Below are positions 1 through 64,000 of a stretch of 64,000 nucleotides of DNA, one piece after another. The notes beneath the pieces are model-generated. The model saw nothing but the letters and a program-made list of their open reading frames with translations, was not told where the DNA came from and ran no database searches. Position numbers and translations under genes: made by a program. Source of the stretch: the human T2T-CHM13v2.0 reference genome, Homo sapiens. Each line of letters begins with the position of its first letter. Within the stretch, counting starts at the first letter, position 1. Location: NCBI RefSeq assembly GCF_009914755.1, contig NC_060933.1; one strand, written 5' to 3'.

Positions 1-1199
1 CCCCATTTTCTAATCTCCTTCCTTTGCCTGTCATCTAGTATAACAAGATGCTAATTTATCGTGAAATTCCATTAGATCCCCTAAGACAAAAGATGCTACT
101 TCTACATTCTGAAAAGACAATTAAGCCCTGTCTATGCAGGACTTAATAAAATATAACAGCTGGCCTAGTGAACTTCACTTTCAACAATCCAAGAGGTCAA
201 GAATTTGAAGGGAAATTCATGGAAGGGAATTCAGAGGGCTAGAGGCTTTGCCTTCCTACTCCTCTCCCTGTGAAGAAAGAGGTGCTAACTTCCCCCAAGC
301 CAATTCAGACTCTATTTAAGCAGATAAGAAATTATTTTTTCACGTAACAGGAAGTCTGAGAAGGACAGTTGATAACTTCAATGATCTGCTATTTTCTCTC
401 ATGGTCACAACATGGCTGCCCTAGCTCTAGGCAGAAAGACAAGGAGAAGGGCCAATGTCAAGGGCATAGTCCCTTTTATCAGAGAAGCCACATATTTTCA
501 TTGATCTATTTTTCTATTTTTTCACCAATATCGTACGTCTTGATTATCACCGTAGCTTTATAGTAAATCTTGAGGCTGGACAGTGTCAGTCCTTCAACTT
601 TGTTTTTCCTTACTTTGTTTTCAGAAGCATGTCAACCTAGGTCCCCTGAAGTTTTATTTGCCAGTATCCTAACACAAGTTCACACCTTGCTGAGAGGCTG
701 AACAAACTATATCTAATGTTTTAACCGGATACACAGAGTTGAATATGTGTGCTGGGTTATTCAACCAGTGGTGTCTGCCTTAACTGTAGAGGTTAGGAGA
801 TCTTGCTGTGTGAGCTCCATGGCATCATTGGGGAACCCACAAATAAACCCCATGAATGAGTCTGCATTGACAGCCTGCCATAGAGAAGAATATCAATAGC
901 CAAAAGCAAACCAAGACAAAGAAACCAAAAAACAAAAACTATGACCAACATTTGCCAACTAGAAAGTCTTCTGTTCCTTTTCTCTAATTTCCCTCCTCAC
1001 TGCCCTAACCCTAGAAGACATAGCAGATGAAAGGAGCAGAAGATGAAGAAAGGCTGGAGGACTCCACCATGCCCATTGCCCCATCAAAGTCTCTGAGACA
1101 GGCAGTCCTGAGCAAATGGGAGGAAAGAAGTTCTATATTGCATGTAAGATGGATGTTTTAACTGGACTGGACTTTTTATTTTATTTAAAAAATATCTTA

Positions 1200-1382
<183 letters not shown>

Positions 1383-1688
1383 TTAAATGACAACAAAGCA
1401 ATGGGATCTGCTGAGATAATGTCAAAGAATGGGATGGGGTTACTAATGATTACTAATTGGTCTTCCTGGCCCTTATCTGGTGGGTGGCCTTTTCATTGCT
1501 GTAGGGATGCTGAATCTCTCTGTAAAGGAAAACTTCAAAAGAAGTATTTGGGTTCTGTTAGACAGGAGAAAACCTAGTAGGAGTACATAGGGAAGACTGA
1601 TTGTAACAGAATAGTAACAAATTTTGGTCTGTCACTGCCCATGGTGACCTCTCTAGCACTTAGTTTCCTACTTTAAAATAAATGGGTT

Positions 1689-2201
<513 letters not shown>

Positions 2202-3324
2202 GCTCCTTCCTTTTTCAGGAAATTGCCTCTGATATGTAGGGATGCATCAGATCTGAACCACGTGACCCGGCCTCCCATCAGAACTGATTAACCAGGAGTG
2301 TACAGCTGTCCCAGGCCAGGACAGGGTCTTTCTCCTGGCAATATTCAATAGGGGGACCCAGAGGCTAAGAGATGTTGGCACTGAGTATCATCAGTGACTG
2401 AGAGAAGTGCACACCCACCTGTTGCTGCTGGCCCCAGAAATGCTCTACTTGCTTTCCTTGGGTCTTGACTGCTCAACTTTTCCTGGCTTTCATGAGATTC
2501 CCTAGTAGACTTTCAGCAAATTGCTCATTTTGCTTAAGCTGCACAGAACGGTTTTCTATTACTTGGACTCCATGTTACTATTTTTTTTAAAGGGTCCATT
2601 CAACTTCCAAAATTCATTTACTCTGTGATTTAATGGTACCTGTTACTCTTTAACAGAGATGTTGAAGAGCAATATGGTGAACTTAAGTGCTGATGACCAC
2701 AGACAACTGACAGCTATGGCATTGGTGGGTGACTACAGTTTTAGCAGTCCTTACGCTGAAGAAAGTTAGAGGTATTCCCATAATAACATCAGGTTTTTAA
2801 TCTGGTAAGTTTGTACTTGTTATACATGGAGAACATTTTTAGTTTACTAGTTTATATTAGTGGTATGAATGACGATTATAGAAAAGGATTTTAGTTTCCA
2901 GTGCAATAAATAAGTGAGCCATGTCAGGTTTTCCAAGACACAATATCAAAGGCACTATTATTAGATACATGCTGAGTCTAAAGAGTTGAGTGTATACTTG
3001 AATTGGTTGCACTTAAATCTCATGCACTGGCATCTAATTGTACTGATTGAATTCAGTGGGTATTTTGAGGGCAATTGGTGCTCTCTAGCTAATTCTCCTT
3101 GATAATCCTGAATATTAAAAAAGGTTGAATTCAAATTACATATACTTTGTCTTAAATGTCACATATTAATACATTATCATTTGATACAGTGTGGCTATCA
3201 AGTGCTTATCAAAACAACTTTAGAATGAAAATGCCAGACCAAGATACTAAGGTTTAGGAGTGCAATTGGTCCCTTTAATATGAAACTTGCAAATCGGGGA
3301 CTCTAAGGTACCTTAAAAAGTTCA

Positions 3325-3602
3325 ATAGCGTGGTAGGGTGACTATAGTTAACGATAGTATATTGTTTATTTCAAAATGGCTAGATGAGATGATTTGATTG
3401 ATAGACCTTTAAGATTCAAGAGAGAAAAACAAAAAAGATGATTTGAAATGTTCCCAACACAAAGAAATGATAAATGTTTGAGGTGGTGGATAGGCTAAAT
3501 GCCTTGATTTGATTATAACACGTTGTGTGCACATATCAAAATATCACATGTACCTCATAAATATGTGCAAGTATGATGTATTAATAAAAAAATAAAATAA
3601 AA
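3325..3602 (+). mobile_element. L1MA-type 3' end
   Basis: GGGTGACTATAGTTAAC...CCCAACACAAAGAAATGATAAATGTTTGAGGTG...CATGTACCTCATAAATATG with an A-rich end. Confidence 0.8.
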
Positions 3603-3872
3603 AGTTATTATTATAGATTTCCCAAAGTGAAAGGCATGCCACTTAGTGGGTAGAAAGCAGTATTGCAGGGAAGAAACAGCTAGGATTGCGTGTATGATAC
3701 TGGGTTTCAGGATATTGTCAGTTTGACCCAGGAAGATGGATGTGTAAACTGAAACTAAGAAGGGTTATACAATTATTCTAGAATTAAAGAGATAAGGAAC
3801 ATTAGTGACATGACCATATTGTTTGTATTAATAGAGGCATATATTGTTGAAGAAAGCATTTATTCATTTATA

Positions 3873-4116
3873 GCAGTAGTTCTGAACCAGGGGTGATCTT
3901 GTGTCCCCCAACCCCTGCCCCTGCCCCAGAAGACATTTGGCAAAGCCAAGACATTTTTGGTTGTTGCAAGTGGAGTGTGTGTGTGTGTGCGTGTGTGCAT
4001 GGTCCTGGCATCTAGTACCAGTGATGCTGCTAAACATCATACAATGCAAGCACAGTCCACCATGACAAAGAATTGTTTAGCCCCAAATGTTAATCATGCT
4101 GGTGCTGCAAAACCTG
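3873..4116. mobile_element. MER20-like hAT DNA transposon with internal (GT)n
   Basis: CAGTAGTTCTGAACCAGGGG...GACATTTGGC...GATGCTGCTAAACATC...GCCCCAAATGTTAAT motifs. Confidence 0.75.
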
Positions 4117-4190
4117 GTTTATAAAAATTAGATTCACATATTTTTGAACTAAAAAGTGCCTCCAACAGGTTTAGTCAAAACTCTTCTTCA

Positions 4191-4610
<420 letters not shown>

Positions 4611-5351
4611 TTATCACCAATAATTATGTAATTTTGTATACTGCTTCCAAAAGTCAGGAAAACTTTGAATCTTCACATGTAATTCTCCCAAATCTTGCCT
4701 TTCCTTCTCACCAATTTAAAGGTAATTGGTAATTAAAATGCAATTGGTCCATTTAATGTAAAACTTCCTAATTGTGGACTCTAAGGTACTTTAAAAAGTT
4801 CAATAGCATGGTAATTTAAAGGTAAGAAGGAAAGGGGTCTTTCCATCCTCCATTTCCTCCTACAATGCTCATTTTAATAGACTAAATAACTCAACCACTG
4901 ACCAGAAGCAAATACGGTGAGCGCATTTAAAATGTAGATGGAACTTGCCTTTTTTGTGAGATTAGGATTTAATTTCCCCTAGACCTTTATAAGGAAATTT
5001 CTTTAGGCTCTAGGCAGATAGGACCAAGCTTATTCTTACTGTTTTGAAATGCAACAATTTTCAAATTATCTTTAGAGTCTGAGATAATTAATTCCTTTCT
5101 ATTGGAATTATTCTGTTTAAGCAAGTAAAGTGCTTGATTTACTTTCTTAAAAAAACCTCTGATGTTATTCATTTTGCCTTATTGATGTTAATAATGGATT
5201 TAATGGTACCCCAGAATAATACTGGTATAGACACACAATTCAGTAGTGTCTTAAAGATTACATCATATATTTTTTTAAGTCCAAAGACTAACCATATATT
5301 TTGCAAAATTTAAGACTGTTAAAATGTAAAATATTTAAAGAAATAATATCC

Positions 5352-5670
5352 AGGCTGGGTGTGAGTGGCTCACGCCTGTAATCCCAGCACTTTGGGAGGC
5401 CAAGGCGGGCGGATCATGAGGTCAGGAGTTCCAAACCATCCTGGCCAACATGGTGAAACCCCGTCTGTACTAAAAATACAAAAAAAATGTGGTGGCACGT
5501 GCCTTTAATCCCAGCTACTCGGGAGGCTGAGGCAGGAGAATCGCTTGAATCAGCGAGTTGGGGGTTGCAGTGAGCCGAGATCGCGCCACTGCACTCGTCT
5601 GGCAACAGAGCAAGATTACATATCAAAAAAAAAAAAAAAAAAAAAAAAAAAAACAAGAAAAGAAAAAAAA
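5352..5670 (+). mobile_element. AluS (Sc-like)
   Basis: Dimeric Alu with long A tail; flanks gaaataatatcca / gaagtaatatcca resemble a TSD. Confidence 0.92.
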
Positions 5671-7340
5671 GAAGTAATATCCAAACTCTGAGCCTAAATT
5701 CGCAAAACTAAAATTCCAAAAATAAGCGAATGTGTAAAAAGTATGGAAAGAACAGACTTAAACAGGAAAGTATAAATATTCACAGGTGGTTTTTTTCCCC
5801 TTAGTTTTGCTAGAAAGTGTGCTACAGGTCTAAAGACTTTTCTCTACGGGAAGTGCTTGCTTAGAAAACCACACGTGAAAAGTATTTGAACAAGTCTATT
5901 CTTTCTTGATAAGTAATGAAGTGTAGAGATTTACTACAATTTTCCTACGTTTTAAACACTTAGTGTTTAGGGCAGTATTTCTGACATCCAGCAAAATGCT
6001 GGTTACATAGTAGGCACGCAAAAAACATTTTGTTAAATGAATTAAAATTAATGAATACATATTCAGATAAAAAAAATTCTCCTTTTGCAGTGCATACACC
6101 CGTGAAGCTGTCACCTACCTAGCAGCTAATCACGTTTCTCCAATTTCCTGGTGCCAGCATAATCTGTTCACACATCAAATAAGTGTGCCAAGCTAGTTTT
6201 TTTTCTTACCCAAACCTATTCCTTCTTGTTTCCTATTTATCAGAATGCAACCACAATCCTCCTACTCACCCGTTCCTCATTTTATTTGACAAATGCTTCC
6301 TTTCCCGCCTGTACAGACTGACACTCACTGACGATATTCTGCTTCTACCCATGTTTCCCACAATTGGTCTCAATTTCTGCTGCCACAGCCTCCACTACCT
6401 TTTGCTTGGACCAGTGAATACCCTCTGATTTTCCGTTGTCAGTCGCTTCTCATCAATCTATTCTTAATCTTGTTGCTTCGTTGCACCTCTACTCCCTCAC
6501 CTTCCACCAAACAACCCAGTTAGCGTAGAGATTAGGAGAAGAGATTCTGGCTCTGAGCTTAACATAGTGATTGATCAAGAATTTAACCTCTGGAGCCAAA
6601 CTGCCTGGCTTTGTCTGCCATTCGAGGACTTTTCCCAACCTCATTTCTCACTTTGTAGTCAACCCAAAACACCTCCCTCCATCTCCCACCTAGCTTGTGT
6701 TTCTCACTTAACTTTTAAAGTCCAGCTCACATGTCACTTTACTCACTTCCCAGAATTGTAATCTTCGTTTCGAACTGCTCTCGCACGGCAGCTATACTTC
6801 TCAGTACCTGCTTTTGTACCATTATGTGCGTTTTTTCTCTTTTTATAAAAAATCTCTTTCAGGGAACGCATAGTTCTTGAGGTCAGGATATTATTGTTTT
6901 ATTTTTATATCTCCAGTAAGTCACAGTGTGACTTGCACTGTGGTTGCTCGATAAATGTTAGGTGAATGACATCAATTTACAGAAATAAATCCAACTCTGA
7001 GCGTCTCCCCTTGAGGACCGTGTTTTGTTCATCTGCACGCTCTCCAGGTCCTGCACTGCGCCCAGGACCAAGAAGACGCTGGACCCTTACTAGGAGAACC
7101 GAGGCAAGAGCCGGCTGGAGCCGCGGGGAACCCGCTCGCCCCGCCCACCCGCCTAGCGCCGGTGAGCCTGCGGCTCCCGCGAAGCGCGGCCCCGCCCCCT
7201 CGGCGCCAGGGCGCACGCGCGGAGCTGGAGCCGGCGCGGAGGAGCGGGCGGCCGCGGCTGTGCCCTCTCCTACTCCTCACCGCGCGAGCGCGGGGAACCA
7301 GTAGCCGCGGCTGCTTCGGTTGCCGCGGTCGGTGGTCGTT

Positions 7341-7452
7341 ATGGATTCTCCATGGGACGAGTTGGCTCTGGCCTTCTCCCGCACGTCCATGTTTCCCTTT
7401 TTTGACATCGCGCACTATCTAGTGTCAGTGATGGCGGTGAAACGTCAGCCGG
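7341..7452 (+). CDS. TMEM38B: TMEM38B (TRIC-B) coding exon 1
   Basis: ATG at 7341 encodes MDSPWDELALAFSRTSMFPFFDIAHYLVSVMAVKRQP, which I recognise as the TRIC-B N-terminus. Donor G|GTGAGT at 7452/7453; 112 nt; lies in a CpG island. Confidence 0.97.
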
Positions 7453-7514
7453 GTGAGTGCGGGGCGCCGCGGGCCGGACCCCTCAGAGTGCTCCTGACGG
7501 CGAGGACCGTCTAA

Positions 7515-7542
7515 GTCGGGTGGGTCGGGTGGGTCGGGTGGG
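7515..7542 (+). repeat. (GTCGGGTGG)x3, G-quadruplex-forming motif
   Basis: Six GGG runs with 1-2 nt loops at 7518-7542. Confidence 0.85.
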
Positions 7543-7833
7543 CGGCTGAGTGGCCGCTAGCCCAGACAGTTCGATGGTAGAGTTGGAGGGGCGCCAAGGG
7601 CCGGTTGGTCTGACTTACTGAGTGCAGATGGGGAAACAGCGTGGGGGAGGACGGAGGCTCTAGTACTCCTCAAAGGAGGCGTGACCTGGGGTCCGCGAGG
7701 CCGTAGCCTGGGCGAGCAGGGCCGACCTTGCCAACCGCCCGCAGAAGTCCCAGGACTGACAGAAGCTGCCGCAGCGTTTCGGAACCACAGATATCCGCGC
7801 CAGCCCAGGGCTTGGGCGGCCTCCTCGCGGTAC

Positions 7834-7890
7834 CGCCACTCGCTCGCAGTGTCGCCACTCGCTCGCAGTGTCGCCACTCGCTCGCAGTGT
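7834..7890 (+). repeat. Perfect 19-bp tandem repeat x3 (CGCCACTCGCTCGCAGTGT)
   Basis: Identical units at 7834-7852, 7853-7871 and 7872-7890. Confidence 0.95.
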
Positions 7891-8963
7891 TTGAAAGTCA
7901 TGTGAGGAGACAGCAGGTTTCTGACTCAGTCTCTTGGAGTAATAGATGGTTGCGGACTACTCTCCAGTTATGAAAGTTGTACAAGCACTGAAACAAAAAG
8001 CCTCCTGTAGCCAGACCAGGATTCCCCTTCACGCAGTGTCCTAACACCCTGCCTAGCATGTGAGAAGCGAGTGCGTTCCCCTTTTCACAGTCACGACGGA
8101 CACTGTACAAGCAAGAGTTACCTGGCGTAGTTTCACTATCTGCAGAATGGGGATATAGTCTTGAAACAGCATTTTGAGTTCTTTTAGCAATGCGATCAAG
8201 GGACAGTAGTTGTATTTTATTGGATTTTACACCAGGGTGCGTTTGCTCTAATACTGCTTTACTTTTGTAGTTATTCTACTGTGCTTTTAGTTGTATGGAC
8301 CTCTTCTTTCTTTGAGGTCAGACATTTCTTTGCCTACTTTCTTTGTGTTCTTGCTGTCTTTCATCTGCCTTGCCCTACGGATAGTTGATGAGTGAGGTCT
8401 GGAGGATGATGCTGTATCTTTCTTATGGACTACTTACTGGTTTTAAAAAATCCTTAGACCTCAGAAATATTTTTCATTTATGTTGAAGTTTGTAGCTCAG
8501 TTTAAATCGTTGGTACAAATTTTGACCTGGATGAGGATGGTATTACTGCATTAAAGTAGAACACATTATCTGCATAAGATATTATTTCTTTGATTTGAAA
8601 AAAGTAAGTTTTGTTGCTACTACATGTTCAGAATTTGATTAAAAAAATTTTTTTTTGTATAGGCTGAATCAGATGTTCACATTGTGGTCCAGGGACCCAT
8701 GGGATTCTCTGACACTGCCAGTTTAAAATTACTTTCGTAATAATATGCAGATGTTATCTTTTTCACTCTCATTTTTTCAGAAGTGTACAGTGGAGTTTTC
8801 CAGAGGCTACCTGAGTTGTGATACTGTAACAGAAGGAAGTAGATATGAGAATCTAACAGTTTTCTATTTGAAGCCAGACATTTGTTAGAATGTACACAGT
8901 GTGATTCTTCTCACTAAATGTTTTTTGTTTTGGAAAAGTTATTTTTCATAAAGAATACATTAT

Positions 8964-9224
<261 letters not shown>

Positions 9225-9250
9225 TAAAAAATGAAAACATGAAGAACAAT

Positions 9251-9632
9251 TGTTGCATAGTGGACAGGTCTATGCAGTCCTATCCCCAAAGGCTGAGGAA
9301 GCTGAGAGGCTGAGGAATCCAGTTTCTTAGAAAGAAACCTTTAAAAGGGACTTAAGAACAGAAGCCATGTCTTGGGTGGCCCCAAGGAGATGGTGGATCA
9401 CCCCATTACCCGACCCCCAACCCCCAACCAGAGATGTGTAGGACAGTTGCTTAAGAGCAGGATTTATGGTAAGTGAAATAGCGTCAAGGTTGTTTGACCT
9501 AAGGGCAAGATCGGTAAGTGTATACTTTTACACAAGGAACAGTAGATAAAATATAAATCTTAGAGGCAATCCCAGAACTGGGGTTAATCATAAGTCAACA
9601 TGGCGGATGTTGGAGTTGCTTTAGCCGCCACA
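9251..9632 (-). mobile_element. ERV1 (MER4/MER41-group-like) solo LTR
   Basis: TG...CA termini; minus strand starts TGTGGCGGCTAAAGCAACTCC. Family uncertain. Confidence 0.65.
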
Positions 9633-12600
9633 ACTATTTAAAATTTTCTCAGTTATAATTTCTAAGATGCTAAGTATTGATACTTGTAGCCAACATAAAC
9701 AAAACCTTTTGGGGTTGTCAAGAAATTTAAGTCCGATTTTTTAAAAGATGTAATTCACATAGAATCTGTTCACCATTTTTAATAAAAAGTTCTGTGTTTT
9801 TGGACAGACACATACAGTCATTCAACTACCATCACAATCAAGATACTGAACGGTTTCCTCACCCACCCTAAATTCCTTCCTGCACTTTTGTGTAAGCTGT
9901 CCCCTATCCTTGGCAAGCATTAATCTGTTTACTAATTTTTAGGGATGTAGAGGGCTCCTGAGATTCCATAATTTGAGAACCACGTGATTATTGAATACTT
10001 ATATAGTATCATACAGTACCAGTACTTGTAAGGAGGTAAAAATGATGGAATTCAGACACAAGAGTGAACAGTGTACCTGTTTAGCCTTTTACCCGAAGTG
10101 TGTTAGACTGCCCATTTCCTTTGACAGTTCTATTATTGGTCTTCAATATCTTGCCATTCTGATGATCAGAAAGCAATTTTTCATTTATGTTTGTCATGGT
10201 ACTGATGTGTTTGTGCCTCTTATTGGTCATTTGTATTTCATGTAAATTGCTTAATTTTTTTTTGTCCATTTTCTTATTGGGCTGTAGGTTATTGTCTTCT
10301 ATTTACTGTCTTTGTGGATCATGGATATTCATTCTATTTATGTCTGTAGTCCTTTTTTCCCATAACTCTTGCTATCTTTAACTTTGTTTATATTGTCTTT
10401 TATTGCAGAAGTTTAAAAAATCTCATAATATTTTTACTTTTCCATGAAAAAATCTATTAATTTTTTTCTCCTATGTCACTATTGGGATTTGTGCATTTTA
10501 AGAAGGGGTTTCTCAGGCCTAAGGTTATAAAAATACTCGTCCTTGATCTTTTTTTAAAAAATTCTATAGTTCTATAAAAGTATAGGTTCGTAATCTATCT
10601 GCAGTATTTTTTGTTGTATAGATGTTCCTTTGCAAGTCTGGTCATGGCTGGATAGAACAGTTGGAACTCAATGATCTCAGCAGAGTATGCTCTATGCTCA
10701 TTGAACTGGTTCTGCTCTAGACCTTTACTAAGATCATCCCACGTGCATAGACCTCTGGAATGTCCTTAGTTCTTGTTTGTTTTCTTTAGCGTCCCATTTT
10801 TTTTTTTTCTGTGAGCTACTGAAGTCCTTCCAATGAATTCTTTATGGCTTAAGTTTGTTGGTTTTTGCTGCTTGTAGCCAAGAACCCGGGTTCCATTTCT
10901 TTTTCTAGCCTCTTATATATTAAAGAGTGTTTTGTTGAATACTAATGATAGTGAGTGACTTTGTCTTACTCCTGATATTCCTGAATTTAATGAGAATGCT
11001 TTTAAAGTTTTCTCAAGAGTGATGTTTGCTATAGGTTTTTATGAGGGACACTTTAAGGAAGTTTTACTTTATTCCCAACTTTCTAGGATATCCCTATATC
11101 TTTACACCATCCTGGTGGAGAAGGTGACATATTTTATCAAGTGCTATTTTTTTTTCAAAATCTATTGAGATCATATTGTGTTTCCCATTTAAAAATGTAA
11201 TGTAGTGAATTACATTATTACGTTTTTTAAAAAATGATGAATCATCCTTATATTCTTGGACTAAACTACTTGATACATTATTTTAATTCATTAGGGATTT
11301 TGATTTGGCAGTACTTCATGTAAAATTTTTGCATTTATGTTTATAATAGAAATGAGCCTATTAGGTTATTTTATTGTGTGACCCTCAGTTTGGGCCCAAG
11401 GTTATGCTGTTTTTGTAAAATAGATTGGGAAGCTTTCCATTTTTTAAGCTTGGAATGGTTTATTTAATAGGCATTGCTTGTTCTTTGATATTTGGTAGAC
11501 TTCAACTATGTAGTTTTATGTTTCTTGGTATATTTTAATGGGTAAATCTTATTTTTTTTCCAATCCAGACCTAAGTCATTTTGGTAATTTATGTCTCTCT
11601 CAGGAATCATCTATTTCTTTTAGACTTCCAAGTCTATTGGAGTAAATGTTTACATTATATTGTAGAAAATTTCTCTGGATTCTTTGGTAGTTAATTCTTA
11701 AATGTTATCTATTTCACTTGAATCTTCTGGATCTTAGTCACTTTATGTCCTATGGTAATTTTTTTACACTCCATATATGTCTTTTTTTCTTCTAACTCAT
11801 TTTGAATAAGATACATTTGTTCAGGCTCAGTAGATGGAGTGAGTAGCTTGTATTACTCTCTATTTATGTGGTCAGCATTCCTTTTTCATAGTCAGAACTG
11901 AAGCTAATATGTGTGTACTCCTCCTACTCCAACACCACTTCTTTTAGATTTTTACTTAGAATATGTATGCATTACTTAATTGGCAACTTTTTCCTATCCC
12001 CCCAGTGATTGATTCTCTAGAACTCACACCTACAGTAAACTGTAATTCTCATATATCCTACTGCCAGAGTTCTTCATATATTTACCCTCTCAGACGTGTT
12101 ACTCCTTGAGACTTTATTTTGGTATGCACTCTGCCACTAACAATACCTCACTCCGTACTTTCCCACCATTTATATCGGATCTTTTGTACTGTCTGCCTAG
12201 ATCTTAAACAATGCCACCAGAAGCAAAATGATAAAGGGGATTAACTCTTTTCTGCCTAAGGTGTGAAGGACTGCATCCCATTTTTGTTTGGTTCAGGTTT
12301 TCGGCTTTAAAATCCCAGGAAAGATAATACTCCTCCAGCCTTCTATGTAACTTTTGCTTCATAAGCAAAGACATAAAAGACATCAGGTAATACAACAAGT
12401 GGGATTAATTTTTTCTTTGTTTACCTCCATTTGTCTCGTGAACAAACATGTGAATCCTCCTGAACCCTTGCGTGTGATTGGCTATAGTTTTCAGTTTGGG
12501 CTGATAGTATAAGTTTTTTTTGTTTGTTTGTTTTTCTTTTCTCTGTCTCCTGGGCATTTTATTAGGAAGTTGGAATATGCTGTTTTGGTGGTTGCTAGTG

Positions 12601-14611
12601 AGAAGCCATTTTAACAGGAAGTTTACATCATTACTTTTAATCTATCTTATCTTACATTTTAAATGTCTCTTAAGTCTTCATTAAAATAAACACATTTCTT
12701 CAATCCTACATTCACATCAAACCACCATTTTGTGTAAGACTTCCTGACTACAGTAATTTCTATTACACACAAAATGTATTGTTTTACTCTAAATTCTGCC
12801 ATGACTATTCTGCTAACCTCTCTGAAGTCATACATAATTAATTTTAGCAAATATTCATTGAAACTCTGTATTGGGCATTATATTAGATGTTTAGGATACC
12901 GCCATGAAAGATGCTGTTATAGCCCTAAAGAGACTTATTGGTGCTTTTTCTTTATTTTTGATAGTGTCACATAAGGTTGCACTACCTTTTCTACACAATA
13001 ATAGTAGCCATCATTGATTTTAGATACTGGGAGAACATTTCAGTATGTTAATTCTATTCCTCACACATTCCTGTAAGGTAGGTATTATTTAACTCATTTT
13101 ATAGATGAGGAATAGTTTTAAGGGATAAAATAACCTCCCTTAAGTCACATGGTTTAGTAAATTATGGAGCTAGTTCTTGACTCCAGATCTGGTTCATTCC
13201 AAAATTTCTTACTATTCTGTGCCTTATCTTTGCATGACCATTTACTGTTCCTGGTTTCAATAATTAGCAATTTCTCAATAAGGTGTCACTTGACATGGTT
13301 ATTTTCTCCAATGATTTCTGTCGTTTCTATGAATTAAATCCTGGAATAAAGTTTGTCATTGTTCCTTTCCTGTAATTTGTGGGAGATGAAAGTTTGTAAG
13401 TCTAGGATTTATCAGTTCTGGGCATCCTGGAAAGGTGACAGCAGTGGTGGCAGCTGAGTTTTGCAATATCTTTATGAGTCCCCATGTAAAAACAGGGAAA
13501 AGTGCAAAAGTCATAAATGTACAGCTCAGTGGATTTTCAAACACACCCATATGCAGATAAAAATAGAACATTTATGACACTCCCCAAAGCCCCTTTGTTA
13601 CATGATTTAAAGAGCCAGAGGCCATGTGCACGGGTTCACATGGCCTGTGGAGGAAACACCTGAGCAGTGTTTCCTCCACAGGGGTCTCAGTCTGGGCTCT
13701 AAAGAGCTCCTCCACCAAGTTTCTAAATTTTAATAATTTCAGCCTATTGTTCCCCCAGAGTAGTAACTGCTTTCTGGAACTGAACTCTGTGATAATGTAG
13801 TATTTACTTTTTGCCTTTTCAATAACCTAGTTAACAATTTTATACCTACTGAGTTCTATTTAAATAATGGTATTTTCTATCTCCTGACTGGACAGATACC
13901 CAGGAGTAGGGTTTGAACTTCCTACTTTCTGGTTTGCATATATCTTATTAAGATAACTAAAGTACTTGCTACTTGCCAGTCTTCAGACCCGGTCAGTGTA
14001 ATGTCATCAGTGCAGCAGATCAGTGTGATGTGTGATTTCTCAATGTGATCAAAATCTCTGGACTATTTTAGAGAGCAAGAGTGTTAACATAGACCTGAAG
14101 CAAGACTGTAATGGTTGAACAAAGCACAAAGTGCTTCTGAGATTTTTTGCAAATTAATAGGAAGAAAAAAGCATTTGCTTCCAAGTTATAAGAATTGTGT
14201 TGATTTGACCCCGTAAAAATACTACATCTTGAATACTAGCTGCAATTACAGTCACGACCTTTCTGTGTTTATAATTCATAGCTATTCTCCAAGATCCATC
14301 TGTCTTATATTTAGATCAAACAGGTAAGTTAGTGGAATGTGGTAGCTATCACCACCTTTTTGTCTTTGGTTGTGGCACCAATTTCTGTGGTATTGTTTTT
14401 GGTTACTTTGTTGGTGAGGAGAGGAATACCTAGGGGCTTCTATGTGATCCATTATACCATATTGCTCCTTATGCCATAAATCAGAGAATCTATATGGGCA
14501 TTGAGTCAGTTGCCAAGTATGTCTGTTCTAATTACTCATTAAGGAACTGGGGAATAACTGCAAGGTGAGTATGTGGATCTACCTGGCCCACTATGATTCA
14601 AACTTGATCTA

Positions 14612-14769
<158 letters not shown>

Positions 14770-15351
14770 AAACTTGATCTAAAACTCCTTGAATTGTGTC
14801 ATAGATAATCTGTAAGCCTCTGTTGCTTACGTGATTATTTTTAAATAATTTTGATGAAAAAGCATACTTGAGGCATATAGGATATGTTGTTCATTTTTCT
14901 CTCTTTTTAAAAAGAAGATAAATCTATAAAGGGGAAAGACTAAAGCAAAAGTAAACTAATATGCAATTTAAAAATATGTAATATGTAGAGTTGAAGTTTT
15001 AAGAAGGCTAGAACATTCCCATGCTTCTTTCTAGAAGTTATGTCAGCCACTAGCAAGTTGAATGTCAACTGTTTTGAAAATAGCTACAGTGCAAGTAGTT
15101 CTTAAAAACAGGGACACACTCTGGAACTAAAATAGACTGAGTACAAGAAAATAAAGAAGTCATGTATGCAGTGCATTAACAAAATATCTTTCTAACTTTT
15201 GTTATAACTGTAAGTTCATAAAACTATTAAGCGTAGTCTAATGATTCATTTTGCCAGAATTTGGGATTATTTTGTAGATGTGATTTTAAATGTATTTATG
15301 GAAGTACAGTGTGACTTTATTTTTCTTTGTAGCTTTCGTTTCATGATGAAG

Positions 15352-15663
15352 TTATTTATTTATTTATTTATTTATTTTTGATACAGGGTCTCACTGTGTT
15401 GTCTAGGCTGAGTGCATTGGCACTATCATGGCTCACTGCAGCCTGGAACTCCTGGGCTCAGTGATTCTTCCACTTTAGCCTCCTGAGTAGCTGAGACTAC
15501 AGGTGTGTACTATCAAGCCTGGCTAATTTTTTATATTTTGTGGAGATGGGAGTCTTGCTATGTTGCTCAAGCTGGTCTCGACCTCCTGGACTCAAGCAAT
15601 CCTCCCAGCTTGGCCTCCCAAACCAAAGTGTTGTGATTGCAGGTGTGAGCCACCATGCCTGGC
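15352..15663 (-). mobile_element. AluJ
   Basis: (TTTA)n tail and diverged Alu reverse complement. Confidence 0.88.
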
Positions 15664-15883
15664 TGAAAGCATTTTGATATTAAAGTTCATATGTAATTAT
15701 TTGCATTTTAAACATCTTATATTTGGAATTAGATTTAGGTCTCAATGTGACAAATGTTGCTAAGAATTTTGGGGAAAATAATTCTATTGATAGCGTATTT
15801 CAAACATCTTAAGGTAGGACAGAGAAATTTCTTTTTTCTCTTCTAAATGCCAGTACATTAAAATAAAATAATTTGAGTTGGAA

Positions 15884-17113
15884 GCCAGGTGTGGTGGCTC
15901 ATGCCTGTAATCCCAGCACTTTGGGAGGCTGAGGCGGGTGAATCACTTGAGGCCAGGAGTTCCAGACCAGCGTGGCCAACATGGTGGAACTCTGTCTCTA
16001 CTAAAAATACAAAAATTATTTCCAATTTCATCCATGTCTCTACAAAGGACATGAACTCATCATTTTTTATGGCTGCATAGTATTCCATGGTGTATATGTG
16101 CCACATTTTCTTAATCCAGTCTGTCATTGTTGGACATTTGGGTTGGTTCCAAGTCTTTGCTGTTGTGAATAATGCCGCAATAAACATACGTGTGCATGTG
16201 TCTTTATAGCTGCATGATTTATAGTCCTTTGGGTATATACCCAGTAATGGGATGGCTGGGTCAAATGGTATTTCCAGTTCTAGATCCCTGAGTAATCGCC
16301 ACACTGACTTCCACAATGGTTGAACTAGTTTACAGTCCCACCAACAGTGTAAAAGTGTTCCTATTTCTCCACATCCTCTCCAGCACCTGTTGTTTCCTGA
16401 CTTTTTAATGATTGCCATTCTAAGTGGTGTGAGATGGTATCTCATTGTGGTTTTGATTTGCATTTCTCTGATGGCCAGCGATGATGAGCATTTTTTCATG
16501 TGTTTTTTGGCTGCATAGATGTCTTCTTTTGAGAAGTGTCTGTTCATGTCCTTCGCCCACTTTTTGATGGGGTTGTTTGTTTTTTTCTTGTAAATTTGTT
16601 TGAGTTCATTGTAGATTCTGATGAAACTGGAAATCATCATTCTCAGTAAACTATCGCAAGAACAAAAAACCAAACACCGCATATTCTCACTCATAGGTGG
16701 GAATTGAACAATGAGATCACATGGACACAGAAAGGGGAATATCACACTCTGGGGACTGTTGTGGGGTAGGGGGAGGGGGGAGGGATAGCATCAGGCGATA
16801 TACCTAATGCTAGATGACGAGTTAGTGGGTTCAGTGCGCCAGCATGGCACATGTATACATATGTAACTAACCTGCACAATGTGCACATGTACCCTAAAAC
16901 TTAAAGTATAAAAAAAAAATACAAAAATTAGCCTGGTGTGGTGGCGCGTGCCTATAATCCCAGCTACTTGGGAGGCTGAGGCATGAGACGTGCTTGAACT
17001 CAGGATGCTGAGGTTGCTGTGAGCCGAGATCACTCCACTGCACTCCAGCCTTGGCAACAGAGCGAGACCCTGTCTCAAAATAAATAAATAAGTAATTAAG
17101 TAAATAAATAAAT
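15884..17113 (+). mobile_element. Alu split at its central linker by an L1 insertion
   Basis: Left arm 15884-16018, right arm 16915-17113. Confidence 0.9.
16019..16914 (+). mobile_element. Young L1PA 3' fragment with 5' inversion
   Basis: Inverted ORF2 C-terminal part at 16019-16620; sense 3' end and poly(A) at 16621-16914; TSD AAAAATACAAAAATTA; non-Ta GAG at the 3'UTR diagnostic site. Confidence 0.93.
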
Positions 17114-17323
17114 ATAGTTTGAGTTAGAGACATTGTTCATATCTGGAATGTTTTATTGGCCTTTTTTTTGGGTGTTTTTTTGACTTTGACATTTAAAAAA
17201 TATAAGCCAGTTGTTGTTGTTGTTTGTTGTTTGTTTTTGTTTTCTCAGAGTAGCCCTCAGTTTGGGTTTGTCTGATTCGATTAGTTCAGGTTGTATATTT
17301 TTGTTAGAAATAACCACAGAAGT

Positions 17324-17620
<297 letters not shown>

Positions 17621-18276
17621 GAGATACCACAGAAGTGATGATGTGTTCTCAGTGTATCATATCAGGAGTCACTTGATGTTATTTACAGTGATGTCTGAAA
17701 GGTTTCCCCCACTCTCAAGTTATTATTTTCCTCTACAATTAATAAGTAATTAGTTAAGACTCGTGTTGAGGTAGTATAAATATCTATTCCTAAGAAACCT
17801 TTCACCTTTAGGTTTATTTTGTTACTCTGTTTCTCACCTGTCTTGTTGAAAGCTTAGTTTATTTATTTCAACTTCTTTATTTTCCAATATACTTAAGATT
17901 GTAAATTTTTCTTAATAAATCACTTTGACATATTGTCTGGGAGTGCTTACTGTAGGGTTTGGGATGGAAGGAGACAATAAGTGAGAATATCGTTTATAAT
18001 AATCCATTACTAGGAAACTGGCAATGACAGCCTAAACAGAACAGAGTATTTTAAAGGTGCCAAAGTGCCAAAAATCACCCATTAACAAAATGTTTCCAGT
18101 CTTGCTTTAAAGAATAAAAGGTATGATTTTTAATGATTTTGACTGGCACACCTATGAATAATAGTTGTTGAAAATTATGAATTTAAGAAGTTTATTTGTT
18201 TAGTGCAACTTGTACTTTGGGGCTTGTTTAATAAATGTATAATGATCACAGACCATATTTTACTTTACCATTTCAG

Positions 18277-18433
18277 GAGCAGCTGCATTGGCATGGAAGA
18301 ATCCTATTTCAAGCTGGTTTACTGCTATGCTCCACTGTTTTGGTGGAGGAATTTTATCCTGTCTACTGCTTGCAGAGCCTCCATTGAAGTTTCTTGCAAA
18401 CCACACTAACATATTACTGGCATCTTCAATCTG
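18277..18433 (+). CDS. TMEM38B: TMEM38B coding exon 2
   Basis: Acceptor tttcag|GA, donor TG|GTAAG, 157 nt. Encodes (G)AAALAWKNPISSWFTAMLHCFGGGILSCLLLAEPPLKFLANHTNILLASSI(W), in phase with exon 1. Confidence 0.97.
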
Positions 18434-18582
18434 GTAAGCTGCCAGTATGGTGACCTATGTGACATTTAAACAATTGTGTTGTAAATTGTTAGTAAAATGA
18501 ATTTTTTTTTCTTTGAACAATATTTTACGTGCTTGAAAAGTTAATGCATCTGCAAGGAAGGAACCCAAATAATGCTAAGGGG

Positions 18583-18878
18583 TTTTTTTTTTTTTTTTGA
18601 GACGGAGTCTCACTCTGTTGCCCAGGCTGAAGTGCAATGGCATAATCTTGGCTCACTGCAACCTCCACCTCCTGGGTTCAAGTGATTCTTCTGCCTCAAC
18701 CTCTGGAGTAGCTGGAATTACAGCACCCGCCCTCACGCATGGCTAATTTTTGTATTTTTGTAGAGACGGGGTTTCACCATGTTGGCCAGGCTGGTCTTGA
18801 ACTCCTGACGTGAGGTGATCTGCCCGCCTCGGCCTCCCAAAGTGCTGGGATTACAGGTGTGAGCCACCGCACCCAGCC
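18583..18878 (-). mobile_element. AluS
   Basis: Poly-T plus Alu reverse complement, about 150 nt downstream of exon 2. Confidence 0.92.
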
Positions 18879-18974
18879 ATGCCAAAGGCTTTAAGTGTAA
18901 AGTATATCTCTTTCTTTTTTATTTTCCCTTATCTTCTCCCAGAAGCAATTATTGTCTGCCATTGTCTTATGTAC

Positions 18975-19757
18975 CTTTTTTGTTGTTGTTGAGACATAGT
19001 CTTGCTATGTGCAAGACTGCAAGTGCAGTGGCGCGCTCTCAGCTTGTTGCGGGACGCAGAGGATTAGAGAGACCAGTATGCGTGAATACAGGAGGATATT
19101 TATTGTGAGGTACACACCGGCTCAGTGGATTTACCTCCAAAAAGCTGGGCCTTGAATAAAGACAGAGCGAGGTTTTTATAAGCGGGCTCATAAGAGCAAA
19201 ACAAAGGTAGTTAATCATATAGTGCATAACTTGTGGCCTTGCATAGCTGGTGGCCTTTTAGCTGTGTCAAAAGAAAAACAAGAATTGGCTAAATACAGGC
19301 ATTTGTAAAACACCGTTATGCTTAAGAGGCAAGGGAAAGGAGTAACAATAAAGGAATTTGTCTTTCTCTCTCTTTTTTTTTTCCTTAACCTTGCTCTGGA
19401 GGGGGCGGGGGTGTCTGGAGCCCATTCCTCTGTCCTTGGCTTTTTGGACAGTGTTATAACTGTTCTTGAATTGAGCTGCTAAGCAGAGGAAAACTTTTTT
19501 TTTTTTCTTTTTAACCCTTATTACAGGCTCACTGCAACCTCCACCTCCTGGGTTCAAGCGATTCTCCTGTCTCAGCCTCCCAAGTGGCTGAGATTACAGG
19601 CATGCGCCACCACGTCTGGCTAATTTTCTGTATATTTAGTAGAGACGGGGTTTCACAATGTTGGCCAGGCTGTTCTCAAACTTCTGATGTCAAGTGATCT
19701 GCCCGTCTCAGCCTCCCAAAGTGCTGAGATTACAGGCGTGAGCCACCATGCCCAGCC
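18975..19757 (-). mobile_element. Alu interrupted by a solo LTR
   Basis: Alu pieces 18975-19044 and 19526-19757 are colinear across the LTR. Confidence 0.85.
19045..19525 (-). mobile_element. ERV1-class solo LTR (~480 bp), family unassigned
   Basis: TG...CA termini; 4-bp TSD AGCT/GGCT; minus-strand TATAAAA and AATAAA. Confidence 0.8.
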
Positions 19758-20824
19758 TGTCTTATGTATCTTTAATAGAAGCATTTCCAATATGAAAGGG
19801 CATTAAGTATTTGGCCCTAGAGTTTATCTTGTGAACCTAACTGATACACGCAGATATACAACATGATAAAATCATGTATGTGACCAACTGAAACTAACCA
19901 AAAAGTCCAAATAATTATGGCTCATATTTAATTATTCTTCTCATACTCTGTTGATTTTATGAGATCTTTAAATTTTATAATTTTGAAGTGAAGAAAAAAA
20001 TGTTACCCGGAATTGCCTTGAATTCTTGCAAATCCAAATTCGTTATCCTTAAGAGGATTGATCCATCAAGTTTAAAATAATCTATAATAAAAATTATAGT
20101 TTTTTTAATGTATAAAGCAGAAACTGTTTTCTGTTAAGAACCATATCATTAAATATATAACAGGAACACTTACAGTTCATTTTTATTGTGATAATTTTAA
20201 AATGAATATGTAACCAGTTCTAAAAGGGATATTACAAATAATAGTAGCAATGGGAAAAAGTAATCCTGGGAACCTATGGCAATGTTGAGTTGTTACGATA
20301 TGTCAGTTAAGTTCTTTATATTCATTGTTATATTTAATCAGAGGAGTACTATAAGGTAGCTATTATTATTTCCATTTGACAAATGATAAAATTGAGGCAT
20401 AGGGAAATGCTGCTATAACTTTCTTGTCTAGTAAGTGGTTGAGCTAGAATCAAAACAAGAAGTTTTTAACTTTAGAGTCTTCACACTTTGTAGCCACTAT
20501 CTCTCACAGATTTGTTTAACCATCTCTTAAAGTGTAGTCTTCCAGTTGCTATGTGTTTTAAAAAACTTTCCCAAAGACTTTTATTTCTATAACAATATTT
20601 TTAAAAGTTATTAGCATTTTGGAAGAATTTTTTGATGTGTATAGATGCTGAAACTATACAAAAAGGAAGATATCCAGAATTTGATACTTTCTGTTATTTC
20701 TACTTCTGTTCCTATAATACTAACCTCCTGGATGATTGCAGGAGCTTCCTAAGTGGTCTTGCTGCTTCTTTGATTATCCCTTTGAGTCTATTCGTTATTC
20801 TTCATGGAGCAGACAAAATTATTA

Positions 20825-21143
20825 CAGTTGGCCTTCTATACCCATGGGTTTTGCATGCTTGAATTCAACCAGCTGCAGATCAAAAATATTTGGAAAAAAA
20901 TCCAATAAAAAATAACAATGCAACAATAAAAATAATGCAAATAACAATAATGTGTAACAACTATTTGTATAGTATTTACACTGTATTAGGTATTATAAAT
21001 AATCTAGAGATGATTTAAAGTGTAGTGGAGGATGTGTGTAGGTTATGTACAAATCCTCTGCTATTTTATATAGGGGCTCTCACATTCACAGATTTTGAAG
21101 GAGAATCCTGAAACCAGTCCCCTACAGATACTGAGGGACAACT
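20825..21143. mobile_element. MER2-like (TcMar-Tigger) MITE within an L2 relic
   Basis: Terminal inverted repeats CAGTTGGCCTTC / GAGGGACAACT and typical internal MER2 motifs. Confidence 0.75.
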
Positions 21144-21672
21144 TAAGTTAGAACATGTCACTCATGTGCTCAGTAATTTCTTATCTTATTAAGAACAATA
21201 TCCCAAACTTTTACCATGGCCTGTAAAACCCTGCAAAATACTCGCTTTCACTTTCTTTTATGTAACGTCTTACAACTCTATTCTTGCTCAGTTTGCTCTA
21301 GTCACATGAGCTTTGCTATTTCTTGAATGTTCCAACGTAAGGTATTCTTCTACCTCAATGCCTTTGTACTTTCTTTCTTCTCTTTGTAATCTTTTTTTCC
21401 TCAGAAGTCTCATATTTTGTTTTATCAGAGAGGCCTTCCCTGACTAAAGTAGCACCTCCTCTCCCATGACTATCACATCATCCTTCTTTATTTTTCTTCT
21501 TAGAATTATTGCTATCCAACATGTTATCTGTTGATTTTTTTTTTTATGTTGCTCTAACTATACTGGAATAATAGCCCATCAGAGAGTGAGCCATCATGCC
21601 TGGCCCCTGGCTAATGTTTAAAATTTTTATATTTGTTGAGATGAGGTCTCACTATGTTTCCCACGTTGGCTA

Positions 21673-23669
<1,997 letters not shown>

Positions 23670-23714
23670 GCTGGTGATTTTTTTAAATGCAAAATTTCAA
23701 GTAATACTGAATTA

Positions 23715-24893
<1,179 letters not shown>

Positions 24894-25402
24894 CGACTTC
24901 CCACTTTAAATAACCATTATGATAACATACCAGTATCCTGACTTTTATGGTAATCACTTTTTTGAATATTTTAATAATTTTATCACTCAGTGCTTATCCT
25001 TAGATACTATAGTTTAGTCATGCCTATTCAAAAATTTCATTTGTTTCTTAAGCTTTTTAAAAAAATGGTTAACCCTTAATTTCTTTCTTTTCCTTAAACT
25101 TTATCTGTTGAAGAACCAGAGCCAGTCGATTTGCAGTTTTCCATAGTCCAGAGTTTGCTGATTGCATAATCATGGTATAGATCATTATATTCTTCTGTTC
25201 TTTGTGTTTCCTCACAGTTGGAAGATTGATGCAGAATCCAAATCAGATTTAGGCTAGATCCCTTTACCAAGACTTCTAAGAGGTCCCATTTTGTGACATT
25301 AGCACCCTTTTACATTTAGTGCCTATTAATTAGAAATTGCAAAATGAAGATAGTCTAGTTTTATCTTTTCTTCTTATTTATTAGTTGGAATATTACTATA
25401 AA

Positions 25403-27123
25403 TGATGACAGCCGCAGGCCATCTGGTGTGGCTGCTGCCATCATGTCAGCTGCTTCAGGGAGGGCACAGGGAGAAGGCGGACAGCCCCACACCCCCCACA
25501 GCCCACCAGCCACCCTTGGGGTCTCCACGATGGGGCTGGGCCAGGCTGGTTCCTGCACCGGCCAAGGGGGAGCTTCAGGTCGCCCCTGAGCTTTGGGGCC
25601 ACAAAGGGAGCTTGCATGGCAATGTTGCCCCTGTCCTGGATGCCAGCCCAGGCCCAGTGAGGACCTGGAGCCCCCACCCTAGGCTGTGAGGGGACTTGGC
25701 CCAGTGCCATGCACCACGGAGCAGAGGGAGCTGGGGACATGCGGGAGCCCTGCCCCTTCCAAGTTGGTGGGGCTGGAGCTCCCCAGGTGCAACTGCAGCT
25801 GCCCAAGTCATGGCTGCAACCCAGGCACCCCTCTGCTCTTGGGAGCCAGGAGTAGGCAGTAGAGGGCAGGGCTGCAGCCTTCAAGTAGTGGCTGCAATCC
25901 CTGACCTGCCGCTCCACGGAGCAGGCAGGATCCCCACTCCAAACCCCTCCCCGACAGCTGCAGCCCCCCAAACCGGGGCTGCAGACCCAGGCATACCTGC
26001 ACTCTTGTGGGGTCTGGGAAGGGCCCCCTTGCTGTTGCAGGCTTGGAGGTGCCTGCTCCCGCTGCCTGGCCTCTCCCCAATCTTGGAGCAAGGTTGGGGC
26101 TGGGTTGGGGCTGAGCCTAGGCGCTGTCACAGCCTGGCTGGGTGTGCCATTGCTTGGGGCAGTGCTGACGTGCCAGCCCCCTGCCACCTTGGCCCCCTCT
26201 GGACTTTGGGTGCTGAAGAGTGCGGGAGGGGAAACTGAGGGGTGGCTGAGGGTGGCCAGGCGCTGGCCTGCAGGTGCCCCTTGGTGCCAACAGCCTGGAC
26301 ATGATGGATGACGTGGGAGGCAGACAGGCTTCTTGGTGGAAGGGGGCGGGTTCCCAGTGAAGCCCCACCTTCAGGCTTGGGCAGGTCTGAAGCCTGGAGC
26401 TGGGCTGCCAGTCCTGCCACCAGAGGCGGAACTCATAGTGCCTTTTCCTGGGCCCACCCATGGCTTCCCATGGCTGCTCATGGACAAATCAGCATGCATT
26501 TCTCTCCTCTGAGGCCCATAAAAGCTCTGGGCTCAGCCAGGGCAGGGCAGAGTAGGAAGAGTTGACTGGCCAGTTGCAGAGAGGACCTACCCTCTTTGGG
26601 GCCACCTCTGCTGAGAGCTGTAGACATGGGGATGACCAGCTGCAGGGAGGAGCTACCCTGTCTGCTGAGAGCTGAGCACGGAGGAGTTACCCTCTCTGCA
26701 GGGCCTCCTCTCTGCTGAGAGCTGCAGATGTGGGGATGACCAGCTGCAGAGAGGAGCTACCCTCTCTGTTGAGAGCCGAGCACTTGTTGGGATGACCTGC
26801 CTACAAACCGCAGAGAGGAGCCTCCTCCCTGCTGAGAGCTGCAGAGACAATGGGAGGACCTGCTTGCAGAGAGGAGCCACCCACCTTCCTCTCAGCTGAC
26901 AGCTGCACACTCAACAGGATGACCTGCCTACAAAGAGGAGCTACCCACTGTGGGTCTTCTCTGAGCTGCTCTAACACTAAACAAAGCTTCTCTTTGTCTT
27001 GCTCACCCTCCACTTGTCTGAATACTTCATTCTTCCTGGACGCAGGACAAGAGCTTGGTCAAGGGTGCCACCAGCCACAAAGGTTTCTGCCCAGAAAAGT
27101 GACATCCCAAAGATCCCAAAATA
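25403..27123 (+). mobile_element. MER52-family ERV1 long solo LTR
   Basis: GC-rich 1.7 kb starting TGATGACAGCCGCAGGCCATCTGG and ending AGAAAAGTGACATCCCAAAGATCCC; internal degenerate repeats CTGCTGAGAGCTG..GGATGACC..AGAGGAGCTACCC at ~26570-26960. Confidence 0.85.
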
Positions 27124-28823
27124 CAAATAGATACTTCCTGTTTATCATCTATTTGGAAACCAGCTATACAGTTCATACTGGAAAGGTAATGCTTGGTTCT
27201 TTCCCTTCATTTACCAGTTTTCAGTATAATGAACTGGATGTCTGTCATTGTCTAAAGATACCAGCTTAAATAAAATAATTATGAGCTCATGGACTAACTA
27301 TATTTCATTGGTTTCAATAAAATTTCAGTTATTTTCATATCGAAGCTCAAATTATCCCATCTTCAGCCAGTGGAAGCCTCTTCAGATAGACTCCTGAGAC
27401 AGATTTTGAATTAGTTTACTTTCTACCTGGTGTTGTAAGATTCATTGTGTGCTTTTCTTCTGGAATCACTTGTTTCTCTAAGACGTTCTGGTTTCTTTTG
27501 GTGAGCAATGGCATTTCAAGACCACAATTTGAGTGCTAGAGACGCTCACTGTTATTGGGTTGATCATTATGTCTAGGCCTTTTTAGTGAACAGAGCTAGG
27601 AAAAATGAAGATAAAATAACTCATGACTTTATATTCATATTTCTAATTCAAATTCAGGACCATATAGCTTTTTAAAATTTTTTCCCTGTTACATATATAT
27701 CTCCTTTCTTCCACCCTAAGAATTTGGTTTCTTAAGGACATAGGATGTGATTAAATTAATATATTCTAACATTACTGATTTTTTTCTGTATTATGCACAC
27801 AGTAGTCTTAGAGTAATGTTAAAGACTACCAAAGAAATGATTACAGAAAATTATTATTGCATATGTTCTATTAATTCTCCCATTTTAACAATAAATGTAC
27901 TATTTTACACTGTCATTTTAAATATATTACTCCATTTTCTTCTGGCTTAAAGCACTGCTGTGAAAGTCTGGTGATCTTTTAATTTTCTTTCTCTTTTAAG
28001 ATCTTTTTTTTCTAGATCCCTAAAGATTTATTTTTTCATTAAGGTCCAGTCATTTAAATAAAATATCTTGGTGTTCGTTGTTGTGCGACAGTATTCTCTT
28101 CTACATGGTGTGTTCTTTTTGGTACCTACACTTTTTTTTAATTGAGAAAGTAATACTAGTATTTGTATTCTTCCTTTGCATTGGTTAAGAACTCTTATTA
28201 TTGGTATATTGGCTCTTCTTTGCCTTTCTTCAAGGATTTTTTAAAAATCTATATTTCTAAAAAAATTAACCTGCTTTTCACTTGTTTTTCTCTTTTCTCT
28301 TTTCTCCTGCTGTTTCTTTGAAGACACTATCTGTTATGTTTCTCTTTGTGTTTTCTGGTTTGTTTTTTATTTTGGAAATGATTTTTTTTCTTTTATCTCT
28401 TACTCTCTCCTGAGTGTTGAATCTTTGGTTCTCAGTTTTGCTTATTCTTATGTGTGTTCTTTTATGTCTTACATGACTTTCTTAATGTCTTTAGCTTGTT
28501 TTGAAATCATAGTTTACAGTTTTGATCTGTTTTGTTTGCACATTTTCCTGAGTGCTTACATTGTCTATAGGGATTTATTCTGCTTATTTTTTTTCTTGTA
28601 ATAACTTTGTATAGGATTTGATCTTGATACTTTTGGTCATTTTTATATGAAATTGGCTTTCATAAACTTGCAGAATGTGGTGGAAATATTTTCTTGACTT
28701 CACAGAGCTCCTGCTTTTGTTTTTATGTAGTGTTCAAAAGATGAGGACCTGCTTTTTGATATTTCTTGGATCTCTTACCTTCCTTGGCTTGGTGTGGACC
28801 TTTTCTTTCTTCTGTTCTATTCT

Positions 28824-28904
28824 GCTCAGGTTTGATTCTTCCCAGTTTCTTCTCAGTGTGGGGAGCTCAGGCTTGATTCTTCTCAGTTTCTTCTCAGTGT
28901 GGGG
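28824..28904 (+). repeat. 41-bp tandem duplication
   Basis: GCTCAGG(T/C)TTGATTCTTC(C/T)CAGTTTCTTCTCAGTGTGGGG occurs twice. Confidence 0.9.
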
Positions 28905-29278
28905 CTTATTATAGAAGAGAGCCCTGGTGGGTCAGTTTCAAAAGCTTAAAGCTCAGAGGGACTAAATTGTTCCAACCCTTTCAGAACTTCTTATCATGGG
29001 CTCTTTGTCTTATCTGGTATTAGAGATGCCAGAACCTCTGTCAGTTGTAGCATTTGTGTGTGTGTGTGTGTATATTTCCAAATGAGTCTGCTCTGCTTTC
29101 CAGTGAATACCCGTTAGCTATTTTGGTATGATTTTGGTCTTAAGTTCATCAGTTGCCACCTTGTTGCTTTCTTCTTTCTGCCAAGTAGTACAGTGTTGTG
29201 GGTGTTAGTGATTTTTCTCTACCCACTTGCATTTTGGGGTTTGAGGGGATACCTTGTCACATAGTTTTGTTGTAAGTA

Positions 29279-29729
29279 CAGTTGACCCTTGAACAACATG
29301 AATTTGAACTGTGTGAATCCACTTATGTGCAGATTTTCTTCTGCCTCTGCCACCCCTGAGATAGCAAGACCAATCCCTCCTCCTCGTCAGCCTACTCTTT
29401 GTGAAGATGAAGAAGAATGGAGACTTTCATGATGATCCACTTCCACTTAATGAATAATAAATACATTATCTCTTCCTTAACATTTTCTTAAACATTTTCT
29501 GTGGCTTAATTATAAGAATACATCAGGGACAGGTAGGTGACAGTGAAAAAATTATGTAATACATATGACATAAAAAAATCTGTTAATCACCTGTTCATAG
29601 TATTGGTGAGGCTTGTGGTCAACAGTAAGGTATTAATAGTCAGATTTTGGAGAGTCAGAAGTTATATGTGGTGTTTTGATTGCATAGGGGTTGGCATCCC
29701 TAACCCCCATGTTGTTGAAGAGTCAACTA
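29279..29729. mobile_element. Tigger2a-like DNA transposon
   Basis: TIRs CAGTTGACCCTTGAACAACA / TGTTGTTGAAGAGTCAACT. Confidence 0.8.
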
Positions 29730-30919
29730 TTGTGCGTGGGATTTTGGTTTTCCTGTCTTGTTTCTCTGTATGTTTTTATGGGAATTTGAAGAGTATCAGA
29801 ATGTATGCAGCCACTACCATCTTCTCAGAACCCTTACCATTAGTTTTTATGTCACTTCTATGGTCTCCTCCCATTCCATCTCTTTTCTTCCGCCTTCAGA
29901 AGTAACCATTATCTTCAACTTCATGATGCCCAGAGAAATAACTAGAAGCAATAAAAATGCTCATCCACAGAAGAAAAAATATGGATATTAATATAATGGC
30001 ATTATCTAATAGAGTTTAAGAATCACTTTCCTAAAATAAATCTTTAAGCATATAACAAGAGAAAATGTTGCTTATGTACAGATATGTGCAAGAATGTTTT
30101 TAAAACACTATTTATAATAGGGAAAACTGGGAACAACTCTCTGTCAGCAGAGAAATGATGGATAAATTATGGCATATTAATTCTGTTACGGTAAATACTG
30201 GTGAAAATTAGTAATTATAACCACACACAATAAGAATAAATCTCAGGAATAGAGCTTAAACAGAAAAATACATATGATTCTATTTATAAAACCTTTAACA
30301 ACTATATTGTTTATGGATATAAACATATGCTAAAACTACATAAAAAAGCTAAGATTTGTATTCAACATTATGTTACTAAGATTCATCTGTTTGTTTGTAT
30401 GTAGCTGTAGAACATAACTTCCCCCTGCTGTATAGTCCATTATATTAATATCTATATTTTATTCTTTTGTTGATGGCAGTTTTCTTGGTTCTAGGTGTTT
30501 AGTTAGGCATTACAAAACAACAATAATAGCAATTACATAGCATTTACTGTGTCCCAGTTTTCTAAGTGTTTTGCTTATGTTATCTCACTTAAACCTGACA
30601 AGAACCCTGAGACGTAGGTATTATTTTATTCAATTACGTGTTAAAAAGCATGTAATTGAGGCATGGAGAGGTTAATAACTTGCCTAAGGTGTCACAGTTA
30701 CTGAGTAGTTGAAGCTGGGATTCCAACCTGGCGCAGCTAGTCCTTTAATCTGTACTTACACAGTATATTGGTTTGTACTCTGGAAACAGGAATGTTACCT
30801 TTGTCTTCAGAGATCCTTAAATATAAAAAAATTATGGCTTAAAGACATAGTGTATTTTACTATTTTCTTTTTCAAAGTTTTCATATTTAGAACAAATTTG
30901 TAATCTTTGCTTCATTTGA

Positions 30920-31217
<298 letters not shown>

Positions 31218-34216
31218 CATTTGATTTTAATTTGAGAGATAAAATGATGTTAGAAATGTTTTTAAACAAGCAAGCAAGGTAATCTTTAGTACAGTAGCTC
31301 ATAGTGTATACATCTGGAAATTAGCACCATCTACTGGCAAAGAGAAACAATAACTTGGTATGTCATAGTATTGTGTACACTTTCATAGGTTTTATTTGTT
31401 TTGAAAAGCTGTTCCCGGGGGAAATAAATATTTTATAATTTTTTAGTATGTTTATTTTTGTTTCCTATATATTTTTCTTAAAATTCCAAGTATCAATTAC
31501 TTATATATGGCACATTTGTGTAACCGAGACTACATTTAGATGAGGAAAAATACAACAAAAGGTATCATTTTATAGTTGTCATTCTGTCTGTATTTTTCAA
31601 AGCATGTACAAAAAATTTTCAATTTGTTGGAGTGATAAGAGCAAGAACAAAGCTGTCATACTGGACTAACATGAACTGTATTTAGTTTATCATTGTGTTT
31701 TGTCTTAGTTAAGTGATACTGTCTTCGATAGAGGAGTGGAATTGATAGTAGAGTGAAAACAGAGTTCTCAATGACTAAGCCTGGGAAGCTTCTCTCTGCC
31801 TAACTTTTTGTATATACCTAAATTCTGCTCTCACTTTTTCTTAAACTGGTTGAGATTTCATTTGTTTGTGGCCTAGGGTCTTGTTTGTATCCCGTTTGAG
31901 ACGTTTATTCTTTCGTTATTTTTTCTCTCCATTAACTTAACCTATAGTTAAATGTATGAGAAGTCAGTTGTTTTCTCATTCCACTTCCTCTCTCATTTTG
32001 TGATATGTTTTCTTTAGGCACTTTACAAGTTAAAGTTACCTTGGATATGATAATTTTAGTTAAAGGTGAAATTATGTTTACAGAAGGGTTACAAGGTTAT
32101 TACCTAATAAGTGTTGGTTGAGGGATTTATTAAAAGAATTTTAAAGGCTAATTTGTTATAGAGCAGGAATGGTTGTTGAGTGTGCCATTGGTCTGATATG
32201 TTTACTTGTAAGTCTACTGAGCACAATAAACAATTGTTCTTTTGCCCTGTGGCTACTTAACTCTCAAATGAAAACAGTTTTTTTGTTTAAAATGTTAACT
32301 TATTGTAGGTGTGCTTTAGAAAGATCTGATTAAATAGAAGAGTTGCAATAATTGCAAATTTTTTAATGTCTTATACTATAATGTCACATAGTTGAATACC
32401 GAAGTCCAAGATTGCTATTGTAATAGTATAGGTTTTTAACTCACGTTAAAGTTAGGCTTAGTGTAAGGAATGAAAATGGGTCATTTATAACATTCTTTTG
32501 GTTGTTTTTCTGAATATTTTACTTTTGGGTGCTCATTACTGCTAAGGTGAAAACAAATCCCCCTTTCTTAATGTAATCTATAATAGATATAAAAATACAT
32601 TTAAAAATTAAGTGTGTATACTTTTCCCCCATTACCTAACCAACTTCTTAGAAATTAGTTCTATATTCAAAGAGAGAACTATACAGACTTTCAAATTTTC
32701 TATGAATGTGTAAAAATTTTAAATCATACTAGTTGTTTTTAAAAATCTTATAGAACATGTACAATTTTAAAGCCATACAAATGGTCTTCAGAAATCTTTT
32801 TACTACTCTCAGATAGTTTATTCTTTTTTCTCAAACTCTTTAATTATCAACTAATGCTTTGATTTGCTGTATTTTGGATTTTGAATCCAGATTGACTGCT
32901 AATAAATGATTTAATTCAGGGCTACTTTTCATCATGCTGAGTTTTAGGTTAGAGGGTAACAAGATGAATGATTTCTGTCATCTAAGAACTATTGTAGTTC
33001 ATTATGAGCATTATAGCCTTTATTTTATATTATAAAGAATAATGTATAAAGAGCTATTTTTAGGCATAGGAACCAATTGGTTTAGTTTTACAGAGCCATC
33101 AGAATGTAGTCTGAGCTGAGATGTTAAAATAAAATAAGAATCCCAAAGTCAATGACTATGGTAATATTTGAGTGGCACCTTGAAGAGTAGGAAGGAATTG
33201 GTAAGTGGAGATGAAGAAGAAAGGGTGCTTTAGGCTAAACAGACTATTGTATCTTTTTATTTAGTCGCTGAAGCAGTATTTTGGCAAACATTTCATATTT
33301 CATGAACATTGAAGAATTCTGACTTTATAAATCGTGAATTGCAATAAGATTAATAGCTTCTTTTAAAAGAGATATGATATTCTTTCATGCCATGTCTTTT
33401 ATTTACCCCGTTAGAAAGAAGATATGTTCTACTTTAAGCACAAAATTGTCAGCCAGAGTATTTGGAGAATGGAGAGAAAAAAGCAGTATGTTTTCCAATA
33501 GATCTTACTGCTAGTATTCGAATAGATGCTTAGAACAAATGAAGTTTAAAAAAATAATTTACCATAGATGGGATGAATTATTTTTAATCACAGTTTAATT
33601 TGGTTAAAACTTAAGCTTAGTGAACTAAATTAAAGAACAGCTTCATATTCTTTCAGCTGTATAGAAATGTGTTTTTCCTTAATACAAATCTGCCTCCTTG
33701 TGAGCCGTCATGTACCTTTGTATAGATTGTAGTTTATGTCCTGCACAGTGGGGCACAGGTGAATATGTTATTTGAGATTGAAATGTAGCCCTTGCTTTTA
33801 CCAAAGGACCCTTTCTCTAATTCATTTTCCCAGAGGACAAAGACACTGTGTAGGAGTTCCTACCCCTGGAAATGATTATACATTTGTTTTGTTACTGGAT
33901 TCAGCACTTAGCTTCTAGAACAATATAGGCACAAATTAAGAGCTCACTAAATATTTCATATATCTATAAAGTATTCAGAAGTCCACAGTTTACATTCTTC
34001 TCTGATCATGACTTTTTGGCAGATGACATATGTTTCATGTGATTTAAAAAATTGCCTCCCTACCCAAGTTGTGCTTTTATTGAAATCAAGTTAAATGTTT
34101 ATATGGAAAATTCCATTTGTTGTGTTTTGCCAAATTGTTGTTGCTGTTAGGTTAGATTTTAATTTCTGTTCTTCTGATTCCATTAATATATTAAAATGTT
34201 TACATTTCATTTTCAG

Positions 34217-34401
34217 GTATATTACATTTTTTTGCCCGCATGACCTAGTTTCCCAGGGCTATTCATATCTACCTGTTCAACTACTGGCTTCGGGAATGAA
34301 GGAAGTGACCAGAACTTGGAAAATAGTAGGTGGAGTCACACATGCTAATAGCTATTACAAAAATGGCTGGATAGTCATGATAGCTATTGGATGGGCCCGA
34401 G
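34217..34401 (+). CDS. TMEM38B: TMEM38B coding exon 3
   Basis: Acceptor tttcag|G, donor G|GTAAT, 185 nt. Encodes YITFFCPHDLVSQGYSYLPVQLLASGMKEVTRTWKIVGGVTHANSYYKNGWIVMIAIGWAR, including the TRIC KEVxR motif. Confidence 0.97.
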
Positions 34402-35213
34402 GTAATATTGACAATATGTGTTCATAAATATTCTGTTGTTGGTGTATTATTAATACCATTACTGAACAATTCTCTAGTTACATTAATGGATCACATACTT
34501 TAATAACAGAGACTTTTTGGAAGGTAAAAACCTTGTTTCTGTTGGCTGGTAAAGTTAATTCAAAACTAGTACTAGTCCTAAGCCATTATTTTGAGCCTGA
34601 GTGTCTTATGATAGAAAATTTTTATGATTGGTTTGATTAAGATCCCCAGAACCAGAAAGATTTATAGTTAATTAAGGTATAGTGCCTCTGTAAATAAAAT
34701 AAGTTTACATAAGAAATTATGTGGTACATATGAATAAAAAATATTGCTCTGTCTTTTCTGTGTTTTTTTCATTCAGAATTACTAGAAATAATAAATATGA
34801 TTGACTATGGGTTCATGATCATTGAACTTTACATCACTTGCCTTTTTGTTTTGCATGTAGGAATTGAACAAATCTCTGTAACCTCTTTTTACAGTATACT
34901 GCACCTGAAACCGGTCGTATCAGGAAAGGAAATGATAAAGCAGAGGATTTTATTTTTCAGTTCTGAAACAAACTTCTAACCATATCTTTGTGCCCGAGGC
35001 CCCAGTTTTAACAGTTGACATGCTGGTGAAAGGGAAGAATTGCAGTTGTTTTAGTACCCTAAATGTACAAGGCAACTTTTTTCTTCTTTCCAAGAATTAT
35101 ATTTTGGGAATCCTCTTGGAATGTATTATCAGGTGATAGAATTATGGCTCCCTTTAAATATGTTTTACAGGAAAATTTGGCCAAATATTCTTGTTTTATT
35201 TTCATATTTTTAG

Positions 35214-35301
35214 GTGCAGGTGGTACCATTATAACGAATTTTGAGAGGTTGGTAAAAGGAGATTGGAAACCAGAAGGTGATGAATGGCTGAAGATGTCAT
35301 A
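35214..35301 (+). CDS. TMEM38B: TMEM38B coding exon 4
   Basis: Acceptor ttttag|GT, donor TA|GTAAG, 88 nt. Encodes (G)AGGTIITNFERLVKGDWKPEGDEWLKMS(Y). Confidence 0.97.
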
Positions 35302-35915
35302 GTAAGTTGGTATAAATTATACTGAGACCTAGATGTTTATCCTTAGATCTTACCAAATTCCTTTTTAAGAACATTTTAGGGACTTTAAATGTGGGTGGAA
35401 TATAGCTGAAAATATAAATAGTAATGATAATGGGAAGAGAACTAGCAAATTTTGTTCTTTTAAAAAGTCTGCTTTCTCAAATGTAGTTTAAAATATATAT
35501 TTTCCTTCTCTGTGGGTTTCTCTCCTTAGAAAACAAAATCAAACAAAAACCTCTAGATTATAGTAGAATTGTGGGAAAAGTATATATTTATAAAGTGAAA
35601 GCTACGTAGGAATAGACTTCTCTGGATGAAAATGAATCGGTGATAGGCTCTTGGCATTTTCATTAATGACTATGACATCATCCAGATTTCAGGCTATATA
35701 TGTAGTTCTGATAGTAAAATGTTAAGTTTATGGGATCAAATCAATACATTATCATAAAGTGCTTTGAGTTGCTTTAAAAAATGTCAGTTGAGCTTAATTA
35801 CAGATTAAAATAAGAGAAAGATTAGAGAAATAACCCATTGTGTGATACAAACTGCCTTTTGCATCTATTTAAGATAATCTGTTCTCTGAAGACACTGACT
35901 TAGTCTTATTTATTA

Positions 35916-36817
35916 CTTTTTTAAAGAGACAGATTCTGTTGTTCAGGCTTTAGTGCGATGGTGTAGTCATAGCTCACTGCAGCCTAGACCTCTTAGGCTC
36001 AAGTAATCCTCCCACTTCAGCCTCCCAAGTATTAATAGTTGGGACTACAGGTGTGTGCTATCATGCCTGGCTAATTTTTGTAATTGTATTTTTTTTTTTT
36101 TTTTGAGACAGGGTTTTATTCTGTCACCCAGGCTAGAGTGCAGTCACTGCAGTCTTGATCTCTTGGGCTCAAGTGATCCTTCCACCTCAGCCTCCTGAGT
36201 AGTTGTGACTACAGGCATCTGCCATCATGCCCTGCTACTTTTAAAAATTTTTGTAGAGACAGGGTCTCATCTCAGTATGTTGCCTTGGCTGGTCTTGAAT
36301 TCCTGGGCTCAAGCGATCCTTGTACTTTGGCCTCCAAAAGTGCTGGGATTACAGATGTGAAGCACCACACCCAGCCAGTATTTTTATTTTTGTAGAGATG
36401 GGGTCTTGCTGTGTTGCCCAGGCTGGTCTTAACTTTTGCCTCAAGTGATCTTCCTTCCTTAGCCTCCCAAGGGGCAGGGATTACAGGCATGAGCCACTGT
36501 GCCTGGCCGAACTCAGTCTTTATTTTGTTTTGAGTCAGAGTTTCGCTGTTGTCACCCAGACCAGAGTGCAATGGTGTGGTCTCGGGCTCACTGCAACCTC
36601 CGCCTCCCAGGTTCAAGCAGTTCTCCTGCCTCAGCCTCCTAAGTACCTGGGATTTTGGGCGTGTGCCACCATGCCCAGCTAATTTTTGTATTTTTAGTTG
36701 AGATGTGGTTTCACCATGTTGGCCAGGCTGGCCTCAAACTCCTGACCTCAGGTGATCCACCCACCTTGGCCTCCCAAAGTGCTGGGATTACAGGCTTGAG
36801 CCACTGTGCCTGGCCCA
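35916..36817 (-). mobile_element. Cluster of nested and tandem minus-strand Alus
   Basis: About three Alu equivalents; flanks share GACTTAGTCTTA / ACTCAGTCTT motifs. Confidence 0.88.
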
Positions 36818-37032
36818 GACTCAGTCTTAAATAAGTCACAGATACGTTTCTCATGTACCTAAAAATGAGGTAGAGAAGTATAGTTACTGTTCCCATAATT
36901 CAAGAAGGAAAAGACTTAGAGAATGGTGGCTGTAATAAGCAAGGTGAGGAAAGACTTCATGTAAAAATAAGCTCATTTTCTAATTTAAATTGGATTAAAA
37001 ATAGATTATAATGGATTGAAAATGAAGGTTGA

Positions 37033-37423
<391 letters not shown>

Positions 37424-38149
37424 TTAGAAATAGAACAAAGGAAGCTTTGATTAACGATAAGTTATAAATAAGATACTCTTGATATTCAGGGGAGATTTTT
37501 CTCATTTTGAGTATATGCCTTGAAACACCTTCCATAAAACATTTTTTTGGGCTTTTATAACCAAAATCAAATTATGTTTCTACTTTGTTCAGAAACCTTG
37601 CATTGATTCCTCCAAACGGCCTATAAGTCCCTCCAAATGTGCCTTTCCTCCTTTCCAGTTTGCTTTGATTTCATCTCTTGTTATTATTTCCCTTGCTCAC
37701 TCTACTCCATGCTTGAGCAAGTCAAGTATGGTCTAGTTTAGCACTAGCTTTTGTCACTACCTAGAACGATTTTTCTTAGATGGCTAACTCCCTTATTTAC
37801 TTTGCTCAAAGTATTTTCTCAATGCTTCCTTCTCAGTGAGGACTAACCTGCTTAAAATTGCAACACCTCGTTCTATTTTACTTTTTTTACAACATTTATC
37901 ACCTTCTAACATGTTATGTAATTTACTTAATCATTATGTTTATTCTCCCCTCCCCTTGGCTCCTCCTCCCACCCTTCAACGAATATAAAATGCTAGGGAC
38001 AGATATTTTTGTCTCTTTTGAATGCTCTTGTGTCCCAAGCACCTAGCACATAGTAGATAATACATACTAGATGACTGTATGAATTATCAACAACTGGGTC
38101 AAGTGAGATAGATCACTGGTTCATTATGATGGTTTGTGTTTATGTATAT

Positions 38150-39300
38150 AGTCATGTGTTGCTTAACGATGGGGATATGTTCTCAGAAATGTGTCATTTC
38201 ATCATTATGTGAATGTTATCAAGTATACTTACACAAACCTAGATGGTATAGTCTACTACACACCTAGGCTATATGGTATAGCCCATTTCTGTTAGGCTAC
38301 AAACCTTTACAGCATGTTACTGTAGTGACTACTATAGGCAATTTTAACGTAGTAGTAGGTATTTGTGTATCTAAACATACCTAAAGAGAAAAGATGTGGT
38401 AAAAATATGGTCTGAAAGATAAAAAATGATACACTTGTATAGGGTACTTAGCAAGAATGAAGGTGGCAGGACTGGAAGTTGCTCTCTGTGAGCCACTGAG
38501 CAAATGGTAAGTGAAGACCTAGGACATTAGTGTGCACTACTGTAGACTTTATAAACACTGTACACTGAGGCAACACTAAATGTATAGAAAAAATTGTTCT
38601 TTAATAATAAATTAACCTTAGCTTACTGTAACTTTTTTCTTTTTTAAAAAATTTCCCTTTACTTATTTTTAAAAATTTTTAAGTATTATGGGTACATAAT
38701 AGTACATATTTATGGGGTACATGTGATATTTTGAACCAGGCATGCAGTGTGTAGCGACATCAAGGTAATTGGGATATCCATCACTTCAAGCATTTATCAT
38801 TTCTTTGTATTAGGAACATTCTAATTCTACTCTTTTAGTTATTTTGAAATGTACAATAAATTATTGTTAACTATATTGTACTACTATGCTACCAAATACT
38901 AGATCTTATTCCTTCTAACTGTAATATTTTTACTTGATAAACTTTAAATTTTTAAAAACTTTTTGAAGCTTTCGTAGTAACACTTAGCTTAAACACAAAC
39001 ATTATACAGTTGTATAAAAATATTTTCTTTGTATTCTTATTCTATAAGTGTTTTTCTGTTTTTAAGATTTGTTTTTTACTTTTTAAACTTTTTTTGTTAA
39101 AAATGAAGACATAAACACACACATTAGCCTCGGCCTACCCAGGGTCAGGATCATCAATATCATCATCTTCCACCTCCACATCTTGTCCCACTTGAAGGTC
39201 TTAGGGGCAATAATGCACATGGAGCTTTCATCTCCTATAATAACAGTGCCTTCTTCTGGAATATTTCCTGAAGGATCTGACTGAGGCTGTTTTACAGTTC
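38150..39300. mobile_element. Tigger3 (Golem)-like DNA transposon interrupted by an L1MA 3' fragment (~38640-38920)
   Basis: AGTCATGTGTTGCTTAACGATGGGGATATGTTCTCAGAAATG terminus and CACACCTAGGCTATATGG motifs. Confidence 0.75.
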
Positions 39301-40110
39301 ACTTAAAAAATAAATAAATAAATAATAGAAAGAGGCCAGCTGCAGTGGCTCATGTCTGTAATCCTAGTACTATGGGAGGCTGTTGCAATCTCTATCTTTT
39401 AATTGGAGGGCTTGGTCCAATTAATTTGTAACTTGGGGTGATAAAATATATGAGTATATATAAATTGTATTAAAATAACATAATTATTGATATGGTTGCA
39501 TTTAGGTCTATGATTTTATTATTTATTGTTTCCTCTAGTCCTTTTTTTTGCCTTCTGTTGAATCCAAGAGAGTATTTGTAGGAATTCCATTTTAATTTAC
39601 TTGTTGGCTTATTAGCTATACCTCCTTGAATTATTATTTTTACTGGTTGTACTAGCAATTATATCTTCAATTTTTCATAGACTACTGAGAACATTATACT
39701 GCTTCATATTCATCATCTCACATAGTTTCTTATTTTGTGTGTGTGCAGCAGGAGCAGCCACAGTCTACCCATTTAACAAAAATCCTGAATACATTACACT
39801 ATAATTAGCTATCGTCCTTGTGTTATACATTAGATCTTTAGACTTGTTCATCCTACATGTGTGCTTCTTTGTATCCACTGACCTATATTTCACATTTCCT
39901 CCCCCGACCCTGCCCACTGGTAATTGCTGTTGTATTCTCTGTCCTTGTATATTTGACTTTTTTTCCCCGAGATCCCATGTGAGATCATGCAGTAATTTTC
40001 TTTCTGTGTCTGATTTATTTCATTCAGCATAATGTCCTCTAGATTCATCCATGTTGTAGCAAATGGCAAGATCTCCCTTTATAAGGCTAAATAGTATTCC
40101 ATTGCATATA

Positions 40111-40346
40111 CAAGGTGACTATCTCTTATTTGAAGTGGTTGGGACCAGAAGTGTTGTGGATTTCAGATATTTTTGGATTTTGGAATATTTGTATTATATA
40201 CTTACTTGGTTGAGCATCCCAAATTCAAAAACCTGAAGACCAAAATGTTCCAATGAGCCTTTCTTTTGATCATGTTGGTACTCCAAAAGTTTAGTATTTT
40301 AGAAGATTTAGAATTTCAGATTTTTGGATTAGGGATGCTCAACCTG
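40111..40346. mobile_element. Tigger4/MER46-like MITE
   Basis: GGGACCAGAAGTG...GGTTGAGCATCCCAAAT...GATGCTCAACCTG. Confidence 0.75.
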
Positions 40347-40769
40347 TATATATCACAGTTTCTTTATCCATTCATCTGTTGATATGGTTTGGGTGTTTGT
40401 CCCCTCCAGTTCATGTTGAAATGTGATTCCCAATGTTGGAGGTGGGGACTGGTGGGAGGTGATTGGATCATGGGGGTGGATCCCTCATGAATTATTTATT
40501 ACCATCCTCTTGTGATAAGTGAGTTCTTGTTCACTGAGTTCACACAAGATCTGGTTGTTTGAAAGTCTGGTTCCTTTCCCTCCTCGTTCTCTTGTTCCCA
40601 GTCTCACCATGTGATGTCCTCCCTTTTTGCCTTCTGCCATGATTGTAAGTTTCCTGAGGCTCTCACTAGAAGCTGGGCAGATTTTGGTGCCACTCTTGTA
40701 CCTCCTGCAGAACTGTGAGCCAATTAAGCCACTTTTCTTTATAAATTACCAAGCCTCATGTATTTCTTT

Positions 40770-45943
<5,174 letters not shown>

Positions 45944-48554
45944 GCCTCATGTATTTCTTTATAGCAACACAAACAGCCATCTCTTGATGGACACCTAGGT
46001 GGTTCTCCATCTTGGCTATTTGAATTTGGTTTACTGATATGGTATTGAGGTTTTTTACATCAATTTTCATGAGAGATATTGGCTTGCAGTTTTCTTTTTT
46101 CTTTTTTTTTTTTTTTGCGGTGTCTTTGTCTGTATTAGGCATGAGCTGATGATGGCCTCTGAAAGTGTGTTAGGCATATTCCCTCTAGCTGTGTTTCCTT
46201 GGAAGAGTTTAAGAAATATTGGTATTAATTCTGTTTTGAAAGTTGGTAGAATTCAGCTGTGAAGCCATCTAGTTCTGGGCTTTTTATTCCCTTGGGAGAC
46301 TTTAAGTTTATATTCCAGTCTCTTTGTTTGTTATTGACCTGTGCAGGCTTTGTACTTCTTCCTGATTTAATCTTGGTTGGTTATTTTTTTAAGGAATTTA
46401 TTCACTTACTCTAGGTTATCCAGTTTGTTGGCATATAATTGTTCATAGTAGTTGCTTATTATTCTTTTTATTTCTGTGGTGTCTGTTGTAATGTCTCTAC
46501 TTTTATTTCTGATTTTATTTAAGTCTTCTATCTTTTTTGCTGAGCGTAGCTAAGCATTTGTCAATTTCGTTTAGATTTTCAAAAAACCAACTCAGTTTGA
46601 TTGATTTTTTTCCCCTATGTTTTTTCTATTTGATTTATTTCTGTATTCTTTCCTTCTTTGTGCTAATTTTGGGTTTACTTTGTTCTTTTTTTATTTCCTT
46701 GATGCATAATGTTAGTTATTTATTTGAAATATTTCTTTTTTTAATGTAGTTATTTATTGCTATAAACTTCCCTCTTAGACCCACTTTTGCTGCATCATGT
46801 AAGTATTGGTATATCTTATTTCCATTGTCATTTGTTTCAGAATATTTTTAAATTTCCTTTTTGATTTCTTCTTTGACCCGTTGGTTGCCCAGGAGCATCC
46901 TGTTTAATTTTCACATATTTTTGAATTTTCCAAAATTCCTCCTGTTGTTGATTTCTAGTTTTATACTATTGTGGTCAAAATGACACTTGATGTGACTTTA
47001 ATATTATTAAATTTGTTAGGACTTGTTTTGCAGCCTAACATGTGGTCCATCCTGGAGAATGTTTTATGTGCACTAGAGAAGAATGTGTATTTTGCTGTTG
47101 TTGGATGGAATATTCTGTAGATGTTTATTAAGTCCATTTGGTCTAAAGTATAGTTCACATTCAGTATTTCTTTATTAATGCTTTCTCTGGTTGATATGTG
47201 TTGAAAGTGAGGTATTGACGTACCCTACTATTATTGTATTGCTGTTTCATCCCTTCCTGTCTATTAATATTTGTTTTATATATTTAGTTGCTCCAATGTT
47301 GGGAACATATATATTTATAATTATTATGTCTTCTTGATGAATTGACTTTTTTATCATTAAATACTGACCTTTGTCTTTTCTGAAAGTTTTTGACTTGACA
47401 TCTGTTTTATCTGATATACGTATACCCACCTCTGCTCTTTTTTGGTTACCATTTGCATGGAATATGTTTTTCATTCATTTACTTTCAGCCTGTGTGCATC
47501 CTTAAAGCTAAAGTGAGTTCCTTGTAGGCAGCATGTAGTTGGATCTTTTTTTTTTTTTTTGTCAGTTCAACCATTATATATCTTTTTTAGGGCATTTAAT
47601 CCATTTACATTCATCCTAGAAAAGGGATTTTCTCCTGCCATTTTGTTAATTGTTTTCTGTTTATTTTGTAGATCCTTTGTTCCTTTCTTCCTCTTGTTGT
47701 TTACCTAGCTTTATTTCATTTTTCTCTCTAATTTGCATATTTACTGTATTTTTTGTGTGGTTACCATTGGGCTAACATTAAGAATCTTTCAGTTAAAACA
47801 GACTATTAGACTATTTCAAGCTGATAACAACTTAACTTTACTCACATAAAAGTACTCTAGACATTTTCCCTATCCTTAATTTATATTTTTGTTGCCTTAA
47901 TTTACTTTTTTACCTTTTGTGTGTTCCTTAACTTTGAATTATAGATGTTGTTTTTGACCATTTTGGCTTTTTATGTTTATACTAGAAGATTGAAAGATTT
48001 ATATAGCACCATTACAGCACTGGGGTATTTTGAGTTTGATTTTGAAGTTACTTCTAGTGGTGAATTATATACTTTCACATACTTTCATGATAGTAATTAT
48101 TGTCCCTTTGCTTTCAGTTGTGGCACTCTTAAGCATTTCTTGTAAGACTGGTCTAGTGGTGATGAATTCCCTCAGCTTTTGCTTATCTGGGAAGGTCTTT
48201 ATGTAACCTTAATTTCTGAAGAATAGCTTTGCTGGGTATAGTATTTTTGGCTGCAGTTGTTTTCTTTCAGCTGTCTAAATGTATCATCCCATTTTCTCTT
48301 GGCCTGTAAGATTTCTGTTGAGAAGTCAACTAATGATATAATGGAGATTCCCTTGTATGTGACATGTCAGTTTTCTCTGGATGTTTTTAGAATTCTCTCC
48401 TTGCCTTTTACTTTTGACAGTTTGGTGATTATGCATCTTGGTAAAGATGTCTTTGGGTTGAACCTGTTTGGGGAGTTTTGAGCTTCCTGGATGTGGATAT
48501 CAGTATCTCAACCAAGACTTGGGAAATTTTCAGCAATTTTCATTTATTAAAAAA

Positions 48555-48850
48555 AATTTTTTTAGAGACAGTGTCTTGCTCTGTTGCCCAAGCTGGAGTG
48601 CAGTGGCATGGACATAGCTCACTGTAATCTCGAACTCTTGGGGTCAAGTGATCTTCCCCTCCTCAGCCTCTCAAAAATAGCTGGTATTTAGAGATTGCTG
48701 CACCATGCCTGACTAACTAAAACACATTTTTTTTGTTTTTTTTTTTTTTGGTAGAGATAGGATCTCACTATGTTGCCCAGGCTTGTCCTGAACTCCTGGC
48801 CTCAAGCAGCCCTCTCATTTTGGCTTTCCAGAGTGCTGGGATTACATGTG
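48555..48850 (-). mobile_element. AluJ
   Basis: Diverged Alu reverse complement. Confidence 0.85.
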
Positions 48851-51394
48851 GATTATTTTATTAAATAAGCTTTCTGTCCCTTTTACTGTCCCTTCTCCTT
48901 CTGTAGCTTTCATAATGTGAAAATTTGTTTGCCAGATAGTGTCCTATAAGTCCCATAGGCTTTCTTTACTCTTTTTCATTCTTTTTCCTTTTTCCTCCTG
49001 ACTGGTTAATTTCAAACACTTGTTTTTAAGTCACAATTCTTTTTTCTACTTTTCTAATCTGCTATTGCAGCTCTATTTTTTTTTTAAATTCATTCATTGG
49101 ATTCTTCAGCTCCAAGATTTTTGATTGGTTCTTTTTAAATGATTTCTGTCTCTGTTGAGCTTCTCATTCAGATAACTAATCGTTTTCCTGGTTTTGTTGA
49201 ATTATCTATCTGTATTCTCTTGTGTCTCACTGAGTTTCCTTAAGATCATTATTTGAATTCCTTTTTAGGCAGTTTATAACTTTTCATTTCTTTGGGGTCA
49301 GTTACTGGAGAATTACTGTGTTTCTTTTGTGGTGTCACATTTCCTTGCTTTTTCCTATTTTGTGTGTCCTGTCCAGCATTTATATCTGTACATCTCATGG
49401 AACAATCACCTCTTCCAAACTTTACATAGTGGTTTTCATAGGGAAAGGCTTTCACCTGTGTGTACCAGTTGGGCAGGTTATGGTGACTCTTGTTCTGAGT
49501 GGGCACACTGGTGTAGTTTCTGTGCAGCTTCTTTAACTATAATCAATGTCATTGATGACCTTGGGTGCCTAAGTGGCTTAAGCTTTTAAGAGCTTGTGGC
49601 AGCAGTACTGGCAGCATGAGTTGTTAGGATCCTCAGTTGCAAGGACTTTTGGGGTCCTCTAGTTCTTGTTTTCCCAGCAACGGGATGGATCCTAGCTGAG
49701 GGGATCCTTCTTGGTGTCTGATCTGACATGGCCCACAGGCAGTCACAGCAGTGCTGGGCTGCAGGGTGCGTGCTTGGATTGGCCGTGGGGCCAATGTGCT
49801 GAGCTTGAAACTTCTGTAGCACCTTGGGCTACACATTTACTCTATGAGGTCAGAGTAGATGCAGATCGGCCACAAAGTTAGGGTCTGTGATGCTGAGGTT
49901 CACCACAGCAGTTTGTTCCCATGGGGCAGGGATGTAGCTGTGACTCTAATCCTGGGGGCAGGGCACAGAACTGGCATAGCTCTGGAGAAGAAGGGGTGCT
50001 CCAGAGGCCTGAGTCGCAGGGAGTAAGAGTCCCAGAGTCAAGAGTACACACCAGAAACTCAGCCCTGGGGCATGAGGCACTATGCAGTGGGGACTCTGGA
50101 CCCTGGGCTGGTAGTATATGGCAGAGGCCCAAGTTTTGTCAGGCCATGTGCAGCAACAACAGTTACCCAGTAATGGTGGAGCACAGCTGTGTCTTGGGCC
50201 CTGGAGGGCAAGCAGTAGCACAATGACGACTCTACTCTCTGAGGAAGTGGGATGCCTCAGCAGCGTAGACGCTGGGGACTAGTCCAGTTCTGTGGAAGTA
50301 GGGTGTTGCATCCGTTCCACCTGGAAGACAGGGTGGTTCAGCTCAACCAATGCTCTATTTCCCTGGGATGCGGGACCCTGCATGTTTCAGGTGCCAAGGG
50401 GGATCAACTGCTTGGCTAGACCAGTGCACAGGTTCCCTGGGAATTGGAGTGCCACGTCAGCTCCGGTGCTGCTTTGGCTCAGGTGTCAGAGGTGTGACTG
50501 CTCTGCTTGGCCAAAGTCCTTATTTCTCAGAAGGTGAAGTGCTGCATTAGCTTAGACCCTGAGGAGTAGGACACAGAAACAACTGGGATGCAGGGGATGG
50601 AGTGGCTCCATAGCAGCTTGACCCCAAGGGTAGGGCATTGTAGCAGGTAGGCTTGAGGATGGCAGGTCACCAGACAGGCATGGTGCAGTGATAACAAAAC
50701 CTCAGGGATGGAAGGGTACAGTAGCTATTTGCCTACAGAGCAGGATGCACTCCCAGAGAGGCTCTGCTTTCAAGATGGTGTAGCACAGTAGCAGGTTGGG
50801 CTACAGAAGATGAGGGAGGTGTAGGATTCTTCCTTGGGGTGAACACAGCCGTATGGACTCTGAACAATTCCCTCAGCTGGGCTCAGTACCTATGAGGTCT
50901 GCAGAAGTCCACAGTGGTGAAGACTGTGGGTGTTCACGGTGGTGGTGAGGGTTGTTGGGGTTCTTTTGTTTACCTTTTCTTGGAAGAGAGAAGTCCCTCC
51001 TGGTTTCAAGCTGACCCTGTCAGGGGAAGTAGTGGTGGAGACAAGGTCTTTTCTTCCCTTCTCTACATGGCCATACTCTGTTTTTGTGCTCTATATATAG
51101 AGTTGCTTCTACTCCTTTGCTGCATTCTGGTACTTTCCTTTAGTTATTTTCATCAAGATGTAGTTGTTATTTATTGTTTTGTTTGTTTGTTTTGGTGTGG
51201 GGGGCAGTGCTAGGAACTTGTAGTTGGCCACCTTGCTAACATCACTCTATTTTCTTGTTTCTTATGCTTTTGATGTCAATTTTTGATGTCAAGAAGAATC
51301 CATTGACAAATCTAAGGTCATGAAGATTTTCCCGTGTTTTCTTTTAAGAGTTAACTTAAAAGAAGCTCACAGATCCATATGAGTTAATTTTTTC

Positions 51395-53244
<1,850 letters not shown>

Positions 53245-53576
53245 CCTAGGTATTCTTTAAATGCTAGTACGTGGAATTGTTTCTTAATTGCCTTTCATAT
53301 TGCTTATTGCTGCCAGTTCATTTAATGAAAAAATCTAGTCCTGCCAAAAACGAAGTCAAGTTGTCCCCTGTCCCCACAAGTAACTCTTTTAGAGTGTTTT
53401 CCTTCTTTTCCTTCTCCACCTCCAAGTTTTAAGAAGTAAAATATACGTATTGTGGAAAATTTGGGGAAATGTTAACATAAAAGAAACTTCTAATCTATTG
53501 TTTAGTGACAATTTCTGTTAATGTGTCAGTATATTTCTATATTTTTCTGCATAAATATATTTTTACAGTAAATAAA

Positions 53577-55993
53577 TGCAGTAAGACTGAACAATGGTTT
53601 CTAAAGTTCTAATGGTGTTTAACCTCTGGAACCTGAAATGTTACCGATATGGGAACATGTTCTTTGCATATCTGCAAATTAAAAATCTTGAGATGAAGAG
53701 GTCCTCCTGGATTTCTGGTGGGACGGAATGCAGTCACATGTATCCTTATAAGAGGAAAACAGAGGGAGATTTGACCACACATCTGAGAGATTAGAATGCT
53801 ATAGCCACAAGCCAAGTTAGCCACCAGAAGCTGAAAAAGACAAGGAATGGATTCTCTCCTACTGACGCTGATTTTGACTGATACTGATTTTAAATTTCTC
53901 TGTTTTTAAACCACTGAGCTTGTTATAATTTATTACACTAGCCACAGGAAAGTAATAGAGATTTTGGTACAGGATATGGTGTGCTGCTGTAACAGATACC
54001 TGGGATTAGATAATTGGTGGAGGCTAGAGGAATTTTGAAGTGCACAGTGGAATTATGGATGTTAAAGGCATTTCTGGTGAGGGGTCCGAAGGAAGTGAGG
54101 AGCATATTAGAGCCTATAAATATATAGTCTTTGATAATACATATATTGTTATAAGCAAAATGTACATGTAGGAATATTGTTAAAGGTGCTGGTGAAGACT
54201 TCGAAGGAAATAAGGAACATGATATTGGGAACTGGAGAAAGGTTATCCTTGTTATATTGTGGTGGAAACTTAGCTGCACAATTGTTTGCCACAGTTGTGT
54301 GGAAAGCATAACTTGTGATCAGTGAATGTGGATGTTTTTGCTGAGGAAATTTCCAAGCAAAGTGTTCCAGGTACAGCCTGGTTTCTTCCTGATGCTTATA
54401 ATAAAGTGCAAGAGGAAAGAGTTAAATTGAGGGAATAAATGCTACTAACCAAACAAATAAAACCCCTCAAAACCAGGACTCAATCATTTGGGAAATTCTC
54501 AGCCTATTGAGATTGCAAAGTTGATAAAACTGAGATTCACTCTGGAGAGAAGTGAGGGTGTGACTGGTCAACTTTTCCTAGTGTTGAAGGGATTGGATGT
54601 TTGACTCCTGGATCCATTCAATTGTTATAGCAGAAGCCAGGGATAGAGAGGAGGTTATACAAGAAAGATCTGTGGAAGACTCTCTTTGCCTAGTGACATG
54701 GATTGCTGTGCATACACAGGAGACCCACTGGGGATTTGGAAATATTAAATCAGAAGAAACACTGCCAGCTTGGACTGAAAGGAGAAAGACAGGATTAAAT
54801 GAAAGAAGGCTGTCAGACTTTTAAAATTCTGCATGCCAGAATCAGGCTGATAAAACTGCTCAGCTGCAAACATATGCTTGAAAAAGAAAGGAAAAGGAAG
54901 AATGACTTCATGGTAGGAGCTACAGGCCTAGAGGCCTGTGGCCAGGCCCATAGGCTGGATTCAGGTGCAGAGGTCAGAACCACCAATGTAGAGGTTGAAG
55001 CTGTGGACTCACCTCAAGCCACAGAAGATTATTCCCAGGCTTTGAATCCTAATGGAATTTGCCCTTCTGGATTTCAAAATGGCTTGGGACTGTTGAACCT
55101 TTTTCCTCCTCTTTTCTCCCTTTTGGAATGGCAATATCTTTAACTGTTATTCAATGCTTATTTCACCATTGCATTTTGGAAGCAGATAACTTGTTTGCTA
55201 GTTTCAGAGGAAACTAATATAGTAAGCATAAGAATTTTCTAAATGCATTCTAATCTTTTAAACAAATCCATACTCCAATTTAAAATGGACTTCTTCCTAA
55301 ATTTAAGCCCTTCTCCAATGCCTTGCCCCAGTGCATTTTCTATGAAATCCTTGTTCCTTAGACTCAACCCTTAAGAGAATACAATCCAAAATGGTAGATG
55401 TGTATGCCAAGGTGATGCGCATAATGAGCCACTGTGGTGCAGAAAACAAACAGTGAGAAAGAAAGAGTAGCAGAATAACCTTAAAACAGATATAATTCCA
55501 TGTTTTTATCTTATCCTTTTAAATTTTTAATTTTGTGTACATTTTATAATACAGTTACACATATAATTTCCAAATTAATTGATAACCATAATTTGGGAAT
55601 GTTGTAAAACTTTTTTTTTAACCAATAGGAATGTACAATCAAAAAGGTTTAGAGACCACCGTTCTAAAACATGACTGTTGGCGGTGCATTTGGTGGTCCC
55701 GCGGATCTGTTCCTTGCTTCAACAGTGTTTGGATGGAACAGATCTGGGGACTAAAGAAAAAAACAAAGAAGAAGAAAACAATAAAATAAAACATGACTGT
55801 TACCCAATCATATTGTTAAGCGAGATCCAGAACCTGAAAAAGACAAGGAATGGATTCTTTCTTAGAGTTTCTGGAAGTAGTGTGGCCCTACTGACACTTT
55901 GATTTTAACTGAGTGATACTGATTTTAGATTTTTCTATTTTAAGCCACTGAATTTGTTGTAATTTATTGCCATAGCCACAGGAAAGTAATACA
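53577..55993 (+). mobile_element. MLT1 (MaLR) provirus remnant: 5' LTR ~53577-53960, internal part to ~55220, partial 3' LTR ~55825-55993
   Basis: Two related LTR ends (CCAGAA.CTGAAAAAGACAAGGAATGGATTCT...GCCACAGGAAAGTAATA); internal part starts GATTTTGGTAC. Confidence 0.8.
55680..55786 (+). pseudogene. Mini-retrocopy of the FTL 5'UTR iron-responsive element with A-rich tail
   Basis: GGTCCCGCGGATCTGTTCCTTGCTTCAACAGTGTTTGGATGGAACAGATCTGGGGACT matches the FTL mRNA 5' end as I recall it. A-rich tail at 55753-55786. Direct repeats TAAAACATGACTGTT at 55665-55679 and 55787-55801. Confidence 0.9.
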
Positions 55994-57240
55994 AGTTTGG
56001 TCTGTTGTCCAAACCTCATCCTGCTTTGAACTCAGTCCTTAGCTTGCAATAATTAAATAAATAAAATAATAAAATGGCTTATAGGAACCTTTAGATTTGT
56101 CCTGTTTTGCAGTGTGGCATTCTTAGAGTTTATCATTTATCTTTTTTACTTGTAAGATAGAGAGTTAGACAATAATTTGTTACTGAGATATACTTTAAAT
56201 ATGTGGCAAATATATAACATGAAGTGATGCTTCTTATTTGGTAAATTAGCATCTTATTTTAGACTTTACAATTTAAGCATTAATATATTAGCTAAAAATA
56301 ATATGCTGTCCTGGAGTTAGCTAAATGATGGGCTGCAGATGGCTTTTATTGTTTTATGAGAACCAGTTGTGTACATCTCTCCTCTTCCATAGAGCACCCT
56401 GACATTGGCCATGATGTGAGTATTTACATCATGGAAATGGGCAAATGCTAAAAATCCGGGCTTTCTTTTCCTGCATTCCACCCTGTGAGCTTTTTAGCAC
56501 TGTAAGGTTTTTAAAGACTAATTCCAAATCATGCTATACAATGTGGAACTTTGAAATCCTTTATGAAAAAATTGTTATATACCCAAATATGTTTCAGAAA
56601 TATTGTGTATAGAAATGTACTCTTTTTGTTGGAGAGTCAGAATATGTATGGTTATTCTAAAATCTATAGTTTATGATGTGAAGAAAGGTATTTAACTTTG
56701 TATAACTCAGCATTTTCTTTTTTTTTATTTTTGCTAAGTTTAATTCCTTTATTTGACAAAAGACATCATAAATAAATACCAAAACCATGGGTTGGGATAA
56801 AATATTTATAATGGCTAAAACCAGCAAAGAATTCGTATGTAAAATATAATTTATATATAAAATCATAAATTAACAAGAAAAATATAAACAATAGAAGAAT
56901 GGATGAAGGCTGTGAACAATTTACAAAAGATAATCCTGAATAACTTGAAATTTATAGGAGTAAAAAATGAGACATGTTTTCATAGATTTTCTATTCTTTC
57001 AGTTGAATATGAGGAGTATATAGGAAGACAATAAATGAGTATTGTCAACCTGCCATTTTTAACTTAGAACGTGTTATTTTGCATCAATAATCTGAATATT
57101 TTTGCAAAGAATAGGATCGTAGCACTGTCTACGTATCCAAGTATGAAGGCATACTTGGGATGAATATATACTCAAGCTGCTTTTACTTTCCATCTAGTCC
57201 TAAGAAAAGATATTTATTGACTGTTTTAGCAATGTAATTT

Positions 57241-60610
<3,370 letters not shown>

Positions 60611-60751
60611 TTAAAGTGTTTTAACAAAACTCATTTTTGCATTACATCTATTAATAACCCATTAAGTTAATGTTTTGCAGTGCACTCTTTGAGAAAGTTA
60701 GAGATATGTCATATTTATTACTTGCTGATTTAAAATGTGTTTTATTTTCAG

Positions 60752-60869
60752 CCCTGCCAAGGTAACCCTGCTGGGGTCAGTTATCTTCACATTCCAGCAC
60801 ACCCAGCATCTGGCAATATCAAAGCATAATCTTATGTTCCTTTATACCATCTTTATTGTGGCCACAAAG
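60752..60869 (+). CDS. TMEM38B: TMEM38B coding exon 5 (final exon is outside the window)
   Basis: Acceptor tttcag|C, donor AAG|GTAAG, 118 nt. Encodes PAKVTLLGSVIFTFQHTQHLAISKHNLMFLYTIFIVATK. Cumulative CDS is 660 nt, in frame, with no stop. Confidence 0.96.
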
Positions 60870-61900
60870 GTAAGAATTCAAAGTACCTATAATTATTACA
60901 AATCCTGTATAACTATTCCCCTTTGATACAATTTTGCATGCTGGGCAAGTAAGAGGAACATTTATTTATTATTATTATCTAAGAGGAATAATTTGGGGAG
61001 CTTTACTCAGCACATCCATGACTTTCTGAAACTTAGCTTTTCTGTGATTTCTCATTTGCTTTATGCTAGGGCTATCAGGACACAGTGGCAGATAGCCTAG
61101 TAGTATATTGGAGAAGACAGAGTAGTGGAAATAGCCAAGGCTGATCAGAGACTGCGAAGATGATACTGTCTCATTTGTAAAATGAGGCACTTGAGATAGA
61201 TATTCTCTGAATTTCCTTTAAGCTCTAAAATTTCAAATATTTTATATTAGGACATATTTGTAGTCATTCTTTTCTATTACTATTGCCTGGTTGGAAGCTT
61301 TATTCCTTCCTGAAGATAGGTTAGAGACAGGCAGTCTTGGGTTCAAATCCCAGTTTTGCTGCCTAGTCCCTGAATAGGCAAGCCACTTAATGTCTCTGAA
61401 TCCTGATTTTCTCATCTTCATTGTATGATTGTTGAGAGGATTGGAGAGGATGCATGTCTTTCTGTCACTGTATCTCATGTATCTTACGAATTTTGTTTGC
61501 AGCTGTATCATGAGGCTAATTCTGACTGTTCATACCATGATTAAGTATTGTTCCCTATTCGCAAGTAGACAATTGATTTTGTAATAAGATTATTATTTAA
61601 GTCTAGAAAATTTTATGGCCACCTCTGTTTTAGACTAGATATTTTTGGCTAAAAACTTATCTACAGGATTTTTAAAAGGAAAACAGGATAGATTATATAA
61701 ATATGTGTCTTAGAATGAAGTCACTGTGTGAATCATTTATTTTTGTTTCAGTAGTCTCTGAATTGGAGATGATCTGTGGCTGTAATTCAGGTAACAAATA
61801 TTGGAGGCAAAATCTCTTCACATGTAGTCTCTTCCAGTCCTCAAATGTTGAGCCGTGTATATTTTTTTCTAACAGCTTTATTGAGATATATTTTCCATAC

Positions 61901-62254
61901 TGTGTTAGTCTGTTCTCATGCTGCTAATAAAGACATACCTGATACTGGGTAATTTATAAAGAAAAAGAAGTTTAAGGGACTCACATTTCCACATGGCTGG
62001 GGAGGCTTCACAATCATGGTGGAAGGTGGAGGAGGAGCAAAGGCACATCTTACATGGTGGCAGGCAAGAGAGCTTGTGCAGGGGAACTCCCATTTATAAA
62101 ACCATCAGATTTCGTGAGACTTACTATCCCAAGAACAGCACAGGAAAGACCCTCATGATTCAGTTACCTTCATCTGGCCCCGCCCTTGTACAATTCAAGG
62201 TGAGATTTGAGAGTGGAGATATGAGTGATGTATGGTTTGAGCCAAACCATATCA
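61901..62254 (-). mobile_element. THE1-type MaLR solo LTR inside an L1MB relic (~61860-63755)
   Basis: TGTGTTAGTCTGTTCTCATGCTGCTAATAAAGACATACC...CCAAACCATATCA. Confidence 0.85.
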
Positions 62255-63020
62255 CATATCATACAATGCACTTAAACTGTATAATTGAATAGTTTTTTAG
62301 TATATTCATGGATTTGTGCAATTATCACTACAAATCAGTATTAGAACATTTTTATCACTCCAAAAAGAAACATCGTATTCTTTAGAAGTCATTTCACATT
62401 TTCCCCAATACTTCCAGCTATAGGCCATTTTATTTATCCATTCATCAGTTGATGGACATTTTGATTGTGTCACTTTTTGGCTAATATGGATAATGAGCTG
62501 TGAACATTCATGTAAAAATTTTTGTGTGGACATGTGATTCATTTCTCTTGAGTATATCATCTGTGAATGGAATTTTTAGGCCATATGTTAATTCTGTTTA
62601 TCCTTTTGAGGAACTGATGCATTGTTTTCCAAAGTGGCTTTATCTTTTTATATTCCCACCAGCAATGTGTGAGATTTCCAATTTCACCACACCATTACTA
62701 GCGCATATTATTGTCTTTTTTATTATAGCCACCCTAGTGGGTGTGAAGTGGCATCTCACTGTGGTTTTGATGTACATCTGAGTATCTTTTTTGTGCTTGT
62801 TAGGTATTTGTATATCTTCTTTGGGAAAATATCTAGTCAGATCATTTGCCCATTTTCAATTTATATTTTGTTTTAGTGTTGAGTTGTAAAATTCTTTTCA
62901 TATTTTGGATACTAGAATCTTACCAGACTTAATGATTTGCAGATATTTTCTTCCATTCTGTAAGTTTTTTTTTTCACTGATAGTGCCCTTAGAAGCACAA
63001 ACTGGTAAAATTTTGTTGAA

Positions 63021-63315
63021 GGCCGGGCACAGTGGCTCACACCTATAATCCCAGCACTTTGGGAAGCTGAGGTGGGCAGATCACCTGAGGTCAGGAGTTT
63101 GAGACCAGACTAGCCAACATGGTGAAACCCCATCTCTACTAAAAATATAAAAATTAGTTGTGCGCGCCTGTAATCCCAGCTACTCAGGAGGCTGAGGCAG
63201 TAGAATCACTTGAACCAGGGAGGCAGAGGCTGCAGTGAGATGAGATTGTGCCACTGCACTCAAGCCTGGGCAACAGAGAAAGACTCTGTCTCAAAAAACA
63301 AAAAACAAAAAACAC
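63021..63315 (+). mobile_element. AluS
   Basis: Dimeric Alu. Confidence 0.92.
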
Positions 63316-63759
63316 ACATTTTTTTTATGAGTCCAATTTACCTATTTTCTCTTTTATTATGTATTCTTTGTGTGTCATAGCTAAGAAACCGTTGCCAAAT
63401 CTAAGGTCATGAAGATTTACCTCTATATTTTCTTCAAGAGTTTTATAGTTTTAGCTCTTGTATTTAGTTTTTATGATCTGTTTTGAGTTAAATTTTGTGT
63501 ATGGTATGACGAACAGTCCAAGTTTTCTCATGTGGATATATAGTTGTCTGAGCACTATTTATTGTAAAAACCGTTCTTTTCCTTTGTGAATTGCCTTTAC
63601 AATCTTGTCAAAAATCAGTTGACTGTAAATTTGAGGGTTTATTTCTAGATTCTCAATTTTATTCCATCCATATGTGTGCCTGTCCTTATGCTATTACCAT
63701 TACGTCTTAATTGTTGTAGCATTGTAGTTAGTTTTGAAATCAAGACGTGTGACTCTGGT

Positions 63760-64000
63760 AGGATCCAAGATGGCTGATTAGAAGCAGCTGTGGTCCATGG
63801 CACTCATGGAGAGAAGTGAAAAGGGGCAAGTGAATTCAGCACCTTCAACTGAAATAGCCAAGTTCTTGCATTGGGACTGTCTAGGCAGACAGCTTAACCC
63901 ATGGAGAAGGAAGAAAAGCAGTGGGGTGGGGGACCATGGCCCACCTGGGAGCAGCATGGGGCCAAAGGAACCCCCATTGCCAGCCAAGGGAAGCAGTGAG
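63760..64000 (+). mobile_element. 5' end (5'UTR) of an older primate L1, continuing beyond the window
   Basis: CCAAGATGGCTGATTAGAAGCAGC start with the YY1 core AAGATGGC, followed by CAGCACCTTCAACTGAAA. Confidence 0.7.

What the first reader, a model, noticed from the sequence alone, without database searches (positions are those of the whole stretch)
55665..55801. Retroposed stand-alone ferritin iron-responsive element (IRE-only retrocopy) in TMEM38B intron 4
Seen: a 15-bp direct repeat (TAAAACATGACTGTT, at an L1-endonuclease-like CT/AAAA site) brackets 73 nt plus a decayed A tail. The 73 nt form a canonical IRE: bulged C at 55717, upper stem TTCAA/TTGGA, loop CAGTGT at 55723-55728. A perfect 10-bp lower stem (GATCTGTTCC/GGAACAGATC) and GTCCC/GGGAC extend it. 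Known: this matches my recollection of the first ~70 nt of FTL mRNA (FTH1 has a CAGUGC loop and different flanks), and ordinary retrocopies are 5'-truncated and keep the mRNA 3' end. This copy is the opposite: only the extreme 5' end, with the tail joined right at the base of the hairpin and no poly(A) signal upstream of the tail. Inference: the template was a short oligoadenylated FTL RNA, either an IRP- or structure-protected decay intermediate or a prematurely terminated transcript. That would be fossil evidence for a small IRE RNA. It is in sense orientation, so TMEM38B pre-mRNA carries an apparently intact IRP-binding hairpin.
Basis: partly seen in the sequence, partly recalled or inferred. 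Interest (0 to 1): 0.85.

Follow-up and report, generated by a model that had tools for sequence, protein, structure and literature searches.

The report
Retrocopy of ferritin-L mRNA's first 70 bases
This is a DNA copy of only the first ~70 bases of ferritin light-chain mRNA (its iron-responsive hairpin) plus an A tail, and it is one of at least nine separate insertions of this kind in the human genome, which suggests that a short hairpin RNA from this gene has long existed in germline cells.

Summary
An exact 15-bp direct repeat (window 55665-55679 and 55787-55801) brackets a 73-nt copy of the 5' end of FTL mRNA and a 34-nt A-rich tail. The 73 nt hold a full Rfam IRE_I match (49.8 bits, cut-off 34). 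They fold into a 58-nt hairpin, and the tail joins at its base.

The element has siblings. Three scans of this genome found eight more insertions with the same build: FTL cap-site start, IRE hairpin, then an A-rich tail, with no FTL body or 3'UTR. Their flanks differ, and at least six of the nine have their own recognisable target-site duplication. The 3' ends lie 0 to about 32 nt past the hairpin base. Three to five of the nine end at exactly +7/+8.

Sixteen of 19 long FTL retrocopies run to the normal 3' end, and none was seen ending in between. FTH1 has the same IRE but no long hairpin, and 0 of its 16 retrocopies are short.

CpG sites decayed in different directions in different short copies, so the source kept its CpGs. 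That points to FTL itself, not a master copy.

Best reading: repeated L1 copying of a discrete short 5' FTL RNA. A role in TMEM38B is unsupported. I found no prior description.

The parts
55665..55679 (+). 5' target-site duplication (TAAAACATGACTGTT), at a CT/AAAA L1-endonuclease-like site
   Evidence: Exact 15-nt repeat with two copies in the window and 0.03 expected by chance. Read.
55680..55752 (+). 73-nt copy of the cap-proximal end of FTL mRNA. It matches modern FTL nt 5-68 and adds the older form of the first bases.
   Evidence: 89% identity to FTL nt 5-68. Its start coincides with the start of old full-length FTL retrocopies.
55695..55752 (+). 58-nt extended IRE hairpin
   Evidence: Minimum-energy fold of -33.8 kcal/mol, z -6.6. 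Inverted repeat I1.
55707..55741 (+). Iron-responsive element core (bulged C at 55717, loop CAGTGT at 55723-55728)
   Evidence: Rfam RF00037 IRE_I, 49.8 bits against a cut-off of 34, model positions 1-36 of 36. Found again in the genome-wide scan.
55753..55786 (+). Decayed A-rich tail (34 nt), joined at the base of the hairpin
   Evidence: Read. No similarity to the FTL 3'UTR: BLAST of the FTL gene against the locus gave only nt 5-68.
55787..55801 (+). 3' target-site duplication

Best explanation
The element is a LINE-1-made DNA copy of a short RNA that consisted of only the capped 5' end of ferritin light-chain (FTL) mRNA: the leader bases plus the long IRE hairpin.

It is one of at least nine independent insertions of this kind. 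They were made repeatedly over tens of millions of years from the FTL gene's own transcripts.

The template was most likely a discrete 5'-terminal FTL RNA. Its 3' end lay at, or a few bases past, the base of the very stable hairpin. The commonest position is +7; the window copy is at 0. This part is inferred.

Such an RNA could arise in two ways. A 3'-to-5' nuclease or RNA polymerase II could stall or stop outside the hairpin, which is bound by IRP and, next to it, by eIF3.

The RNA would then have reached the L1 reverse transcriptase in one of two ways. It may have received an untemplated A tail. Or the enzyme may have started on another poly(A) and switched onto the fragment's 3' end.

Shown: the anatomy, the parent gene, the recurrence, the independence of the insertions, and the contrast with FTH1. 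Inferred: that the short RNA existed, how it was made, and how it was tailed.

In TMEM38B the insert is most likely a neutral intronic passenger.
For: **Retrocopy hallmarks in the window.** There is an exact 15-bp target-site duplication, an A-rich tail and a CT/AAAA target site.

**Parent gene.** The insert matches FTL nt 5-68 at 89% and carries the FTL-type CAGTGT loop.

**Recurrence.** Three genome scans were run:
- 73-nt DNA query: 14 of 14 candidates scored.
- Rfam IRE_I: 32 matches.
- Own model R1: 41 matches.

Together they gave 28 FTL retrocopies that keep the 5' end. BLAST of the FTL gene against each locus shows two groups:
- 9 copies carry only FTL nt ~1 to 68-96, followed directly by an A-rich tail.
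- 16 of the 19 long copies reach gene position 1505 or beyond, of 1571.
- None was seen ending with a tail in between. Three long copies are unresolved.

**Independence.** All nine upstream flanks differ. Recognisable target-site duplications are present in at least six of the nine.

**5' ends.** The short copies start at the same bases as the old long copies.

**3' ends.** Measured from the hairpin base they lie at:
- 0 (window)
- +1 (chr2)
- +7 in three copies
- +7 or +4 in one copy
- about +8 in one copy
- +11 or +18 in one copy
- +29 to +32 in one copy

The chance that 4 or more of 9 share one offset among 33 is 0.003. For 3 or more it is 0.066.

**Source kept its CpGs.** The same CpG has become TG in some short copies and CA in others. 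For example, the CpG 3' of the loop is TG in five copies and CA in four.

**Spread of ages.** Non-CpG divergence from FTL runs from 4.9% to 19% and interleaves with that of the long copies.

**Specificity.** 0 of 16 FTH1 retrocopies are short, against 9 of 28 for FTL (Fisher p 0.016). The FTL leader forms a long hairpin (z -3.2). The first 90 nt of FTH1 do not (z +0.4).

**Published context.**
- eIF3 binds FTL at nt 53-76, next to the IRE, and does not bind FTH1 (PMC6721798, passages read).
- L1 makes A-tailed, duplication-flanked pseudogenes of small RNAs, either by using already adenylated RNAs or by template switching (PMC4476161, passages read).
Against: - No RNA data were available, so the short RNA is inferred from DNA fossils only.
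- The 3' ends are not all identical. The window copy's own end (0) is shared by none and approached by only one sibling.
- Two or three offsets are ambiguous because of indels or A's at the junction.
- The +7 pile rests firmly on only three copies, for which p is 0.066.
- For a nuclease blocked by a duplex, the one paper I read reports an overhang of about 3 nt, not 7 (PMC5714204, passages read). The nuclease-stall idea is therefore not specifically supported by the offset.
- The eIF3 site edge (nt 76) and the commonest end (equivalent to modern nt 71/72) agree only roughly.
- FTH1 is the only usable control. The attempts with KRT18 and SET were uninformative. I therefore cannot say that other mRNAs lack such 5'-only copies.
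- All scans score only the best candidates, so the counts are lower bounds.
Confidence: 0.62

Rival explanations
1. The template was full-length FTL mRNA. The L1 reverse transcriptase started in the poly(A) tail and jumped within the same RNA or RNP to a landing site just 3' of the hairpin, skipping the body. The closed-loop contact between tail and cap region, or the IRP/eIF3-bound hairpin, would set the landing site.
For: - The result would look the same: 5' end plus A tail.
- Internal template switching has been proposed for 3'-truncated U5 and U3 copies (PMC4476161).
- eIF3 binds FTL right where the copies end, and does not bind FTH1 (PMC6721798).
Against: - In 0 of 9 short copies did the enzyme copy any FTL 3'UTR before jumping. 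Every jump would have to start inside the tail.
- The well-documented L1 switches land on the 3' end of a small RNA (U6), not inside one (PMC4476161).
- No intermediate-length copies were seen.
Confidence: 0.2
2. One short copy became a transcribed master element and spread like a small SINE. The nine copies would then descend from it and not from FTL.
For: The nine copies have similar length and build.
Against: - The same CpG sites decayed to TG in some copies and CA in others, and one copy still has CG. The source therefore kept intact CpGs over the whole period, as an unmethylated promoter island would.
- No substitution is shared by all short copies and absent from the long ones.
- The ages are widely spread.
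- The ends differ.
Confidence: 0.05
3. An ordinary full-length FTL processed pseudogene was inserted here and later lost its body by an internal deletion.
For: Deletions do occur in old pseudogenes. One short copy (chr14b) has an internal 15-nt gap.
Against: - It would need nine independent deletions, each running from just past the hairpin exactly into the tail and leaving no 3'UTR.
- The window's duplication and tail abut the 73 nt cleanly.
Confidence: 0.03
4. The hairpin has been taken up as a working iron-responsive element that regulates TMEM38B.
For: - It is in sense orientation.
- It has the best-preserved IRE of the nine copies: 49.8 bits, against 57.1 for FTL itself.
Against: - It lies deep in a 25-kb intron, outside any annotated exon.
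- Only 5 of 9 siblings are listed over the IRE cut-off; 4 are not among the matches.
- Its good state fits its low divergence of 3 changes in 52 non-CpG sites.
- No paper in the library links TMEM38B with an IRE (0 papers).
Confidence: 0.02

Closest known systems
A-tailed processed pseudogenes of small RNAs made by LINE-1 (U1, U6, Y RNA and similar 'U/poly(A)' copies; Doucet et al. 2015, PMC4476161)
   Same: - Complete 5' end of a short structured RNA.
- An A-rich tail that the RNA does not normally carry.
- Target-site duplication and an L1-type target site.
- Many independent insertions.
- The same two candidate routes: a pre-adenylated RNA, or a switch from another poly(A).
   Different: - The parent is the leader of a protein-coding mRNA, not a known stable small RNA.
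- The 3' ends are spread over about 30 nt.
- Only nine copies are known.
Ordinary FTL processed pseudogenes (FTLP1-20)
   Same: - Same parent gene.
- Same cap-site start.
- Same L1 hallmarks.
- Same spread of ages.
   Different: Ordinary copies keep the mRNA 3' end and are full length or cut at the 5' end. These nine keep only the first 68-96 nt of an 878-nt mRNA.
U6/L1 and other template-switch chimeric retrocopies (Buzdin and others, as cited in PMC4476161)
   Same: A small RNA's 3' end is joined to sequence on which the reverse transcriptase started.
   Different: No L1, Alu or mRNA 3' segment lies between the FTL piece and the tail in any of the nine copies. Only A-rich sequence is there.
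Short promoter-proximal capped RNAs stabilised by a 5' hairpin (HIV-1 TAR short transcripts, capped pre-miRNAs such as pre-miR-320); recalled, not from a call
   Same: A stable hairpin close to the cap, with transcripts that end just 3' of it.
   Different: No such RNA has been shown for FTL. The library search for FTL together with these terms found none.
Ferritin 5'UTR iron-responsive element (Rfam RF00037)
   Same: The sequence and fold of the IRE core are retained.
   Different: It lies in an intron of an unrelated gene, not near the cap of a mature mRNA. IRP binding was not tested.

Membership tests
Rfam IRE_I (RF00037) | Covariance-model score above the curated cut-off (34 bits) over the whole model | tested here: met
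   49.8 bits, model positions 1-36 of 36, E 9e-10. Found again genome-wide.
Rfam IRE_I (RF00037) | Bulged C, 5-bp upper stem and CAGUGN loop | tested here: met
   C at 55717, TTCAA/TTGGA, CAGTGT at 55723-55728.
Functional IRE | Lies in the 5' or 3' UTR of a mature cytoplasmic mRNA | tested here: not met
   It is in intron 4 of TMEM38B, outside all annotated exons.
Functional IRE | Binds IRP1 or IRP2 | not testable with these tools
   Needs a gel shift or CLIP. The pair that closes the ferritin internal loop is G-U here in place of G-C.
LINE-1-mediated retrocopy | Target-site duplication flanking the insert | tested here: met
   15 of 15 identical, 0.03 expected by chance.
LINE-1-mediated retrocopy | 3' A-rich tail directly before the second repeat | tested here: met
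   34 nt at 55753-55786.
LINE-1-mediated retrocopy | Insertion at a TT/AAAA-like endonuclease site | tested here: met
   The flank reads ...GTTCT/AAAAC.... The consensus itself is recalled, not from a call.
Ordinary processed pseudogene of an mRNA | Retains the 3' end of the parent mRNA (3'UTR and poly(A) signal) | tested here: not met
   BLAST of the whole FTL gene against the locus matches only nt 5-68.
Small-RNA/poly(A) retropseudogene class | Complete 5' end of the source RNA | tested here: met
   It starts at the same bases as old full-length FTL retrocopies.
Small-RNA/poly(A) retropseudogene class | A discrete 3' end shared by independent copies | tested here: inconclusive
   3 to 5 of 9 end at +7/+8, and the rest at 0, +1, +11 or +18, and +29 to +32. 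p is 0.003 for four or more and 0.066 for three or more.
Small-RNA/poly(A) retropseudogene class | The source small RNA exists in cells | not testable with these tools
   No RNA data are available here. The library search found no report.
Template-switch chimeric retrocopy | A 3' partner segment from L1, Alu or another mRNA inside the same duplication | tested here: not met
   Only A-rich sequence lies between the FTL piece and the second repeat. The same holds for the eight siblings.

The most novel reading that the evidence does not exclude
The FTL gene has produced a discrete, stable, capped RNA of about 70-80 nt for tens of millions of years, alongside its mRNA. This RNA is just the long IRE hairpin with a few flanking bases. 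It has been abundant enough in germline or early-embryo cells to be captured by LINE-1 at least nine times. Such an RNA would carry the binding sites for IRP and, in part, for eIF3. It could therefore act as a decoy or buffer for these factors. That would make it a regulatory small RNA hidden in one of the best-studied mRNAs.
Probability: 0.12. Interest if true: 0.85.

Novelty: new variant of a known kind. Interest (0 to 1): 0.66.

Why it matters
Retrocopies record which RNAs were present, and in what form, in germline cells of our ancestors. Nine independent copies hold only the capped IRE hairpin of FTL. The sister gene FTH1 has none. This argues that FTL transcripts give rise to a discrete short hairpin RNA that has not been described.

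FTL translation control by IRP and eIF3 is a textbook system, and disease variants lie in this very hairpin. A leader-only RNA with the same binding sites would be a new player that can be tested directly. The tests are 3'-end sequencing, short-capped-RNA sequencing, and knock-down of the exosome or Integrator.

The result also gives a simple recipe: look for 5'-complete, 3'-cut, A-tailed retrocopies to find stable mRNA-leader fragments genome-wide.

For TMEM38B itself the insert probably does not matter.

Tried and rejected
**Chance hairpin or chance repeat.** Rejected.

**FTH1 origin.** Rejected. The loop and flanks are of the FTL type.

**Tail derived from the FTL 3'UTR.** Rejected. There is no BLAST match beyond nt 68.

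**Known repeat family at the site.** The stretch 53250-57199 is not masked as repeat. Repeat family names are not available here, so a Dfam or Repbase entry could not be looked up.

**Canonical early polyadenylation.** There is no AATAAA or ATTAAA in the 73 nt.

**Controls beyond FTH1 led nowhere.**
- KRT18 exon 1 gave 97 candidates, of which only the best 40 were scored. All of those reach the exon end, so short copies could not have been seen.
- The SET first exon gave a single partial match besides the gene itself.

**Dating by empty sites in other primates, and looking for the same class in rodents.** Not possible, because no other animal genome is within reach.

**Literature.** Seven searches found no description of FTL 5'-only retrocopies or of a short FTL leader RNA.
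- Papers seen as passages: PMC6721798, PMC11727581, PMC4476161, PMC11838501, PMC5714204.
- Papers seen as abstract and outline only: PMC11609308, PMC9528987.
- Supplementary tables are closed. Those of retrocopy or short-capped-RNA papers might list these loci or such an RNA.
- Much of the older ferritin-pseudogene literature is not in the library.

**Nuclease-stall distance.** My recalled figure of about 7 nt for RNase II-type enzymes was not borne out by the one paper I read, which reports about 3 nt. I give that idea little weight.
Full report
**1. What is in the window**

Reading 55401-56100 shows TAAAACATGACTGTT at 55665-55679 and again at 55787-55801. This 15-mer occurs exactly twice in the 64-kb window. 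By chance 0.03 matches are expected, and 0 of 100 shuffles gave two. It is the longest exact direct repeat found in 55300-56200.

Between the two copies lie 73 nt (55680-55752) and a 34-nt A-rich tail (55753-55786).

A scan of 54000-57500 against all Rfam families gave four matches at E up to 10. Only one is over its family cut-off: IRE_I at 55707-55741 on the + strand, over the full model, at 49.8 bits against a cut-off of 34, E 9e-10.

As RNA, 55695-55752 folds into one 58-nt hairpin:
- Energy -33.8 kcal/mol, z -6.6, and 0 of 200 shuffles fold as well.
- The tail begins at the first base after the last pair.

The site is in intron 4 of TMEM38B (NM_018112.3), in sense orientation, within 53250-57199, which is not masked as repeat.

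**2. Parent gene**

A search of this genome with the 73 nt found 14 places (14 of 14 candidates scored). These are the locus itself, FTL on chr19, FTL pseudogenes, and some unannotated places. BLAST of the FTL gene against the locus matches only FTL nt 5-68, at 89%. FTH1 has a CAGTGC loop and different flanks, and matches only the 31-nt IRE core. No part of the tail or flank matches the FTL 3'UTR.

**3. The element has siblings**

Three scans were run:
- The 73-nt DNA query.
- Rfam IRE_I genome-wide: 32 matches, with 82 of about 1.28 million first-look candidates scored.
- A covariance model R1 built from 17 FTL 5' ends: 41 matches, with 150 of about 766,000 candidates scored.

All three are lower bounds. 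Each FTL-type locus was then compared with the whole FTL gene by BLAST.

Twenty-eight retrocopies keep the FTL 5' end. Nineteen are long: 15 named FTLP genes and four without a RefSeq name. Sixteen of these 19 reach gene position 1505 or beyond, of 1571. The other three are unresolved; two of them (FTLP6 and the chr4 copy) are cut by Alu insertions.

Nine are short. They carry FTL from the cap site to nt 68-96 of an 878-nt mRNA and then go straight into an A-rich tail.

| Short copy | Position | Locus id |
|---|---|---|
| window | chr9 (this window) | L001 |
| chr14a | chr14:15.71 Mb | L005 |
| chr10 | chr10:103.26 Mb | L009 |
| chr14b | chr14:63.89 Mb | L010 |
| chr13 | chr13:59.30 Mb | L037 |
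| chr7b | chr7:39.32 Mb | L042 |
| chr2 | chr2:61.75 Mb | L068 |
| chr5 | chr5:56.74 Mb | L070 |
| chr7c | chr7:141.96 Mb | L071 |

None of the eight siblings is an annotated FTLP. No copy was seen ending with a tail anywhere between nt 96 and the normal 3' end.

**4. The insertions are independent**

The 45 nt upstream of each short copy are all different. Recognisable target-site duplications:

| Copy | Match between the two repeats |
|---|---|
| window | 15 of 15 |
| chr10 | 11 of 12 |
| chr7b | 12 of 13 |
| chr13 | 10 of 10, and more with gaps |
| chr5 | 11 of 13, with one gap |
| chr2 | 10 of 12 (read by eye; the aligner picked another match) |

For chr14a, chr14b and chr7c the duplications are weak or unclear.

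**5. The ends**

At the 5' side, the short copies start at the same bases as the old long copies. The template therefore had the native cap-site end.

The old copies, short and long, also preserve an older form of the leader:
- Four more bases near the cap.
- Four more in the pyrimidine run after the hairpin.
- A where modern FTL has G at nt 21.

The young FTLP2 and FTLP3 have the modern form. The window copy has the older form, so it predates those changes.

At the 3' side I counted from the last paired base of the hairpin in the older sequence:

| Copy | Offset of the 3' end |
|---|---|
| window | 0 |
| chr2 | +1 |
| chr14a, chr10, chr13 | +7 |
| chr7b | +7 (or +4, if the A belongs to the tail) |
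| chr14b | about +8 |
| chr5 | +11 or +18 (an indel makes this ambiguous) |
| chr7c | +29 to +32 |

If ends were spread evenly over 33 offsets, four or more of nine on one offset would occur with probability 0.003. Three or more would occur with probability 0.066. The commonest end corresponds to modern FTL nt 71/72.

**6. The source was FTL itself**

At CpG sites of the leader, some short copies now read TG and others CA. At the CpG just 3' of the loop, five read TG and four read CA. At the next CpG, one copy still reads CG. Each copy therefore began with an intact CpG. The source must have kept its CpGs over the whole period, as the unmethylated FTL promoter region would and a decaying master copy would not.

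No change is shared by all short copies and absent from long ones.

Divergence from modern FTL at non-CpG sites of nt 5-68 ranges from 4.9% to 19% in the short copies. It interleaves with that of the long copies, which run from 1.9% to 36%.

The window copy has 3 changes in 52 such sites (5.8%, 95% interval 1.2-15.9%). One of the three is the change on the FTL lineage itself. This places it among the younger short copies, at tens of millions of years old. A real date needs other primate genomes.

**7. Contrast with FTH1**

A 120-nt query from the FTH1 cap site found 16 retrocopies (17 of 17 candidates scored, including the gene). Fifteen cover the whole query. The one partial hit is a long copy split by an insertion. 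So 0 of 16 are short, against 9 of 28 for FTL (Fisher p 0.016). FTLP12 and FTLP13 share a flank and are one event, which changes this little.

The two leaders differ in structure. FTL nt 1-76 form the long hairpin (-33.3 kcal/mol, z -3.2). FTH1 nt 1-90 are no more structured than shuffles (z +0.4).

They also differ in protein binding. In PMC6721798 (passages read), the eIF3 cross-link site on FTL spans nt 53-76, next to the IRE, and no such site was seen on FTH1. The 3' ends of the short copies fall within a few bases of that site's 3' edge. The agreement is only approximate.

**8. How it most likely arose**

Shown: L1 hallmarks, the parent gene, a complete 5' end, no body or 3'UTR, recurrence, independence, and the contrast with FTH1.

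Inferred: the template was a short 5'-terminal FTL RNA whose 3' end lay at, or a few bases past, the hairpin.

This matches what is described for A-tailed pseudogenes of snRNAs (PMC4476161, passages read). There, L1 either uses an already adenylated small RNA, or starts on another poly(A) and switches to the small RNA's 3' end. Both routes need an RNA that ends near the hairpin.

Such an RNA could come from early termination of transcription or from decay that halts outside the stable, protein-bound hairpin. Prematurely terminated RNAs are known to be A- or U-tailed (PMC11609308, abstract read). Short capped RNAs with specific 3' ends are widespread (PMC9528987, abstract read). Neither paper mentions FTL (one search lists 0 occurrences of the term in both).

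The one paper I read on nuclease stalling reports about 3 nt of overhang, not 7 (PMC5714204). I therefore do not claim that the offset identifies the enzyme.

**9. Rivals**

- A jump of the reverse transcriptase from the tail of a full-length FTL mRNA to just past the hairpin cannot be excluded. It would have to start inside the tail in all nine cases, since no 3'UTR was copied.
- A master-copy origin is contradicted by the CpG pattern.
- Nine matching deletions are very unlikely.
- A function in TMEM38B is unsupported:
  - The element is deep in an intron.
  - Only five of the nine copies are listed over the IRE cut-off, at 49.8, 42.5, 39.2, 38.2 and 37.2 bits. Four are not among the 32 matches.
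  - The window copy's good state fits its low divergence.
  - No paper in the library links TMEM38B with an IRE.

**10. Novelty**

Seven library searches gave no description of 5'-only FTL retrocopies or of a short FTL leader RNA. A 2025 preprint on L1 chimeras does not mention FTL or ferritin (0 occurrences). Supplements are closed and older subscription papers are not held, so this is not proof of absence.

I class the finding as a new variant of a known kind: L1 retropseudogenes of small structured RNAs, here derived from an mRNA leader.

**11. Limits**

- No RNA data and no other animal genome were available.
- Only one usable control gene was obtained. KRT18 and SET were uninformative.
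- All scans score only the best candidates, and some regions of the reference are closed. More copies may exist.

Noticed in passing
L066 (chr4:60122684-60122760, -), L069 (chr1:8046039-8046117, +), L074 (chr5:45089791-45089870, -), L075 (chr15:31785594-31785670, +): Four old, long FTL retrocopies have no FTLP name in the RefSeq gene table. The chr4 copy is cut by an Alu insertion.
   Followed up: partly
L041 and L044 (chr17:16.29 Mb and chr17:22.88 Mb; FTLP12 and FTLP13): The two pseudogenes share the same 5' flank and the same internal gaps. They are one insertion that was later duplicated with its surroundings.
   Followed up: no
L015:501-600 (FTL leader) compared with all old retrocopies: Compared with the state kept in old retrocopies, modern human FTL has lost four bases near the cap and four bases in the pyrimidine run just 3' of the hairpin, and has G for A at nt 21. 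The second and third changes lie in or near the published eIF3 and IRE region.
   Followed up: partly
The nine short copies (host genes TMEM38B, GBF1, SUSD6, POU6F2, IL31RA, LOC105375535, DIAPH3): Six of the seven short copies that lie inside genes are in sense orientation to the host gene. This is not significant (p 0.125).
   Followed up: partly
window 57291-57318: The 28-nt extra exon of the predicted TMEM38B model XM_054363214.1 lies inside a stretch masked as repeat (57200-58083). It looks like an exonised repeat.
   Followed up: no
L037 about 1575 onward and L071 about 1615 onward: An Alu element starts just after the tail (chr7c) or just after the tail and downstream target-site duplication (chr13) of two short copies. 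This fits later insertions into the A-rich site. It blurs the duplication of the chr7c copy.
   Followed up: no
Paper PMC11727581: The paper states that mouse Mir692-2 arose from a retrocopy of Ftl1 (passage read). I recall, without checking, that this comes from the coding end of the mRNA and not from the IRE.
   Followed up: no
window 22613-23533 (-): The window also holds an annotated SRSF10 processed pseudogene inside an lncRNA. It was not examined.
   Followed up: no
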